Source: Dehalococcoidia bacterium (GTDB lineage: Bacteria; Chloroflexota; Dehalococcoidia; SHYD01). Taken from it: DNA of 64,000 nucleotides. Made by a program: the position numbers and the translations under genes. Location: contig OZ253478.1 in NCBI GenBank assembly GCA_965261835.1, positions 1,624,832 through 1,688,831 of the forward strand, written 5' to 3'. Numbering within the stretch: position 1 is the stretch's first letter; each line of letters begins with the position of its first letter. Below are positions 1 to 64,000 of this stretch, piece by piece. A model generated the notes under the pieces. The model did not search any database. It was given only the letters and a program-made list of their open reading frames with translations, and had not been told where the DNA came from.

Positions 1-844
1 CGGTGCGCAGAGCGTTGCCCACCTCGGGCTGCATCCCGGGCACAAAATACTCTTGGGGCACGCCCAGGCGCAGGCCCTTGAGGTCGGGCGTGAGGGCGTC
101 TCGCAGGTTGGGCGTCGCTTCTGGAATCGACGTGCCGTCGCGGCGGTCGTAGCCAGCAATGGCCTGGAGCACCAGCGCGGCGTCCTGGGCGTCCCGAGTC
201 ATGGGACCAACCTGATCCAGGGATGAGGCGAAGGCGATGAGACCGAAGCGGCTGACGCGCCCGTAGGTGGGCTTGAGACCGGTGATGCCGCAGAAGCTGG
301 CGGGCTGGCGGATGCTGCCGCCGGTGTCCGAGCCAAGGGCGAAGAGGCCCTGCCCGGCGGCCACCGCGGCTGCCGAGCCGCCGCTGCTGCCGCCGGGAAC
401 CCGCGCCAGGTCCCAGGGGTTACGTGTGGGAAAGAAGGCGGAGTTCTCGGTGGAGGAGCCCATGGCAAACTCATCCATGTTGGCTTTACCCACCATGACC
501 ATGCCCGCGTCCTGAAGCCGCTCCACCACGGTGGCGCTGTAGGGCGGTACGAAGTTCTCCAGCATCTTGGAGGAGCAGGTGGTGCGCACGCCCCTAGTGC
601 AGAGCACGTCCTTGATGACGCCGGGCACGCCCAGTAGCGGGCCGGACGCACCGGCAGCCCGGGCGGCGTCGGAAGCGCGAGCCTCCTCCAGGGCAGTCTC
701 CGGGGTGAGGGTGACGAACGCGTGGAGCTGCTCCTCGGTGGCGGCAATGCGATCCAGTATGGCCTGAGTGAGCTCCACTGAGGAGACTTCCTTGCGCTCT
801 AGGAGCGCGGCGGCTTGGTGGACGGTGAGATCGTGAAGCGTCAT
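1..844 (-). CDS. gatA: Glu-tRNA(Gln) amidotransferase subunit A (GatA), 3-prime partial (runs off window start)
   Basis: Minus-strand translation from the ATG at 844 reads [21 protein letters not shown]... followed by the amidase signature [12 protein letters not shown]...[12 protein letters not shown]. No stop before position 1. This frame is missing from the ORF track because it has no in-window stop. Confidence 0.85.
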
Positions 845-965
845 AGAGTGGGAAGCGCCGTCAGGCAGCTGGGCACAAGCGTGCGGCGCTGATCAAAGGA
901 ATCGACAGCCTGCTGATAGGGGATACGAACAGTGGGGGGACGCATTAAGGTGCCCATCGGTCAGG

Positions 966-1253
966 CTAAAACTCCAGGACGGCGCGGACGCGGATGGAGC
1001 GCTCTTCCTGCCGGGGGGCATTGGCGAGGATATCCTCGGTGGAGTAAGACGGCTCCGCCACGTCGTCACGGAAGACATTGTGCAGGGGTACTGCGTGGCC
1101 GGTGGGCGGGATGCCCTCGGTGTCGATCTGGCTGAGGGCGCTGAAGTGCTCCAGGATGTTGGAGAGCTGCTCCCTGAGCTGCTCGACCTCCGCATCGGTA
1201 ACCCCCACTCTGGCAAGCTGAGCAATGTGGCGGACTTCGTCAGAGGTGAGCAT
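966..1253 (-). CDS. gatC: Asp/Glu-tRNA amidotransferase subunit C (GatC)
   Basis: 95 aa, MLTSDEVRHIAQLARVGVTDAEVEQLREQLSNILEHF... is the typical GatC sequence. Lies directly upstream of gatA on the same strand. Confidence 0.85.
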   Translation of the reverse strand: MLTSDEVRHIAQLARVGVTDAEVEQLREQLSNILEHFSALSQIDTEGIPPTGHAVPLHNVFRDDVAEPSYSTEDILANAPRQEERSIRVRAVLEF

Positions 1254-1554
1254 GCGCGACCTTTCAGTAGGTTACGTTGGAGTAAAGGCTGCCTCAGTAT
1301 AGCATTGAGGCCCGCGGGCGCTCAAGCGGAGGAAAGGGAAGGAGGGGTTATTGAGGTGAGTGCTGACGATGCGGCCGTGTATCAGTAGCTGGGTCCTCGC
1401 TATTCGCTATAATGGAGACAGGTGAGCGTCGCCCGCTGGCGGCTAGTGGGCGGGTACTTTACTACGATGACGTGGAGGCCAATGATGGCGCATACAGGCG
1501 ATAAGAGTGGCGAGACGGCCCAGGCGCTCGCAGCAGTGAAGGCGCGGTAAAGGC

Positions 1555-2016
1555 ATGGCTGATGCGTCTACCATCGAGCGTGCTCTGGCGGATCTGGACG
1601 CCGTGGTTACAGAAGTGGTGGCCTACTGCCGATCGCATGGCGACCAGGGCCGCAGCACGGCAGAAGGCTGGGTAGCCGGCGACCTGCTGAGCCACCTCCA
1701 CTACTATCACAATGTGATCGCTTGGGGCATCCAGTCGGTAGCGCTTGGGATGTCTCCCTGGCGTAACCCGTGGCTGGCAGACCAGACCAACGCGGTCTGC
1801 ATGCCGCTGCACGATGGGGAGAGCATGGAGGAGCTGGCGGTCCAGATGGAACTGGCGCACCGGCGGTTGCTAAAGGCCGCTCGTGCTGCGGTGAATCCGG
1901 ATGCCATTATCCACCTGCGGGCGGACGGGGAGACGGTGACGCTGCTCCGGCGGCTGACCGAGGCGGCCAATCACTGGCGGGGACACCTGGCGGACGTACG
2001 GGGTGGACGGTGTTGA
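1555..2016 (+). CDS. hypothetical protein (His-rich helical bundle, possibly DinB/MDMPI-like)
   Basis: 153-aa ORF with good high-GC codon usage. The LLSHLHYYHNV motif is reminiscent of the DinB/MDMPI_N four-helix bundle, but the assignment is weak. Confidence 0.45.
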   Translation: MADASTIERALADLDAVVTEVVAYCRSHGDQGRSTAEGWVAGDLLSHLHYYHNVIAWGIQSVALGMSPWRNPWLADQTNAVCMPLHDGESMEELAVQMELAHRRLLKAARAAVNPDAIIHLRADGETVTLLRRLTEAANHWRGHLADVRGGRC

Positions 2017-2126
2017 GCCGCCAGATTAGTACCGGCGGAATAGTTCTGTAACGGCCATGAATGGCGCCCCCACAATACTCTGCGTTCTGCTTTGAGGGAA
2101 ACTAGCGGTCTCAAGCGGTGGATAAT

Positions 2127-2153
2127 TTAGCACTCTTTTGCAACGAGTGCTAA
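2127..2153. promoter_or_regulatory. CIRCE operator (HrcA binding site), copy 1
   Basis: TTAGCACTC-N9-GAGTGCTAA, a perfect match to the CIRCE consensus. Confidence 0.85.
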
Positions 2154-2160
2154 GTTTCTA

Positions 2161-2190
2161 TTGACATTAGGCATGAGTGCTGTTTACTAT
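2161..2190 (+). promoter_or_regulatory. putative sigma-70 promoter (TTGACA-N18-TACTAT)
   Basis: Consensus -35 hexamer at 2161-2166 and near-consensus -10 at 2185-2190, immediately downstream of CIRCE-1. Confidence 0.45.
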
Positions 2191-2195
2191 TCATA

Positions 2196-2429
2196 TTGAA
2201 CACCAGTTGCGTTGAGGATCACGTAGGCATGCCAGACGCCAAGGCGGGCATCTATCTTAATACTCAAGGAAACATTGCTCGCCGTGTGGGAGTGGGCGTT
2301 AATGCGCCCACTGGAGCAGAGTGGGCGAAGGTCACCGATGACCCGAACCTGGGTATCCTTGCTATCCGCGAAGAGGCGAGACAGAAGAACCTGAGCCCGG
2401 CGCCAGACGCCATCAAGTGGGAGTTCTAG
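2196..2429 (+). CDS. small hypothetical protein between the two CIRCE elements (start may instead be the ATG at 2229, giving 66 aa)
   Basis: 77-aa ORF MNTSCVEDHVGMPDAKAGIYLNTQ..., bracketed by CIRCE-1 and its promoter upstream and CIRCE-2 downstream. Codon usage is slightly AT-richer than neighbouring genes. Confidence 0.35.
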   Translation: MNTSCVEDHVGMPDAKAGIYLNTQGNIARRVGVGVNAPTGAEWAKVTDDPNLGILAIREEARQKNLSPAPDAIKWEF

Positions 2430-2452
2430 GTTCTTTTTTTATGTGAGGCGAC

Positions 2453-2479
2453 TTAGCAGTCGCCCGATAAGAGTGCTAA
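2453..2479. promoter_or_regulatory. CIRCE operator, copy 2 (one mismatch)
   Basis: TTAGCAgTC-N9-GAGTGCTAA, located 117 bp upstream of the groES start. Confidence 0.8.
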
Positions 2480-2595
2480 TCATTTGCCAGTACAGGAGGA
2501 GGCTGGAACATCGAGAGAAACGCCGGCACTAAGTGCTTCAACTGTCAGAGTTAACTTAGTCAATAAATTGGGTTCAACCACAGAGGAGGTTTTAC

Positions 2596-2904
2596 ATGGC
2601 AATAGCTACGGAAGCGTCTATTGTGCCAATGGGCGACAAGCTGGTGGTGCGCCCGCTGGAGCGGGAAGAGGTCACCAAGAGCGGGCTAGTGCTCCCGGAC
2701 ACGGCGAAGGAGAAGCCTCAGGAAGGTGAAGTAGTGGCGGTAGGCCCCGGCCGTATGACGGACGAAGGCAAGCGGATTGCGATGGAGCTGAAGAAAGGCG
2801 ACCACGTGATCTATGCCAAATACGCCGGCACAGAAGTGAAGCTGGAGGAAGAAGAGCTCCTGATTCTGCGGGAAATCGACATCCTGGCCAAGGTTGGCGA
2901 GTAA
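2596..2904 (+). CDS. groES: co-chaperonin GroES
   Basis: [41 protein letters not shown]... is the typical Cpn10 sequence. AGGAGG lies 7 nt upstream of the ATG at 2596. Confidence 0.95.
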
Positions 2905-2917
2905 CGAGCGCACATAA

Positions 2918-4585
<1,668 letters not shown>

Positions 4586-4604
4586 AGAACTAGTTCATAA
4601 GAGC

Positions 4605-4640
4605 AGACGGGCGGCGCTAAGCGCCGCCCGTCTTGTTATA
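4605..4640. terminator. intrinsic terminator hairpin after groEL (bidirectional, shared with the convergent PBP gene)
   Basis: 13-bp perfect stem AGACGGGCGGCGC/GCGCCGCCCGTCT with a 3-nt loop, followed by TGTTAT. Confidence 0.7.
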
Positions 4641-4674
4641 TGGTGCACCCTGAGTGTCGAGCGCCGCGGTTGGC

Positions 4675-7551
4675 TTACCCTACGCCCAGGCCGCCCTTCA
4701 CGTTGACCGTAATCACCGGTGTCTGGGCGGAGTTGCCCGCTTTATCAAACGCCACGGCGAAGATGGAGTAGACACCGGGCGTGTGCCGCCACTGGTGGTA
4801 GTAGGGCGCTGAAGTGCTGCTACCAACGTTGTTGCCGTTAATGTAGAAGTCGACGCGGGCGATTCCGCTGTCGTCGTCGGACACCTCCGCTTGAATCCAC
4901 TGCTGCGAGTTTATGAACAGCGGATTCAGGGTAAACGTGGTGTTGGCCACCGGGGAGGTCAGCCTTATGGTTGGCGCCGTGTTGTCGATGGTAATGGGCA
5001 CAAAGAAGTGTGATTCGCGCCCCTGGCGGAAAACGAGCATCCGGATGGTGTACTGGCCGTTGAGGTCGCGGACATCATGGGCTGCCAACTGACCGTTGTC
5101 GACAGCGGTCGTCCGGGGCAAGCTTATCAGCGTCCACTTGGTAGGATACGCGCCCTCACCAATCTCCAAGAAGAACCGCTCCAAGCCGTACTCAGACACT
5201 GAGCCCTGAACTACCAAGACGTCGCGAACATAGGACCCTGGGGTCGGCAGGGTGATGGGCGTGCCGGTAGGACCCGCGCCCGCACTGACCGCCGTGGGCG
5301 GACGCTCAATTTCGTTCTCATCCATCCACTCATCCGCCTCAGGCGGAAGCAAGAGGAACACCCGCTCCTCGATGTCTTCCGGCGGCGTGTTGTCACTGGC
5401 CAGCAGGCCATTGATCCTATCGATCTTGAAAAGCTGATAGAGATTGTCCTTTTCAGTGGGGACATGCCCCTTCACAAAGATCTCCTCCCTTTCCTCCTGG
5501 CAGTGTTCGGTGGGCAACAAACCGGACGGCACGCAGACCGTGGCCGTCACGATGTTCGGCGGGCGCTGGAACTCGCTAATGGGCGTGCCCTCGAGCGCAC
5601 GGTTCATGAAGTTGAGCCAGATGGGCCCCGTAGTGGTGCCGCTGAAGCCTCCGGTGAGCTCAGTGTTATCAGAGTTGCCCATCCACACACCCACCGCCAG
5701 CTCTGGCGTGTACCCCATGGTCCAGAAGTCCCGCAGATCCTCAGTGGTGCCGGTTTTCACTGCGGCGGGCCGCTCGCCCTCCAATGTGAGGGAATTGCCG
5801 AAGACGGGCGCCCTGGCTTCATTGTCCGACAGGATATCTGTGACGAGGTAGGTATACTCCGGCGGGACAATCTGCTTGGTCTGCGGCTCCTTAAACTCCT
5901 CCAGGATGTTGCCGTCCACGTCGGTGACTTTCAGGATGGCAACGGGATCGATGCTCCGGTGGCCCAGCCGGCGCTCGTCAGGCGGGACAGGCACGCCCGC
6001 CATCAGCCCCTGGTTGGCGAACACGCTGTAGGCGTAGGTATGGTCGAGCAGCTTGACCTCGCCGCCGCCCAGAGTGAGTGAGAGGCCGTACCAGCCGGCG
6101 CGGTTTAGACCGGTGATGCCCATCTTGTGAGCAGTGCGTAGAACCTCATGAATGCCAGTGAACTGGATGGTCCTGATGGCTGGGATGTTCATCGAGTTGG
6201 AGAAGGCTTGCCGAAGCGATACCGCCCCGTTCTCTGACTCGTCAAAGTTTTCGGGAGTGTAGAGCGGATTGATGCCGTCATCGATGGTGATGGGAACGTC
6301 GAGCAGCATAGTTGCAGGATTCCAGCCCTGCATGAACGCGGTGAGGTAGGTGAACGGTTTGAATGAAGAGCCTGGTTGGCGCTCCGCAGTGGCAAGGTTC
6401 ACCTGCCCGTCTATGGAAGAATCGAAATAGTCGGCGCTTCCCACCATCGCGAGGATCTCGCCCGTCTCCGGAACAATAGCGACTAGCGCGGCGTTGTGGG
6501 CGTTTATCTCTTCCGATTTCGTCACTTGGTCACTGACGATCTGCTCGCCCATTTCCTGTAGGTCGAGATCCAGGGTGGTAGTTACTTCAAGACCACTCTG
6601 ATAAATAGTGCGGGCGCCATACGTCTCTAGCAACAGTTCGCGGACGTACACGACGAAGTGGGGCGCTTTAATATCGAACTTGGCGGCTTTGTATTCCAGC
6701 CTCAGATTTTTTGCGGCATTGGCTTCGTGCTGGGTGATGAACTCCTGGCGCACCATGAGATCCAGCACGGCGTGCTGCCGCTGCTTGGCGGCTTCCAGAT
6801 TGAGCAGCGGGGAATGGCGTGACGGCGCCTGAGGGAGGCCGGCCAGCATTGCGGACTCCGCTAGGTTAAGGTCCCGGGCCGACTTGGAGAAGTAGCTCTG
6901 TGCCGCCGCTTCGATACCATAGCTGAGATTGCCGTAGTTGATCTCGTTGAGATAGAACTCCAGGATCTGGTCTTTGGTGAAACGCCGGGTGAGCTCAATA
7001 GAGAGCGCGGCTTCCTTGATTTTCCGGACCAGGCTTATCTCGGCCCGTTCCTCCTCCGGAATGAAAACGTTCTTCACCAACTGCTGGGTGATGGAGCTCC
7101 CGCCGGAAACCACCTCCTGGTTACTCACGTAGTCCCAGGCGGCCCGCATGATGCCGCGGATATTGATGCCCTGGTTCTCGTAGAAATCGGCGTCTTCCGT
7201 CGCTATAGTGGCCTGGAGCAGGTAGGGCGATATATCGTTCAGCGGCACCGTGGTGCGTCGGCCGAACTGGGGGTCGAAGAGCTCGTAAAGGATGCGGCCG
7301 CGCCGATCATAGATCTTCGCGGTGCGCGCCACCTCTCGAGTGGCAATAGTTTCCGGTGACGCAAGCTCCTGGGTGATGTAGGAGTAGCCGGCAAAGGCGA
7401 CGCCGCCACCCAAGAGCACTGTCAGAATGCTGATGGCTACGAAAATGCCCAAGAAGGCGGCGAATAGCCTTGTGAACCTTACCATGACGTTGGGGCCGCT
7501 CTGCCGCGTACGCCTGCGTCCTCGTCTCTGGGTCAACCGTCGATTAGCCAT
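4675..7551 (-). CDS. class A penicillin-binding protein (PBP1A-type glycosyltransferase + transpeptidase) with a C-terminal Ig-like extension
   Basis: N-terminal TM segment. GT51 motifs (ATIATEDADFYENQGI, GGSSITQQLVKN). Transpeptidase SxxK (GSSFKP) and KTGT motifs. About 200 extra C-terminal residues of beta-rich sequence. Confidence 0.9.
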   Translation of the reverse strand: MANRRLTQRRGRRRTRQSGPNVMVRFTRLFAAFLGIFVAISILTVLLGGGVAFAGYSYITQELASPETIATREVARTAKIYDRRGRILYELFDPQFGRRTTVPLNDISPYLLQATIATEDADFYENQGINIRGIMRAAWDYVSNQEVVSGGSSITQQLVKNVFIPEEERAEISLVRKIKEAALSIELTRRFTKDQILEFYLNEINYGNLSYGIEAAAQSYFSKSARDLNLAESAMLAGLPQAPSRHSPLLNLEAAKQRQHAVLDLMVRQEFITQHEANAAKNLRLEYKAAKFDIKAPHFVVYVRELLLETYGARTIYQSGLEVTTTLDLDLQEMGEQIVSDQVTKSEEINAHNAALVAIVPETGEILAMVGSADYFDSSIDGQVNLATAERQPGSSFKPFTYLTAFMQGWNPATMLLDVPITIDDGINPLYTPENFDESENGAVSLRQAFSNSMNIPAIRTIQFTGIHEVLRTAHKMGITGLNRAGWYGLSLTLGGGEVKLLDHTYAYSVFANQGLMAGVPVPPDERRLGHRSIDPVAILKVTDVDGNILEEFKEPQTKQIVPPEYTYLVTDILSDNEARAPVFGNSLTLEGERPAAVKTGTTEDLRDFWTMGYTPELAVGVWMGNSDNTELTGGFSGTTTGPIWLNFMNRALEGTPISEFQRPPNIVTATVCVPSGLLPTEHCQEEREEIFVKGHVPTEKDNLYQLFKIDRINGLLASDNTPPEDIEERVFLLLPPEADEWMDENEIERPPTAVSAGAGPTGTPITLPTPGSYVRDVLVVQGSVSEYGLERFFLEIGEGAYPTKWTLISLPRTTAVDNGQLAAHDVRDLNGQYTIRMLVFRQGRESHFFVPITIDNTAPTIRLTSPVANTTFTLNPLFINSQQWIQAEVSDDDSGIARVDFYINGNNVGSSTSAPYYHQWRHTPGVYSIFAVAFDKAGNSAQTPVITVNVKGGLGVG

Positions 7552-7560
7552 ACCCGCCGC

Positions 7561-8310
7561 TTACTCCGACACCTTTTGCAGTACGAGGAAATGAGACAGC
7601 CCAAAGACGCGCAGGGGCGTCCGTTCCGCCCAGTAACATGCGCGGCGCAGCAGTCCGCCCAGTTTAGGGCGTCGTGCGACTACGTTGTCGAAACCGGGGT
7701 ACACGTACGTGTGCGCAACCTCCTGCGCCCCCTGGTTACGCCACAACCGGGTCAGGTCGCCGGTGCGGTAGGCGCGCACGTGGGGCACGAAGATACGCCG
7801 GATGACATCCGGGAACCAGTTAATGAAGGGCAGCAGGCGGAAGACGAAGCGCTTGCCCAGGTAAAAGCCGTGGGTTTCGAAGAAGTAGAGGCGATTGGGG
7901 ACGTAGATCACCACATGCCCGCGGGGACGGAGCACCCGCAACGCCTCTCGGACGGTGAGGGCATCATCATCCACGTGCTCCAGCACTTCATGGAGGAACA
8001 CCACGTCGAAGGAGGCATCCCGGAACGGGAGGTTTTCACCACGGGCAACCGAGAGGTTGGGGATAGCCTGACTGCCCTGGAGTACCCGATCAAACTCAAG
8101 GTCCACGCCCCAGACCGTGGGGCTAAACTCACGGAACTTGCGGACGTACATGCCCACGCCACAGCCGATGTCCAGAATACGTTTACCGGTAAGTGGCACG
8201 TGCTGATTGACCAACGCTAGGCGCCGGTCTTGCCCGTAACGCCATACATAACTCGGATGGCCCCTGCGGGCGGCCATCTCAGGCTGCTGATGCGTCACTA
8301 CATTACTCAT
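7561..8310 (-). CDS. class I SAM-dependent methyltransferase
   Basis: ILDIGCGVG glycine-rich SAM motif with Methyltransf_11-like spacing. Ends 9 bp upstream of the PBP gene on the same strand. Confidence 0.75.
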   Translation of the reverse strand: MSNVVTHQQPEMAARRGHPSYVWRYGQDRRLALVNQHVPLTGKRILDIGCGVGMYVRKFREFSPTVWGVDLEFDRVLQGSQAIPNLSVARGENLPFRDASFDVVFLHEVLEHVDDDALTVREALRVLRPRGHVVIYVPNRLYFFETHGFYLGKRFVFRLLPFINWFPDVIRRIFVPHVRAYRTGDLTRLWRNQGAQEVAHTYVYPGFDNVVARRPKLGGLLRRACYWAERTPLRVFGLSHFLVLQKVSE

Positions 8311-8429
8311 TACTTTGATTATACTACTCTCGACTGGTAGGGCTTGTTACAAGCAAGTGATACAATAACCCCGCTGAAGCCGCTAGATTTGTAACACTAG
8401 CGAGGTCTCTGATAAGGAGAACCACCACT

Positions 8430-9158
8430 TTGGAAGTCCGCTTAGTCAGGCTCACCAAACACTTTGGGCAAGTGGTGGCGCTCGACAACCTCAGCCTTGA
8501 CGTGCATTCCGGGGAGTTCATGGTAATTGTGGGCACCTCCGGCAGCGGCAAGACCACGCTACTGCGGGTCATTGCCGGGCTGGAATCGCAGGACAGCGGC
8601 CACGTTTACCTGGGGGACACGTGGGCCAACTCCGTACCTGTGGGCAAACGTAACGTACAAATGATATTTCAGAACTACGCGCTGTGGCCGCACATGCAGG
8701 TGTACGACGCGAAAAAGTTCACGAACATCAGTTTCCCACTAAAAGTACGCGAATGGGCCACGGACCGCATCGCCACCTGGGTGCGGGGGATCGTAGACCG
8801 GGTAGGCCTTGAAGATCAGCTCTTCACGCGCAAACCGGACCAGCTTTCGGCCGGTCAGCGGCAGCGGGTCGCGCTCGCCCGGGCCATGACCACCTCACCT
8901 AAGGTGTTTCTGATGGATGAGCCTATCACCAATCTGGACCCGCCCAGCCGGGTGCGGGTACGTGAAGAGATCAAGCGGTTGCACAACGAATTGGGCGCCA
9001 CCACGCTGTACGTCACCCATAACATGGCCGATGCGTTTGAAATGGGCGACCGCATCGCCATGATGCATGACGGGAAGGTCCTTCAGGTTGGTACCAGGAA
9101 GGAGTTGCAGGACAGCCCGGTCAATGACTACGTGCGGGAATTTGTGCATAGCTATTAG
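8430..9158 (+). CDS. ABC transporter ATP-binding protein (orphan; no permease or binding protein adjacent)
   Basis: Walker A GTSGSGKTT, ABC signature LSAGQRQRVALARA, Walker B FLMDEP. TTG start with AAGGAG upstream. Confidence 0.85.
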   Translation: MEVRLVRLTKHFGQVVALDNLSLDVHSGEFMVIVGTSGSGKTTLLRVIAGLESQDSGHVYLGDTWANSVPVGKRNVQMIFQNYALWPHMQVYDAKKFTNISFPLKVREWATDRIATWVRGIVDRVGLEDQLFTRKPDQLSAGQRQRVALARAMTTSPKVFLMDEPITNLDPPSRVRVREEIKRLHNELGATTLYVTHNMADAFEMGDRIAMMHDGKVLQVGTRKELQDSPVNDYVREFVHSY

Positions 9159-9178
9159 TGGTAAGTAGTGAGTGACTG

Positions 9179-10006
9179 ATGAACATTGTTGAAGTCGGCT
9201 ATCGCAGTGAGGGCGCACACCAGTGGCTGGCGCGCCTGTACCAGCCGGAGGGGTCTGGCCCCTTTCCGGTACTGGTAGACGTGCACGGCGGCGCCTGGAA
9301 CGGCGGCGACCGGATGAGCGACGATTTCATGAACCTACGGCTGGCGGGCAGCGGCATCCTAGTGATGGCCATCGACTTTCGGCTGGCGCCGGCGCATCCC
9401 TATCCGGCCCAGGCTCAGGACGCGAATTACGCGTTTCGTTGGGCCAAAGCCCACGCCGCCGAATACCATGGCGACCCCGCCAGCGTGGGCGCGCTAGGCG
9501 CGTCCAGCGGTGGTCACACGGTACTGTTGAACGCACTACGCCCCCTCGATCCGCTGTACGCTGCGCTACAGCTAAACGAAACTACAAATGTTGACGCCTC
9601 GGTGGCGTATGCCGTCTCAATGTGGGGGGTGCTGGACTCGCACCAGCGCTACGTCTATGCCAAGGAACACCGACCGGACCTCCAGACGAACACCGAGGCC
9701 TATTTTGCCGATGAGGAAGAGATGCGCCGGGGCAGCCCTCAGGGTGTGTTGGACCGCGGCGAGTCCCAGGCGCTGCCACCGGTGTTGGTAATCTACGGCA
9801 CGGCGGACGCCAATGTGCCCACGGCCATCCCGGAGCGGTTTATCGAAAGCTATGGGCAAGCTGGCGGCGCGGTGGAATCGGAGCGGTTCCCCGGCATCCC
9901 CCACGGCTTCGCCAACCGGCCTGGTCCAGCTACTGACCAAGCGTTGGAACGAGTGGTTGACTTTGTGCTTCGCCATGGGGCCACGAGCGCACGTACTACC
10001 ATTTAA
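9179..10006 (+). CDS. alpha/beta hydrolase (esterase/lipase-like, hydrolase fold-3)
   Basis: HGGAW oxyanion motif, GxSxG nucleophile elbow (GASSGG), and the C-terminal His of IPHGF. Confidence 0.7.
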   Translation: MNIVEVGYRSEGAHQWLARLYQPEGSGPFPVLVDVHGGAWNGGDRMSDDFMNLRLAGSGILVMAIDFRLAPAHPYPAQAQDANYAFRWAKAHAAEYHGDPASVGALGASSGGHTVLLNALRPLDPLYAALQLNETTNVDASVAYAVSMWGVLDSHQRYVYAKEHRPDLQTNTEAYFADEEEMRRGSPQGVLDRGESQALPPVLVIYGTADANVPTAIPERFIESYGQAGGAVESERFPGIPHGFANRPGPATDQALERVVDFVLRHGATSARTTI

Positions 10007-10036
10007 CGAACACGAACTGGCAACTCAGGAGGGGTC

Positions 10037-11212
10037 ATGCAGCAGGGACTGCACGTCATGGACAGCGACCTCCACGTGATTGAGGTCGGCTTCGACTACA
10101 CCAACTACTTAGAGGAACCGTACCGGGCGCGGGCGCCCAAGTACATGGGCCTTGCCAAGACGAACTTCCCGTGGTGGATGGTGGGCAGCCAGCCCATTCC
10201 GCCCTGGGCCACAGAAGAGGCGGTGGTTGGGCCGCAGAACTTTCTTGATGAGAAGTCCGAGCACATCTACGGCGGGTTGCGGGACCGTGGCTTTGACTGC
10301 GAGGCGGCATTGTGGGCCATGGACCAAGAGGGCATTGACCTCGCAGTCCTGTACCGCACCTTCGCGCACATGGTGGTTTCGATAGATGACCTGGAGCCGG
10401 ACTACGCCGCGGCGCTCTGCCGAGCGACGAACAACTGGCTGGCGGACTATTGCCAGCTCAACCCCACCCGCATCAAGCCAGCAGCCATCCTCTCGCTCCA
10501 CGACCCAGAGCTGGCGGCGGCGGAAGCGGAGCGGGCGGTGAAAGAGAGGGGCCACGTGGCGGTGGTGCTGCTACCCATGCCGGTAAATGGCCGCTATCTC
10601 CACGCCCCGGAGTGCGACGTCCTATGGCAGACCATCGAGCGGCTGGGCGTGCCACTGGCCTTTCACGGCACCAGCGGAGGCGCGTCCCGGGACTACGTGT
10701 CCAACCGCTTCTGGGGGCATCCCAACTACCGCACCCTGAACCACTCGGTGTCCTTCCCGTTGGAGTTGATGATGGCTATGGGGGCCATGACTGTGGGCGG
10801 CGTGCTGGAACGCTTCCCGAAAATGCGGGTGGGCTTCCTGGAGGGCAACTGTAGCTGGCTGCCCTGGTGGCTGGACCGCCTGGACGGCCAGTGGAAGAAG
10901 TACGGCGGCGGCGAACGCACCAAGCTGAACGCCACACCCAAGGAGTACTTCCTCCGCCAGTGCTTCATCGGCAGCGACGTGGACGAGGAGCTGATCCGGG
11001 TGGTGGTAGACGAGCTAGGCGACGACAACATCGTCATCTCCACGGATTATCCTCACGCCGACAGCGAGTTCCCCTATGCGACGCAGGAGTTCATCGGGCT
11101 GCCGGGGCTAGGCGCCGAGTCAAAGCGCAAGATCCTGTGGGACAACTGCCTGCGGTTGTACGGTTTCGACCTAGAGACCATGAACACGCAGTTCCAGGCG
11201 GTAGAAAGCTAG
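10037..11212 (+). CDS. amidohydrolase-2 family metal-dependent hydrolase (ACMSD-like TIM barrel)
   Basis: DSDLHV near the N-terminus, HG..G mid-protein, and STDYPHAD near the C-terminus are typical of PF04909. Confidence 0.7.
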   Translation: MQQGLHVMDSDLHVIEVGFDYTNYLEEPYRARAPKYMGLAKTNFPWWMVGSQPIPPWATEEAVVGPQNFLDEKSEHIYGGLRDRGFDCEAALWAMDQEGIDLAVLYRTFAHMVVSIDDLEPDYAAALCRATNNWLADYCQLNPTRIKPAAILSLHDPELAAAEAERAVKERGHVAVVLLPMPVNGRYLHAPECDVLWQTIERLGVPLAFHGTSGGASRDYVSNRFWGHPNYRTLNHSVSFPLELMMAMGAMTVGGVLERFPKMRVGFLEGNCSWLPWWLDRLDGQWKKYGGGERTKLNATPKEYFLRQCFIGSDVDEELIRVVVDELGDDNIVISTDYPHADSEFPYATQEFIGLPGLGAESKRKILWDNCLRLYGFDLETMNTQFQAVES

Positions 11213-11248
11213 TGGGACGCTAGTAGAAAGCCAGGCCTCAGCCCTATT

Positions 11249-11278
11249 GCGCCCTTCCTCCTTTAGAGGGAAGGGCGC
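11249..11278. terminator. hairpin between the convergent amidohydrolase and alkA-like genes
   Basis: GCGCCCTTCC ... GGAAGGGCGC, a 10-bp stem. Overlaps the 3-prime end of the minus-strand gene. Confidence 0.45.
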
Positions 11279-12231
11279 TTCTTAGCCCTTTGCTCAGTTA
11301 ACCGCCCCCCGGCCTTGCGACGGAGCCATGAGGTGGCCCGCAGGTAGTTGGCCCAGTACGTTTGGTGCGGTCCGTAGTCCTCGGCGATACGGCGCACGTC
11401 CTCGGTGGTGGTAACCTCTCGGCTGCCGTAGACCTCGGCCGCCGCGCGCAGCAGCGTGCTGTCGATACCGAGCGGGCCTTCAGTGCGGCCGAAGCCCTGG
11501 TTCAGCACAAATCCGGCCGACCAGGGGCCGATGCCGGGGATGCTCAATAACCACGCCATCGCCGCTTGGTAGTCACCCGTCCGCAAAGCTGGCTCATCGG
11601 CCACCATGAAGGCGCGGGCCACCTCTTGCACGTAGATGGCCCGCCGCTCATTCTTGATGAGCCAGTGGAGATATGCCGGGTCCGCCGCCGCGATCTCCAG
11701 CGGCCCTGGGAACGCCCAGTGCTCCTGTCCCTCCACTGCCACGCAGCGCCCGAAGGCTCTGGTGAGCGCGCGCCGCATCGCGCCCGCGATGGACATGTGG
11801 TTATGCTGCGTGAGCACGGCCCAGCAGGCCGCCTCGAAGGGAGAGAGCAGCTTCAGGCGGTGGTAGCCGTAGAGCTGGTGTACTACGGCCAGGAACTCCT
11901 GGTCCTGCTGGGCCAGGCTGTACAGCGGCCGCAGGTGATCGCTAAGACCGAGGAAGAAATCGATGCGCTCGTGGGCGGCGGCTTCTCCAGCACGGGTGAT
12001 CGGCTGCGGCGCGTAGAGCGTAGCGGCGAGTTCGGGAGCTTCAGGCGTGCCGCTCCAGTCCACTCGGAAGGCCACCGGCACATCGTCTACCAACAGGGCT
12101 TTGGTGAGCGACGTATCGGTGAGGGTATGGTCGCCGCGCATCGCCCCCGAGGAGCGGAGTAACGCGCAGGTGTGGGCGAAGTCGAAGGGCGGCGCGGCAC
12201 GCAGCGCGCGGGTGCGGACGTGAGCGGTCAT
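11263..12231 (-). CDS. alkA: DNA-3-methyladenine glycosylase II-like (HhH-GPD superfamily, AlkA-like)
   Basis: C-terminal HhH-GPD region LLSIPGIGPWSAGFVLNQGFGRTEGPLGIDSTLLRAA and an AlkA-like N-terminal domain. Confidence 0.6.
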   Translation of the reverse strand: MTAHVRTRALRAAPPFDFAHTCALLRSSGAMRGDHTLTDTSLTKALLVDDVPVAFRVDWSGTPEAPELAATLYAPQPITRAGEAAAHERIDFFLGLSDHLRPLYSLAQQDQEFLAVVHQLYGYHRLKLLSPFEAACWAVLTQHNHMSIAGAMRRALTRAFGRCVAVEGQEHWAFPGPLEIAAADPAYLHWLIKNERRAIYVQEVARAFMVADEPALRTGDYQAAMAWLLSIPGIGPWSAGFVLNQGFGRTEGPLGIDSTLLRAAAEVYGSREVTTTEDVRRIAEDYGPHQTYWANYLRATSWLRRKAGGRLTEQRAKKRPSL

Positions 12232-12390
12232 GGGGGTAGTATAGCGCGAGCGCTTGCCCCGTCCCCAAGCCTTACCCTCCGGCCCCGTTCCACTCCCTGC
12301 GACACGCTCGGGACAGGCGCTGGCACTCCCCGTGCACTACTTGCCACTAACGGCTCACCACCGCCTGGCAACGCCTGATAGCCCGCGGCT

Positions 12391-12420
12391 ACCCGTTACC
12401 CGCTACCCGCTACCCGCTAC
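12391..12420. repeat. tandem heptamer repeat (ACCCGCT, about 4 copies) over the stop codon and 3-prime flank of the LLM gene
   Basis: acccgtt acccgct acccgct acccgct ac. Confidence 0.6.
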
Positions 12421-13559
12421 TTCTTCCCGAAGTGTGGCATCACTTCTTTAGCAAAGGTGGTGAGTTGCGCCATGAACTCCTTGGCGGGCACGCCTTCCGG
12501 CCAATGAATCATCACGTGCTCCAGGCCGGGGAACTCCTCCTCGTAGGCCTTGAGCTCTTTGACCACCAGGTCCGGGGGGCCGCACAGCCAGGCGCGTTGG
12601 TGAATGCCGTCCTCGATAGTGGGCTGGTGGGCGGGTGCGCCGGGCGTTCCCCAAGTGCGGCCATTCTCGTCGGCGTAGCGCACGAAGCCGAAGGGGGCGA
12701 ACCACTTGTAGCGCTCATCGTGATAAGGGCGCACGCCCTCCATCGCCTGCTGCTGGGTCGGAGCAATGTACATGCCCAAACCTAGGCAGAGGTCCTGGCC
12801 TAGGGCCAGCGTGCGGCCGGCCTTTGCCGCCTCATCTTGGTAGGTGTGGAACACGTCCCGGGTGATCCTGTCGCCGTTCAAGGTCACCATGCCCTTGATC
12901 CCCCGCTGCGCAATGTAGGGGAGCGTCCTCCCACTGGCAATGGGCTGCCAGATCTCCACGGGCAGATACTTGGGCCGAGGGATGAGGGTAATGTCGGTGG
13001 GGACGTAATCCCGGAAGGGAACGGGGGCTGGGAGAGTGTAGTACTTGCCCTGATGGCTAAAAGACTCCTGGTTGAAGGCCTTTAAGATGATCTCCATCTG
13101 CTCTTCGAAGATCTCTCGGTTGGCGACGGTGTCGAGCAACGGGCCGCCCAGGGTCTCCACCTCCCGGGTCTGGTAGCCGCGGCCTACGCCAAAGATGACG
13201 CGCCCGTCGGTGAGGTGGTCGGCCAGGGCATAGTCCTCAGCCAAGCGGATGGGGTGCCACATGGGCGTGACGTTGAAGGCGCAGCCCAGCTTGAGCTGCT
13301 GAGTGCGGGCCGCCAAATAGGTGCCCCACAGGATAAGGTTGGGGATGACCTCGTAGCCCTCCCGCTGGAAGTGGTGCTCGGCGCCCCATAGCGCGTAGAA
13401 CCCCAGCTCGTCCATGTGCTGGGCCACGTCCAGCGACATGCCGTAGGCCTCGGCGATCTTCTCGTTGGGGTAGTTGCGCTCGTTCGCGGGCGTGCCATTC
13501 AGTCCGATGTTGTCCAGCTCGACAAAGCCGACGTAGAGCACCGAGAACTTGTCGATCAT
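12417..13559 (-). CDS. LLM-class flavin-dependent oxidoreductase (luciferase-like monooxygenase family)
   Basis: 380 aa. N-terminal FSVLYVGFVEL, then GFYALWGAEHHF...IFGVGRGY, the typical bacterial-luciferase TIM-barrel pattern. Confidence 0.8.
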   Translation of the reverse strand: MIDKFSVLYVGFVELDNIGLNGTPANERNYPNEKIAEAYGMSLDVAQHMDELGFYALWGAEHHFQREGYEVIPNLILWGTYLAARTQQLKLGCAFNVTPMWHPIRLAEDYALADHLTDGRVIFGVGRGYQTREVETLGGPLLDTVANREIFEEQMEIILKAFNQESFSHQGKYYTLPAPVPFRDYVPTDITLIPRPKYLPVEIWQPIASGRTLPYIAQRGIKGMVTLNGDRITRDVFHTYQDEAAKAGRTLALGQDLCLGLGMYIAPTQQQAMEGVRPYHDERYKWFAPFGFVRYADENGRTWGTPGAPAHQPTIEDGIHQRAWLCGPPDLVVKELKAYEEEFPGLEHVMIHWPEGVPAKEFMAQLTTFAKEVMPHFGKK

Positions 13560-13782
13560 GACGTGCCTCCTGCCGCAGGGGAGTATGTTGGAGTGATTAT
13601 ACGAAAGGCGGGGGCGGAAGGCATCTTTTTGGAGGGGTGGACTATCTCCCCCTCTTAGCGGGAGCCGTAGAGAGTCGGCCTACTAAGTGCGGTACGCGCC
13701 GGGAGAAGGGATACTTAATCTTCCCTTCGAGTTGAATTGAGATAAGGGGAAAGGGTTCGTGACGGTTGGCGGCTGAGCGCCG

Positions 13783-14682
13783 CTACCGCCCGCTCGGCGG
13801 GTCGTCGTCCTGGCGGAAGAACTCCTCGACGCTGCGGAGGATGTCGTCGCTCTGGAGCGGTTCGCCGGAGGCGGGGCGTTCTCCGGAGGGGAGATCGGCC
13901 GGGGCGGCCTGTTCGAGCTGGCCTACGTATTCGCGCAACTGCGGATTCTCCTTCAGCGCCTCGTTCACCTGCTGGGTGAGCTCGAAGCCCCGCTTCATCA
14001 ACGGCTGGATGTCCACTGAGACCTTGCATAAGGCGGTGAGCCGCCAGAGCACTTGGTGCCAGACCTTGGGGTTGGCGGTCTGGATGTAGTGGGGCGCCCG
14101 TCCCCAGATGCTAGCCGCAGGAAGGCCCCGCTCCTGGGCAGCCATCATGAGCGCGGTAATGATGCCGGTGGGGCCGAAGTAGCTGGTGGGGGTGACGTTC
14201 ATACGCTCTAGCTCCGCCAGCAGCTCCTGGTTGGGCGAGGTGCCGGAGCACTGGACGTCGCCCGTGTGGGAGACCGAGTCGTAGAGGCCGCCCACGGCGC
14301 AGAGGCGGCTAACGCCCAGTTCCGCGGCCAGGTCTAGCACCGTGCGGGTGTAGGTGGGCCACTTGAGGTCCGGCTCCGATCCCAGCAGCAGCACTAGGTC
14401 CCTGGGGGCGTCCGGGTTCACCCAGTAGAAGAACTCGGTGGCGGGGTAGGTAAAGCTGCGCACCTTTCCCTTTTCGATGGCCACCTTGGGACGGGTGCTG
14501 GTGTACTTGAAGAACTCCTCGCCTTCCAGCTCAGCGAACTTGTGCGCCCGCAGCTTATCCCGCAGGTACTTCACGCTGCCAGTGGACACCTCGGCCGCGT
14601 CGGTCCAGCCGCCCAGGCCAATGACGAGGCTAGGGCTGCGGAGATCGGGGACGTCGGCAGTGCGGCGGAGCAGGTCAGGCAT
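13783..14682 (-). CDS. PAC2-family protein (proteasome assembly chaperone-2-like)
   Basis: N-terminal PSLVIGLGGWTDAAEVSTGSV matches the PAC2 (PF09754) signature (GW.DAG). Confidence 0.7.
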   Translation of the reverse strand: MPDLLRRTADVPDLRSPSLVIGLGGWTDAAEVSTGSVKYLRDKLRAHKFAELEGEEFFKYTSTRPKVAIEKGKVRSFTYPATEFFYWVNPDAPRDLVLLLGSEPDLKWPTYTRTVLDLAAELGVSRLCAVGGLYDSVSHTGDVQCSGTSPNQELLAELERMNVTPTSYFGPTGIITALMMAAQERGLPAASIWGRAPHYIQTANPKVWHQVLWRLTALCKVSVDIQPLMKRGFELTQQVNEALKENPQLREYVGQLEQAAPADLPSGERPASGEPLQSDDILRSVEEFFRQDDDPPSGR

Positions 14683-14881
14683 AGGGACCTCTCAATAGGG
14701 GTTCGGAGTGCGTGCGCACAGTATAGCAGGTTCGGCGAGGATGGTTCTGAGAGGGGACGGTGAGCACCTAATCTGCATAATAGCAAGTGCGGTAAAGCGA
14801 AGAACCTCACGGACGCCATGAAGAGCACCACGCACGGCTGCTATAATTTATGCGTATCACGGTTATCTTTTCTGAGGGTTC

Positions 14882-16291
14882 ATGCAACACTTCTCTCCCG
14901 CCTCCAACTTCACGCCGCCCACCTTTCAAGACTTGAGGATGCGGATGCGCGCCCTGAGCGTATATCGCGATGTGCTTGATGACGACATTGGCGATCGGGT
15001 CGCCAACCTCTTGACCTACCTCTCTCAGTGGGAGGAGTTGGACGAGCCGGACGACGAGGCGGTGGACAACTTTGCCGGGCTGGTAGATATGCTGCTGGAG
15101 GAGGCCACTCACGCGGTGGGCCATCCGATGGGCGACCCCTGGCAGAACTATCTGCTGGACCGGGTACTAACGGCCGAGAACCTCTTCTCTGAAGCGGCGG
15201 AGCGGCGTCGCAGCGATGCGCTTGGCCCCGGTTTTCAGAAGCGGGTGCAGGAGGAACTGCGAACGCTCCAAGGCCTGTACGAACTCTCCCTGAACCGCTG
15301 GCAGCAGGCGGTGGCGCGGGCCTGCCCGGACTGGGAGACGCGTCTGCGACAATTGTGGCCGGAGTGGGAGCCCATACCATCCGGAGTGTCGGGCGCGCAA
15401 ACGGCCCGCCCTGCGGGCGAAACGCTGAAGGTGCGGCTGGCGGAGTCGGAGGACTGGGGCGCGCTGCTGGAGCAGCTGGCCGGGCATTACGCGTCGGCAG
15501 GCACGGGGATCTTCGGGCAGTACTGGGCCTTCCGCTGGGTGCTGCGGGAGCACGGAGGCGAGTTGGAGGGCGTGGAGCACCCCGATCCCATCCGGGTGGC
15601 CGACCTAGTGGGCTACGACCAGGAGCAGGAGGCGGTGCTGCGAAATACCCGGCACTTTGTGGCGGGCGCGCCGGGCAACAACGTGCTGATCTACGGCGAC
15701 GCGGGCACCGGCAAGTCGTCGTTCGTGAAGGCGCTGCTCAACGAGTTCGGGCCGGCAGGGCTACGACTGGTGGAGGTGCCCAAGGAGCGGTTAATAGACT
15801 TCCCCAACATCTCCCACGCGTTGCGGGGGCGGGCTGAGCGCTTCATCATCTTTGTGGACGACCTCTCCTTTGAGGAGAGCGAGACCGAGTACAAGGCCCT
15901 CAAGGCGCTGCTGGAGGGGAGCGTCGAGGCGCGGCCGGACAACGTGCTGGTGTACGCCACCTCCAACCGGCGGCACCTCGTGCGGGAAAACTTCGGCGAC
16001 CGGGCAGACCCCGGCTCGGAAGACATTCATCCCTTCGAGTCGATGCAGGAGAAGATATCCCTCTCGGAGCGGTTTGGGCTGCGGGTGGCTTTCCTTTCGC
16101 CGGAGCAGGAGCGCTACCTCACCATCGTGCGGTCGTTAGCGGAGAACGAAGGGGTAGCGCTACCCGAAGACGCCCTACGGCAGCGGGCGTTGCAGTGGGC
16201 CCAGTGGCAGCATGGCTTCTCAGGGCGGACGGCGCGGCAGTTCGTGAACGACCTCATCGGCGCGCTGGCCGAGGAGCGTTCGGGCGGATAA
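14882..16291 (+). CDS. DUF815-family AAA-like ATPase with a ~230-aa N-terminal extension
   Basis: C-terminal half carries LIYGDAGTGKSSFVKALLNEF...RFIIFVDDLSFEE...YKALKALLEGS...NVLVYATSNRRHL, the PF05673 pattern. The N-terminal half has no recognisable domain. Confidence 0.7.
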   Translation: MQHFSPASNFTPPTFQDLRMRMRALSVYRDVLDDDIGDRVANLLTYLSQWEELDEPDDEAVDNFAGLVDMLLEEATHAVGHPMGDPWQNYLLDRVLTAENLFSEAAERRRSDALGPGFQKRVQEELRTLQGLYELSLNRWQQAVARACPDWETRLRQLWPEWEPIPSGVSGAQTARPAGETLKVRLAESEDWGALLEQLAGHYASAGTGIFGQYWAFRWVLREHGGELEGVEHPDPIRVADLVGYDQEQEAVLRNTRHFVAGAPGNNVLIYGDAGTGKSSFVKALLNEFGPAGLRLVEVPKERLIDFPNISHALRGRAERFIIFVDDLSFEESETEYKALKALLEGSVEARPDNVLVYATSNRRHLVRENFGDRADPGSEDIHPFESMQEKISLSERFGLRVAFLSPEQERYLTIVRSLAENEGVALPEDALRQRALQWAQWQHGFSGRTARQFVNDLIGALAEERSGG

Positions 16292-16340
16292 GGCCGTGCC
16301 CGAACTACGCACTGCGACGCGGCGACGAGGACGGTAGCGT

Positions 16341-17183
16341 ATGATCGTCGATTTCCACGTCCACGTCTTCCCGCCTCAGATCAAAGCCGACCGCTCCTCA
16401 TATCTAGAACGGGACGCGGTCTTCCGCTCGTTATACAGCAACCCAAAGGCAAAGGTCGCAACCGCCGACGACCTGCTGGCGAGCATGGACGCCGCCGGCG
16501 TGGACGTGTCGGTGATGCAAGGCTTCGGTTGGGCGACCGATGCGCTCTGCATTGAGCACAACGACTATCTGCTGGAGGCCGCGGCCCGTCACCCCGACCG
16601 GCTCATCCCTTTCTGTACGGTGCAGCCGCGCTCCGGTCCGGCTGCTGCGGAGGAGGCGCGCCGGGTTATGGCCGGCGGCGCCCGCGGCCTGGGGGAGCTG
16701 CGCCCCGACGGGCAGGGCTACGGACCGGAGGTGTGGGAGGCGGCCAGCCCGCTCGGAGCGCTGGCGCAAGAGCAGCGGCTGCCCCTGCTGTTTCATGCCT
16801 CGGAGCCGGTGGGACACACCTACGCCGGCAAGGGACGCATGACGCCGGACGCGCTGTACGCCCTGACTCAAGCGCTGCCAGGGCACCCGCTGGTGCTGGC
16901 GCACCTGGGCGGCGGGTTGCCGCTCTACGCCGCCATGCCGGAAGTACGGGAAGCCCTGGCAAATACCTACGTGGACACCGCGGCCTGGCCGCTGCTGTAC
17001 GGACAGGAGGTCTTCACCGCGCTGGCGGCAGTGTTCGGGACCGAGTACATCCTGTTCGCCTCCGACTACCCGTTGCAGGGACAGGCCCGCGCGGTGGAGC
17101 GAATCCGGGCGCTGCCGTTGCCGCCGACTGCCATCCAGGGCATTCTGGGCGGCAACGCCGCACGGTTGCTGGATCTACGGTAG
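16341..17183 (+). CDS. amidohydrolase-family TIM-barrel metal-dependent hydrolase
   Basis: MIVDFHVHVFPP, followed by LAHLGGG and SDYP motifs typical of Amidohydro_2. Confidence 0.7.
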   Translation: MIVDFHVHVFPPQIKADRSSYLERDAVFRSLYSNPKAKVATADDLLASMDAAGVDVSVMQGFGWATDALCIEHNDYLLEAAARHPDRLIPFCTVQPRSGPAAAEEARRVMAGGARGLGELRPDGQGYGPEVWEAASPLGALAQEQRLPLLFHASEPVGHTYAGKGRMTPDALYALTQALPGHPLVLAHLGGGLPLYAAMPEVREALANTYVDTAAWPLLYGQEVFTALAAVFGTEYILFASDYPLQGQARAVERIRALPLPPTAIQGILGGNAARLLDLR

Positions 17184-17334
17184 TGGTACAGACGTCCGAG
17201 GCGTACAGCCTAACCGCGGCACGGATGCCTTGGACGAGCCTGTCGCGACCCGGTTGCGCCTACTCGACAAGTTGGAAGAACGATGCTGCACCACTTCCCT
17301 TACTGTCATTAACCTGCTTGCTGCTGGACTAACC

Positions 17335-17928
17335 ATGGCGGAGGGCGTGTTACGGACCTTTGTAGCCATCCCGCTGCCGGATAAGGCTAAACGGGAGCTG
17401 CAAGCGGTCCAGGAGCGCTTACAGCAGGCCGTGGGCGGCCGGGACGTGCGCTGGGTGAACAGCGCTGGGCTGCACCTAACGCTGAAGTTCCTGGGCGACA
17501 CGCCGTCCGTTAAAGTGACCGCAGTGCTGTCCGCGATGGAAACGGCGACTCAGGGCGTGCCGGCCTTTTCGCTGCTATTGGAGGGCTTGGGCGTATTTCC
17601 TAACCCCCGCCGTCCTCGTGTGATTTGGGTGGGAACAAGTGGACAAGTGGACGTGCTTACATGTCTACAAGCACACATCGAGGCGAAGCTGGCCGAGCTG
17701 GGATGGCCGGCCGACGCGAGAAGCTTCTCGGCGCACATCACCCTAAGCCGGGTACGGGACGGCGCATCGGCCGGTTTTGTTGAGCGTTTGCAAACTGCGC
17801 TTGAGGCCGAGCGCGGTTTCCACGGCGGGGTGGAGATACCCGTGCGCGAAGTAGTGTGCTACCAGAGCACACTGACGCCACAGGGGGCGGTATACGCTCG
17901 GCTGGGGGCGGTATCCCTGGATTACTAG
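17335..17928 (+). CDS. thpR: RNA 2',3'-cyclic phosphodiesterase (2H phosphoesterase, LigT/ThpR)
   Basis: Two H-x-T/S-x motifs (HLTLKFLG and HITLSRV). Start set at the internal ATG 17335 (MAEGVLRTFVAIPLP); the longer ORF from 17230 adds a non-conserved leader. Confidence 0.8.
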   Translation: MAEGVLRTFVAIPLPDKAKRELQAVQERLQQAVGGRDVRWVNSAGLHLTLKFLGDTPSVKVTAVLSAMETATQGVPAFSLLLEGLGVFPNPRRPRVIWVGTSGQVDVLTCLQAHIEAKLAELGWPADARSFSAHITLSRVRDGASAGFVERLQTALEAERGFHGGVEIPVREVVCYQSTLTPQGAVYARLGAVSLDY

Positions 17929-18105
17929 GATTGCAAAGCGGCCGGACAGCCAAAAGCTCCGTGACTTTTCCAGATGCAGTGAGGGGAAATGCCGCTCATG
18001 GCTTCACGACCGTGAGTCGCACGCAATGCGGCTATAGCGAGATGGACAAGGGGACGATGAGCGGACTCGCCAAGGTGATCGACTTCTTCGGCAACTAAAA
18101 GGGAG

Positions 18106-20109
18106 CTACTCCTCTCCTACCTCGATGAGCACCGCTCCTTCCGCTACCGTGCTCCCAACTGCACAGTGCACTTGTTGCACCACGCCGGCGGCGGTGGCTT
18201 GGATCAGGTGCTCCATCTTCATGGCTTCCAGCACAATCAGGGTCTGACGCGCCCGCACCGAGTCGCCCGGCTGCACCAAGATGCGGACCACGGTGGCCGG
18301 CATGGGCGCGGTGAGGCCGCGGTGCTGCCCGCGGTGGTGGGCCTGGGCCACGTTATCGAAGCTGGCCGGTCCGATCTTGCGGAAGTGATAAGCCTCGCCC
18401 TTCCACCACAGCGCCACGCCACCGGGCACGGGCGCCAGCCACACCAACGTTTGTGCGCCGTCGAGGGTCACCGCGAACCGGCGCTCAGCCACGGCACGGC
18501 AGGCGATCTGGAAGCGTTCCGAGCCCACGGTGACTTCCGCAGTACCCGCCGTTGTGCCTTCACCAGCATCTGCAACAGCACCTACGGCGGCCTCATAGGA
18601 TGCGCCCTGCCAGCCGTAGCGCATGACGCGGCCGCGGCCCGGCTGCCACGGCCCGGCTGCGAGCCACGGGTTGACCTGAACGCCCCCGACTACAGTGGCT
18701 GCTTCGAGGGCGGCGGCAACCGCCGCGGCTTGCTCGACCGGTTGGGCTGGAGCTTTCGCTAAGAAATCCGGCAGCAGACGCTGCTCCAAGAGCTGGGTGG
18801 TGAGGCGCCCGTTGGCGAGCTCCCTGTTGCCCGCGATCCAGCGCAGCAAGGGGAGGTTGGTGGACACCCCCAGCACTGCGTACTGCTCCAGCGCCCGGCG
18901 GGTGCGCTCAACGGCTTCCGCACGGGTGTCACCGTATACGATGAGCTTACCCAGCATGGCATCGTAGTACTGGCTCACCGAGCGTCCGGTGGCGAATCCC
19001 ACGTCGTTGCGGAGGCCGACCCCGGTGGGCGGCTCAAAGAGCGCTAGGGTGCCCGGCGCCGGTGCGAAACCCTGCGCGGGGTCCTCAGCGTAGATCCGGC
19101 ACTCGATGGCGTGGCCCCGCAGCCGCACATCCTTTTGGACGATGGCCAGCGGCTCGCCCTGGGCAATGCGGAGTTGCTGCTGCACTAGGTCGACACCGGT
19201 CACCAGTTCGGTCACCGGGTGCTCCACTTGGAGCCGGGTGTTCATTTCGAGAAAATAGAAGCCACCCGTGGCATCCAGCAGGAACTCCACGGTGCCGGCG
19301 TTCACGTAGTTGATGGCCTGCGCCAGCTTCACAGCCGCTGTCTCCAGCCCCGCGCGGGTGGCTCTGGCGAGACGGGGCGCGGGCGCTTCCTCGATAACCT
19401 TTTGGTGACGCCGCTGCAAGGAGCACTCCCGTTCGCCCAGGGCAATAACGTGGCCTTGGTGGTCAGCCAGCACCTGCACTTCAATGTGGCGAGGCCCCTC
19501 CAAGTAGCGCTCCAGCAGCAAGCGGCCGTCCCCGAAGGCGGACGTCGCTTCCCGCCGTGCTGCGGCCAGCGCATCGGCCAGCGCGTCGGGGCCTTCCGCC
19601 ACCCGCATGCCGCGCCCACCACCACCAGCCGCGGCCTTCACCAGCAGCGGGTAGCCGATCCGCGCCGCCTCTTGGGTCAGCCGCCTATCGGTCTGCGCCC
19701 GGCCATGGTAGCCGGTCAGCACCGGCACGCCGATATGCTCGGCGAAGCGCTTGGCGGCGGCCTTGTCGGCCATGGCGCGGATAGCCTTAGCCGGTGGTCC
19801 GATAAATACTATGTCCGCCGCGGCGCAGGCCTCGGCGAGCGCCGGGTTCTCGGACAGGAAACCATAGCCAGGGTGCAGCGCGTCGGCGCCGGTTGCCTTG
19901 GCGGCGTCGATGATGGCGGCCAGATTGAGGTAGCTGGCTCCTGCGGGCGGCGGGCCGATGCACACTGCCTCGTCCGCGGCCGCGACGTGCAGAGCGTCCT
20001 GGTCAGCTTCCGAGTAGACCGCCACGGTAGCAAGGCCGAGGTCACGGCAGGCGCGGGCGATCCGGATGGCAATCTCGCCGCGGTTGGCAATGAGGACTTT
20101 ACTGAACAA
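18106..20109 (-). CDS. acyl-CoA carboxylase alpha subunit (biotin carboxylase + C-terminal biotinyl domain); methylcrotonyl-/propionyl-CoA carboxylase-like
   Basis: MFSKVLIANRGEIAIRI..., an ATP-grasp region, and a C-terminal EAMKME biotin attachment motif. Confidence 0.9.
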   Translation of the reverse strand: MFSKVLIANRGEIAIRIARACRDLGLATVAVYSEADQDALHVAAADEAVCIGPPPAGASYLNLAAIIDAAKATGADALHPGYGFLSENPALAEACAAADIVFIGPPAKAIRAMADKAAAKRFAEHIGVPVLTGYHGRAQTDRRLTQEAARIGYPLLVKAAAGGGGRGMRVAEGPDALADALAAARREATSAFGDGRLLLERYLEGPRHIEVQVLADHQGHVIALGERECSLQRRHQKVIEEAPAPRLARATRAGLETAAVKLAQAINYVNAGTVEFLLDATGGFYFLEMNTRLQVEHPVTELVTGVDLVQQQLRIAQGEPLAIVQKDVRLRGHAIECRIYAEDPAQGFAPAPGTLALFEPPTGVGLRNDVGFATGRSVSQYYDAMLGKLIVYGDTRAEAVERTRRALEQYAVLGVSTNLPLLRWIAGNRELANGRLTTQLLEQRLLPDFLAKAPAQPVEQAAAVAAALEAATVVGGVQVNPWLAAGPWQPGRGRVMRYGWQGASYEAAVGAVADAGEGTTAGTAEVTVGSERFQIACRAVAERRFAVTLDGAQTLVWLAPVPGGVALWWKGEAYHFRKIGPASFDNVAQAHHRGQHRGLTAPMPATVVRILVQPGDSVRARQTLIVLEAMKMEHLIQATAAGVVQQVHCAVGSTVAEGAVLIEVGEE

Positions 20110-20462
20110 CGGTACTCGTTAGGTGAGCTGTGCTCTGGATAGTGATCTCGTTCCCTGTGGGAGAGGATTATGGTGGGGGATAGCTTGACGCATGTCCCAA
20201 ACACGTTGCACGGCAGCTTCCGCCTCACCGAAGACCTGATTATTCCGGAACCGCAGCACCTGAAAGCTTTGGCGTTGTAACCAGGCTGTGCCAGCCATAG
20301 CACCGGCCTCCCGTTCTAAGTATTGTCCTCGTCCAGTGTGACGATAAGCCTCTGCTCAAGGCAACTGTAGCCGATCCTATAGCAACCCAATAGTCGTTGC
20401 CGTTGCAACTGGTGCCGCTCAGTTGCAGCCAATGCAGGAGCCGCAACGAGGAATGAGTACGG

Positions 20463-22169
20463 TCACATCCGGAACACGCCGAAAACGGTGTCCGGGATTG
20501 GCGCATTGAGCGATGCCGCGATGCCGAGGCCGAGCGCAGTACGCGTGTCCATCGGGTCCAAGATGCCGTCGTCCCAGAGGCGGGCGGTGCTGTAGTAGGG
20601 GCTGCCCTCCGCCTCGTACTGCTCCAAGAGGGGCGCTTTGAACCGCTCCTGCTCCTCAGGCGTCATGTCCCGGCCCTGGGCGTGGAGGTTGTTCAGTCGG
20701 ACGGTGAGCAGGACGTTGGCCGCCTGCTGGCCGCCCATCACCGAAATGCGGGCGTTGGGCCACATCCATAGCAGCCGGGGTGAGTAGGCCCGCCCACACA
20801 TTGCGTAGTTCCCCGCCCCGAAGGAGCCGCCCACCACTACAGTGAACTTGGGCACTTCGGCGCTGGCCACAGCGGTGACCATCTTGGCGCCGTCCTTGGC
20901 GATGCCAGACTGCTCGTAACGCTTGCCGACCATGAAGCCGGTGATGTTCTGGAGGAAGAGCAGCGGGATCTTGCGCTGGGCGCAGAGCTCGATAAAGTGT
21001 GCCCCTTTAACCGAACTTTCCGAAAAGAGGATGCCGTTGTTGGCAACGATACCCACCGGGAAGCCCATGATCCGGGCAAATCCGCACACCAGCGTTGTCC
21101 CATAGAGCGCCTTGAACTCGTGAAAGCGGCTGTCGTCCACCAGGCGGGCAATGACCTCCCGCACGTCGAAGGACTTGCGAAGGTCGGTGGGGACAATGCC
21201 ATAGAGCTCGGCAGGGTGGTAACGTGGGGGCCGGGAGGGCGTGAGCGCCCAGGGCAGGGTATGCCGACGGTGCAGGTTGGCCACCGCGCTGCGGCAAAGG
21301 GCCAGGGCGTGCTCGTCATTGACGGCAAAGTGGTCGGCTACACCGGAGAGCTGAGTGTGCACCTCGGCGCCGCCCAATTCCTCAGCGCTTACCACCTCGC
21401 CCGTGGCGGCCTGGACCAGCGGCGGCCCGCCAATGAAGATGGTACCGGTGCCTTGGACAATGATGGTCTCGTCGCTCATGGCGGGCACGTAGGCGCCGCC
21501 GGCGGTGCAGGACCCCATCACCGCCGCGATCTGGGGGATGCCCTTGGCCGACATGCGGGCCTGATTGTAAAAGAACCGCCCAAAGTGATCTCGGTCAGGG
21601 AACACCTCCGCCTGCATGGGCAGAAAGGCGCCGCCAGAGTCTACAAGGTAGATACAAGGCAGGTGGTTCTGCTCAGCGATCTCCTGGGCGCGTAGGTGCT
21701 TTTTAATAGTTAGCGGGTAGTAGCTGCCACCCTTGACCGTAGCGTCGTTGGCGATGATGACGCACTCCTGTCCCGCCACCAGTCCGATGCCGGTGATGAT
21801 GCCGGCGGAGGGCGCCTCGTTGTCGTACAACTCCCAGGCCGCTAGGGGGCTCAGTTCCAGGAATGGGGTGTCGGCATCGATGAGGCGCTGGATGCGCTCC
21901 CGCACAAAGAGCTTGCCCCGCTCAGTGTGCCGGCGTACTGCTTCAGCGCCGCCGCCGGCTTCTACCGTGTGCAAGTGGTCCCGGAGCTGCTGCGTAAGCT
22001 CCAGATACAGCGTACGGTTCTGCTGATAGTCCGGACTGCTGGGGTCCACCTGACTGGTGAGCACCGGCAGAGCATCCAACGTGGACGCGCCTGCAACCGC
22101 GTTTAGGGCGTCGGCATCGTAGGGGGTGGGCTTAAGCATAGTTAGCGGTCTCCTAGGCTGCCGGGGCAC
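20463..22169 (-). CDS. acyl-CoA carboxylase carboxyltransferase (beta) subunit, MCCase-beta-like
   Basis: 568-aa carboxyl transferase. [21 protein letters not shown] resembles the methylcrotonyl-CoA carboxylase beta family. Lies upstream of the alpha subunit on the same strand. Confidence 0.85.
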
Positions 22170-22292
22170 TCTTATATACGCTAGTGACTTCTATTATTCC
22201 ACTATTCCACAACTGAGCAAGCAAAAGGTTAAAGCAAAGGCCTCTAGAGCGTTTCTAGAGGCCTGCATTAGGTCTGCGTGATGTCTTAAACT

Positions 22293-22369
22293 TGGTAGCG
22301 GAGGAGGGATTTGAACCCCCGGCCAAGGGCTTATGAGTCCCCTGCTCTACCACTGAGCTACTCCGCCAC
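22293..22369 (-). tRNA. tRNA with CAU anticodon (tRNA-Met; lysidine tRNA-Ile2 not excluded)
   Basis: Reverse complement GGCGGAGTAGCTCAGTGGTAGAGCAGGGGACTCATAAGCCCTTGGCCGGGGGTTCAAATCCCTCCTCCGCTACCA forms a cloverleaf with CAT in a 7-nt loop, a TTCAAAT T-loop and an encoded CCA. Positions 31-39 form an A.G mismatch. Confidence 0.75.
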
Positions 22370-22423
22370 ACAGGTTGCTCTACTGTTATACCAGCAACGG
22401 GGGGTCGGTTCAACCCTGCTGCA

Positions 22424-22452
22424 TTGACACCTGCGGTGGGCTGGCGTACTAT
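22424..22452 (+). promoter_or_regulatory. putative sigma-70 promoter for tRNA-Asp (TTGACA-N17-TACTAT)
   Basis: Consensus -35 and near-consensus -10 with 17-nt spacing, about 40 nt upstream of the tRNA. Confidence 0.5.
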
Positions 22453-22492
22453 TGGCCTTGCTCTCTGCCGTATTGTCAGAGGTCTTTTATGC

Positions 22493-22569
22493 GGCCCCGT
22501 GGTGTAGCGGCCAAACATGCCACCCTGTCACGGTGGAGATCGTGGGTTCGAATCCCATCGGGGTCGCCA
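22493..22569 (+). tRNA. tRNA-Asp (GUC)
   Basis: GGCCCCG acceptor arm, anticodon stem CCACC/GGTGG with loop CTGTCAC, TTCGAAT T-loop, encoded CCA. Confidence 0.75.
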
Positions 22570-22583
22570 TTATAGCTACAAAG

Positions 22584-22610
22584 CCTCCTCAGTAATGGGG
22601 AGGTTTTTTT
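22584..22610 (+). terminator. rho-independent terminator after tRNA-Asp
   Basis: CCTCCTC-agtaat-GGGGAGG followed by TTTTTTT. Confidence 0.8.
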
Positions 22611-22706
22611 CGGGCGTGCTCTTCCCGTTTCCAGGTCAGCGATAGTGCCTTACCGGTTGCGGACACGAACGTAACGCCCTCATCCTCGCCCAGTCTACGG
22701 GCGGGT

Positions 22707-23528
22707 CTACGGTAACAGGAGGGGCGTGAAGTCCGTGGAGATGAGCACGTTCTCTAGCGAGCTTACTTCGACCATTGGCTCTAGCTCCACGGTGAGGAAT
22801 AGATCCTGGTCGTTATTCTCTATCTTGGAGATCAGGCCAATGGGGATGCCTTTCGGAAAGCCGCCGCCAAGGCCTGAGGTGAGCACGACGTCACCCTCCT
22901 GGATATCGGCCCTACTTTCGACAAACCCGAGGGCCATCAAACCAGCCGCACGGCCGGTCACTACCCCCTGAGCCCGGGATCGCTGGAGCAGCGCGTTTAC
23001 CGCGCTGCTGGGGTCGCTGGTCAGGAGCACCTTACTGGCCTGAGGCGTTACTTCCACGATCCGGCCCAACAGCCCGTTTTCCGTGACTACGATGTTGCCG
23101 ATCTGTACCCCCTGTGTCGAACCCCGATCCAGTAGCACGGACTGCACCAGCGGGTTAGGATCGTGGGCAATGATGGTGGCGGGCAGATACTCACCGCCGG
23201 GGTTAGTCTGCTGGTAGTTAAGGAGCGCCCGGAGCTGTCGGTTCTCTTGGCCCGCCTCCTGGAGGCTGATGACCTCCCGTTTCAGCAATTCGATCTCGAC
23301 GCGGAGAAGCCGGTTCTCTTCGTACGCCTGGCCGGCTACAGTGAGGAAGGTAGTGATGGCTTCGATCCGGTTACCGAGGCCGGTAAGCAACCCCTGGACC
23401 GGGCTTAGCACCATTGTGCCGGGGGTCTTCAATACGGTAGGGATGTCGCTCCGGGCGAAGGCCACGGAAAGTACTCCAGCGCTGAGTAGGATACCGAGCC
23501 AGAGGAGCCACCGGCTGCCCACTATCAC
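22707..23528 (-). CDS. mreC: rod shape-determining protein MreC
   Basis: N-terminal TM segment, coiled-coil region, and C-terminal beta domain with VVTSGLGGGFPKGIPIG. Lies directly downstream of mreB. Confidence 0.9.
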   Translation of the reverse strand: MIVGSRWLLWLGILLSAGVLSVAFARSDIPTVLKTPGTMVLSPVQGLLTGLGNRIEAITTFLTVAGQAYEENRLLRVEIELLKREVISLQEAGQENRQLRALLNYQQTNPGGEYLPATIIAHDPNPLVQSVLLDRGSTQGVQIGNIVVTENGLLGRIVEVTPQASKVLLTSDPSSAVNALLQRSRAQGVVTGRAAGLMALGFVESRADIQEGDVVLTSGLGGGFPKGIPIGLISKIENNDQDLFLTVELEPMVEVSSLENVLISTDFTPLLLP

Positions 23529-23561
23529 TCATCCCCAGTTACTAGCGCCAACCGGTTGGCG

Positions 23562-24632
23562 CTAGCGGCCTGTTGTTGGCGGTTTTCGATAGCTTAGCTG
23601 CGCCAGGACAGTGCTGAGCCGGTCCAGCTCTTCCAGCACTTCGCCGGTACCGCGTACCACGCAACTCAGCGGGTCATTGGCAACGTAGACCTGGAACTTG
23701 GTTTCCTGGGAGAGACGTCGGTCCATCCCCTCCAGCAATCCGCCACCGCCAGCCAGGGCGATGCCCCGCTCCATAAGATCGGCCACTAGTTCGGGCGGCG
23801 TCCGCTCGATTGTGTCGCGCACGGCCGCCAGGATCCCGTTGATGGACGCTGAGAGAGCATCTCGGATCTCGATGGTGCTCAGCGTGGCCACCCGGGGTAA
23901 CCCGGTCACCAGATCCCGTCCCCGGACCTGCACCTCCCGCTCTTCCCGTAGAGGGTAGGCGCTACCCGCCTCCATCTTGATCTGCTCTGCGGTTCGCTCG
24001 CCAATTAGTAGGTTATGGTTAGCCCTTACTGCATTTATAATGTTCTGATCCATCGCGTCGCCAGCCACCCGGAGCGAGGCGCTGGCAACAATGCCGCCCA
24101 AGGAGATGACCGCGACCTCGGTAGTACCGCCGCCGATGTCTACGATCATGGTGCCGCTGGGATCCATCACCGGCAGGGTGGCGCCAATGGCGGCCGCCAT
24201 TGGCTCTTCGATAAGGTAGCACGCCCGCGCCCCGGCGTTGAGGCTGGCGTCATGCACGGCACGGCGCTCCACCTCGGTGACGCCGCTGGGGATGCCGATG
24301 ACGACTCTGGGACGGGGAATCAGGAAGCCGTTTTGCTGATGCACCTTGTGGATGAAGTAAGCCAGCATCCGCTCGGTAGTGTCAAAGTCGGAGATGACGC
24401 CGTTCCGCAATGGCCGCACGGCGACGATACGGGACGGTGTGCGGCCCACCATCTGCCTAGCTTCGGCGCCTATAGCTTGGACTTTGCGGGTTTCTCGGTC
24501 AATGGCTACCACGGAAGGCTCGTCTATAACGATGCCTTTCCCCTTCACCATAACCAGCGTGTTGGCGGTGCCAAGATCGATGCCGATATCGTAGGAAAAC
24601 AGCCCCAACAGGGCATTAATCGGGTTAATCAA
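23562..24632 (-). CDS. mreB: rod shape-determining protein MreB
   Basis: SYDIGIDLGTANTLVMVKGKGIV, the actin-fold phosphate-1 motif, throughout a 356-aa protein. Confidence 0.95.
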   Translation of the reverse strand: MINPINALLGLFSYDIGIDLGTANTLVMVKGKGIVIDEPSVVAIDRETRKVQAIGAEARQMVGRTPSRIVAVRPLRNGVISDFDTTERMLAYFIHKVHQQNGFLIPRPRVVIGIPSGVTEVERRAVHDASLNAGARACYLIEEPMAAAIGATLPVMDPSGTMIVDIGGGTTEVAVISLGGIVASASLRVAGDAMDQNIINAVRANHNLLIGERTAEQIKMEAGSAYPLREEREVQVRGRDLVTGLPRVATLSTIEIRDALSASINGILAAVRDTIERTPPELVADLMERGIALAGGGGLLEGMDRRLSQETKFQVYVANDPLSCVVRGTGEVLEELDRLSTVLAQLSYRKPPTTGR

Positions 24633-24710
24633 GAATGCCTCCGTGCCTCGGTGGCAGGGCGCGCTAAAATAGCGTGGTCAATGATGCTAATAGTAGGATT
24701 ATAGCATGAT

Positions 24711-26846
<2,136 letters not shown>

Positions 26847-27077
26847 TCATCCTGAGCAGTGTCGCAGAGCAGCGACAATAGCTCAGCGGGATCGCCACGA
26901 GCGGAACCGTTATCCTCCTATGGCCCAAGCAGTAACTCGGGCATTTCTACCGCACAGATGCCGCCTATATTCAATTTCCTTCCTGCCGCAGCTCTACTTA
27001 TCCCATCTCCCATGCCTGACCTATGCTAAAATAATGATGTTCCTGACACACGCATTGGCGAGGGTGAGCACGCTTTT

Positions 27078-27701
27078 ATGATCGCAATCATCGACTACGG
27101 GTCCGGCAATATCCGCAGCGTGCTGCGCGCCCTGGCCCACCTGGGCTACGACGCCCGGTTAACCGCCGACCACACCGCCATTGCCAACGCGCACGCAGTG
27201 GTGCTGCCAGGAGTGGGCGCCGCGGGCGATACCGTGCGAGCTCTGAAGGAGCGCGGACTGGACGACCTCGTGCGGCGGACCATTGAGGCCGACCGGCCCT
27301 TCCTAGGCCTGTGTGTGGGATTCCAGGTGCTCTTCGATACTACCGAGGAGGGCGGCCTGCAGCCCTGCCTGGGGATCATCCCCGGGGCCGTCCACAAGCT
27401 CCCACCCGGTCTGAAGGTACCACACATGGGCTGGAACCAGGTGATGCAGCGGGCTGAGTCCCCGGTGCTCCAGGGTGTTCCGGACGGCTCGGATTTCTAC
27501 TTTGTGCACAGCTACTACCCCAAGCCCACGCAACCCGAACTAGTGGCCGCCGAGACCAGCTACGGGATCGATTTCTGCTGCGCCATTGCCCGGGGCAACC
27601 TCTTTGCCACCCAGTTCCATCCTGAGAAGAGTGGGAGCCTGGGGCTGCACATCTACGATAACTTCATGAAGGCCACTCTTGGAAGTCATTCCCGCTATTG
27701 A
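27078..27701 (+). CDS. hisH: imidazole glycerol phosphate synthase, glutamine amidotransferase subunit HisH
   Basis: MIAIIDYGSGNIRSV..., catalytic GLCVGFQ, and FHPEKS. Confidence 0.93.
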   Translation: MIAIIDYGSGNIRSVLRALAHLGYDARLTADHTAIANAHAVVLPGVGAAGDTVRALKERGLDDLVRRTIEADRPFLGLCVGFQVLFDTTEEGGLQPCLGIIPGAVHKLPPGLKVPHMGWNQVMQRAESPVLQGVPDGSDFYFVHSYYPKPTQPELVAAETSYGIDFCCAIARGNLFATQFHPEKSGSLGLHIYDNFMKATLGSHSRY

Positions 27702-28392
27702 CCTGCGGGCCGGCCGCTGTGTCCGCCTCTACCAGGGCGATTACTCCAAAGAAACCGTCTTCTCCGACGACCCTCCCGCAATGGCCCGCCACTGGCAGGA
27801 GTTGGGCGCGTCCCGGCTGCATGTAGTGGATCTGGATGGGGCCAAGGAAGGATACGTGGTGAACGAGGCGGCTATTCGCGCTATAGTGAAAGCTGCAGAC
27901 ATTCCAGTGGAGCTCGGCGGTGGGGTTCGTTCATTGGAGACTATCGGGCAAGCGCTCGGCTGGGGCGTGGATCGAGTGGTGCTAGGCACCGCCGCCGTGG
28001 CTACTCCGGAACTGGTGCAGGCCGCTTGCCGGGCGCACCCCGGCGCCGTAGTGGTGGGCGTGGACGCCCGAGACGGCAAAGTAGCGGTGCGCGGCTGGCT
28101 GGAGACCACGGAGCAGACCGCGGCCGCGCTGGTGGCGCAGATGACGGAGTTGGGCGTGCCGCGCTTTATCTACACCGATATTTCGAGAGACGGCACCACC
28201 ACCGAACCGAACTTCCAGGCGCTGGCGGAGCTGCTCAGTACCACGAGCCGCCCCATCATCGCTTCTGGGGGCGTTAGCCAGCTCGAGCACCTTGAGCGGC
28301 TGGCACTGCTAGGTGCAGAGGGGGCCATTGTAGGGCAGGCCATCTATACCGGGGCGCTGGACCTGCCCCAAGCCGTGGCATTGGTTGCCTAA
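27679..28392 (+). CDS. hisA: ProFAR isomerase HisA
   Basis: (M)EVIPAIDLRAGRCVRLYQGDY... is the typical HisA N-terminus. TTG start overlaps the hisH 3-prime end. Confidence 0.9.
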   Translation: MEVIPAIDLRAGRCVRLYQGDYSKETVFSDDPPAMARHWQELGASRLHVVDLDGAKEGYVVNEAAIRAIVKAADIPVELGGGVRSLETIGQALGWGVDRVVLGTAAVATPELVQAACRAHPGAVVVGVDARDGKVAVRGWLETTEQTAAALVAQMTELGVPRFIYTDISRDGTTTEPNFQALAELLSTTSRPIIASGGVSQLEHLERLALLGAEGAIVGQAIYTGALDLPQAVALVA

Positions 28393-28418
28393 GCGGCAAC
28401 CTGCGGAGGCGAGTAGCC

Positions 28419-29639
28419 ATGACAATCTCTAGAACTGAACGTAATCTGTGGAGCGCCTTCATCGACGAGGCGAAGGCCAATCAGGTGTACGTTGCTTATG
28501 CGATCCGTGCCGTGAACGAGGGTTTCCACGAAGCCGCGGAAGTCTTCATGGAGGCCTCTGGCGCGGAATCCATCCATGCGCTTACACACTTCAGGGTTGC
28601 CGGCGAGGTGCGCTCCACCGTGGAGAACCTGGTGTCGGTTATTCAGGAGGAAGCCCGTGAGGCGGACATCATCTATCCTCGCCGCATCCGTGAGGCCGAA
28701 GCAGAGGGCCGTACGGACGCTGCGGAGAGCTTCAAGCTAGCCTGGCGGCGGGAACGCCACCACATTGACGCGCTAGAGGAGGTTTTGAACAGCATTCTGC
28801 AGCGTCGCCCCGATCTGAAGCCGCTGGTTGAGAAAGCGCAACAGCAACCAGAACGGGACGAGTCATATTCAGTACAGGAGCTCACACAGCTTTCCAACAA
28901 CGTGCCACCCAACATCCGCACCGAAGTGTTTGAGGAAAAGTCCCGAGTAATCGGTCTCCAGCGGCTGCGGGAGGTCGTGTTTGGTGCGCAGGACGGGTTG
29001 GTGAGCACCGTTGCAGTCGTCTCCTCGGTAGCCATCGCCACCGGTGAGAACACCGTGGTGATCCTGGCGGGCGCGGCAGCTGCCCTGGCCGGCATGGTCT
29101 CTATGGCGGGCGGCAGCTACCTTGGCTCCCGGGCCGAGCAGGACGTCAGCGTATCGGAGTTGGAGTTCGAGGCGCGGGAGATCAGAGAACACCCCGCCGA
29201 GGAGATGGCCGAGCTCATCGCGCTCTACCAACATGAAGGCATGTCGCGGAGCGAGGCCACGGACCTGGCCGAGCGCATCGCCTCCGACCGCCAAATCTGG
29301 CTCTCCACTATGGCGGAAAAGGAGCTGGGGCTGAGTCCCCAGCATCCCATCAACCCGGTCAAAGACTCACTGACCATGGGGATCTCGTTCATTCTGGGCT
29401 CCCTGTTCCCGCTGGCGCTCTATTTCTTTGTGCCGGCGCGGGCGGCGGTGCTACCCGCCCTATTAATCACCCTAGTTGCGCTGTTCGCGGTCGGCGTGGG
29501 GAAGGGCATGGTCTTGCATAAAAAACCGCTGATCTCCGGCCTGGAGGTCACCGCGGTGGGCACCCTGTCCGGGGCAGTAGGGGTTCTCATCGGCAACTTC
29601 CTTCCCCGGCTATTGGGCTTTGCGTCGCTGCCGGGATAG
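28419..29639 (+). CDS. mbfA: membrane-bound ferritin-like iron exporter (N-terminal erythrin/rubrerythrin-like diiron domain fused to a VIT1/CCC1 membrane domain; MbfA-like)
   Basis: N-terminus has paired ExxH motifs in a four-helix pattern (NLWSAFIDEAKANQVY..., ERHHIDALEEV). C-terminus carries VFGAQDGLVSTVAVVSSVA plus 3-5 TM helices, typical of PF01988. Confidence 0.7.
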   Translation: MTISRTERNLWSAFIDEAKANQVYVAYAIRAVNEGFHEAAEVFMEASGAESIHALTHFRVAGEVRSTVENLVSVIQEEAREADIIYPRRIREAEAEGRTDAAESFKLAWRRERHHIDALEEVLNSILQRRPDLKPLVEKAQQQPERDESYSVQELTQLSNNVPPNIRTEVFEEKSRVIGLQRLREVVFGAQDGLVSTVAVVSSVAIATGENTVVILAGAAAALAGMVSMAGGSYLGSRAEQDVSVSELEFEAREIREHPAEEMAELIALYQHEGMSRSEATDLAERIASDRQIWLSTMAEKELGLSPQHPINPVKDSLTMGISFILGSLFPLALYFFVPARAAVLPALLITLVALFAVGVGKGMVLHKKPLISGLEVTAVGTLSGAVGVLIGNFLPRLLGFASLPG

Positions 29640-29699
29640 CCGGGCAGACATGTCAGCGGGTGGGCCGCCCACGGTTCGTCTAGCTCTTCATGTGCGCGC

Positions 29700-31133
29700 T
29701 TGCGCGTTCGTCCTAGTCCCGACAAAGGACAAGCCAGCAATCCACGGCCGCCACGGCTGGGACGTCACCGAAGACGCACGCCGGTGAGCACCTTCAACGC
29801 GGCGGTCCGTTACCTGGAGGGCTTCATTCATGGCCCCGCGGAGCCCGCGTTATCAGCCGCAGGACGGCAGGCAGTCTGGGACCGGCGGCAGCAGACTATG
29901 GCCCGGCTCCTGGCCCGATTGGGCAACCCACACCAGATGTTCCCTTCGGTGCACGTGGGTGGTACCTCTGGCAAAGGGTCGGTGGCGGCTTATATCGCCT
30001 CAGTACTGCGTGCCGCCGGCTACCGCACCGGCCTCCACACCACGCCGTACCTAGAATCGGCCGCCGAAAAGATTGCGGTGAACGGCGTGCCCATCTCGGA
30101 AGGCGCGCTGTCGGCGCTGGTTGAGCGCGCCCGACCTCATCTGGACGCCTGCGACCCCACTTATGTGCAAGCGTGGACCGCGCTTACCTTCGCGCACTTT
30201 GCCCAGCAACAGGTGGACTGTGCGGTGGTGGAGGTAAGCCTGGGCGGGCGCTACGACGCCACCAACGTGCTCGCACCGCTAGTGTCGGTGATCACCAATA
30301 TCGGCTTCGACCACACCCAGAGCCTGGGGCAGCGGCTGGAAGAGATCGCCTGGCACAAGGCGGGCATTGTGAAGCCGCACACACCTCTAGTAACCGCCGT
30401 CAGGCAAACGGAAGCCCTCGGCGTCATCGTTGAGGAATGCAGCCGGCAAGAGGCGTCACTGTATCGGTTGGGCAAAGATTTCTCGTACGAGACGCGCTCT
30501 ATAGACCGCGACGGCGCCGTGCTCGATTTCCAGGGACGTTCCGGCAACTACCGCGACCTCCAGATTGGTATGACCGGCGCACATCAGACGGAGAATGCCG
30601 CTCTGGCCCTTGCGGCTGTAGAGGCGCTCCGGGAGAGCGGATATACCATCCCGGAAACCGCCCTGCGTGAGGGACTGCGCACGGCCCGCCTGCCGGGCCG
30701 CTTTGAAGTGGCGCACCAGCGGCCAACCGTGGTGCTGGACGGCGCACACAACCCGGAGAAGGCGCGGCGGCTGCGGGAGACCCTGGACGCCGTGTTCCCG
30801 GGCCGTCCGGTTACCTACCTGCTCGCAGTCGGAGCAAGCAAAGACCTGGGCGATATGCTGGACGCGTTGCTGCCCGGCGCTCAATCGGTAGTCTGTACCG
30901 AAGCGGGAGCACCGGGCAAACCTGCGCTGCCTGCCGCCGCGCTGGCCGCTGCGGTGCGGGCGCGGGGCGTGACCGCAGCCATTAACCCCGCGCCAGAAGC
31001 CGCGCTGAAATGCGCTCAGGCATCCTCCGTTGTAGAGGGTGTGCTGTGTGTCACCGGCTCCATGTACCTGGTGGGACGGCTACGCCCACATGTTGTACGG
31101 CAGGCCGCTCCCATCTGTGAGACGAGTCCCTGA
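29700..31133 (+). CDS. folC: folylpolyglutamate synthase / dihydrofolate synthase (Mur ligase family); true start may be GTG 29784
   Basis: P-loop HVGGTSGKGS, followed by Mur ligase middle and C-terminal domains (VLDGAHNPE). Confidence 0.88.
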   Translation: MRVRPSPDKGQASNPRPPRLGRHRRRTPVSTFNAAVRYLEGFIHGPAEPALSAAGRQAVWDRRQQTMARLLARLGNPHQMFPSVHVGGTSGKGSVAAYIASVLRAAGYRTGLHTTPYLESAAEKIAVNGVPISEGALSALVERARPHLDACDPTYVQAWTALTFAHFAQQQVDCAVVEVSLGGRYDATNVLAPLVSVITNIGFDHTQSLGQRLEEIAWHKAGIVKPHTPLVTAVRQTEALGVIVEECSRQEASLYRLGKDFSYETRSIDRDGAVLDFQGRSGNYRDLQIGMTGAHQTENAALALAAVEALRESGYTIPETALREGLRTARLPGRFEVAHQRPTVVLDGAHNPEKARRLRETLDAVFPGRPVTYLLAVGASKDLGDMLDALLPGAQSVVCTEAGAPGKPALPAAALAAAVRARGVTAAINPAPEAALKCAQASSVVEGVLCVTGSMYLVGRLRPHVVRQAAPICETSP

Positions 31134-31147
31134 AAGGAGTGCTCTAA

Positions 31148-31885
31148 GTGGAAGTCTTTAGCATCTTGTTCCCTGTCGCCATACTGGCCTTCCTGGCGCT
31201 GCTCGTCGCCCTGGGCGTCTTCATGATCTCCCGCTGGCGGGCAGGTACTCCCTTCGGCATCTCTTTCCGCACCATCGCGCTGGCCTACTGCTACCTCATG
31301 AGCGCGGTGAGCCTGCTCGTGCTGGTGATAGGGCTATCGATGGGGGTAAAAGCCGGCCTGTCCGATGTGCTAGGCCGGGGGTTCAGCTACTATGTAGCGC
31401 AAGAGATGCGCATGATGCCGGTCCCGGAGGACAAGGCCGACCCCAGCGTATCCTGGAACATGGAGATGCAGCCCGTCCCTCCTGAGGAGCAGGAGCAGAA
31501 CGCCCGTCGGGTAGAGCGCCAGTATAAAGAAGACCTCATCGCATCCATCACCACAGTAGTGGTAGGGGGCGTGGTGTGGGCTGTGCATACGTACGGACGG
31601 CGGCGGCTCCAGACCGAGGACGCCCTGGACGACTTCCTCAGCAAATCATACGCCACGACCATGCTGGTGATCTTCGGGCTGGTGGGCATGGTGAGCCTGA
31701 CAATGGGGATCAACGAACTGCTGCGCTACTACCTCATCGAACCGGACCAGTTCGGCCGCCGGCAGTCGCCCGGCGACGCCGTGAGCACGGCCCTCGTGTT
31801 TGTGCCCATCTGGTTTTACTATGTGCTGACAACCTTAAAGCGCGGCCGGGCCGAGGCCAGCGCAGAGTCCGCGGAGTCAATGTAG
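31148..31885 (+). CDS. hypothetical integral membrane protein (4 predicted TM helices)
   Basis: Hydrophobic segments at the N- and C-termini with a charged middle loop. Sits in the 14-bp gap between folC and hisF. Confidence 0.5.
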   Translation: MEVFSILFPVAILAFLALLVALGVFMISRWRAGTPFGISFRTIALAYCYLMSAVSLLVLVIGLSMGVKAGLSDVLGRGFSYYVAQEMRMMPVPEDKADPSVSWNMEMQPVPPEEQEQNARRVERQYKEDLIASITTVVVGGVVWAVHTYGRRRLQTEDALDDFLSKSYATTMLVIFGLVGMVSLTMGINELLRYYLIEPDQFGRRQSPGDAVSTALVFVPIWFYYVLTTLKRGRAEASAESAESM

Positions 31886-32662
31886 ATGCTAACCATTCGG
31901 ATCATCCCCTGCTTGGACGTGAAGGCGGGACGCGTGGTAAAGGGCGTGAAGTTTCGGGACCACCGGGACGCCGGTGACCCCGTGGAACTTGCGTCGTTTT
32001 ACAACGACCAGGGCGCCGATGAGCTAGTGTTCTACGACATCACCGCCTCCAGTGACGAGCGGCCCATCATGCTGGACGTGGTGGAGCGTACCGCAGACCA
32101 GGTGTTCATCCCCCTCACCATCGGCGGTGGCCTCCGCAGCGTCGAGAACATCCGCCGCATGCTGGAGGCGGGAGCGGACAAGGTATCGATCAACACTGCC
32201 GCGGTGCAGAACCCTCAGCTTATCGCCGACGGAGCGGAGCGCTTCGGTAGTCAGTGCATCGTGCTGGGGATGGATGCCCGCCGCGTGCCCGACAGCGATC
32301 CGATGCGCTGGGAGGTATTCACCCACACCGGCGCGGACGGCGGGCGCACCTCCGGGTTGGACGCCATTGCGTGGGCCCAGCAGGCCGTGGACCTGGGCGC
32401 CGGGGAGATCGTGGTGAACAGCATCGACGCCGACGGCACCAAGGCGGGCTACGACCTGGCGCTGCTGCGGGCTATCTCGGAGGCAGTTACCGTGCCGGTG
32501 GTGGCCAGCGGCGGAGCCGGCACCCTGCAGCACTTGGCGGACGCCGTCACCCAGGGCAAGGCCGACGCGGTGCTGGCGGCCAGCATCTTCCACTACGGCG
32601 ACTACCGCATCGCCCAGGCCAAGGAGTTCCTGGCGGACCAGGGCATCCCCATGCGGTTGTGA
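31886..32662 (+). CDS. hisF: imidazole glycerol phosphate synthase, cyclase subunit HisF
   Basis: [23 protein letters not shown]... and the C-terminal [10 protein letters not shown] motif. Confidence 0.95.
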
Positions 32663-32664
32663 CG

Positions 32665-33111
32665 ATGCCCGAGCGCAGCGTGGATTGGATGACCCAGGCG
32701 GAGCGGGATCTGGCGGTGGCGCGGCACAACGCCGCCGGCGAGTTTTATGAGTGGGCCTGCTTTATCTCACAACAGGCGGCTGAGAAAGCGCTGAAAGCCA
32801 CATTTCAGCATTTTCACCAGATAGTGTGGGGACACTCACTTTCGGAGATGTTCACGGCGCTGGCGCTCCTGGCCGAGGTGCCCGAAGCGCTCACCCAAAG
32901 CGCCCGGACCCTGGACCGTCATTACGTGCAGCCCCACTACCCCAACGGTTTTTCGGCGGGCGCACCGCTGAGTTACTATACTAGGAAGGACGCTGAAGAG
33001 GCGGTTGCTCATGCAGATGCGATCATACGGTTCTGTAAAGGTCTGGTCGCTCGACCTTCCGGAGGTCTTGCGCTGGCTCAGAACGGCTGCCCGCGCGCTG
33101 ATAGACGCTGA
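32665..33111 (+). CDS. HEPN-domain protein (putative HepT-like toxin of a HEPN/MNT pair)
   Basis: ATG sits 2 nt after the hisF stop. ARHNAAGEFYEWACFISQQAAEKALKA is a HEPN helix. RTLDRHY matches the Rx4HxY/Rx4-6H motif. Confidence 0.65.
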   Translation: MPERSVDWMTQAERDLAVARHNAAGEFYEWACFISQQAAEKALKATFQHFHQIVWGHSLSEMFTALALLAEVPEALTQSARTLDRHYVQPHYPNGFSAGAPLSYYTRKDAEEAVAHADAIIRFCKGLVARPSGGLALAQNGCPRADRR

Positions 33112-33382
33112 TGAAGCAGTGCTCCGCGTCATCCTGTTCGGGTCATTAGTGAAGGGGAACTACACCGCCCACAGCGATGCCGATATTTGTGTGATCCTGA
33201 GAGGCGCTGACCCGCGCCGCCAGATGGACCGGATACCCCAGTACAAAGCGCACTTTTTTGGTGCGCCGGTACCGGTGGACGTGCTGGTTTATGCTGAGGC
33301 GGAGATTGCGCAGATGCGGGCAGATGGCAGCCGCTTTGTCCGGGAAGCGGTGGACGAAGGCCTACTACTGGCTGAGCGCTAA
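33011..33382 (+). CDS. nucleotidyltransferase-domain protein (MNT-type, putative antitoxin partner of the HEPN protein)
   Basis: ILFGSLVKGNYTAHSDADICVIL is the minimal nucleotidyltransferase GS..(10)..SDxD motif. Overlaps the 3-prime end of the HEPN ORF in another frame; the start could be ATG 33011 or TTG 33005/33068. Confidence 0.65.
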   Translation: MQMRSYGSVKVWSLDLPEVLRWLRTAARALIDADEAVLRVILFGSLVKGNYTAHSDADICVILRGADPRRQMDRIPQYKAHFFGAPVPVDVLVYAEAEIAQMRADGSRFVREAVDEGLLLAER

Positions 33383-33443
33383 ATGACAAGTTGTGCCAGA
33401 ATAAAGTAGCGGCTAGAAGCGATCACGGACCGAGAGTCGTAGG

Positions 33444-34088
33444 ATGGCCATAGAAATCGATTTCACGAAGACGCCACTGATACCTGCCATAGCCCAGGAC
33501 GCCAGCAGCGGCCAGGTGCTGATGGTGGCGTACATGAACCGGGAGTCGCTCCAGCGCACTCTGGAAACCGGACAGGCCTGGTTCTGGAGCCGCTCTCGCA
33601 ACGAGCTGTGGCATAAGGGCGCTACTTCGGGCAACGTCCTCTCCGTCCGCTCGGTGGTGGCCGACTGCGACGCCGACACGCTGCTGCTGCTGGTAGATCC
33701 GGCCGGCCCAGCCTGCCATACCGGCGCGGTCTCGTGCTTCTACCACGCCGTCTCGCCAGAGGGGGGACAGCCGGTGCTGCGGGAGGCTCCGGAGGCCTCG
33801 GTGGCCGTCACCCGTCCCGTGGAGGAGCTTTTCGGCGTCATCGAGAGCCGCAAGGCGCAACAGCCGGAGGACAGCTACGTTGCCAAGCTCCTCTCCCAGG
33901 GTGTGAACCGCGTCGCTAAAAAGGTGACGGAGGAGGCCGGCGAGACGGTCATCGCCGCGGTGGGGGAGAGCGACCAGCGCCTCATCGAAGAGGTGGCCGA
34001 CCTCTGGTTCCACTCCCTCATCCTGCTCTCGGCCCGGGGCCTTACTCCGGCCGATATCTGGCGGGAACTGGAGTCTCGGCGGAAGTAA
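33444..34088 (+). CDS. hisI: bifunctional phosphoribosyl-AMP cyclohydrolase / phosphoribosyl-ATP pyrophosphatase HisIE
   Basis: N-terminal half [25 protein letters not shown]...CDADTLLL is HisI. C-terminal half ([11 protein letters not shown]...[13 protein letters not shown]) is HisE. Confidence 0.9.
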
Positions 34089-34414
34089 CCGGCCCGCTAA
34101 CCAACGCCGCCTGAGCCCCGCCAGCCAGCGATGGCATGCGCATTCGCCAAGGCGCCCCTGAGCGGATCGGCGCTCCTATCACACCATCGACCTCTAGGGC
34201 AGCGGCGCTTTCGAGCAGTTCAACGGTTTCCTGAGTGCTCAGGCGCGCACTGTTCGGGCCGGCATGTTAGACCTCGCATCTGACTCAGGTCAGTTCGACT
34301 CAGTGCTTTGGGGGTCGCGGCTGCACCTTCGTGGCGTTTTGGCGCGGTGGAGGCAATACACGGCCATACATGTAGAGCTGTATGCAGGTATACATGTTCA
34401 GAGAGCTCTATTCA

Positions 34415-34491
34415 CACGCTCGGATACTACGGGCAACCACAAGGGATTGCCGCTACGGGGGGACCCGCTACTCCGCACGCTCGGATACTAC
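34415..34491. repeat. two 16-bp direct repeats (CACGCTCGGATACTAC) 61 bp apart in the hisC leader
   Basis: Exact copies at 34415-34430 and 34476-34491. Small palindromes TACATGTA and GTATAC lie just upstream. Confidence 0.7.
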
Positions 34492-34545
34492 CCCTTCCCT
34501 TGTGTTTCTAAGCCGCTCTGTTTAGGATAGTGCCATCATCTTCCC

Positions 34546-35646
34546 GTGGAGGCCTGTGTGGAGCTTGCTCACCTGGCGCCGGAGTGGATTCGCTCTTTGG
34601 TGCCCTATCAACCCGGTAAGCCCATCGAGGAGTTGGAGCGGGAATACGGCATTACCGACTCCATCAAGATCGCATCCAACGAGAACCCCTTAGGGCCATC
34701 GCCGAAAGCGCTGAAAGCCATTGAGGGCGCGCTCTCCGATCTCCACCGTTATCCCGACGGCGATTCCTTCTACCTCAAACAGGGGCTGGCCGAGCACTGG
34801 GGGATCAGCCGGGATAGGATCATCGTGGGCACCGGCTCCAACGAGATCATTGACCTCATCATCCGCACCTTCATGAAGCCGGGCGAAGAGGTGATTGTGG
34901 CCGAGCACGCCTTCGCCATCTACGCCATCACCACCCGGGCCGAGGGTGGCACGGCGGTACCGGTACCCCACAAGGGTTTCTTCTTCGATCTAGACGCCAT
35001 GGCCGCGGCGGTGACACCCAAGACCCGCATCATCTTCTTGGACAACCCCAACAACCCCACCGGCACGATCTTCTTCAAAGCGGACTTCGATCGGTTCCTT
35101 GCCATGGTGCCCGACGACGTCATCGTGGTGGTGGATGACGCCTATTTCGAGTTCGCCCGTGACCCGCAGTTTCCGGACTCGCTGCAGTACCAGCGCCCCG
35201 ACCGGCCGCTCATCACCCTGCGCACCTTCTCCAAGATCTACGGCCTCGCCGGTCTGCGGGTGGGCTACGGCATCGCCCCGGATTCCATCATCGACTCGCT
35301 GAACCGGGTGCGCCCGCCCTTCAACGTGAACGTCCTGGCCCAGGTCGGGGCGCTGGCCGCGCTGGGGGACGAGGAGCACCTGCAACGCACCCAAGAAGCG
35401 GTGTGGCAGGGTATGGACTACCTCACCGCTCAGTTCAACCGGCTGGGCGTGCAGTACGCGCCAAGTTGGGCCAACTTCGTCATGGCTGACCTGGGCGTAG
35501 GCACATTCCAGAAGCTGCTCTACGAAGGCGTCATTGTGCGGCCGATGGAAGGCTACGGCTATCCCGGCTACGCTCGGGTCACTGTGGGCGCCCAGGCCGA
35601 GAACGAGCGCTTCATCGCCGCATACGAGAAGGTGCGCCAGAGCTGA
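34546..35646 (+). CDS. hisC: histidinol-phosphate aminotransferase HisC
   Basis: Class-II aminotransferase pattern: NENPLGPSP, DxAY, and TFSKIYGLAGLRVGY (PLP lysine). Confidence 0.9.
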   Translation: MEACVELAHLAPEWIRSLVPYQPGKPIEELEREYGITDSIKIASNENPLGPSPKALKAIEGALSDLHRYPDGDSFYLKQGLAEHWGISRDRIIVGTGSNEIIDLIIRTFMKPGEEVIVAEHAFAIYAITTRAEGGTAVPVPHKGFFFDLDAMAAAVTPKTRIIFLDNPNNPTGTIFFKADFDRFLAMVPDDVIVVVDDAYFEFARDPQFPDSLQYQRPDRPLITLRTFSKIYGLAGLRVGYGIAPDSIIDSLNRVRPPFNVNVLAQVGALAALGDEEHLQRTQEAVWQGMDYLTAQFNRLGVQYAPSWANFVMADLGVGTFQKLLYEGVIVRPMEGYGYPGYARVTVGAQAENERFIAAYEKVRQS

Positions 35647-36899
35647 TGAACGCTCCTAGAACCCCCATGAGCACACCGCAACCTCCACTCACCGGCCTCA
35701 AAGTGCTGGAGTTCGCCAACTTCTTCGCCGGCCCCTTCGCCTGCATGGTGCTGGCCGACCTGGGAGCGGACGTTATCAAGATCGAGAACCCTCAGGGTGG
35801 CGACTTCAGCCGCGCGTCAGCGCCCTTCATCCAAGACGAGGGCGCCGGCTTCATGGCGGTGAACCGCAACAAGCGCAGTCTCAGCCTGGACCTCAAGCAC
35901 CCTATGGGCAGAGAGGCTGCGCTGGCCCTGGCGAAGTCGGCCGACGTAGTGGTGGAGAACTTCCGGCCGGGCACCATGCAGGACTTGGGCCTGGACTACG
36001 ATGCGTTGAAGGCAGTCAACCCCGGGATCATCTACTGCTCCACCTCGGCCTTCGGTCAGACGGGGCCTTACGGCCCGCGGGCCGGGCTGGATCTCATTGT
36101 GCAGGGCATGTCCGGACTAATGTCCATCACCGGCGAGCCCAACCGCCCGCCGGTCAAGTGCGGCGCGCCCATCTCCGATCTGACCGGCGGCCTCTACAGC
36201 GCGAACGCTATCCAGGCCGCGTACATCCATCGGCTGCGCACGGGCGAGGGCCAGTGCATTGACGTGAGCCTTTTTGAGTCGGCAGTCTCACTGCAAATTT
36301 GGGAGACCAGCCTCTACTACGCCACGGGTGAGGTGCCCGAGCCACTGGGGTCGGCTCACCGCGCCAGTGCGCCGTACCAGGCGCTGCGCACTGAAGACGG
36401 CTACGTGACGATGGGGGCTACCACGCCCCGCACCTGGACCGCACTCTGTGGTGTGTTGGGCGTCCAGGAGTTGGAAAACGATCCACGGTTCGCCGCCAAT
36501 GCGGGGCGCAAGGCTAGGGAACAAGAACTGGCCGGGCTACTGGAACAGGTGACGATGACCAAGACCTCCAACTACTGGTACCAGCAGTTGGAGGAGGTAG
36601 GGGTGCCCTGCGGCGTCATCAACACGCTCGACCAAGTGCTGAGCGACGCCCACTTGCGCGACCGGGGCTTTCTAGCGCAGCTTCCCCACACCAAGATCGG
36701 CCAAGTGGCGGTTACCGGATCGCCCATGCATCTATCGCAGACACCGGTGCGGCTGGACTGGGCTGGCCCGATGCTCGGCGAGCACAACCATCAGGTGCTC
36801 GGCGAGGCGGGCTACTCGGAGCAGGCCATTGCCGGGCTTGAACAACAGGGCGTAATCGGGCCGCAACCAAGTGTGCCCAACGCCATAAGGAGCGGATGA
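35646..36899 (+). CDS. CoA-transferase family III protein (CaiB/BaiF family)
   Basis: LKVLEFANFFAGPFACMVLADLGADVIKIE, the family-III N-terminal signature. ATG overlaps the hisC stop (TGATG). Confidence 0.85.
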   Translation: MNAPRTPMSTPQPPLTGLKVLEFANFFAGPFACMVLADLGADVIKIENPQGGDFSRASAPFIQDEGAGFMAVNRNKRSLSLDLKHPMGREAALALAKSADVVVENFRPGTMQDLGLDYDALKAVNPGIIYCSTSAFGQTGPYGPRAGLDLIVQGMSGLMSITGEPNRPPVKCGAPISDLTGGLYSANAIQAAYIHRLRTGEGQCIDVSLFESAVSLQIWETSLYYATGEVPEPLGSAHRASAPYQALRTEDGYVTMGATTPRTWTALCGVLGVQELENDPRFAANAGRKAREQELAGLLEQVTMTKTSNYWYQQLEEVGVPCGVINTLDQVLSDAHLRDRGFLAQLPHTKIGQVAVTGSPMHLSQTPVRLDWAGPMLGEHNHQVLGEAGYSEQAIAGLEQQGVIGPQPSVPNAIRSG

Positions 36900-36900
36900 T

Positions 36901-37719
36901 ATGACCTCGAGCAGCGCTACGGAACGGAAAACCATCGATCTCAGCACGGAGCACCTGATCTTCGAGATTGAGGGCCCCATTGCGTGGCTGACCTTCAACC
37001 GCGCCGAGGCCCGCAATGCCATGACCTGGGCCATGTACGACGGGCTGTTGGAGGCCAGCCACTGGGTGAACGACCACCCGGAGATCCGGGCCTTCATCCT
37101 CAAGGGCGCGGGCGACAAAGCCTTTGTGTCGGGCACCGACATCAACCAGTTCCGTTCCTTCAGCACGCCCGAGGACGCGCTGGGTTACGAAGCAAAGATG
37201 AACAACTACTTGGGTGCGCTGAGTGACGTAAAGTGCGCAACCATCGCCCTGATCCGCGGTTACGCGGTGGGTGGCGGCGCGTCCATCTCACTCACCTGCG
37301 ACCTGCGTATCTGGGCCACCGACGGCCAATTGGGCGTACCCATTGCCCGTACCCTGGGGAACTGTCTTAACATAACGAACTATGCGCGGTTGGTGGATCT
37401 GGCGGGACCGGCCCGAGCCAAGGAGATCATCTTCACCTCCCGCATGATCAGCGCGGAGGAGGCCAAGAGCATCGGCCTGGCAAATGAGGTGGTGGAACCG
37501 GATGAGCTCGAAGAGCGTGGCCGGGAGCTGGCGCTCACTATTGCCGAGCGAGCGCCGCTGACGCTCCAGGTCACCAAAGAGGCTATCCGCCGCATTCTGG
37601 CCAGCCGCCGGCCGGCGGAGGCAGACGACCTGGTCCTCACCTGCTACCTGAGCGAGGACTTCAAAGAGGGCATCAGCGCATTCTTTGAGAAGCGCAAGCC
37701 GGAGTGGAAGGGCCGGTAG
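36901..37719 (+). CDS. enoyl-CoA hydratase/isomerase (crotonase fold)
   Basis: AFVSGTDI oxyanion-hole region and GGGASISLTCDLRIWA. Starts 1 nt after the CoA-transferase stop. Confidence 0.85.
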   Translation: MTSSSATERKTIDLSTEHLIFEIEGPIAWLTFNRAEARNAMTWAMYDGLLEASHWVNDHPEIRAFILKGAGDKAFVSGTDINQFRSFSTPEDALGYEAKMNNYLGALSDVKCATIALIRGYAVGGGASISLTCDLRIWATDGQLGVPIARTLGNCLNITNYARLVDLAGPARAKEIIFTSRMISAEEAKSIGLANEVVEPDELEERGRELALTIAERAPLTLQVTKEAIRRILASRRPAEADDLVLTCYLSEDFKEGISAFFEKRKPEWKGR

Positions 37720-37863
37720 CCGCGGCTAAGACGTTACTAAATGCCACTAGCTGAGCCAGCGGTTGGCGCGCCCAGCAACATGGATACGTCAAACACACCC
37801 CACGTAGTCCCCCCGGACGCTTTCGTGTATCATTCCCGCAGCACTACTTAGATCGGTTACCAC

Positions 37864-38817
37864 TTGGCGATACTCGGCGCCCTTATCACTGTCCTGTCCG
37901 CCACTAGCTTCGGCATACACAACGCGAGCAACCGGCGCAGCATGCTGGGCACCGGCCCCACGCAAGCGCTGTACGTCACGGTTTGGCTGGGCGTGGTGCT
38001 GTTCGCGCTGGCGGCGTTGGCCAGTGGGCAGCTGTTCTCCGCGGGCGACATCTCCCTGAAGGGCCACTTACTGCTGGCCGCCGCGGGCATTGTGCACTTC
38101 GTACAGGGGCGCTATTGCAGCTATCGCGCCATCTCCATCCTTGGCACCAACCGAGCTACTCCCCTTATTGCCACCTCGCTCATCTACTCCGTGTCGATAG
38201 CCGTCTTCGTGTTGGGGGAGCACGTGACGCCGAGTATCATGGCCGGCATAGCGCTCATGGTTATCGGTCCGGCGCTAATCGTTGAACGCCCGCGACGGGC
38301 GACTATTGCGGCCGGAGCGGTCGCGGCGGCTAACGTCTCACCTAGCGAACCGTCCGGATCTCCCACCAAGCCGGCTCGCTCCCAGCTAGAGGGCTATGGC
38401 TTCGCTTTACTGGGGGCTATTGGCTATGGCTTGAGCCCCAACCTGGTGCGCGCGGGCCTGGAGGGCACCGGCCTGGGCGTCATGGGCGGCTTTACCTCCT
38501 ATATCGCAGCCGGCCTGCTACTGTTGTTGCTGCTGGCCCTGCCCGGCATGAAGGCGCCGCTGGCGGGCACCCGGCAGGCATCCGGCTGGTTCATCCTCTC
38601 GGCAGTCGCCATCTTCCTGGCCCAACTGTTGCGCTACGTTGCGCTGGGCCTGGCCCCAGTGACAATTGTGGCCGCGGTGGGACAGCTCTCGCCGATGTTC
38701 ACCCTACTGTTCAGCTTTATCATCAACCGCAACATCGAGAGCTTTGCGCCGCAGGTGTTGGCGGGCATTGTGTTCTCGGTAGTCGGATCGTTCATACTCG
38801 TACTGTCGGTCGCGTAG
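37864..38817 (+). CDS. DMT-superfamily (EamA-like) transporter
   Basis: Two EamA-like halves with about 10 TM helices. Alternative start codon. Confidence 0.7.
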   Translation: MAILGALITVLSATSFGIHNASNRRSMLGTGPTQALYVTVWLGVVLFALAALASGQLFSAGDISLKGHLLLAAAGIVHFVQGRYCSYRAISILGTNRATPLIATSLIYSVSIAVFVLGEHVTPSIMAGIALMVIGPALIVERPRRATIAAGAVAAANVSPSEPSGSPTKPARSQLEGYGFALLGAIGYGLSPNLVRAGLEGTGLGVMGGFTSYIAAGLLLLLLLALPGMKAPLAGTRQASGWFILSAVAIFLAQLLRYVALGLAPVTIVAAVGQLSPMFTLLFSFIINRNIESFAPQVLAGIVFSVVGSFILVLSVA

Positions 38818-38833
38818 CTACGAGGAGGAAGCC

Positions 38834-39556
38834 ATGCAAGGAAATGTCGTGGTCGTTACCGGAGGCGCTAAGGGCATTGGCCGTTATATTGCCCGGACCT
38901 TCGCCGAAGCTGGTGCGAAGCTGGCCCTGGCCGACATCGATACCGATCGCCTGGAGCAGACCAAAGGCGAGCTGCAGGAGCTCAGCGCCCCGGTTCTCAC
39001 CGTGCCCACCGACGTGCGTGAGGAGGCCCAGGTTCAGGCGCTCATGGAGCGGGTGCACGGCCACTACGGGCAGATCGACGTGATGGTCAACAACGCGGGC
39101 ATCGTGCCGCACTTCAGCTGGGGCAACCCCCGCTGGCCGCGAGTGCGGGACATGGAGCAGGGCTTCTGGGAGCGGGTGTTGAACACCAATCTGCTGGGCA
39201 CCTTCCTAGGTACCAAGCACGCAGTGAAGTACATGGAGCCGCGCCGCAGCGGCCACGTAATCAACCTCTACGGCGGCGGCGGCGGCCCCGGCGTTTCACC
39301 CTATGCGGTCTCCAAGGACGCCATCCGTTCATTTACTCAATACGTGGCGGAAGAAGAGCGGGAGTACAACGTATGTGTGGTGGTGTTGAGCCCGGGCGGG
39401 GCTATCGCCACCGAGGACGCTCCGGCCGAGGCACGCGCTCGTATGCCAGGGCCGGAGTTGGCAGAGAACCGCTTCGTGCTGGCCGCGCAGGTGGGGATGG
39501 ACTACGCCGGCAAACTGCTCACGCTGCAGGACGGCAAGCTGGTGGTGGAGGAGTAG
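38834..39556 (+). CDS. SDR-family oxidoreductase
   Basis: VVTGGAKGIG Rossmann motif, NNAG, and the catalytic YxxxK. Confidence 0.85.
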   Translation: MQGNVVVVTGGAKGIGRYIARTFAEAGAKLALADIDTDRLEQTKGELQELSAPVLTVPTDVREEAQVQALMERVHGHYGQIDVMVNNAGIVPHFSWGNPRWPRVRDMEQGFWERVLNTNLLGTFLGTKHAVKYMEPRRSGHVINLYGGGGGPGVSPYAVSKDAIRSFTQYVAEEEREYNVCVVVLSPGGAIATEDAPAEARARMPGPELAENRFVLAAQVGMDYAGKLLTLQDGKLVVEE

Positions 39557-39637
39557 GACTCCTCATTGCTGCTCCGAACTAAATGAGGGGTCGCTTACGG
39601 CATAGCGCTCTAGCGGCGCTCGAACCAGACCAGGGGC

Positions 39638-40417
39638 TTACACCAGCAGTGCCTGAAAGCGGTCCGGCAGCGCGATCTTCCCCGCCGCAATCTCCTCGAG
39701 GCGCGCCTCGGAGAGCGGGAAGTTGAACTGCTCGTTGCGCATGCGGACCCGCTGGCGCGAGATGGCCTCCACCATCTGCCAGGCCAAGGCCCAGTCCTCC
39801 TCGGTCGGCTCCAAGGCCACCATGTCCTCCACGCCGTGGTGGGCGTGCTCTATCTCATCCTCGTAGACGCTTCGGCACGCCGCGGCAATCATATCGTTCA
39901 CCGGCTCGCCGGAAACCTGCATCCCCTCGTAATACATTGATGCGCCACCGCCCTCGCAGAACGACGAGGCCGCACGTGCCAACGCGCCGTGCTGCTCGAT
40001 GTAGTTGCGACGCATCGCGGCCAAGTTGTGCTCCTCCGGCAGCTCGTAAGTGGCCAACTCCTCGGTGCTAAGGCGCGCTCCGGTGATGTAGTCGATAATG
40101 TCGGCGAACAGCACGTAATGGTGGAACTCTTCCATCAGAAACTGGATGGTGTTCAGATAGCCGGAGCGAGACGTCGGCGATTCCAGTGTGGAGAACTCGG
40201 CATCGAGCTGCTTTACCAGTCGCTCAATCAGGCCGTTGGGTTTGGGCTGGAGCTCCTTGAAGGCCTGGAGCCGCAGCCACCGTAGGTGATCTTCTTTGGC
40301 ATGAGGCTGGCTATAGTAGGTCTTGGTGACCTCCGCCTCGCCCGCCCACCAGCGGGAAGTATAGCGAAGGAGTTCATTACCGCGTTCCTGAGCGCTCCGT
40401 GTATCCCGCGTATTCAT
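39638..40417 (-). CDS. hypothetical protein with two E-x-x-H pairs (possible ferritin-like diiron fold)
   Basis: 259 aa. LMEEFHHY and YEDEIEHAHHG motifs are spaced as in diiron-carboxylate proteins. No confident family assignment. Confidence 0.45.
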   Translation of the reverse strand: MNTRDTRSAQERGNELLRYTSRWWAGEAEVTKTYYSQPHAKEDHLRWLRLQAFKELQPKPNGLIERLVKQLDAEFSTLESPTSRSGYLNTIQFLMEEFHHYVLFADIIDYITGARLSTEELATYELPEEHNLAAMRRNYIEQHGALARAASSFCEGGGASMYYEGMQVSGEPVNDMIAAACRSVYEDEIEHAHHGVEDMVALEPTEEDWALAWQMVEAISRQRVRMRNEQFNFPLSEARLEEIAAGKIALPDRFQALLV

Positions 40418-40740
40418 TGCTGCCTAGCCTCCTTGAATTAGCGACATTTAGTGGCGTTAATGGCCGTTATGGCCCGACATGTGTCTGTGGTACCTGGGGA
40501 CTATCGGCCCCCAAGATCTTCTCCCGCTTATCCTAGCGGCCGATGCGCCTAGGGGCAAGAACGTCATGCTTATGGTTCGGCAGGCTCGCCGTAGGTGTGA
40601 CGCTGCCGTAGGAGTGCAATGGGCCACTACGCAGTCTTGGTCACTTACCGGGTTTGTTGCGCAACACGGGAGTGTAGGGGATAATTAGACCGCTCTTATG
40701 GGTGCATTATGCCCCCAAGCTATCCTGATCTGGAGGAAAG

Positions 40741-42030
40741 ATGCTTTCTAAGGCAGAAAACGAACGATTGACGCAAGTCGGCCCGGGGACGCCCATGGGC
40801 AATCTGATGCGGATGTACTGGCAGCCCATTGCGGCAGCGTCACAACTGGACGAAAACCCCACTAAAGCGGTCCGCCTGCTGGGTGAAGACCTCACGCTGT
40901 ACAAAGACCGATCCGGCAACCTAGGCCTCATTGAGGACCGTTGCCCGCACCGCAAGGTCAACCTGCTGTACGGCATCCCTGAAGAGGAAGGCCTGCGCTG
41001 CCCCTACCACGGCTGGCTCTTTAACCACAACGGCCAATGTTTGGAGCAGCCCTACGAGCAGGCGGAGGACCCCAACAGCAACTTCAAAGAGAAGATCAAG
41101 ATCAAGTACTATCCGGTGCAGGAAGCGGGCGGGCTAGTCTTCGCGTACCTTGGCCCGCAGCCAGCGCCGTATCTGCCCATGTGGGACCTGCTAGCCTGGG
41201 ACAACGTGTACAAGGACATCGGCTTCGCGGTGCTGCCGTGTAACTATCTCCAGGCAATGGAGAACTCGGTGGACCCGGTGCACGCCGAGTGGCTCCACGG
41301 TGTGTTCGCCAACTATGTGTGGGAGCGCTTGGGGCAGCCGGAGCGCCAGAAGCCCATCCCGCCGCATCTGAAGATCGGCTTCGACGTCTTCGAGCACGGC
41401 ATCATCAAGCGCCGAGTGCTGGAAGGTGAGACCGAGGAGTCCGTGAACTGGACCCACGGTCATCCGCTGGTGTTCCCGCACCTGCTGAAGGTGGGCGGCT
41501 TCCAGTGGCGGGTACCCATCGACGACACCCGCACCCTGCACATCTGGTACTACACCTATGCGCCGGCGGAAGGGGCGACCGTGCCCAAGGGCGAGCCCAT
41601 CCCGGTGTACGACGTGCCAGTACCCGCTCCCGACGAGCGGGGCCTACCCCAGTGGGACCTGATGGACTTCGCGGGAGGCCAGGACATCGTGATGTGGTAC
41701 ACCCAGGGAGACATCGCCGACCGTTCCACCGAGAACCTGGGGCGCTCGGACAAGGGGATCATCCTGTACCGGCGGCTACTTAAGGAGAACTTGGAGAAGC
41801 TGGAGCGGGGCGAAGACCCCATGAACGTGTTCCGCGACCCGGAGGAGGCCAAGTACGTCAAGCTGGCCACCGAAGAGGCCGCAGGCACTCGACGCTTCGC
41901 GGGCCCGGGAGCAGTGAACGCCATGCGGCTTGCCTCCAGCGCCGGCCAAGGCGGCGGCGCCACGCGGTACAGCCCGGTGCTGGCAAACCGGGAGGGCGCC
42001 TCCACCATCACGGCGGAAGAGGTCAAGTAA
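40741..42030 (+). CDS. Rieske [2Fe-2S] non-heme iron aromatic-ring-hydroxylating oxygenase, alpha-type subunit
   Basis: Rieske CPHR...(17)...CPYHGW, and mononuclear iron site NSVDPVHAEWLHG. Confidence 0.85.
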   Translation: MLSKAENERLTQVGPGTPMGNLMRMYWQPIAAASQLDENPTKAVRLLGEDLTLYKDRSGNLGLIEDRCPHRKVNLLYGIPEEEGLRCPYHGWLFNHNGQCLEQPYEQAEDPNSNFKEKIKIKYYPVQEAGGLVFAYLGPQPAPYLPMWDLLAWDNVYKDIGFAVLPCNYLQAMENSVDPVHAEWLHGVFANYVWERLGQPERQKPIPPHLKIGFDVFEHGIIKRRVLEGETEESVNWTHGHPLVFPHLLKVGGFQWRVPIDDTRTLHIWYYTYAPAEGATVPKGEPIPVYDVPVPAPDERGLPQWDLMDFAGGQDIVMWYTQGDIADRSTENLGRSDKGIILYRRLLKENLEKLERGEDPMNVFRDPEEAKYVKLATEEAAGTRRFAGPGAVNAMRLASSAGQGGGATRYSPVLANREGASTITAEEVK

Positions 42031-42098
42031 GCGGAGCACACTTTTCGACAAGCTCAGAGTAGGCGCGATGAACGCCGCGTGACTCATAGCATTGCTTA

Positions 42099-42130
42099 CA
42101 GCGCCCCAATGTTTACGCATTGGGGCGCTG
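42099..42130. terminator. 13-bp perfect stem-loop downstream of the Rieske oxygenase gene
   Basis: CAGCGCCCCAATG-tttacg-CATTGGGGCGCTG. No U-tract follows. Confidence 0.45.
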
Positions 42131-42201
42131 CCATCACTATTCCACAACTATTGCAGTGCCATTGCGAGACGTAGTACTCGCTGATGGCACGGAGGACGCC
42201 C

Positions 42202-42828
42202 ATGGACTTTCCCATCATTCCCGCCAAGACCGGCCTCGTCTGCTTCGACACGCTCAACATCTACCTGCACCCGGACGATCCGGCGGCGCAGGCGGCGGTC
42301 AACCAGAGCGGTATCCTCGGGCGGCTGGAGCGGCTGGGCAACGCCTGCCGCGCCGCCGGCATCCCGCTCTTCTACCCGCAGGCGGACCATCGGCCCGACT
42401 TCAAGGACTTCGCGCCGCACATTGTGGACGCCTGGTGGGACGTGGAGAAAGGCCAGGGGCCAGTGAAGTCCACACCGCCTCCGGTGAAAGGCGGAACCCA
42501 CGGCGCCGAGGTGATCCCGGAACTAAACCCGCAGCCAACCGACTACTTCATCAAGAAGCACCGTTGGAGCGCGTTCTTCCAGACCCACCTGGAACTGAGC
42601 CTGCGCACCGCGGGTATCGACACCATCATCCTGTGCGGCGGCGCAGTGGAAGTAGGCGTGGGCAGCACCGCCTACGCCGCGCGGGACTGGGACCTCAACC
42701 AGATTATCGTGCGGGACGCATGCTCCGGCCGGAACCAGGCCGCGGCGGACATGTTTATGGACGAGGTGTTCCCGTACTTCGCCCGGGTGCTGACCGTGGA
42801 TGAGGTGATAGCGCAGATCCAGCAGTAG
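42202..42828 (+). CDS. isochorismatase-family cysteine hydrolase (alternative start at 42184)
   Basis: GLVCFDTLN...IDTIILCGGAVEVGVGSTA is the isochorismatase/YcaC-like catalytic Cys region. Confidence 0.75.
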   Translation: MDFPIIPAKTGLVCFDTLNIYLHPDDPAAQAAVNQSGILGRLERLGNACRAAGIPLFYPQADHRPDFKDFAPHIVDAWWDVEKGQGPVKSTPPPVKGGTHGAEVIPELNPQPTDYFIKKHRWSAFFQTHLELSLRTAGIDTIILCGGAVEVGVGSTAYAARDWDLNQIIVRDACSGRNQAAADMFMDEVFPYFARVLTVDEVIAQIQQ

Positions 42829-42937
42829 GCAGGGGCGCTTTCTACTTCGTGCTTGCACGCCTAGCGGGCGAAGCAAGCAGTTTCAATGGATATGCGGGAC
42901 ATGCGGGCACGTAGGCACGTATACATGTAGACAAGCG

Positions 42938-43333
42938 CTACGGCGAGAGCACCTTGTAGAAGACCCGTGACCAGTTGCTGATGTACGGCCCCCACTTTCC
43001 GTCCCAGGGCGTCTGTTTGAGGCGGGGGTTATCCCACGCTTCCAGGTTCTCCAACTCGTACACTGCAATATAGGTCTGGCCGGGGTCACCCAGAGCGCCG
43101 CGCTCCTCGGCAACCTGCAACCGCCAGCCCCGTAGAAAGCCGGGGAGTTGAAGCAGCTCCGGCAAGTGGATGTTGTTGTACCAGTCGTTGAAATCGGCTT
43201 CTCTGGCGAGATCGGTAAAGTCCACTTTTACCATGCACCAGTACGCGCCGTGCTCCCCAGCCATGTGAGACCTCGCTCTGTGGTTGGAATGAGTACACCC
43301 TAGCAGAAGCGGCTCCCGCACACAACATGACAT
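42938..43333 (-). CDS. small hypothetical protein (likely starts at the internal Met at 43264, giving 108 aa); possible alpha+beta barrel (Dabb/EthD-like)
   Basis: Good codon usage. YWCMVKVDF...FNDWYNNIHLPELL...TYIAVYELENLEAWD. Assignment is weak. Confidence 0.4.
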   Translation of the reverse strand: MSCCVREPLLLGCTHSNHRARSHMAGEHGAYWCMVKVDFTDLAREADFNDWYNNIHLPELLQLPGFLRGWRLQVAEERGALGDPGQTYIAVYELENLEAWDNPRLKQTPWDGKWGPYISNWSRVFYKVLSP

Positions 43334-43452
43334 AATGTATGCTTGCGGGTAGTGCGTCCAAACGAGTAAAATGGGAGTACCTCACCGAAGTGGTTGGTAC
43401 TCTCTGGGCCAGTGTGAGGTCTCTATTTTAGAGGGAGCGGAAAGGAGAAGAC

Positions 43453-44334
43453 ATGGAGCAGGGCACAGTATTGCTCAAGAGGGGCCTTGCCCAGATGCTC
43501 AAGGGCGGGGTGATCATGGACGTGGTCACCGCCGAACACGCCCGTATTGCCGAGGAAGCCGGTGCGTGCGCGGTGATGGCCTTAGAGCGCGTGCCCGCCG
43601 ACATTCGAGCGTCCGGCGGCGTTGCCCGCATGTCCGACCCTTCAGTGATCATCGACATCATTGAGGCGGTCACCATTCCGGTCATGGCAAAGTGCCGCAT
43701 CGGCCACTTTGTGGAGGCCCAGGTGCTCGAGGCCCTTGGGGTTGACTACATCGATGAGTCCGAGGTGTTGACTCCGGCCGATGAAGCTCATCACGTCTGG
43801 AAGCACGATTTCAACGTTCCCTTCGTCTGCGGCTGCAGGGATCTGGGTGAGGCACTCCGCCGAATTGGTGAGGGCGCGGCCATGATCCGCACCAAGGGCG
43901 AGGCGGGCACCGGCAACATCGTGGAGGCGGTACGCCACATGCGGGCCGTGACCAGCGCAATCCGCCGCATCCAAGGCATGGGCGAGGATGAGCTGATGGC
44001 AGAGGCCAAGGAGTTGGGCGCGCCCTTCGAACTGGTGTTGGAGGTGCATAACACCGGCAAGCTACCTGTGGTCAACTTTGCGGCCGGTGGCGTCGCCACG
44101 CCGACAGACGCCGCACTTATGATGCAACTCGGCTCGGACGGTGTGTTCGTGGGTTCTGGCATCTTTAAGTCTGCGGACCCGGCTCCTCGGGCGCGAGCGG
44201 TGGTGCAGGCCGTGACCCATTTCCGTGATCCCCACATTATTGCTGATGTCTCCCGCAATCTTGGAGAGCCAATGACTGGCATCGATATCCGGACGCTGCC
44301 AGAGGTTGAACAATTCGCCCGTCGGGGATGGTAA
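43453..44334 (+). CDS. pdxS: pyridoxal 5'-phosphate synthase lyase subunit PdxS
   Basis: [37 protein letters not shown] is highly conserved PdxS sequence. Confidence 0.95.
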
Positions 44335-44337
44335 TTC

Positions 44338-44931
44338 ATGCAGGTGGGCGTCCTCGCCCTACAAGGTGATTTTCAAGAACACGCCAGGGTGCTCCACCAG
44401 TTAGGAGCGGAGGTGACCGAAGTCCGGTTGCCGAAGCACGTAGACCAGGTGGATGCGCTGGTCATTCCTGGCGGAGAAAGCACCACTATCACCCGCCTAC
44501 TCGCGTTGTTCGGACTGCTGGAGCCAATCCAGCGGCGTATCGACGAAGGGATGCCCGTTCTCGGCACCTGCGCCGGCGCCATCGTCCTAGCGGAGCACGC
44601 CACAGACCTAGACCGGCCCGGGCTGGGCCGGATGCATGTCAACGTGCGGCGCAATGCTTTTGGCCGACAGGTGGACAGCTTCGAGGCGGACGTTCCATTC
44701 CCGGTGCTGGGTGATCCCCCCGTCCATGCTATCTTCATCCGAGCCCCGGTCATAGAAGCGGTGCTGCCGCCGGCCCGGGTTCTGGCAACCTTGCCGGACG
44801 GCACTATTGTGGCCGCACAGGAAGAAAACATGCTCGCTCTGGCATTTCACCCGGAACTTACCGGCGACACGCGGGTGCACCGCTACTTCCTTTCACTAAT
44901 ACCGGAACGGCAAGTCGCGCAGACGGCGTAA
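44338..44931 (+). CDS. pdxT: pyridoxal 5'-phosphate synthase glutaminase subunit PdxT
   Basis: MQVGVLALQGDFQEH, catalytic GTCAG, and HPE. Confidence 0.93.
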   Translation: MQVGVLALQGDFQEHARVLHQLGAEVTEVRLPKHVDQVDALVIPGGESTTITRLLALFGLLEPIQRRIDEGMPVLGTCAGAIVLAEHATDLDRPGLGRMHVNVRRNAFGRQVDSFEADVPFPVLGDPPVHAIFIRAPVIEAVLPPARVLATLPDGTIVAAQEENMLALAFHPELTGDTRVHRYFLSLIPERQVAQTA

Positions 44932-45142
44932 ACAAGATGCCTAGGGAACTTCTGTCACAGCCAGCAACCGGAAAACATCCGCTCGTGGTACGTATTGCCT
45001 GTGCCGAGTTAACCCGTCTGGACGGGCTCATTGCGGACAACCATGATGGGCGCTGCAGCCATCACCCCGGCAAACCGATTGGGCACGCTCAGGGCGATCG
45101 GGGAGGTCTCTCCCACACCGCGACAAACGCAAAACGCATGCC

Positions 45143-46078
45143 ATGCAGGTAGTTCACAGCATCCGGCCGACCGACATCGTTGCACTGGCGGCATTCCAAG
45201 GGAATGCCTTCCCCAACCAGGCGAGGACGCGCGCCCGGCTGGAAGGCGATAACACCCTGTCCCTGACCGTAGGTATGCTGATGGAACAGTGGATTATGTC
45301 GGAGAACCGGCACACCATTGTGGCCATGGACGGGCACACTATTCTGGGCCTTATTTCCGCCCGCCACCGGGGAAGCAAGGCGGTGTGGGAAATAGACTGG
45401 CTGGTGGTAGGCGCCTGTGACGACAAAAACCAGACCGCACAGATGCTTCTGGACCGGCTGACCATGGAAGCCAGCGCGGCGCGGGTGCGGAAAATGTTCC
45501 TGCGCCTGCCGGAAGACAGCCCACTCCATCAGGGCTTGCTGGCGGCAGGCTTCTCTGCCTACGCCACGGAGCTGCTGCTGGTCTGCTCTGATTTCAGGAC
45601 CCGATCACTCGATGTAGATGGCGAAGCGCTGCAGCCATGCACTACTGGAGATGGACACGGGCTATTTCGTCTCTATTGCGCGGCCGTACCCACTACGGTA
45701 CGAGCAGTGGAAGGCATGACCTTGGAGGACTGGCGAGCCAGCCAGGACAATTCGTTAGGGCGTCAGCGTGAATACCTTTTGGTTGCCAATGACCGCCCAG
45801 ACGGGTGGCTGCGCTTTTCCCGTAAAAACCGCTGCGGCCACTTCCAGTGTCTCGGCGCCACAGCGGATAGCGAACAGCTTAACCAGATGGTGGGCTATGC
45901 GCTGAGCCGCCTCACGCAGTGCGAGAGGGTGGCAACCCTGGTGCCCGAGTATCAGCCGGTTCTGACGCGTACGCTGGCACGCGATTGGGGCTTTCATGAG
46001 GTGAGCCGATATCATCTTTTTGCGAAGCAGCTCGCCGTCCAAGTCAAGGAGACGCAATTGGTGCCTGCTCATGCCTAA
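45143..46078 (+). CDS. hypothetical protein (possible GNAT-like fold)
   Basis: 311-aa ORF with coding-like codon usage. No confident motif. Confidence 0.4.
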   Translation: MQVVHSIRPTDIVALAAFQGNAFPNQARTRARLEGDNTLSLTVGMLMEQWIMSENRHTIVAMDGHTILGLISARHRGSKAVWEIDWLVVGACDDKNQTAQMLLDRLTMEASAARVRKMFLRLPEDSPLHQGLLAAGFSAYATELLLVCSDFRTRSLDVDGEALQPCTTGDGHGLFRLYCAAVPTTVRAVEGMTLEDWRASQDNSLGRQREYLLVANDRPDGWLRFSRKNRCGHFQCLGATADSEQLNQMVGYALSRLTQCERVATLVPEYQPVLTRTLARDWGFHEVSRYHLFAKQLAVQVKETQLVPAHA

Positions 46079-46114
46079 CATGGCGATTATCACGTTACCA
46101 GCAGTCAAACAAGC

Positions 46115-47668
46115 ATGTTGATCCAACAAACGATCACCGACGATCTGGACGCCCTTCTCGAGGTGCTCCCCCCGCGTATTTCAGACCCGATACTGCAACG
46201 TGGCGACCGTTCCCAACTGCTTGAGATTGTGCTGGACCTTGGCCGGGTTCCCGAGGCCCGCTACGTTGCGTCCGAGACTATTCTGAGCGAGGACGAGGTG
46301 ACCGAGGCCGACCTGCTCTACGTAGTCGGGCGCATTGGCGCGTTCGGTGACGACAACCGGGCCGGTATCGAACGGACGCTGCATCGTATCTCATGCATCC
46401 GGAACCGGACCGGCCGCATCGTAGGGCTCACCTGCCGTATTGGCCGGGCCGTCTACGGCACTATCGATATCATTGAAGACCTGGTTCAAAGTGGGCGGAG
46501 CATCCTGCTTTTGGGCCGGCCCGGAGTGGGCAAGACCACTATGCTGCGAGAGGTGGCGCGGGTCTTGTCCAGTGATCTGAAGAAGCGGGTGGTGGTAGTG
46601 GACACCTCCAACGAAATCGCAGGTGATGGAGACATCCCGCATCCCGCCATTGGCCACTCCCGCCGCATGCAGGTGGCTACTCCGGCGCATCAGCACGCAG
46701 TGATGATCGAGGCGGTGGAGAATCACATGCCTGAAGTGATTATCATTGACGAGATCAGCACGGAGTTGGAGGCCACTGCGGCGCGCACCATCGCCGAGCG
46801 CGGCGTCCAATTAGTGGGCACAGCCCACGGCAACACCCTGGAAAACCTGATCATGAACCCCACCCTTTCCGACCTCATTGGCGGCATCCAGACCGTGACT
46901 TTGGGGGACGAGGAAGCCCGGCGCCGCGGCACCCAAAAATCGATTCTGGAACGAAAGGCGCCACCGACCTTCGATGTGGTGGTGGAAATCCAGAACTTTA
47001 CCAAGGTGGCGGTCCACGCCGACGTCACCAAAACCGTGGACGCTATCCTGCGCGGCAGGCTGGTCCAAGCCGCAGTGCGGGAGCTGGCGACGGATGGCCG
47101 CGTCACCACCACCGACGGCGCCGTGCCCAGCGCCGACGAGGAACGTATGGTGCGCCCACGCCCGGACGAGCGGCCGCGCCCAAGTACGGACAGGACCGCC
47201 AAGGTATTCCCCTTTGGCGTCAGCCGCAGCCGAGTAGAGCACGCCATCCGCAGCGCGCAGCTCGATCTTGAGCTGTCCGATCGCCTAGAGGGCAGCGACG
47301 CGGTGCTCACCGCCCGGAACTACTTCCGGCGGCGTCCCCAAACACTGCGTGACGCAGAGGTGACGGGCGTACCGGTATATGTCCTGAAGAACCACTCCAC
47401 GTCACAGCTCGAACAGGGCCTGCTCAGCATCACGGAATCCGGAAGCGGCGGTACTCAGGTGACCGTTGCCATCCGCGAGGCGGAGGACGCGAGCTATCGC
47501 GTGCTCAACGGAGACGGGCGCGCAGTGCTCACGCCCCAGAACGCCTATATCCGGCGGTTACAGCATCAAGTGGCCCAACGCTACAACCTCAACTCCCGCA
47601 GCACTGGACGGGAACCCATCCGCCACGTGCTCATTTTTGGCACGCAGGGCGACGACCTAGAAGACTGA
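46115..47668 (+). CDS. AAA-like ATPase with a C-terminal R3H domain (Ycf45/SpoIIIAA-like)
   Basis: Walker [17 protein letters not shown], Walker B VIIIDEIS, and a C-terminal R3H motif ([14 protein letters not shown]). Confidence 0.75.
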
Positions 47669-47670
47669 GC

Positions 47671-48339
47671 GTGCCTGAAACGCCGACAACCGCAACAACC
47701 TTACCCGGATGCCTGATCGCCATCGAAGGCATCAACGGCGCGGGGAAAACCACCCAAATCAACATGCTGGCGCAGCGGCTGAGGGCGGCTACGCCAAGGC
47801 GGGTTGCCGTGTTCCGCGAGCCGGGCAGCACCGACCTAGGCCTGCGCCTCAGAGATCTCCTGCGCCTCAGAGGAGATCTCCTGAGAGACGAGACCGCCAC
47901 ACCGATTACGCCCCTGGCCGAGCTCCTGCTGTTTGCCGCCGCGCGGGCGCAATTGGTCCAAGAGCGGCTGAAACCGGCCCTGCAATCGGGTGCTGTTGTC
48001 CTCTGTGACCGCTTCAGCGCATCGACTGTCGCCTACCAGGGCTACGGCCGGGGCATCGACCATCCGGTCATCAAGGAACTCGAGCAGATTGCCACTCAGG
48101 GCATCGCCCCTAACCTGGTAGTGCTGTTAGATCTGGATAGCGCTACTGCGCTGGCCCGGCGCCCAGCTTCGGACCGTTTTGAGCAGGAGGAGATGGCCTT
48201 TCACCAGCGCGTCCGACAGGGGTACCTCGCCCAAGCGGAGCAGCAACCAGAACGTTGGGTAATTCTCGACGCCTCCGGCTCCCCCGATGCGATTGCCGAG
48301 GCGCTGTGGGACGCCATTTCTCCCCTGATTGTTTCGTAA
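47671..48339 (+). CDS. tmk: thymidylate kinase
   Basis: P-loop IEGINGAGKTT, DRF motif, and LID region. Contains an in-frame tandem duplication (see the repeat at 47842-47880). Confidence 0.88.
   Translation: MPETPTTATTLPGCLIAIEGINGAGKTTQINMLAQRLRAATPRRVAVFREPGSTDLGLRLRDLLRLRGDLLRDETATPITPLAELLLFAAARAQLVQERLKPALQSGAVVLCDRFSASTVAYQGYGRGIDHPVIKELEQIATQGIAPNLVVLLDLDSATALARRPASDRFEQEEMAFHQRVRQGYLAQAEQQPERWVILDASGSPDAIAEALWDAISPLIVS
47842..47880. repeat. in-frame tandem duplication (18 + 21 bp) inside tmk, each unit ending in the palindrome GAGATCTC
   Basis: ctgcgcctcagagatctc / ctgcgcctcagaggagatctc, encoding LRLRDLLRLRGDL. Confidence 0.7.
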
Positions 48340-48650
48340 CAAGGTCCTAGGGCCGCCGTTAATGACGTGGTTCCGGATCAGCAACCAACATGCGTCGCTA
48401 GTGGCGGTGCAGTCCAGGCATTGAACATTACATAGCGTTGAGGTTAGCCAAATAGCCCCGCACCGGGTTGTGTATAATAGCGTGAATTACCCATAGAATT
48501 ACTGCGAGGTTGACCGCAACGATCGTCTCGAAACGTGCTGAGGGGCGCCCAGGCTGTAACCGTTGCCCGAATAGGCTTGTATCAAGGTTGGGAATGTTGT
48601 AGCTCTAGGTAACGTAGTTTCCGCCCTTCAATAGCGGGAGGTGAAGCACC

Positions 48651-49493
48651 ATGGCGTACGCAGAAGAGAACAGCGCCCGCTTTCGTCGGCAACGAACTGA
48701 ACAAGCAATAAGCCTAGCCGTCCAGAGCCGCTGGGCTGAGGCAGTGGAGGCCAATCAAAGCATACTGGCTGTCTTCAAAGAGGACGTGGATGCCAACAAC
48801 CGCTTGGGCAAAGCCTTCACGGAACTCGGCCAGTATGAAGAGGCCCGAAATGCGTACGGCAAAGCGCTCAAGTTGGAGCCTAGCAACACAATTGCTCGGA
48901 AGAACCTGAGCCGTCTCTCCGGCCTGAAAGCCGCGCCGCGGACTGCGGCGTCTGTACACGCCAAAGTGGATCCTTGGCTGTTTATTGAAGAAGCGGGTAA
49001 GACGGCAGTGCTGGCAGTGCTGGCGCAGGGGACAAAGGACGTGCTGGGCAAAATCACCGCGGGCGAACAGTTGCAGATCAAAGCTTTCGGCAAGCAACTC
49101 AATCTGCTAACCCTTAGCGGTGAATATGTGGGCCTGTTAGAGCCGCGGACTGCCACACGCCTACAGACCCTTATGGAAGGGGGCAACCGCTACGAGGCCG
49201 CCGTCACCAGCGTGACGGAGGGCCAGGTCAAAGTGATCCTCCGGGAGGTCTACCAGTCTGCCCAAATGGCGGGCCGCGTCTCCTTCCCCGCTCGAACTAA
49301 TACCAACGTCCGGCCTTACATCAAGAATGGCATCCTCCGCACTGGAATGGAAGACGAGGGAGAGTATCTTCTGGAGGACGAGGAGGACACCGGCGACTGG
49401 GAGGAGGAGAGCGGTGAGGAAGGCGGGATTGTCACAGTGCCGCTCCCGGCTGACCAGAATGACAATGATGATGACAAGGATGAAGATAACTAG
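48651..49493 (+). CDS. TPR-repeat protein with a strongly acidic C-terminal tail
   Basis: N-terminal TPR-like helices (LGKAFTELGQYEEARNAYGKALKLEPSN). C-terminus EDEGEYLLEDEEDTGDWEEESGEEG...DDDKDEDN. Confidence 0.6.
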   Translation: MAYAEENSARFRRQRTEQAISLAVQSRWAEAVEANQSILAVFKEDVDANNRLGKAFTELGQYEEARNAYGKALKLEPSNTIARKNLSRLSGLKAAPRTAASVHAKVDPWLFIEEAGKTAVLAVLAQGTKDVLGKITAGEQLQIKAFGKQLNLLTLSGEYVGLLEPRTATRLQTLMEGGNRYEAAVTSVTEGQVKVILREVYQSAQMAGRVSFPARTNTNVRPYIKNGILRTGMEDEGEYLLEDEEDTGDWEEESGEEGGIVTVPLPADQNDNDDDKDEDN

Positions 49494-49520
49494 ACCGCAC
49501 CCTCAACTGTGAAAGTATGA

Positions 49521-49553
49521 AAGCGGCGAGTGTGGTACACTCGCCGCTTCTTT
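49521..49553. terminator. bidirectional terminator hairpin between the TPR gene and the convergent Cys-rich ORF
   Basis: AAGCGGCGAGTGT-ggt-ACACTCGCCGCTT, a 13-bp perfect stem. Confidence 0.65.
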
Positions 49554-49566
49554 AGTAGAGGTGAGG

Positions 49567-49866
49567 CTAGCCTTCTTGCAGTGGCGCCAAGACATGGGTC
49601 TGATAACAGGGCGAACAGAGAAACAACACTGCGCAACTTTCTTCATCGAGATACACCACCCCGCAGTCCTGCGCGTCCGCGTTCTCGGTCATCCTCATGT
49701 GGAATGGCGCGCTACAGGCGTCACACGGCGCCTGATGAGCCTCGGGGAGTTGCCCGGCGCACACCACGCACAGGCCATCAACGTGCTCATGGTTCAGGGA
49801 GTTGAGCGGCAGGGTGCTCAAGGTATTCTCCGTAGCGCTGGATTGGGGGGCTGCGCGTCGATCCAC
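49567..49866 (-). CDS. small Cys-rich hypothetical protein (zinc-ribbon-like); the start may be the TTG at 49821 that overlaps the upstream gene's stop
   Basis: 99 aa with high GC3. CVVC...CDAC...C...C...CSPC pattern. Overlaps or couples to the 3-prime end of the CCA-family gene. Confidence 0.45.
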   Translation of the reverse strand: MDRRAAPQSSATENTLSTLPLNSLNHEHVDGLCVVCAGQLPEAHQAPCDACSAPFHMRMTENADAQDCGVVYLDEESCAVLFLCSPCYQTHVLAPLQEG

Positions 49867-51095
49867 TGCTGCACAAAGCGTCGCTCGTCGCTTCTACTTG
49901 TTACCATACCGTCCAAGCGGGCGTTCTGCAACGCCTTGAGGCAGGCGCCCAGCGGCAGCCCAGGAGACACCCCCAGCGCCAGCAACTCTACGCTCTTCAA
50001 ACGGGGCCGTAGCTGGCGCCACTCGTTCAGGTAACGCTGCAACACTGCCCGAACCTGGCCATCCGGACTCATCAGTGCGTGCACATATACCGCATGCCAC
50101 GAAAGATCGCGCAGGGCAGCTACTACCTGGCTGGGCGAGGCCGCGGCGGCGTCCAGAGACGCCACTGCCAGTGCCGCTCGGTCCAGGTCCACCAGCGCCT
50201 TGGCTGCCGCCCTCGGGAGCTGGAACACTGCAATCAGCCGCGTCCGTTCCTGCCGCGTCAGAGGAAACGCCAGCAAGCAGAGGGAGACGCACACCCGTGC
50301 CGCCTTGTCCTGCACGCTTGCCCGCACCTCCGGCAACTTCTCGGCCACCGTATGCATCAACCGCAGCCCAGGGAAGAGGCAGGGTAGTAATTCCAGCCGC
50401 TCCGCCAATGCCAGGGCCGGCAGCGGCTCATCCTCCAGCAAGATCCGATCCAGCTCTTTCCAGCGACGGGCCCCGCTGATCTCCAGTAGTCCCGGGCGAG
50501 ACGCGGAGAGTAACGCGGCCGTGTGAGGCTCTATATTAAACGACAAACGTCCGCAGTAGCGCACGGCTCGCACTATGCGGGTCGGGTCGTCCACAAAGCT
50601 CAAGTCATGCAATACCCGAACTGTTGTCGTTTGGAGGTCAGAGCGGCCGTTGTAGGGGTCATGCAATTCGCCCCACGTGTCCGGCGCCAGCGCTGCCGCC
50701 AGCGCGTTGATGGTGAAGTCGCGCCGGCCTAGGTCCTCGTCCAGGCCCGCCGGTTCTACCTCCGGAAGGTCGCCCGCCGCGGCGTAACGTTCACGGCGTG
50801 AGGTCGCCAGGTCCAAAGCAAGGCCGGGCAGCAGTACCCGGGCGGTCCCGAAGCGGGTATGGCTGCTTACCCTGCCACTCAACTCCTGGGCCACCGCCAC
50901 TGCGAGGCTCCGAGCATCCCCTTCAACTGCGATGTCGATGTCCTGGCTGAGCGGACGGTTTAGGAGCAGGTCCCGCACTGCGCCGCCCACGAGATAGCAG
51001 CGAGCCGGCAACGCTAGGCCCAGCCTGCCGACGGCGCGCACTACGGTTAGGGTGCTTGCGGGCAGCCCTTCCTCTAGTTGCTGGGCGATGTTCAT
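49818..51095 (-). CDS. class-II tRNA nucleotidyltransferase (CCA-adding / poly(A) polymerase family), no HD domain
   Basis: CYLVGGAVRDLLLNRPLSQDIDIAVEGDA and RDFTINALA head-domain motifs. 425 aa. Confidence 0.85.
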   Translation of the reverse strand: MNIAQQLEEGLPASTLTVVRAVGRLGLALPARCYLVGGAVRDLLLNRPLSQDIDIAVEGDARSLAVAVAQELSGRVSSHTRFGTARVLLPGLALDLATSRRERYAAAGDLPEVEPAGLDEDLGRRDFTINALAAALAPDTWGELHDPYNGRSDLQTTTVRVLHDLSFVDDPTRIVRAVRYCGRLSFNIEPHTAALLSASRPGLLEISGARRWKELDRILLEDEPLPALALAERLELLPCLFPGLRLMHTVAEKLPEVRASVQDKAARVCVSLCLLAFPLTRQERTRLIAVFQLPRAAAKALVDLDRAALAVASLDAAAASPSQVVAALRDLSWHAVYVHALMSPDGQVRAVLQRYLNEWRQLRPRLKSVELLALGVSPGLPLGACLKALQNARLDGMVTSRSDERRFVQQWIDAQPPNPALRRIP

Positions 51096-51325
51096 TGGGC
51101 GCTTCTTAGGCGTTTCATTTAGCCTCTAGCCCCTGTACTTCAATGTAATGCTGCGTAATGCTGCAATGCCGTCGACGTACGCAGAGCCGCACGTTACCAT
51201 TTCATCCGCGGTGGACCTGAGCGTTTTTCCGCTCGTGTTTCCCCGTCATGCTCAGGGCAGGCTAACTCACCACGAGCGGGGAAGTGCCCACAACATCCGT
51301 GCAACGGGTATGGTCTCACTCATGC

Positions 51326-51355
51326 TTTACACTCATTCTGTACAGCTACTATAAT
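51326..51355 (+). promoter_or_regulatory. putative sigma-70 promoter upstream of def (TTTACA-N18-TATAAT)
   Basis: Near-consensus hexamers about 60 nt upstream of the def GTG start. Confidence 0.45.
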
Positions 51356-51416
51356 GACATATGAGAGACACGATTGACTGCTCAGGCGCGGCTTGCCTTG
51401 AGCGCAGGAGGACGCA

Positions 51417-51947
51417 GTGGCGCTACGCGAAATCCTATTCGCCAACAATCCCATCCTACGGCAGAAATCCAAGAAAGTCCGGACGGTTGACCTGTCGGTT
51501 CAACGTCTGATCGACGATATGATCGAGACGATGCACGCCGGCGGTGGGGTTGGCCTTGCCGCGCCGCAGGTCGGCGTACTACAGCGGGTGATTGTCATTC
51601 ACATCCCGGAGCCAGAAGAAGAGCCAATCGCCCTCATCAATCCCGTAGTAGTCAAACGCTCGGGTCAGCGCTCCGTGGAAGAGGGGTGTCTCAGCATCCC
51701 CGGCTGGCGCGGTGAAGTGAAGCGCTCCGTAAGTGTGACCGTGAAGGCGATTAACCGCCAGGGGCGCGAGATTAGAATAAAGTCCTCGGATGATCTGCTG
51801 GCCCAGGCGCTGGAGCATGAGATTGACCACTTGGACGGAGTGCTCTACATCGACCACCTGACGGGGCCGGACAAGCTGTGGAAGCTGGAGCCAGAGGAAG
51901 CGGAAGCTAATAAGGAGCTTACGACTGCTCAAACGCCCGGACTCTAA
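51417..51947 (+). CDS. def: peptide deformylase
   Basis: GVGLAAPQVG, EGCLSIPG, and HEIDHLDG motifs. GTG start. Confidence 0.93.
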   Translation: MALREILFANNPILRQKSKKVRTVDLSVQRLIDDMIETMHAGGGVGLAAPQVGVLQRVIVIHIPEPEEEPIALINPVVVKRSGQRSVEEGCLSIPGWRGEVKRSVSVTVKAINRQGREIRIKSSDDLLAQALEHEIDHLDGVLYIDHLTGPDKLWKLEPEEAEANKELTTAQTPGL

Positions 51948-51971
51948 AGAGGAAGCGGAAACGTACTAAGA

Positions 51972-53465
51972 ATGGACTTCTCAGTACTGCTTTCCCAGCT
52001 CAGGGCATGTGCCGTGAGTGAGGGAGAGCAGGTTTATCTGGTTGGTGGATGCGTACGGGACGGCCTGATGGGCCGTCCTCTTCGTGATGTGGACATTGCC
52101 GTGACCGGCAGCGCCACCGCTTTCGCCCAGACGCTTGCCGTGCAGTTGGGCGCAACCTACGTACCCCTGGGCCAGCGCTTTGGCGCCAGCCGGGTGGTGC
52201 TGCGGAATGCGGATCAAGGCGTCCGTGAGATAGACTGCTCGCCGTTGCACGGTGACGTGCTCCAAGATTTGGCTGCTAGGGACTTCACCATTGACGCGCT
52301 TGCAGTCCCTCTGAGCAGCTTTGCCGGCGCGTGGGACACCCCTGCGCTTATCGACCCCCACCACGGCTTGGCTGACCTCCACCGCGGCCTGATCCGCATG
52401 GTCTCGCCGGAGAGCTTTACCGCCGATCCACTGCGGCTGCTGCGAGCCGTACGTCTCCAGGCTGAGCTGGGGTTCACCATCGATGAACCCACCGCTGCAA
52501 CCATCCATAGCAATAGCGAGGGCCTGGCAACCTGCGCCCCGGAGCGCATCCGGGACGAGATGTATCGCCTGCTGGAAGCGCCGGGTACGGTGGGAAGCGT
52601 TGAAACCCTAGACAGCCTCGGGCTGCTGGGTGTGGTCTTTCCCGCGTTGATGGACGGCAAGGATGTGGCGCAGCCCAAAGAGCACTACTGGGACGTGTTC
52701 CGCCATCAGGTGGAGACCATGGCGGCCGCAGAAGCGGTATGCGACCATGCGGTGCATCCAAAGCTGGGCGAACGGCCCCATTTGCAGCTCGCTGTCACAG
52801 CCCCGCATTGGCCCCAGCTAGAGGATGGCTACTTTGCCCAGCGCTGCGGCGCAATGTCGCACCAGGCCATCATGAAGCTGGCCGCCCTGCTCCACGATGT
52901 TGCCAAGCCGGCAACCAAGACCGTGGACGCTACCGGCCGAACGCGCTTTTTCGGCCACGCCGAATTGGGTGCGGAGATGGCTACCGATGCGTTGGCGGCC
53001 ATCCGGTTCAGCAATAAGGAAGTGCAGTCAGTGGCCACGTTGGTGCGGTATCACTTGCGGCCTACGCAATTGGCCGCCAGCGGGCAGGTGCCCACCGGCC
53101 GCGCCATATTCCGGTTCTTCCGGGACCTGAATGGCTTGGTCATAGACACCCTGATGCTGAGTATGGCCGACCACTTGGGGGCGCGCGGGCCACTGCTGCA
53201 CCTGCCGGCCTGGAACAACCACGTAGCGTACACTGATTACGTTATCGGACAGCATTACCCACAGGCCGAGCGTCGCTCGGCTGAACGGCTGCTCACCGGG
53301 CGCGATCTTATGGCGGCCTTGGGCTTGCAACCTGGGCCGTTGGTTGGCCAGCTGTTGGCCGCCGTCGATGAGGCCACGGCCACGGGCGCAGTGCGCACCA
53401 GAGAACAGGCGTTGGCTGTGGCGGCCCGTCATCTGCAACGGAAGCGGCCCGCGGTGGTCGCTTAA
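51972..53465 (+). CDS. cca: class-II tRNA nucleotidyltransferase with a C-terminal HD domain (CCA-adding enzyme-like)
   Basis: VYLVGGCVRDGLMGRPLRDVDIAV and RDFTIDALA head domain. HD region LLHDVAKP ... H...D. 497 aa. Confidence 0.85.
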   Translation: MDFSVLLSQLRACAVSEGEQVYLVGGCVRDGLMGRPLRDVDIAVTGSATAFAQTLAVQLGATYVPLGQRFGASRVVLRNADQGVREIDCSPLHGDVLQDLAARDFTIDALAVPLSSFAGAWDTPALIDPHHGLADLHRGLIRMVSPESFTADPLRLLRAVRLQAELGFTIDEPTAATIHSNSEGLATCAPERIRDEMYRLLEAPGTVGSVETLDSLGLLGVVFPALMDGKDVAQPKEHYWDVFRHQVETMAAAEAVCDHAVHPKLGERPHLQLAVTAPHWPQLEDGYFAQRCGAMSHQAIMKLAALLHDVAKPATKTVDATGRTRFFGHAELGAEMATDALAAIRFSNKEVQSVATLVRYHLRPTQLAASGQVPTGRAIFRFFRDLNGLVIDTLMLSMADHLGARGPLLHLPAWNNHVAYTDYVIGQHYPQAERRSAERLLTGRDLMAALGLQPGPLVGQLLAAVDEATATGAVRTREQALAVAARHLQRKRPAVVA

Positions 53466-53498
53466 TCTCGCCAACAACAGTGCATTGGAGTAAGCATC

Positions 53499-54857
53499 TT
53501 GCGTAGGAATTCATGGATACTGGGGATCATCGTCATCCTCATGCTGGCATCGCTCTGGGTAGTGTGGCCGCAGCAACCCAGCAATTACTTGCCCTCCGGC
53601 ATCCCCTGGCCAACCCGAGGCTGGATCCAAGTACAACTTGGCGATTTCGAATTCATACGTAAGGGCATGACCCTGGGGCTGGACCTCCAGGGCGGTGTGG
53701 ACGTGATCCTGGAAGCCGACCTATCACAACAGCCGGTGGGTGAGCGGGATCGGGCGTTGGAAGGCGTGCGAGAGATCTTGGAACGGCGGGTCAACGCCTT
53801 TGGTGTGACCGAGCCCGTCATCCAGATCCAAGGGGAAAACCGCATTGGAGTGCAGCTGCCAGGCGTCCAAAACGTTGAAGAGGCAAAGCAACTCATTGGT
53901 CAAACGGCGCAATTGGACTTCCGCGAGCAGCAGATCACTGAGCAGGGGCGGCAAGTCTGGGTGAAAGCCACCGCTCCCGATGCCACCGGCGTGGAGCAAG
54001 TGCTCACCGGCGCCTACTTTAAGCGCAATACGGCCGTGGTCTTCAACCAACAGACCAACCAGCCAGAGGTGAGCTTTGAGCTTACCGATGAGGGCGCCGT
54101 GCTGTTCCGGCCGATCACCGCCCGGTTGATTCAAAAGCCGCTGGGCATCTTCATGGATGGCCAGCTTATCTCAGCCCCCACCGTGCAAGCGCAGCTCAGC
54201 GACCGCGGCGTGATCACCGGGCTTTCGCTACAGGAAGCGCAGACCCTCGCTATCCAGTTGAATGCGGGCGCCCTGCCGGTGCCGGTCCGGATCATTAAGG
54301 AAACCAACGTGGACGCCACCCTTGGCGCGGACTCGGTGCGGAAGAGCATCATCGCCGGGGAGATCGGTCTCATTGCCGTGCTGATCTTCATGGTGCTGTA
54401 CTATCGTCTGCCTGGTGTCGTTGCCTGTATGGCGCTGTTGGGCTATACGCTCTACGTACTGGCGTTGTTCAAACTGCTGCCGGTCACCCTGACCCTTGCA
54501 GGCATCGCGGCCTTCATCCTCTCCGTGGGCATGGCGGTTGACGCGAACATCCTCATCTTCGAACGGATGAAAGAAGAGATGCGTTCGGGACGAACCCTCG
54601 CATCCGCCATAGACTCCGGGTTTGACCGGGCGTGGCCGTCTATCCGTGATAGTAATGTGGCAACCTTCATTACCTGCATCATCCTCTTCTGGTTTGGGAG
54701 CAACTTCGGCGCTAGCCTAGTCACGGGTTTTGCCGTGACCCTGTTCATCGGCGTGGCCGTGAGCATGTTTAGCGCCATCGTGGTCACCCGGACCTTCCTG
54801 CGCGTATTCGTGGGCCGGAGCACAACGCAACAATCCTGGCTGTTTGGACTAAACTGA
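53499..54857 (+). CDS. secD: protein translocase subunit SecD
   Basis: N-terminal TM segment, periplasmic domain, and C-terminal 6-TM SecDF core (LGYTLYVLALFKLLPVTLTLAGIAAFILSVGMAVDANILIFER). TTG start. Confidence 0.9.
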   Translation: MRRNSWILGIIVILMLASLWVVWPQQPSNYLPSGIPWPTRGWIQVQLGDFEFIRKGMTLGLDLQGGVDVILEADLSQQPVGERDRALEGVREILERRVNAFGVTEPVIQIQGENRIGVQLPGVQNVEEAKQLIGQTAQLDFREQQITEQGRQVWVKATAPDATGVEQVLTGAYFKRNTAVVFNQQTNQPEVSFELTDEGAVLFRPITARLIQKPLGIFMDGQLISAPTVQAQLSDRGVITGLSLQEAQTLAIQLNAGALPVPVRIIKETNVDATLGADSVRKSIIAGEIGLIAVLIFMVLYYRLPGVVACMALLGYTLYVLALFKLLPVTLTLAGIAAFILSVGMAVDANILIFERMKEEMRSGRTLASAIDSGFDRAWPSIRDSNVATFITCIILFWFGSNFGASLVTGFAVTLFIGVAVSMFSAIVVTRTFLRVFVGRSTTQQSWLFGLN

Positions 54858-55885
54858 TGCTGCTCGATTTTATTAGCAAGCGCTACATCTACCTGATCTT
54901 CTCCGCGATCATCATAGTGCCGGGGTTGATATCCCTGGCCATACCGCCGGGGCTGCGGCCCGGCATCGAGTTCACCAGCGGGTCACTGATGACCCTCCGT
55001 TTCGCTGACCCACCGGATCAGGGGCCGCTGCGGGACACCGTAAGCGAGCTCGGCCATCCCGACGCGATCATCCAGCGGACCGGTGAAGGGGATTACCTGA
55101 TACGGACGCGCACCCTAGAGCAAGAGGCCCGTGATACCACCGGCGCGATCACCATCAAGGGCGAGCAACAGCACATTCAGGACACGCTGTGTGCACTGTT
55201 CGGAGGGACGGAGGGTGCGACAACCGAAGGCAGTTACGAGACGGTCTGCCGCCCCCGGCAAACCATGGTGGTACTTAGCTTCGATCAGGTGTCGCCTATC
55301 ATAGCAACGGAGATCGCCCAGAAAGCCGCGCTAGCGGTGCTGGTGGCCTCAGTGTTTATCCTGGCCTACATTAGCTTTGCCTTCCGTCAGGTATCTAATC
55401 CCTTCCGTTACGGCGCCTGTGCCATCTTTGCCCTTATTCACGACGTGCTGGTGGTGGTGGGCGCTTTCTCCATCATGGGCAAGCTCTTCAGTACGGAAAT
55501 CGACTCGCTGTTCATCACCGCAGTGCTAACCGTCATCGGCTTCAGCGTCCACGACACTATCGTGGTATTCGACCGCACCCGTGAGAACACCCGCCGTCTG
55601 CCGGGCCGTGATCTGGCTACCGTGGTTAACGTCAGCCTCAATCAGACCCTTGCCCGCTCACTGACAACCAGCCTTACGCTGATAGTCGCCATCGTTGCGC
55701 TGCTGCTCTTCGGCGGAGTGACCATCCAGAACTTCCTGATCACCCTGCTCATTGGGGTGATCTCAGGGACCTACAGCTCCATCTTCATCGCTAGCCAGCT
55801 GCTGGTGATGTGGGAGATGGGGGAGTTGAACCCCTCTCGCTGGTTCAACCGCGGCGCGCCGGCGCAGCAAGAAGCCGCCCGTTAG
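54857..55885 (+). CDS. secF: protein translocase subunit SecF
   Basis: ATG overlaps the secD stop (TGATG). Conserved SecF TM core (HDVLVVVGAFSIMG...SVHDTIVVFDR). Confidence 0.9.
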   Translation: MLLDFISKRYIYLIFSAIIIVPGLISLAIPPGLRPGIEFTSGSLMTLRFADPPDQGPLRDTVSELGHPDAIIQRTGEGDYLIRTRTLEQEARDTTGAITIKGEQQHIQDTLCALFGGTEGATTEGSYETVCRPRQTMVVLSFDQVSPIIATEIAQKAALAVLVASVFILAYISFAFRQVSNPFRYGACAIFALIHDVLVVVGAFSIMGKLFSTEIDSLFITAVLTVIGFSVHDTIVVFDRTRENTRRLPGRDLATVVNVSLNQTLARSLTTSLTLIVAIVALLLFGGVTIQNFLITLLIGVISGTYSSIFIASQLLVMWEMGELNPSRWFNRGAPAQQEAAR

Positions 55886-55900
55886 CGGAACTACCGCGCA

Positions 55901-55947
55901 GTGACACAGTACAGGGGGCCTTTAAGACGCCCCCTGTACTGTGTCAC
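55901..55947. terminator. long perfect hairpin (18-bp stem) between secF and the convergent HerA-like gene
   Basis: GTGACACAGTACAGGGGG-cctttaagacg-CCCCCTGTACTGTGTCAC. Confidence 0.6.
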
Positions 55948-55995
55948 CTGATTATCTGAATGGGAAATTTACAATCCCACCACTATCGCTTAACA

Positions 55996-57408
55996 CTATC
56001 TTCCAAACAGATCTCGCGCATCGCGTTCCGCCTGTCGCTCTAGTTCCGCCGCTTCCAGAAACCCGAACTCCCGGTAGCTCTCCGGGCTGCCGTATTCCCG
56101 GGTCCGCAACACCACCGGCATGGGCACCGCGTGGCCAAAGATGAGGGCCTGCTGTTTGCTCTCCAGGCGTGACAGCACGCTCCGCAGCTGGCTGGAGCCG
56201 GAGGCCCCGGTCAGCACCGCGGAGAGGTCCTTCTCATCGTCCAGCAGACAGGTGATCTTGGTACCGATCTGCGACAGCACCTCGGGGTCGATAGCGCTGG
56301 GCCGCTGATCCACTACCAGCAGGGTCACTTTGTACTTGCGCATCTCCCGAGCAATGGTGCCAAAGATGGTCTGCCCGGCCATGCGGGGGTTGAGGAACTT
56401 GTGGGCCTCCTCCAAGGTGATCACTAGGTGCGGCGGCTCCGCTGCGGCCTCGCCTAGGGCCCGCTCCATCCGGTCTGCCCAGCGTTGGTAGATGCGGCGG
56501 CTCAGCAGGTTCGCCACCAGCACCTGCGCCAGAGGATTGTTCTTGTACTTGCCGAACTCCAGAACCACGGTCTTGCCCCGCTCCAGGTAGTCCATGAGTT
56601 GCTGAATAGCGTCTCCTTCGACGCCTGGGGTGAGGAACTCCAGCCGAGTCAGATAGCGCAGCCGCCTTTGGAGCGCTTCTATCGCGCCACCGTGGAGGTT
56701 GCTCTGACCGGCCAAGTCCTTTAGGCCTTCGCCATCCATGTCGATGAACGTCCCAAACCAGTCTCGTCCGCCAATGACCCGGCGGATCGCATCGATAGAC
56801 TGCACCGCCACTTCGGAGAGGCCTAGCGCCTCCTGGAGATCGGCGATATCGTCCGGCTCGAGCTCGTGGTACCCGATGCGCACCGTGCCGTCGATATTAA
56901 CCCGGCGGGCGTGGGAGCTCTGCTCGTCCAGAGTGAACACCGTGACCTGGGAGCCAAAGAGCTGCTTCAGGCCCTTTACGCTGCCGTGCACCTCCTCGGT
57001 GGTGCCCATCCAGCCGTACTCGTTGTGCATATCGAAGATAAGCTGGACGCCGGCGCTCTTTTGGAGGATGCCCGCCATGAGAATGCGGGTCAGGAAGGTC
57101 TTGCCGGTGCCCGTCTTGCCGAAAACACCGCTACTGCGTTCCACCAATCGTGGCAGGTTGAGGCGGATCTGGGTGCTATCCATGTCCAGCGGGCTGCCGA
57201 TCCACAGGTGGTCCCGGTCCTCATCGCCGAAGATCCCCTCGATCTCCTCCTTAGTTGCGAAGAACGCGGGCGCATAGTGTGGCGGCACAGTACGCACCGG
57301 ATGGGGCTCCTTGGGCCCCAGTGGTCCCAGCGCCAGGGTGGGTACCAAATGCGCCAGCCCGAAGGTGCCCGCGCCGCGCAGCACCGCCCGCACCAGCGGG
57401 TTGTTCAC
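55996..57408 (-). CDS. HerA/DUF87-family FtsK-like ATPase (ATPase portion; the N-terminal HAS-barrel appears to lie in the adjacent overlapping ORF)
   Basis: Walker A GVFGKTGTGKTFL. HLVITLEEAHKFLNP ... LLVVDQRPSAIDPEVLSQIGTKITCLLDDEKD matches the DUF87/HerA core. GTG start overlaps the stop of the upstream ORF as GTGA. Confidence 0.75.
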   Translation of the reverse strand: MNNPLVRAVLRGAGTFGLAHLVPTLALGPLGPKEPHPVRTVPPHYAPAFFATKEEIEGIFGDEDRDHLWIGSPLDMDSTQIRLNLPRLVERSSGVFGKTGTGKTFLTRILMAGILQKSAGVQLIFDMHNEYGWMGTTEEVHGSVKGLKQLFGSQVTVFTLDEQSSHARRVNIDGTVRIGYHELEPDDIADLQEALGLSEVAVQSIDAIRRVIGGRDWFGTFIDMDGEGLKDLAGQSNLHGGAIEALQRRLRYLTRLEFLTPGVEGDAIQQLMDYLERGKTVVLEFGKYKNNPLAQVLVANLLSRRIYQRWADRMERALGEAAAEPPHLVITLEEAHKFLNPRMAGQTIFGTIAREMRKYKVTLLVVDQRPSAIDPEVLSQIGTKITCLLDDEKDLSAVLTGASGSSQLRSVLSRLESKQQALIFGHAVPMPVVLRTREYGSPESYREFGFLEAAELERQAERDARDLFGR

Positions 57409-57662
57409 GTCCGGCGGCGTGGTGGTGAGCGCTTGATCGGTGCGCCTAGCTCCAGATCGGACACCACGCAGAAGAAGCGGCTCTGCTCACCCTGCACGAT
57501 GGCGTACTGCCCCACCTTCACGTCCTCCAGTGGGACCTCGGCATCCAACCGGAGGTCTAGTCCATCTTTCAGCGACCCGCTGACCACCATACCCAGCGGA
57601 CGCGGCTCCGCGGGGTCCGACTGCGCTGGAGTGTCCGGAAAGAAATCGGAGAACTGGGTCAC
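57405..57662 (-). CDS. small ORF resembling a HAS-barrel (HerA N-terminal) domain; may be the frameshifted 5-prime part of the HerA-like gene
   Basis: GMVVSGSLKDGLDLRLDAEVPLEDVKVGQYAIVQGEQSRFFCVVSDLELG fits the G.V..G.....VG.YV.V....F.GVV barrel pattern. ATGA overlap with the upstream ORF and GTGA overlap with the downstream one. Confidence 0.4.
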   Translation of the reverse strand: MTQFSDFFPDTPAQSDPAEPRPLGMVVSGSLKDGLDLRLDAEVPLEDVKVGQYAIVQGEQSRFFCVVSDLELGAPIKRSPPRRRT

Positions 57663-58252
57663 GCCAGCCGCTCCAACAGCGCGTTCAGCCGCACCGACTC
57701 GCCCCGCAGCAGCGCCACTAGCCGTTTGCCGGCCCGCACCTGGAAGTCCATGCCCTGCGGCCCGCGCACCGCTGCGCCATAGCGGAGGAAGGCGGCGGTT
57801 ACTTCATCAGTGGCGCCCTGGCTCTGCCCTGCCAGCAGCAGTGGCAGAAACCCCAAGGCCTCGGTAAAGTCGGCAACTTCATTCGGTTCGCACACATAAA
57901 CCAGCTGGTGGATCTCCGGCGGCAGCGGCGGGAAATAATGGCTAATCCCGCCGTCCTGGCTGAATCCCAGCACCTTCACATCGAAGTGAGTGCGAAACAG
58001 CTCTTGCAACTGCGGATGCTGCTGGTAAATCTCTGCCATCGAGCTTGCCTCTCGCCCACGCGCCACGGAGCGGCGAGTAGGGTCCAGCGCCTCTGTGGCA
58101 ATGCCGGTGACCACACCGTAGATGGTCACCGCCTCCTCCGGCCCCTGCGCCGCCTTCACCAGCGATCCGAAAGGTGGCGCAGCGTGCAGCGTATGGCTCT
58201 CTGCCGTGTATCCAGCAGTGGCGGTCTGAATAACTTCGCCTATTTTAGACAT
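57659..58252 (-). CDS. hypothetical protein with an N-terminal HAS-barrel-like segment
   Basis: IGEVIQTATAGYTAESHTL...FGSLVKAA...VTIYGVVTGIAT is alignable by eye to the HerA / F1-ATPase N-terminal beta-barrel pattern. The remainder is unknown. Confidence 0.4.
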   Translation of the reverse strand: MSKIGEVIQTATAGYTAESHTLHAAPPFGSLVKAAQGPEEAVTIYGVVTGIATEALDPTRRSVARGREASSMAEIYQQHPQLQELFRTHFDVKVLGFSQDGGISHYFPPLPPEIHQLVYVCEPNEVADFTEALGFLPLLLAGQSQGATDEVTAAFLRYGAAVRGPQGMDFQVRAGKRLVALLRGESVRLNALLERLA

Positions 58253-58277
58253 GAACCGTCCTGCGAGACTCGCTTGC

Positions 58278-59045
58278 TTATTGCACTACCAGCCCGCCGT
58301 CCACGGCCAAAGCGTGGCCGGTGACGAAAGACGCGGCGTCGGAGGAGAGCCACAGCACCGCCTCGGCCACCTCTTCCGAGGTGCACAGGCGACCGCCCGG
58401 TTGCCGCACCATCATCCGCTCCTCCAGCGCCGCGTCCCGTTCCATGTACTGGTTGGTCATGTTAGTGGGGATCCAGCTAGGGCAGACCGCGTTGATCCGG
58501 ATATTCCGTCCGGCGACCTCCACGGCGGAGGCTTTGGTAAGACCCACCACGCCATGCTTGCTGGCGATGTAGGCCACGCCCACGCGGCTGCCGATAAGCC
58601 CGGCCACCGACGCCGTGTTCACGATTGCACCGCCGCCCTGGGCCAGCATTTGCCGCAACTCGTGCTTGACGCAGAGCCAGACGCCCTTGAGATTCACGCC
58701 GATGACCTGATCCCAAACCGCTTCCTGGTAGTCCGCGGCCTGCACGAACATGGTACCGCCGAGGCCGGCGTTGTTGAACGCACAATCCAGCCGCCCGTAG
58801 GCCGCAACCGCCGCTGCCACCAGCGCGGTCACATCGGCGTCTTTAGTGACGTCTGCGGCCACAAAACGGGCGTCCGGTGCGCCAGCGGCCTTGGCCGCGG
58901 CGGCGGTCGCCTGGCCGGCCTCCTCACTCACATCCGAGATGATGAGCTTAGCCCCGGCCTTAGCGTACGCCAATGCCGTCACCCGCCCGATATCACCGCC
59001 ACCGCCCGTAATGAGCACCGACTTACCCCGAAGATCGTCATACAT
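58278..59045 (-). CDS. SDR-family oxidoreductase
   Basis: ITGGGGDIGR Rossmann motif, NNAG, and YIASKHG (YxxxK). Ends 25 bp upstream of the HAS-barrel ORF. Confidence 0.85.
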   Translation of the reverse strand: MYDDLRGKSVLITGGGGDIGRVTALAYAKAGAKLIISDVSEEAGQATAAAAKAAGAPDARFVAADVTKDADVTALVAAAVAAYGRLDCAFNNAGLGGTMFVQAADYQEAVWDQVIGVNLKGVWLCVKHELRQMLAQGGGAIVNTASVAGLIGSRVGVAYIASKHGVVGLTKASAVEVAGRNIRINAVCPSWIPTNMTNQYMERDAALEERMMVRQPGGRLCTSEEVAEAVLWLSSDAASFVTGHALAVDGGLVVQ

Positions 59046-59421
59046 AGCAGCCTCTCTTTGAAACTAACGCACAATCATGCAGCAATAGCTAGCGGTGCGG
59101 CCCATTTTTTCTTGAACGTTCTGAGAAGTCATTCTAGAAATAGTGGCTAACTCGCCTCGCCCTAATTGATACTCACTCAACCCGCTCTGTTGTTACCCGT
59201 ACCTCATTAGCGGGTGCTTCCACACACTCGATACCTAGGGTACCATCCCATAGTAACGGCGGGCACAATAGTTGAGCACTACGCTATTACGAGCCAGGAT
59301 ATGGCAGCAGCATAGTGGTTACCGCTCCTTTGAGAGGAGACCTCTAGTGAGCCCGCCGACCTTGTGGGGCTTGCCGGACTGGGGCCTAGGCGAGGGGTGA
59401 AAAGGGCTCGATGCTGCTCGC

Positions 59422-60459
59422 TTAGGAATAGGGCACCCGCTTGCTGACCGATTTGGCCGAGTGCGCCACCGGCAACCCCTGCGCCTCCATCCGGCGCGAG
59501 ACCAGCTGCCAGAAGGCCTGCCGGTCCGCCTCGGTCACCACTGCCTGCTGATGCGCCTCCATCAACGCCACGGGATACCCGAAGTTCCGGCGGCACTGGT
59601 CCACCACCGCGGCGTGAGTGAAGTCGAGCAGATCGGGGTTGTAGCGCACCCAGGCCGGCACCTCCACGCGGCCGATCTCCCAGCCCGTGTTCACGTAGAA
59701 GTACCAGATCTGGTTCTCCGTTGGCTGGTAATCTTTCAGCAGCAGCCGCTGGCTTTTGAATACCTCCGAACGGCCACCTTCCGGGAGCACACTGAACACG
59801 TCTCGGTCCAGCAGCTCCCGCTCGGTCTTGGGATAATCCACCACTTTCTCGAGGTACTCCCTGCTCCGCGGCGCCGACGCGTAGCTGGCTACCGCCAGCG
59901 TTCTCGCCTGCGCCAACAGCCGAAGCTGGTCCAGGTAGTCGACATATTGCTTGACATAAAGCTCCGTATCGCTCTGGTAGCTGTAGATCCACAGCATCAA
60001 CGACCCATCTTGGAGCGCAAGTGCAGGGGCATCGTCCGGCGTGGCTTTGGTCAGCTTCAGCAGGCCCTCCAGCTCAGCCACCGAGCGCTCCAGATCGATG
60101 TGAATGCGTCCGGCTGTCTCCGCCGAGTCGTCATCCACCGGCTCTTGCGGGCTTGCCGAGGCGTCTTCGGCGGCAAGGCGCGGTGAGCTGGACAGCGCAG
60201 CATGAGAGACAGGTCCGTACCGCAGCGTAACTTCCCCCACATTGATCAGATAGCACTGTAGCGGGGCGTGGCGGTCCAGCTCTATCTGCGAGCCATCGGT
60301 GGCAAGGGTAACGTACTCGTCGGGTGGGGTTGGGCGGGGGACCATGGTTAGGCCCTGCTGAAGCCGCAGCAGCGCCTCCTGGTAGTCCTTTCCCGCTGGC
60401 GCGCGCCGTTGCAGCAACGGATCTAGCTGCGCATTAACGTGAGCGAGGTCCAGACTCAT
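59422..60459 (-). CDS. NurA-like nuclease (putative)
   Basis: The ATDGSQ motif about 55 residues from the N-terminus, a conserved acidic cluster, a His-containing helix near the C-terminus (ALMEAHQQAV) and a size of 345 aa are consistent with the NurA domain. Lies in the same strand neighbourhood as a HerA-like ATPase. Confidence 0.45.
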   Translation of the reverse strand: MSLDLAHVNAQLDPLLQRRAPAGKDYQEALLRLQQGLTMVPRPTPPDEYVTLATDGSQIELDRHAPLQCYLINVGEVTLRYGPVSHAALSSSPRLAAEDASASPQEPVDDDSAETAGRIHIDLERSVAELEGLLKLTKATPDDAPALALQDGSLMLWIYSYQSDTELYVKQYVDYLDQLRLLAQARTLAVASYASAPRSREYLEKVVDYPKTERELLDRDVFSVLPEGGRSEVFKSQRLLLKDYQPTENQIWYFYVNTGWEIGRVEVPAWVRYNPDLLDFTHAAVVDQCRRNFGYPVALMEAHQQAVVTEADRQAFWQLVSRRMEAQGLPVAHSAKSVSKRVPYS

Positions 60460-60556
60460 TGTGACTCCTCTACAGGGGGACGAACGGGTTCGACAGGCTC
60501 AAAGTGGGCGGGGGGAAACCAAGCCCATCGCCAATGCCAGCGTGACGACATGTGGC

Positions 60557-61342
60557 CTAGCGCCAGGGTGGCGGGCCGGCGGTCTGGAAGGTGCGGTAGA
60601 GCATGTGGTATGTGCCGTTCATGAAATCGACACACTCCCGCAGCAGCACGCGGCAGATCTGCAGACCGTCCACGGTGTAGCGCAGCGGACCAGCGCGCTT
60701 GAACTCGGGCAACCAAACCCGCCAGCGCAACCCGGTCTCATCCGATGCGGTGCGTAGCGGCAGATAACCGCTCTCCCGAAAGACGCTTAGGTAGTTAAAC
60801 GCCAGCCTCAGTGCATTCGCCTGAATACCGGTTAGCCACACCGCCAGCGCCGGATGCGCCGCCTGTACCGTACGCAACGCGGTGCGGCGCGGCGCGGTGA
60901 ACCGGAGCCAGGTACCCGAGCCGGGTTCTATCCCGAACAGGCACTCCACCTCCCAGGCCAGCCGGTCCAGCGCCGCACAGAGTCCGTTGAAATACTGATA
61001 CAGGAACGGTTGGATGCGTGAAGGATCGAGGTGGTTGGCGAGATCGGTAGACTGCGTAGCCATGACGGAACGTTGGCGATCCTCCCAAGGCTCCAGGGTC
61101 TCGGCAGCTGGGTCTGCGGCGCGCACTGCCGGCGCTTCAGCCGAGGGCGTCTGCGCTGGCAACGGGCGGCGCACCAGCACGTCCAATGCGTTCATCGCTT
61201 GCAGCGCATTAGCCAAGCGTAGCGTCAGCGGGTTGCCACTCTCGCTTTCCAGGGCAAAGGGCGTATCATGCAGCGCCTCACAAAGCAGCTCTTGGTACGG
61301 GAACACGCCCGGCTCATAGGCTTCGTAGTAGTTGTAATTCAC
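60557..61342 (-). CDS. hypothetical protein, translationally coupled to selB
   Basis: 261 aa with coding-like GC3. Its start overlaps the selB stop (ATGA). No recognisable motif. Confidence 0.5.
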   Translation of the reverse strand: MNYNYYEAYEPGVFPYQELLCEALHDTPFALESESGNPLTLRLANALQAMNALDVLVRRPLPAQTPSAEAPAVRAADPAAETLEPWEDRQRSVMATQSTDLANHLDPSRIQPFLYQYFNGLCAALDRLAWEVECLFGIEPGSGTWLRFTAPRRTALRTVQAAHPALAVWLTGIQANALRLAFNYLSVFRESGYLPLRTASDETGLRWRVWLPEFKRAGPLRYTVDGLQICRVLLRECVDFMNGTYHMLYRTFQTAGPPPWR

Positions 61343-63198
61343 CGAAGCACTCGTTGATCACCAACCCGGCGCGTGAGGTGCTGCTGGTCCAAGTATTCCA
61401 TCAGGGCCAGGGCATATTTTCGGCTCGTGTTGAACATATCCCGTACCTCAGCAACGGTAATGGTACGGTTTTTTTGCAAATGCGCCGTGATCTTGCTCAC
61501 CATCTCCTGATAGGCCGGCGCGCTGAAGTAGATAGATTCACCAACCCGGACCAGCCGCCCCTGGTCCGTCAGCACGTTCGCAATGTCAGCTTCAAAGGGC
61601 AGATCGCTGGGCGGCGAATAGGGCGTCAGCTCCAGCGCCGCCAGCAATTGGCGCGCCTGCTGCTGTTGCGACGGGCTTAGCGCCACTTCATAGCCCGGCA
61701 GGCACACTACAGCGCCGCGTTCCTCCACCATGCCTTCTTGCACCATTAAGTCCAGCGCGTCCGCGGCGGCACGCCCCGGCAGCCGGAGGCGGCTCCGCAG
61801 TTCCTCTTTGGACATCCCGGCCCGTAGCGGTGACGCCTTGTGGAACTCGGCCAGCAGTCGCAGCGCGTGGTCATTCAACCGCTGCCACGTGGCCCGATCC
61901 ATCACCAGCGAGTGGGGATCGGCCAACCGTCCGTTCAGCGCCACCGCATCGCCTTGCTTAACCAGCTGGGAGAGGGTGCGTTCGGCCTCTTCGTGTGATA
62001 TGGCCGCGGTCTTCAGCAGCGTGCCGGCCTCCACCGGTCCCCGAGCCAACTGCTGGAGCATGACACCCTCCGGCGTCCCCTGCGCCAGGGTCTGCAGCGA
62101 GGCGAGGGTGGGCTGGTGGAAGCGCCGGTGCCGTTTGGCTTGGGGCTCCACCACCGTGCCACCGCCAATGGTGCCAAAGGCGGAGCGGATGATGAACGCA
62201 TCGCCCTTGCAGAGCACCAACGGGAACTGCACCCGCAGCTGCGCCCAGCCAACTGCGCCCGGCTCCAGCTCATTAGCATCCAGGAGCCGGAGCTTGGCGG
62301 GCGTCTCGCTTGCCAGCAAGTGCACGGTGCACGAGGCATTGTGGCGCAACGGGTTCGGCACCTCTTTCAGCAACCGAACCTGCGCGTCGAAGACGGTGAT
62401 AGGCCGCAGCCAGCCTGGCGTGGTCACCACGTTGCCTCTTGCCAGGTCCTCGGTGGACACGTTGGTCAGGTTCGCCGCCACCCGGCTGCCCGGCGACGCC
62501 ACGTCCACCTTGTGCCGGTGGGTCTGCAACCCGCGGAGCCGAGTCTTGATCCCCTGGGGCAACAGTTCCACCTCCTGCCCTGTCCGCAGCGAGCCGTCGA
62601 TGAGGGTTCCCGTGACCACAGTGCCAAAACCGGCGATGGTGAACACCCGGTCCACCGGCAATCGCGGCCGGCCGGTGTCCCGTCTAGGAGTCGCCTCTTG
62701 GAGCAGCCCGTCCAAGACGTCCAGCAGCTCTGGCAAACCCTGCCCGGTCACGGCGGATACCGCCAGCAGTGGCGCGTCCGCCAGAGTGGTGCCCTCGAAG
62801 GCGGACCTTACGTCAGCGGTCACTAACTCCAGCCACTCCTCGTCCACTATGTCCCGCTTGGTGAGCACGATGACACCCCGCTCGACCCCCAGCAGGTCGA
62901 GGATGGCGAGGTGCTCCCGGGTCTGGGGCATCATGCCCTCGTCCGCTGCCACAATAAACAGCGCAAGGTCGATGCCGCCCACACCCGCCAGCATATTCTT
63001 AACGAACCGCTCATGGCCGGGGACATCCACAATGCTGACCTCGCGGCCGCTGGGCAGCTTGAGCCACGCGAAGCCGAGGTCGATGGTCATACCCCGCTCT
63101 TTCTCTTCGCGCAAGCGGTCGGGATCGATGCCGGTGAGCGCCTGAACCAGCGTGGATTTGCCGTGGTCTACGTGGCCGGCAGTGCCAATGACGAACAT
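61339..63198 (-). CDS. selB: selenocysteine-specific translation elongation factor SelB
   Basis: G-domain GHVDHGKSTL...DVPGHERF...TKRD. Domains II-III. A long C-terminal winged-helix region ending in ...TRRVGDQRVLR. Confidence 0.9.
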   Translation of the reverse strand: MFVIGTAGHVDHGKSTLVQALTGIDPDRLREEKERGMTIDLGFAWLKLPSGREVSIVDVPGHERFVKNMLAGVGGIDLALFIVAADEGMMPQTREHLAILDLLGVERGVIVLTKRDIVDEEWLELVTADVRSAFEGTTLADAPLLAVSAVTGQGLPELLDVLDGLLQEATPRRDTGRPRLPVDRVFTIAGFGTVVTGTLIDGSLRTGQEVELLPQGIKTRLRGLQTHRHKVDVASPGSRVAANLTNVSTEDLARGNVVTTPGWLRPITVFDAQVRLLKEVPNPLRHNASCTVHLLASETPAKLRLLDANELEPGAVGWAQLRVQFPLVLCKGDAFIIRSAFGTIGGGTVVEPQAKRHRRFHQPTLASLQTLAQGTPEGVMLQQLARGPVEAGTLLKTAAISHEEAERTLSQLVKQGDAVALNGRLADPHSLVMDRATWQRLNDHALRLLAEFHKASPLRAGMSKEELRSRLRLPGRAAADALDLMVQEGMVEERGAVVCLPGYEVALSPSQQQQARQLLAALELTPYSPPSDLPFEADIANVLTDQGRLVRVGESIYFSAPAYQEMVSKITAHLQKNRTITVAEVRDMFNTSRKYALALMEYLDQQHLTRRVGDQRVLR

Positions 63199-63411
63199 AG
63201 AGCGGACTCTGAGGGAAGCTAGGCCATAGGACGCTTAGTACGATTTCGGTAGCAGTATAGCACCCTGGTGACTGAGATAGCACCGCCAGGTGTGCCTAGC
63301 AACGCCTACTCAGCAGTGGAGAACACCGTGGCGAGAGGAGTGGGGAATGCTAGCCGTGCCCCACCTCCAGGTTGCCTTGTCGCTGCGCTTCTCGCAAAGA
63401 CGCCCAGGGCG

Positions 63412-64000
63412 CTACAACAGCAACGACACTGCCGCCGCAATCACCAGCACCCCGATCGCCATCCCCAGCGCGTAGTTGGGCAACTGACCGGTCTGGCTAC
63501 GGCGCAGCACCTCCCCTACGGCAACGGCAAGCGCGCCCGGGCCGTTGATCCCCACGTCGTTCACCACGGCCCGGTCGAAGAAGGCAATGAAGCGTCCCAG
63601 CATCAGCGCCACGCGGTCGATGAGCCACTGATAGACATCATCCAAATAAGCCTTGCGCTCCAGGAACGTGTGCAGACCGGAGAAACGCTCCCGCAACGCC
63701 GTCGCCGACCAAGCCCCCCCCCAGTAGAAGCCTGCAGCGATAACCAGCCCGGTCAGGGAGATGAGCACCGAGAGCCCCATGACCCACAAGTCGGCGTGGT
63801 ACGCCTCCGGTTCGTGCACGTACAGGAACTCGCCGAGCCCACCCGGTAGCCCCAGCCGCCGCCCGGCATTAGGCAACGCCACCAGGCCACCCAGTGCGCT
63901 CAGCATGCCCAACGCCAGCATCGGCGCCAGCATCACCGGCGGTGCCTCGTGTGCGTGCCTTTCGTCAGTATCGGGACGAGGCGATTGAACAGGGGACTCC
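63412..64000 (-). CDS. nuoL: NADH-quinone oxidoreductase subunit L (C-terminal part; gene continues beyond the window end)
   Basis: FLERKAYLDDVYQWLIDRVALMLGRFIAFFDRAVVNDVGINGPGALAVAVGEVLRRSQTGQLPNYALGMAIGVLV is the conserved NuoL/ND5 C-terminus. The reading frame stays open upstream of Met-63936. Confidence 0.8.
   Translation of the reverse strand, partial: ESPVQSPRPDTDERHAHEAPPVMLAPMLALGMLSALGGLVALPNAGRRLGLPGGLGEFLYVHEPEAYHADLWVMGLSVLISLTGLVIAAGFYWGGAWSATALRERFSGLHTFLERKAYLDDVYQWLIDRVALMLGRFIAFFDRAVVNDVGINGPGALAVAVGEVLRRSQTGQLPNYALGMAIGVLVIAAAVSLLL

Follow-up and report, generated by a model that had tools for sequence, protein, structure and literature searches.

Among the pairs formed by a HEPN protein and a minimal nucleotidyltransferase (MNT), the group closest to the locus described here was given the name Class II in a study of 9,583 sequences (Yao et al. 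2020; PMC7641770). It corresponds to the COG2250-COG1708 pairs for which Makarova et al. (2009) considered it possible that they act as enzymes modifying antibiotics or substrates. A conserved tyrosine has been pointed out in the Class II HEPN protein (PMC7641770). According to the same study, the biochemistry of Class II is unstudied and no Class II HEPN has been demonstrated to be toxic or nucleotidylated, and our literature search yielded no biochemical study of the class. Class II pairs are very abundant (8889 representatives clustered at 50% identity, E ≤ 1e-3) and patchily distributed across phyla, and the loci retrieved in this analysis come from several phyla. They often occur as multiple copies in one locus, beside other toxin-antitoxin (TA) pairs (e.g., L095, L085, and L082).

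The pair examined here is located between hisF and hisIE in a 64-kb window (the whole stretch of DNA that was analyzed), which contains a single HEPN gene, a single MNT gene, and no further copies. As judged by its sequence, it is a Class II HEPN/MNT module of the TM0613/TT1696 type: a PF05168 HEPN protein with a conserved tyrosine and no RX4HXY motif is encoded next to a PF01909 MNT with the motif GSX10DXD. The small size of the two proteins (~130 and 123 aa) and the HEPN-first overlap are likewise those of Class II. On the other hand, Class II is in general patchy and mobile, whereas in one Chloroflexota lineage this pair has a fixed, vertically inherited position between hisF and hisIE. The allele in the window additionally carries an R91H substitution and a stop-loss tail. 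The locus is a well-documented example of a known module type in an unusually stable housekeeping context, and current concepts are unchanged by it.

The type VII system HepT/MntA also consists of a HEPN-superfamily protein and a GSx10DxD MNT, and shares with the present pair the conserved HEPN tyrosine and an MNT fold close to 8xeh, 8xeo, 7bxo, and 7ae9. However, the HEPN protein here belongs to PF05168 and not to DUF86 (PF01934 or PF08780), has no NCBIfam match, and lacks the RX4HXY RNase motif, while the MNT scores 30.3 bits against the MntA equivalog model NF047752 (NCBIfam), for which the cut-off is 60. For these reasons, the classification as a type II/VII TA or abortive-infection element in the original prediction was an extrapolation. 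The architecture differs as well, since HEPN is upstream here, in contrast to the antitoxin-first order of type VII, and the genes overlap out of frame by ~50 nt, whereas MNT comes first in the MNT-HepT pairs of L095. In contrast to classical type II TA systems, neither protein has a DNA-binding domain (RHH, HTH, or AbrB) detectable with Pfam, and no promoter of its own was detected for the pair.

HI0073/HI0074 and the kanamycin nucleotidyltransferase (KNT) ANT(4') likewise bring together a minimal nucleotidyltransferase fold and a HEPN-like four-helix partner or domain. In KNT, the two are fused in the order NTase-HEPN and aminoglycosides are the substrates, whereas here they are encoded by two genes in the opposite order; unlike both HI0073/HI0074 and KNT, HEPN decays here independently of MNT. 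With respect to genomic context, relA-mazEF in Escherichia coli is a TA module within a housekeeping transcription unit. TA genes have also been found interspersed among scattered his genes on a river-metagenome fosmid (PMC3948609). As in these two cases, two small genes form a module that runs in the same direction as core metabolic genes and is probably expressed together with them, although a different TA family is involved here and the position is conserved across a deep lineage.

The HEPN and MNT proteins

The HEPN gene (32665–33111, + strand; ATG at 32665; 148 aa) matches PF05168 with 96 bits (cut-off 22; E 1.8e-27), and the MNT gene (33011–33382, + strand; 123 aa), which starts at ATG 33011 within an ORF spanning 33005–33382, matches PF01909 (E 1.8e-11); both domains of the original prediction were thereby confirmed. 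The HEPN family profile matches the solved structures of TM0613 (1o3u; 4e-42) and TT1696 (1ufb; 1e-40) as well as 1wol, all within 1e-38 to 1e-42. The 521 homologues of HEPN recovered in one search are mostly 129–132 aa in length, and the ancestral length is 132 aa with an end at position 33063, compared to 148 aa in the window. An exact look-up of this 148-aa protein gave no match, a result probably explained by the stop loss in this allele or by differing gene calls.

The residues of the HEPN protein were compared with those of 89 relatives. The segment RTLDRHY (R81-T-L-D84-R85-H86-Y87; 32905–32925, + strand), originally read as Rx4HxY, has the spacing Rx4HY (R81-TLDR-H86-Y87), and RX4HXY is present in none of the 89 relatives. 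Within this segment, Y87 (89/89) and D84 (88/89) are essentially invariant and position 81 is K or R in 72/89, while position 86 is variable (H in 42, Y in 25, and F in 13). An impression gained from the 45 closest homologues, that His86 is missing from the family, was overturned by the 89-sequence set (47% His). Following PMC3710099, His57 (codon 32833–32835, + strand; within WGHS), a histidine in 85 of the 89 relatives, may be read as a candidate “alternative” active-site histidine. The RYPN motif, which corresponds to RYPDAH (Rx4H) in TT1696, opens with codon 91 (32935–32937, + strand); this codon is CAC (His) in the window, compared to CGC (Arg) in seven other sequences of the same species and Arg in 87 of the 89 family members. 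Apart from R91, the HEPN protein in the window keeps every invariant residue of the family. In helix 2, E40 (87/89), K41 (89/89), and K44 (88/89) are near-invariant. Tyr104 (codon 32974–32976, + strand) is part of the conserved loop G99-x-P101-x-x-Y104 and is Tyr in 69 and Phe in 15 of the 89 relatives. Tyr87 and Tyr104 are candidate nucleotidylation acceptors, a role that we infer in the case of Tyr104.

In the MNT protein, the catalytic motif is present as GSx10DxD (G44-S45-x10-D56-A-D58), one residue off from the “GS-x10-SDAD” initially described. G44-S45 (33140–33145, + strand), D56-x-D58 (33176–33184, + strand), and the third acidic residue D90 (33278–33280, + strand) occupy invariant columns among MNT homologues, and an N-terminal sequence “RSYGSVxVxxLD” is also conserved. 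A PDB search with the single MNT sequence gave no matches, and relatives emerged with a profile and with the predicted fold. The folds nearest to the AlphaFold model (mean pLDDT 87.6) are 2rff, the MNT antitoxins 8xeh, 8xeo, and 7bxo, HI0073, and ANT(4'), with 7ae9 also being similar to the predicted structure.

Locus organization and the out-of-frame overlap

The gene hisF (31886–32662, + strand), which encodes the imidazole glycerol phosphate synthase cyclase subunit (PF00977, E 5.8e-83), ends with a TGA codon (32660–32662, + strand), and HEPN starts after a gap of 2 nt. MNT overlaps HEPN and is followed by a 61-nt spacer (33383–33443, + strand) and by hisIE (33444–34088, + strand), encoding the bifunctional PRA-CH/PRA-PH enzyme (PF01502, E 5e-35; PF01503, E 2e-18). 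These coordinates agree with the arrangement initially reported. Scans from hisF to hisIE, including the spacer, revealed no promoter-like or terminator-like signal, and Rfam searches of the whole window revealed no leader, T-box, or riboswitch but only two tRNAs. The suggestion that the pair is apparently co-transcribed inside a core operon is consistent with the absence of such signals between hisF and hisIE, although the “core operon” of his genes is already loose here: the hisA-hisF interval holds Rubrerythrin/VIT1, FolC-like, and DUF5671 genes, and hisIE and hisC are 457 nt apart. In L179, the stop codon of MNT and the start codon of hisIE overlap by 4 nt.

The order of the two genes and their overlap had been regarded as unusual. 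The comparison of 73 pairs contradicts this, as HEPN comes first and overlaps MNT in 72 of them (median overlap 47 nt), with MNT always in the +1 frame and, in most pairs including that of the window, starting at +346 nt. On the basis of these sequences, HEPN-first order with a ~50-nt +1-frame overlap is shown to be a class-wide hallmark of Class II, that is, a signature rather than an oddity. In the window, the C-terminus of HEPN (frame 0) and the N-terminus of MNT (frame +1) are dual-coded over 33011–33111 (+ strand). The overlap counted from ATG 33011 is 101 nt, matching the earlier estimate of roughly 100 nt, and is composed of the ancestral 53 nt, which are conserved across the family, and 48 nt resulting from the loss of a stop codon. 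The excess length is strain-specific. At the position of the lost stop (33061–33063, + strand), the window has GGA, whereas L001, L086, L087, and L089 have TGA, a HEPN of 132 aa, and an overlap of 53 nt; L088, L090, L091, and L180 have AGA, indicating two independent stop losses. For MNT, the change is silent, since base 33061 falls on the third position of a Pro codon when read in the frame of this gene.

Distribution and descent of the his-linked pair

The same arrangement is found in nine contigs of the same species (L001, L086–L091, L180, and the window), which are all that were retrieved. The hisF-hisIE interval also carries a pair in four divergent Chloroflexota lineages (L092; L082, L083, and L084; L178; L179), whose divergence from the window is illustrated by hisF identities of 85% (L082) and 79% (L092) and hisIE identities of 65% (L082) and 56% (L092). 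The position is conserved across the lineage, which the original prediction had named as evidence against it if the two ORFs formed a single fused protein; they are two genes, with no fusion. A tree of concatenated HEPN and MNT sequences unites the his-linked pairs in a single clade (bootstrap support 282/300, 94%), and MNT identity is 54–61% inside this clade compared to ≤44% to sequences outside. Analyzed separately, HEPN gives no resolution for this grouping (10/200) and MNT gives moderate support (135/200). No his-linked pair occurs among 80 other metagenome loci.

Synteny and phylogeny together establish, at the level of sequence, that the pair was gained once in the hisF-hisIE interval by an ancestor of one Chloroflexota lineage and has been vertically inherited since. 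As many bacteria from other phyla have hisF directly next to hisI(E), the pair is an insertion in a deep evolutionary sense. A scan of GTDB genomes with hisF as the query yielded only distant relatives (≤72% identity), none with the pair, and thus no empty site at close range. In the deep sense, the original description of the pair as inserted accessory DNA holds, but the insertion is not recent, as the pair is present in all conspecific contigs and four lineages and is monophyletic. Neither variable presence among close relatives nor flanking repeats or mobility genes, by which a mobile or accessory island would be recognized, were observed. One clade has been held in a housekeeping cluster until the lineages reached 47–65% identity to each other, and its long fixation in the his cluster implies that a supposedly mobile, selfish module can turn into a stable chromosomal resident.

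Allelic variation and possible function

Within one species, the HEPN alleles include nonsense and stop-loss variants, an apparent frameshift, and substitutions in motifs. L180 has a nonsense mutation (GAG to TAG) at codon 112, and a split HEPN with products of 54 and 71 aa (P0156 and P0157), known from the called proteins, suggests a frameshift. Substitutions between strains include R91H, Y92N, Y92C, and R81L, the last in L086 and L089, while the ORF is open in most strains. In contrast, all 13 MNT variants in a 90% identity cluster keep the catalytic core; 12 are 123 aa in length and one has an altered and extended C-terminus. Between strains, hisF and hisIE have a pN/pS ratio of 0.05, MNT of 0.22, and HEPN of 0.47 (up to 0.6–0.7 in several pairwise comparisons), values based on few substitutions (2–10 per comparison). 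These patterns indicate that HEPN is under relaxed constraint in this species and that MNT is maintained. The HEPN protein in the window is probably attenuated or inactive because R91H affects the most conserved motif and the stop loss adds 16 aa.

The best overall explanation, to which we assign a probability of about 0.6, is an old, vertically inherited Class II module of the addiction type, in which HEPN is decaying in this species. Judging from the spacing of the genes, read-through transcription would cover the pair together with hisF and hisIE, and translation of HEPN may be coupled to termination of hisF, as only 2 nt lie between them. MNT would be initiated within the 3' end of HEPN, so that both proteins are made together. 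By analogy with type VII HepT/MntA, in which an RNase toxicity is neutralized through AMPylation of a HEPN tyrosine by MNT, the MNT here would be a catalytically competent nucleotidyltransferase that binds and probably nucleotidylates a conserved HEPN tyrosine (Tyr87 or Tyr104); a harmful HEPN activity would be held in check by this modification, and the pair would be difficult to lose. Asymmetric decay, with a broken HEPN and an intact MNT core, is the expectation for a toxin/neutralizer pair. The absence of the canonical RNase motif and the toxin-first order, as opposed to the usual antitoxin-first logic, count against an addiction-type module, and long vertical retention with purifying selection fits a host function equally well. 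The natural alleles (intact, R91H, Y92N, and nonsense) could be used directly when the toxicity of Class II is first assayed.

Alternatively, HEPN and MNT may be subunits of one nucleotidyltransferase with a non-toxic cellular function, possibly domesticated in the his cluster, in which MNT is catalytic and HEPN binds the substrate or NTP, as in HI0073/HI0074 or the domains of KNT. The missing RNase motif in the family and the resemblance of the MNT model to HI0073 and ANT(4') are in line with such an enzyme, as are the near-invariant E40, K41, and K44 in helix 2 of HEPN, which are reminiscent of NTP- or substrate-binding residues in the C-terminal domain of KNT. Retention at a single locus down to 56% hisIE identity with pN/pS < 1 and the enzymatic role kept possible by Makarova et al. 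(2009) also speak for it. However, obligate subunits should decay jointly, whereas within one species MNT is intact and HEPN has repeatedly been disrupted, or changed at the residues that are most conserved. Together with the patchy, often multi-copy occurrence of the family beside other TA pairs and the lack of any evident substrate or connection to histidine synthesis, this makes a two-subunit enzyme unlikely.

The allele series could also mean that the pair is a functionless remnant in this genome and persists only because its loss from within the his transcription unit would carry a risk or has yet to happen. The window allele, which combines a substitution at a residue conserved in 98% of the family with a read-through tail, the nonsense, apparent frameshift, and Y92N/C alleles of other strains, and the highest pN/pS values of HEPN agree with a loss of function. 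Against this, MNT is constrained and its catalytic residues are intact in every variant, HEPN is open in most strains with its other invariant residues kept, and the module has survived far beyond the persistence of neutral DNA, and we therefore regard a remnant as rather improbable.

More speculatively, and with a small chance in our estimation, the his-linked clade may have been co-opted by the host. Being expressed solely with the his genes, the pair would tie a HEPN activity controlled by nucleotidylation (e.g., growth slowdown or RNA turnover) to a shortage of histidine or amino acids, or it would modify a component of the his pathway. Co-option, if true, would explain why the hisF-hisIE interval has kept the pair throughout a deep Chloroflexota lineage and would be the first physiological role for Class II modules.

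The first proposal, taken as the recent insertion of a mobile cassette with a TA or abortive-infection function, is very improbable: the abundance and patchiness of Class II and the lower GC3 of HEPN and MNT (0.68) than of hisF and hisIE (0.84–0.88) are compatible with it, but the site is shared by all conspecific contigs and by four divergent lineages in one clade, a repeat search found no flanking direct repeats or target-site-like duplication bounding the pair, no integrase or transposase was found near it among the ORFs of the window with Pfam, and PADLOC gave no match for HEPN and only weak matches to candidate PDC models for MNT. Moreover, the GC3 deficit is equally present in distant his-linked lineages, and is therefore a property of the genes and not a sign of recent arrival. 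Elsewhere, relatives of the module adjoin pheST (L093) or FBPase and cysS (L085), and in Dehalococcoidia covered by the GTDB hisF scan, the gap between hisF and hisI(E) is filled by a HAD hydrolase.

HEPN and MNT genes between hisF and hisIE

The interval between hisF (31886–32662) and hisIE (33444–34088) encodes a HEPN protein (32665–33111; 148 aa; PF05168, E 1.8e-27) and a minimal nucleotidyltransferase, MNT (ORF 33005–33382, ATG 33011; 123 aa; PF01909, E 1.8e-11), all on the + strand. These open reading frames and Pfam domains bear out the original prediction of a HEPN gene whose ATG lies 2 nt past the hisF stop codon, followed by an overlapping MNT gene; no second HEPN or MNT was found elsewhere in the 64 kb window. 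The his “operon” is itself a loose cluster already, with three unrelated genes for a rubrerythrin/VIT1 protein (28419–29639, +), a FolC-like (Mur) ligase (29700–31133, +), and a DUF5671 membrane protein (31148–31885, +) splitting hisA (27679–28392, +) from hisF, and with hisC (34546–35646, +) starting 457 nt after hisIE. The hisA–hisF interruption is old as well, because the order FolC-DUF5671-hisF is also kept in the distant MAG L082. The sole Rfam matches in the 64-kb window are two divergent tRNA genes (22296–22367, − and 22493–22566, +), with no his leader, T-box, or riboswitch detected.

The HEPN-first order and the overlap had been regarded as unusual but proved to be the norm of the class. 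Of 73 HEPN-MNT pairs surveyed at metagenome and genome loci, 72 have the HEPN gene first, with the MNT start codon lying within its 3′ end; the MNT frame is +1 relative to HEPN in all cases, most pairs have MNT beginning at +346 nt as counted from the HEPN ATG, and the median overlap is 47 nt. The overlap-encoded N-terminal segment of MNT (RSYGSVxVxxLD) is conserved at the protein level, which indicates that the upstream MNT start is real.

A profile built from 45 HEPN homologues hits TM0613 (1o3u, 4e-42), TT1696 (1ufb), and 1wol, all from structural genomics, with a weaker match to the HEPN domain of sacsin; the family has 8889 representatives at E ≤ 1e-3, and the window HEPN has no NCBIfam model and no PADLOC match. 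The string RTLDRHY, first read as an Rx4HxY motif, is present but has the spacing Rx4HY, and its histidine (position 86) is conserved in only half of the family (42 of 89 relatives); none of the 89 carries RX4HXY, the signature of class I. Conserved instead are Y87 and P93 (89/89 each), D84 and Y92 (88/89 each), R91 (87/89), N94 (86/89), and H57 (85/89), with K or R at position 81 in 72/89. TT1696 has RYPDAH at the R91 position, which points to R91 as the arginine in a degenerate Rx4-6H motif, and H57 would then be the “alternative histidine” described for some PF05168-type (HEPN-T) proteins (Anantharaman et al.; PMC3710099).

Besides G44-S45-x10-D56-x-D58, the MNT protein retains D90 as a third acidic residue. 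The closest folds to its AlphaFold model (pLDDT 87.6) are 2rff, MNT antitoxins from solved complexes with HEPN (8xeh, 8xeo, 7bxo, and 7ae9), HI0073, and ANT(4′). Against the NCBIfam equivalog for the MntA antitoxin, the protein scores 30 bits (cut-off 60), and its PADLOC matches are weak and limited to candidate models. Judged from sequence and model, the pair fits the Class II HEPN/MNT modules, which combine PF05168 and PF01909 with GSX10DXD, a conserved Tyr, and no RX4HXY, and for which the defining paper states that no biochemical study exists (Yao et al., 2020; PMC7641770). The finding is real, belongs to an already described class, and overturns nothing; what is worth noting is the conserved housekeeping context and the allele series of the pair.

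Allelic decay and putative function

Pooled between-strain pN/pS values, which rest on small counts, are 0.47 for HEPN, 0.22 for MNT, and 0.05 for both hisF and hisIE. Within the species, HEPN occurs intact at 132 aa, with either of two independent stop losses, as a pair of called proteins of 54 and 71 aa that represent a split product, and, in the 2.70-Mb circular contig L180, with a true nonsense substitution at codon 112 (GAG to TAG). Base 33061, which in the MNT frame is the third base of its codon and silent, is T (TGA) in L001, L086, L087, and L089, giving the 132-aa HEPN and a 53-nt overlap, and A (AGA) in L088, L090, L091, and L180; the window's longer overlap (101 nt, counted from ATG 33011) arises because G (GGA) replaces the T of this stop. 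Substitutions also fall in the most conserved HEPN motif (R91H, in the window only, Y92N, Y92C, and R81L). The MNT catalytic core is kept in 13/13 variants of the 90% cluster, 12 of which are 123 aa long and one of which has an altered, extended C-terminus. The upstream DUF5671 gene has a pN/pS as high as that of HEPN (0.47) and is broken into 88-aa and 157-aa ORFs in strain L088 (6139–6875).

Such asymmetric decay, with HEPN broken and MNT kept, would be expected of a toxin and its neutraliser. A non-toxic two-subunit nucleotidyltransferase is an unlikely alternative, since obligate subunits of one enzyme would not be expected to decay asymmetrically. Somewhat more doubtful still is a functionless remnant in the window genome. 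In the proposed mechanism, the two genes would be transcribed by read-through with the his genes, because a sequence scan found no promoter or terminator at the pair. HEPN translation would be coupled to hisF termination and MNT initiated internally, and MNT would nucleotidylate a conserved HEPN tyrosine, restraining a harmful HEPN activity. The window's own HEPN, with R91H and a 16-aa tail, is probably attenuated.

Age and origin of the pair

The pair occupies the identical place in all nine same-species sequences (the window, L001, L086–L091, and L180; 95–98% DNA identity, circular 2.7–3.1 Mb contigs among them). It also lies in the his interval of four distant Chloroflexota lineages, as hisF-HEPN-MNT-hisIE in L092, as HEPN-MNT-hisIE in L179 (MNT/hisIE overlap of 4 nt), as FolC-DUF5671-hisF-DUF4258-DUF2283-CN_hydrolase-AKR-HEPN-MNT-Zn-ribbon-Band7-hisIE in L082/L083/L084, and as DUF2283-AKR-HEPN-MNT-Asp-protease...hisIE in L178. 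Identity to the window is 85% (L082) and 79% (L092) for hisF, and 65% and 56%, respectively, for hisIE. His linkage was absent from 80 other metagenome loci carrying the nearest HEPN relatives, and in other phyla hisI(E) directly follows hisF. A single clade unites the his-linked pairs in 282/300 bootstrap replicates of concatenated HEPN+MNT and in 135/200 with MNT alone, with no resolution from HEPN alone.

An insertion in the recent sense is contradicted by this distribution, and a recent mobile insertion is very improbable: the pair's GC3 is low (0.68 vs. 0.84–0.88 in the flanking his genes), but the deficit recurs in distant lineages and so does not mark recent transfer, and no mobility genes or bounding repeats surround the pair. 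The pair is best read as captured once, long ago, and inherited vertically since, with further cargo later gained by the hisF–hisIE interval in some branches. HEPN and MNT remain 0.1–0.25 below the flanking his genes in GC3 in every his-linked lineage (window, L082, L092, and L179) despite long residence, which may reflect weak selection on codons or the constraints of dual coding.

The interval acts as a zone in which cargo accretes. In the branch of L082 (1668–3999) and L178 (366–1425), upstream of HEPN-MNT lie DUF4258/DUF2283, itself a further TA-like pair, and genes for a CN-hydrolase and an aldo-keto reductase, with Zn-ribbon/Band7 or Asp-protease genes downstream. Several Dehalococcoidia MAGs carry in the gap, instead of the pair, a HAD-family hydrolase (~250 aa, PF00702; L003 6840–7646, L014 6811–7554, L044 6825–7583, and L074 6765–7505), a candidate histidinol-phosphate phosphatase. 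Class II pairs elsewhere are also co-directional among core genes, as in Thermosulfurimonas (L085 4001–7799), where one pair precedes FBPase and another copy, truncated, precedes cysS, and in a TARA contig (L093 1479–5715), after pheS-pheT.

The hisIE–hisC spacer contains a 58-bp tandem repeat (window 34412–34491; L001 11735–12048), with 5.3 copies at 95% match in L001 and only ~1.4 in the window, where TRF found no array of it. Since hisC start offsets among L086, L087, and L088 differ by about one to two repeat units, these data suggest that the copy number varies between strains.

Follow-up and report, generated by a model that had tools for sequence, protein, structure and literature searches.

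A bacterial nurA-herA cassette with an additional gene for a free-standing HAS-barrel protein

The window analyzed here is a stretch of 64,000 nucleotides from the Dehalococcoidia contig OZ253478.1, in which a run of minus-strand genes leads from selB to a HerA-type ATPase (Table 1). All of the open reading frames (ORFs) of an original prediction made from the sequence are present in the order and at the coordinates it gave, and the GTGA junctions, including the overlap between selB and the 261-aa ORF, can be read directly in the sequence. Profile matches leave no ambiguity in the identities of selB and of the short-chain dehydrogenase/reductase (SDR), and HMM searches with the NurA (PF09376) and DUF87/HerA models each returned the anticipated protein. 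The spacer is of lower GC content, as had been noted (0.556-0.592 against about 0.62-0.65 nearby). Exact look-ups with the NurA, 261-aa and 85-aa protein sequences of the window matched no record.

Table 1. Features of the nurA-herA region, numbered from the first letter of the window
Feature	Position	Strand	Basis or remark
selB	61339-63198	-	identity unambiguous
261-aa ORF, function unassigned	60557-61342	-	overlaps selB stop (GTGA)
nurA, NurA-family nuclease, 345 aa	59422-60459	-	PF09376, E = 3.8e-23
Lower-GC spacer between nurA and SDR, 376 bp	59046-59421	-	GC drop and small indels
SDR-family oxidoreductase, 255 aa	58278-59045	-	adh_short_C2, E = 6e-60
p197, HAS barrel and C-terminal helical domain, 197 aa	57659-58252	-	AF2, Foldseek, PF09378
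herA, HerA/FtsK-type hexameric ATPase, 555 aa if intact	55996-57662	-	DUF87 and HAS-barrel
85-aa ORF, 5' piece of broken herA	57405-57662	-	HAS-barrel, E = 5e-5
470-aa ORF, 3' piece of broken herA	55996-57408	-	DUF87, E = 8.9e-30
Single-base deletion in herA	57440-57444, about 57442	-	alignment to L001/L002

The 345-aa protein had been proposed as a NurA-like nuclease, and this assignment is secure. Its PF09376 match reaches 82.7 bits (cut-off 21), and the ATDGSQ motif is accompanied by conserved acidic and histidine residues of catalytic type. Alignment of 15 NurA proteins from such cassettes reveals invariant residues at D55, R63, H64, E129, D151 and E261, and also at E266, H282, D287, E301 and H303. 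The window protein is a trimmed form: most cassette NurAs have a helical segment at the N-terminus and a Cys-rich insert, both of which are absent here. A search of PDB sequences with NurA returned no detectable relative.

The barrel and the ATPase of HerA were originally described as separate, overlapping ORFs. The 470-aa ORF is a DUF87/HerA protein with Walker A (GKTGTGKT) and Walker B (EEAH) motifs, and the 85-aa ORF does match the HAS-barrel profile (23.8 bits, slightly below the cut-off of 25.2), so the barrel itself stands; its status as a separate gene does not. In two contigs that are ~98.7-98.9% identical to the window (L001 and L002) the same DNA encodes a single 555-aa HerA, which matches DUF87 (E = 5e-29) and, weakly, the HAS barrel. 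Relative to these contigs the window is without one base, GGCG[T]CACC becoming GGCGCACC: the relatives read GGCGTCACC at the deletion site, and upstream of its start the 470-aa ORF continues in frame as ...TDQALTTTPPDVNNPLV, which matches the intact HerA exactly. The split herA is therefore not a feature of the system, and the five proteins of the original prediction are four genes and one frameshift.

Could the two ORFs nevertheless function, either as halves that are made separately and reassemble or through a programmed frameshift that restores the full protein? The GTGA overlap could permit re-initiation, and the deletion is the sole frame-breaking coding indel in the 16.4 kb common to the window and L001/L002, so the assembly is not generally full of coding frameshifts. 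The broken gene also has no excess of non-synonymous change, the synonymous and non-synonymous counts against near-identical strains being too few to reveal decay. However, one herA ORF is found in both independent assemblies and in every other lineage examined, the barrel, which spans about residues 24-115, is interrupted at residue ~73, and the site of the break, GGCGCACC, forms no slippery heptamer. Relative to both contigs, moreover, every 1-bp indel at 55.9-59.4 kb is a deletion in the window, a pattern consistent with assembly errors of the deletion type. A functional two-ORF herA is extremely unlikely; the deletion either stems from an error of assembly or marks a pseudogene peculiar to this strain, and herA may be non-functional in the window strain.

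Across the HerA alignment the Walker A and B and other motifs are invariant, and in one lineage (L025) the HAS barrel scores above cut-off. PDB sequence matches of the window HerA are all HerA proteins, led by that of a SIR2/HerA antiphage system (8WIV, E = 1.4e-20), with the archaeal HerAs 4D2I and 9X1L (E = 6e-17 and 2.6e-16) also among the best. Scores against the NCBIfam models helicase_HerA (NF040819; 76.5 bits, cut-off 970) and HerA_Thermprot (NF040937; 69.8 bits, cut-off 800) are so far below threshold that the protein belongs to a distinct HerA subfamily and not to the archaeal orthologue group. DrHerA is not among the sequence matches at E<=0.01, which likewise marks the window HerA as a separate lineage.

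The 197-aa protein (p197) had been suggested to begin with a HAS barrel. Its own match to the HAS-barrel profile is only E = 0.013; the suggestion is borne out by structure prediction and by relatives. The AF2 model (pLDDT 87, pTM 0.82) is made up of a barrel and helices only, the top 50 Foldseek matches are all HerA, and 22 of 41 family members match PF09378, the best at E = 2.7e-9. By sequence match to PF09378 and by an N-terminal barrel fold of the HerA/ATP-synthase type, p197 is thus a HAS-barrel protein. It has no DUF87 or AAA match and no RecA-like/P-loop core, and so resembles the N-terminal region of HerA yet is not a HerA. Alignment of the p197 family with the N-terminus of the cognate HerA family by hhalign gave no signal, which argues that p197 is not a recent duplicate of its neighbor's N-terminus. 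Because this profile-profile similarity is absent, the relationship rests on fold and Pfam matches; a profile search of PDB sequences with p197 returned nothing, and the kinship to solved structures appeared through fold comparison only.

The p197 family comprises 1009 representatives at E<=1e-3, nearly all of ~190-215 aa. Among its longer members Pfam annotation picks out a single NurA-p197 fusion (P0147) and a single chimera with a periplasmic-binding domain, and nothing else. A zinc site at H79/H105/H115/C121, suggested by close homologs, was discarded, since conservation of H79 and H105 does not extend to the whole family. The additional barrel-containing protein is real, and the profile libraries searched do not describe its family. 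A literature search turned up no third component of NurA-HerA and no stand-alone HAS barrel, although a mention in Iyer et al. (2004) is possible.

How constant is the company that p197 keeps? Forty-five distinct p197 loci were compared from Chloroflexota, Gemmatimonadota, Latescibacterota and Abditibacteriaceae, at least 24 of them from Latescibacterota, so the linkage counts that follow are not independent. The herA gene lies directly downstream of p197 in 36 of the 40 testable loci (within 200 bp in 34), and 4-bp overlaps between the two are common; in the window the p197 stop overlaps the herA start (GTGA). Upstream, nurA is found in 37 of 43 loci, and nurA and herA lie on the same strand in at least 30 distinct loci from four phyla. 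In about 10% of loci (L015, L024, L049, L054) p197 stands without adjacent herA or nurA. Three Chloroflexota loci (L009, L011, L012) extend the operon to nurA-p197-herA-mre11-rad50; genes of the mre11/rad50 type, linkage to which is a hallmark of the archaeal systems, are absent from the 64 kb of the window and from most loci. The original prediction had been staked on HMM matches to NurA and HerA and on the genes being neighbors in relatives, and it held on both counts.

The SDR fared differently. It had been counted as an operon partner of the system, but only the window, L007 and L052 have it in the operon (3 of ~45 lineages; 57-71% identity between the SDRs), and it is absent from L004, L005, L009 and all other phyla. 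The nurA/p197 junction of other lineages holds unrelated inserts, 0.5-3.7 kb being tolerated there. The SDR is a lineage-restricted insert at this junction, outside the conserved core. That it functions as part of the module within its clade, acting for example on a nucleotide or cofactor ligand, is very unlikely: three lineages with p197 identities of only 51-56% do hold orthologous SDRs at this place, and in L007 and L052 the SDR stop and the p197 start share a 4-bp overlap (ATGA), but the gene is missing from the comparably related L004 and L005, other inserts take its place elsewhere, and its matches are to generic oxidoreductase families (307 bits against PRK06172, under the cut-off of 336).

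Compared with near-identical strains the spacer differs by several small indels, and Rfam, promoter and terminator scans of the region and spacer gave sub-threshold chance matches only. The 261-aa ORF has no Pfam, NCBIfam or PADLOC match; its homologs amount to two clusters in a search of 5.8 billion proteins together with copies in L005 and L004, the latter in two ORF fragments beside an IS. It is confined to one narrow Chloroflexota clade, always between selB and nurA, and is a lineage-specific addition outside the core. An AF2 model built with the single usable homolog was unusable (pLDDT 40). On comparison the ORF is unrelated to the STAS-like/wHTH gene that precedes nurA in other phyla.

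HerA proteins also serve in anti-phage systems, and the original prediction raised this possibility for the cassette. On the pattern of SIR2-HerA (Nezha), DUF4297-HerA or TdpAB, the HerA hexamer would then be both scaffold and sensor and activate NurA as the effector, with p197 as an extra regulatory component. Among PDB sequences the window HerA does match an antiphage HerA best, and its best NCBIfam and PADLOC matches are to the HerA_antiphage and PADLOC HerA models; in addition, methyltransferases and a MazE/PIN pair lie downstream in L005, and some Latescibacterota cassettes contain inserted HicB-like ORFs. However, all of these HMM scores fall far short of the family cut-offs (85.5 bits against 800 for HerA_antiphage), the matches are generic and cover mainly the C-terminal ATPase part, PADLOC holds no family for NurA or p197, and the neighbors are NurA, p197 and the SDR with no SIR2 or DUF4297 gene. 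The context is also not the variable, island-like or mobile one expected of an anti-phage HerA. Synteny from selB to secDF is kept across lineages whose HerA is 66-68% identical to the window type, the Chloroflexota cassette being flanked by selB/nuo on one side and by secDF, CCA enzyme, def and priA on the other, and the position is stable within Latescibacterota as well. No copy of the p197 family was found on plasmids, phages or viral contigs (IMG/VR included), and the joining of mre11/rad50 to the operon in three loci speaks further against defence. An anti-phage function is accordingly improbable.

Comparison with characterized systems places the cassette near, and apart from, several relatives. 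It has in common with archaeal HerA-NurA(-Mre11-Rad50) (Sulfolobus, 4D2I; Thermococcus kodakarensis, 9X1L) the NurA nuclease and a HAS-barrel/DUF87 HerA and, in the three extended Chloroflexota loci, mre11/rad50-type genes in the operon. Unlike these it is bacterial, its HerA falls below the NCBIfam equivalog cut-offs, its NurA has no sequence-detectable PDB relative, and p197 lies between nurA and herA, a gene of which the papers found on the archaeal operons make no mention. The Deinococcus-Thermus NurA-HerA (7F6D, 7WRW) is likewise encoded by a bacterial chromosomal nurA-herA operon and is the only bacterial pair characterized; its HerA is hexameric and NurA docks on the HAS-barrel face (PMC9960219). 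That operon is described as a two-gene one whereas the present cassette adds p197. Bacterial NurA-HerA is poorly understood and its role in vivo is disputed, the knockout phenotypes being puzzlingly weak: deletion mutants of Deinococcus and Thermus show modest or improved resistance (PMC9960219). SIR2-HerA/Nezha (8J4U, 8WIV), DUF4297-HerA (8ZIQ, 9C1M) and TdpAB (8WET) have the same HerA architecture, belong to the best matches both by sequence and by fold, and bind their effector at the barrel side of the hexamer, but their partners are SIR2, DUF4297 or TdpB where the partner here is NurA. The crown barrels of F1/V1/FliI-type ATPases are always fused to the ATPase, in contrast to p197, whose barrel stands free and comes with a helical domain of its own.

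Taken together, the locus is probably a vertically inherited chromosomal NurA-HerA module for DNA end resection with a previously undescribed third subunit. In the present cassette HerA, with its N-terminal HAS barrel, would translocate dsDNA as a hexamer and feed ends into a NurA dimer docked on the barrel face, and the nuclease would yield resected ends for recombination, by the mechanism that has been shown for the archaeal and Deinococcus HerA-NurA. The p197 gene is translationally coupled to herA, and its product would join the complex in stoichiometric amounts. It may form a ring of barrels or an adaptor where HerA meets NurA, or may dock NurA alone, and in this way gate or regulate access of the nuclease. 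What the analysis establishes are the gene identities, the predicted fold, the linkage across phyla and the occasional extension of the operon with mre11/rad50-type genes; that the proteins associate physically, that a ring forms and that the module acts in end resection we infer.

It is conceivable, but unlikely, that p197 works mainly with NurA, as a motor-less HAS-barrel platform for a HerA-independent nuclease or for NurA sequestration; its adjacency to herA would then be a by-product of the nurA-herA operon. Pairs of nurA and p197 do occur without adjoining herA in L016 (Thermomicrobiales) and L053, a single ORF (P0147) fuses the two, and in solved complexes the HAS barrel of HerA is the docking surface for NurA (PMC9960219). 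Against this, p197 is coupled more tightly to herA, by 4-bp overlaps, than to nurA, where the junction admits inserts; herA may sit elsewhere in the L016 and L053 genomes, and the lone fusion could be a metagenomic frameshift. 

In a farther-reaching reading, to which we give a little less than even likelihood, bacteria widely possess a NurA-HerA machine (in some cases with Mre11-Rad50) of which p197 is a hitherto unrecognized third subunit. As a motor-less HAS-barrel ring or adaptor, p197 would insert between the HerA translocase and the NurA nuclease, or dock NurA on its own, and control when the nuclease gains access to DNA.

The split herA and the SDR can be set aside as false leads. What emerges is a separate bacterial lineage of NurA-HerA in several phyla, nearly always with a third gene coupled to herA, and a functional context for at least 1000 sequence clusters now annotated as "hypothetical protein". 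As p197 looks like a free copy of the NurA-binding surface of HerA, it offers a testable hypothesis on how docking of a nuclease to a ring translocase may be regulated. If p197 is indeed a third subunit, the model of two components that rests on archaea and Deinococcus would fall short for a large group of bacteria, which takes in Chloroflexota, Gemmatimonadota, Latescibacterota, Abditibacteriaceae and probably others.

The real novelty at this locus is the 197-aa protein encoded between nurA and herA (hereafter p197). The ORF order from selB to the 470-aa ATPase given in the original prediction matches the ORF list exactly (55996-63198), and profile searches agree with its NurA-like nuclease, HerA-type ATPase and SDR, while its lower-GC spacer is also evident. 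Of the HAS barrels proposed, that of the 85-aa ORF was recovered and that of p197 was matched weakly by its own sequence.

Gene series on the window's minus strand, with supporting evidence
Feature	Position	Strand	Evidence
selB	61339-63198	-	TIGR00475, 354 bits
261-aa ORF	60557-61342	-	GTG start overlaps selB stop (GTGA); no profile match
nurA, 345 aa	59422-60459	-	NurA PF09376, E 3.8e-23
Spacer, 376 bp	between nurA and SDR	-	lower GC, 0.556-0.592
SDR, 255 aa	58278-59045	-	profile search
p197, 197 aa	57659-58252	-	HAS barrel, weak match, E 0.013
85-aa ORF	57405-57662	-	HAS barrel, E 5e-5, slightly below Pfam cut-off
470-aa ORF, HerA-type ATPase	55996-57408	-	DUF87, E 8.9e-30

A word-indexed search returned 16 relatives of p197, all annotated "hypothetical protein" and all from Chloroflexi and Dehalococcoidia MAGs. 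With a full HMMER profile search the family grew to 1009 cluster representatives at E<=1e-3, of which 676 pass E<=1e-10, and almost every one measures 190-215 aa. NCBIfam and PADLOC contain no model for it, and the only Pfam model to match is the HAS barrel, which hits 22 of 41 diverse members with E 2.7e-9 as the best value. A confident AF2 model of p197 made with 14 homologues as input (pLDDT 87, pTM 0.82) consists of a β-barrel, a conserved basic loop (LDPxRRxxARG, in which R60 is invariant) modeled with low confidence, and a C-terminal helical domain. The best 50 Foldseek matches are HerA in 50/50 cases, over 130-160 aligned columns, and the predicted additional barrel-containing protein is borne out. 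Since p197 lacks an ATPase domain and shows no sequence similarity to the neighboring HerA family in profile-profile comparison, it is an ancient counterpart of the HerA N-terminal region that has diverged from it and stands alone.

How widely is this arrangement shared? When one genome per GTDB species was scanned by pattern, p197 relatives turned up at 42 loci in Chloroflexota, Gemmatimonadota, Latescibacterota and Abditibacteriaceae; adding those from exact look-ups makes 45 distinct loci. Among the 40 loci with 1.5 kb or more of downstream sequence, herA directly follows the p197 gene in 36, and among the 43 with as much upstream sequence nurA lies upstream on the same strand in 37 (25 within 300 bp), although about 24 loci from related Latescibacterota genomes inflate these figures. 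The p197-herA gap is below 200 bp in 34 loci and 4-bp overlaps are common, including that in the window. Co-location of nurA and herA in relatives, on which the original prediction depended, is thus found in four phyla, and in all-against-all ORF clustering no real gene family is shared more widely than p197, HerA and NurA. Two loci carry nurA-p197 with no adjoining herA (L016, L053) and in four p197 is solitary (L015, L024, L049, L054). A 372-aa metagenomic database protein (P0147) joins the C-terminal part of NurA (E 1.4e-13) to a full p197-type HAS-barrel protein in one ORF, as either a natural fusion or a metagenomic read-through. Judging from these gene pairs and the fused ORF, the direct partner of p197 may be NurA.

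The cassette NurAs are mostly ~400 aa and have a helical segment at the N-terminus as well as an insert rich in Cys (CPx5DCxRCPW...IPC; for example L009, L013, L017, L025), the latter a likely Zn-binding motif. Both are missing from the NurAs of the window and L004, and L005 retains a degenerate version. Directly upstream of nurA, 24 loci from Latescibacterota, Gemmatimonadota and one Dehalococcoidia MAG (L017:5913-6467, L022:5116-5718, L025:6144-6701 and 21 more; the window is not on this list) carry a fourth conserved gene, whose ~185-aa product has a mean column identity of 76%. Its N-terminal part matches no family and looks STAS-like by eye (DFSxVEFIDISCADEF), and its C-terminal part is a winged helix with weak matches to archaeal Sta1/Lrs14 regulators (E 7e-5). 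The protein is a possible regulator of the cassette, and it has no relationship to the 261-aa ORF of the window.

The separation of barrel and ATPase onto different ORFs, as originally described, does not stand. Exact-sequence look-up of p197 led to L001 and L002, a pair of long metagenomic contigs with 98.9 and 98.7% identity to the window over the 7.4 kb of an initial comparison (98.7 and 98.5% over 16.4 kb), in which gene order is as in the window and herA is a single 555-aa ORF. DNA alignment with these contigs reveals that one base is missing from the window at ~57442 (GGCG[T]CACC to GGCGCACC), and the frame of the 470-aa ORF, read upstream past its GTG, continues as the intact HerA sequence (...TDQALTTTPPDVNNPLV). 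The break falls within the barrel, no slippery sequence occurs there, and herA is one ORF in all other lineages examined. It is the sole frame-breaking coding indel over the 16.4 kb common to the three sequences. Indels relative to L001/L002 lie at 55942, 57442, 59209, 59303-59312 and 59403, of which only that in herA is coding, and every indel in this 55.9-59.4 kb stretch, the 1-bp ones included, is a deletion in the window. The pattern is consistent with deletion-type errors in the window assembly; the herA deletion is either such an error or a strain-specific pseudogene, and in neither case is the split part of the system's design. Beyond the end of herA, a hairpin at 55897-55951 (+), detected solely via sub-threshold miRNA-family matches (27 bits vs. 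a gathering score of 82), occupies the 110-bp gap between convergent secF and herA and is probably a terminator common to both.

The SDR had been placed in the same apparent operon. In the window lineage, L007 and L052 an SDR gene separates nurA from p197 (57-71% identity between the SDRs), with its stop overlapping the p197 start in the latter two; it is absent from the comparably related L004 and L005 and from every other phylum. Unrelated inserts occupy the same junction elsewhere: a 90-aa ORF, by eye resembling a HicB antitoxin, in L028 (7470-7742), with an equivalent gap of ~510 bp in five other Latescibacterota (L029, L035, L039, L040, L047), and inserts of 1.1-3.7 kb in L031, L037, L038 and L048. 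The junction seems to be an insertion hot spot. The SDR is best seen as one such insert, restricted to its lineage and placed at a permissive junction, rather than as part of the system, though it could conceivably have a role specific to its clade. The spacer matched neither an Rfam family nor a consensus promoter in our scans. The 261-aa ORF has only a handful of homologs, all within the same Chloroflexota clade and all flanked by selB and nurA. Its ends are strongly conserved (N-terminal YYxxxEPGVFPxQxxLCxAL and C-terminal NxxYHxL...GPPPW in the window, the database homolog P0167 and L005:5842-6687), its middle is variable and Ala/Pro-rich, and its AF2 model was unusable. In L004, the closest distinct lineage, the homolog is broken into two ORF fragments, and an IS with HTH_Tnp_1 and rve transposase genes (L004:4890-6235) separates this remnant from nurA.

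Anti-phage HerAs (8wiv SIR2/HerA, NCBIfam HerA_antiphage and PADLOC HerA models) are among the best sequence matches of the window HerA. All of them fall far below family thresholds and mainly involve the generic C-terminal ATPase part, and archaeal repair HerAs score close to them. No SIR2 or DUF4297 neighbor is present, and NurA and p197 match no PADLOC model. The context is stable and housekeeping in character, with nuo genes and selB on one side and secDF, a CCA enzyme, def and priA on the other, and is retained in lineages whose HerA is 66-68% identical to the window type and likewise within Latescibacterota. Searches of 72,556 plasmids, 50,697 phages and IMG/VR yielded no p197, and HerA gave one weak partial match on plasmids. 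In three Chloroflexota loci (L009, L011, L012) the operon extends, as in the archaeal arrangement, with a Metallophos (Mre11/SbcD-type) and an SMC_N/AAA_23/SbcC_Walker_B (Rad50/SbcC-type) gene. We argue against anti-phage defense and favor DNA end-processing because SIR2/DUF4297 neighbors and PADLOC matches for NurA and p197 are lacking, no p197 turned up in the plasmid, phage and viral collections, the context is housekeeping and mre11/rad50-type genes are linked in three loci. The sole defense-like neighborhood seen among the loci is in a Chloroflexi MAG, where genes for two N6_N4 DNA methyltransferases and for a MazE/PIN pair follow herA downstream (L005:11577-14609).

In the solved archaeal and Deinococcus complexes, the six HerA HAS barrels form the docking face for a NurA dimer, and the nuclease receives the dsDNA that is pumped through (PMC9960219). 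By analogy the cassette would work in a similar manner, but it differs from both systems in having p197 as a third conserved component. Its HerA scores under the NCBIfam equivalog thresholds, and DrHerA is not among the window HerA's sequence matches. A third NurA-HerA component is not mentioned in the literature searched, a search that did not extend to the 2004 FtsK-HerA comparative paper, in keeping with the original view that this is not a described arrangement. The finding is solid as comparative genomics and predicted fold, whereas the function proposed for p197 is an inference. With its HerA-like barrel, translational coupling to herA and usually adjoining nurA, p197 would most plausibly join the HerA/NurA interface. 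Candidate contacts for its loop, Arg-rich and invariant, are DNA or the acidic barrel of HerA (pI 4.3 for residues 1-120), and p197 could act as an extra ring, adaptor or competitor that gates NurA.
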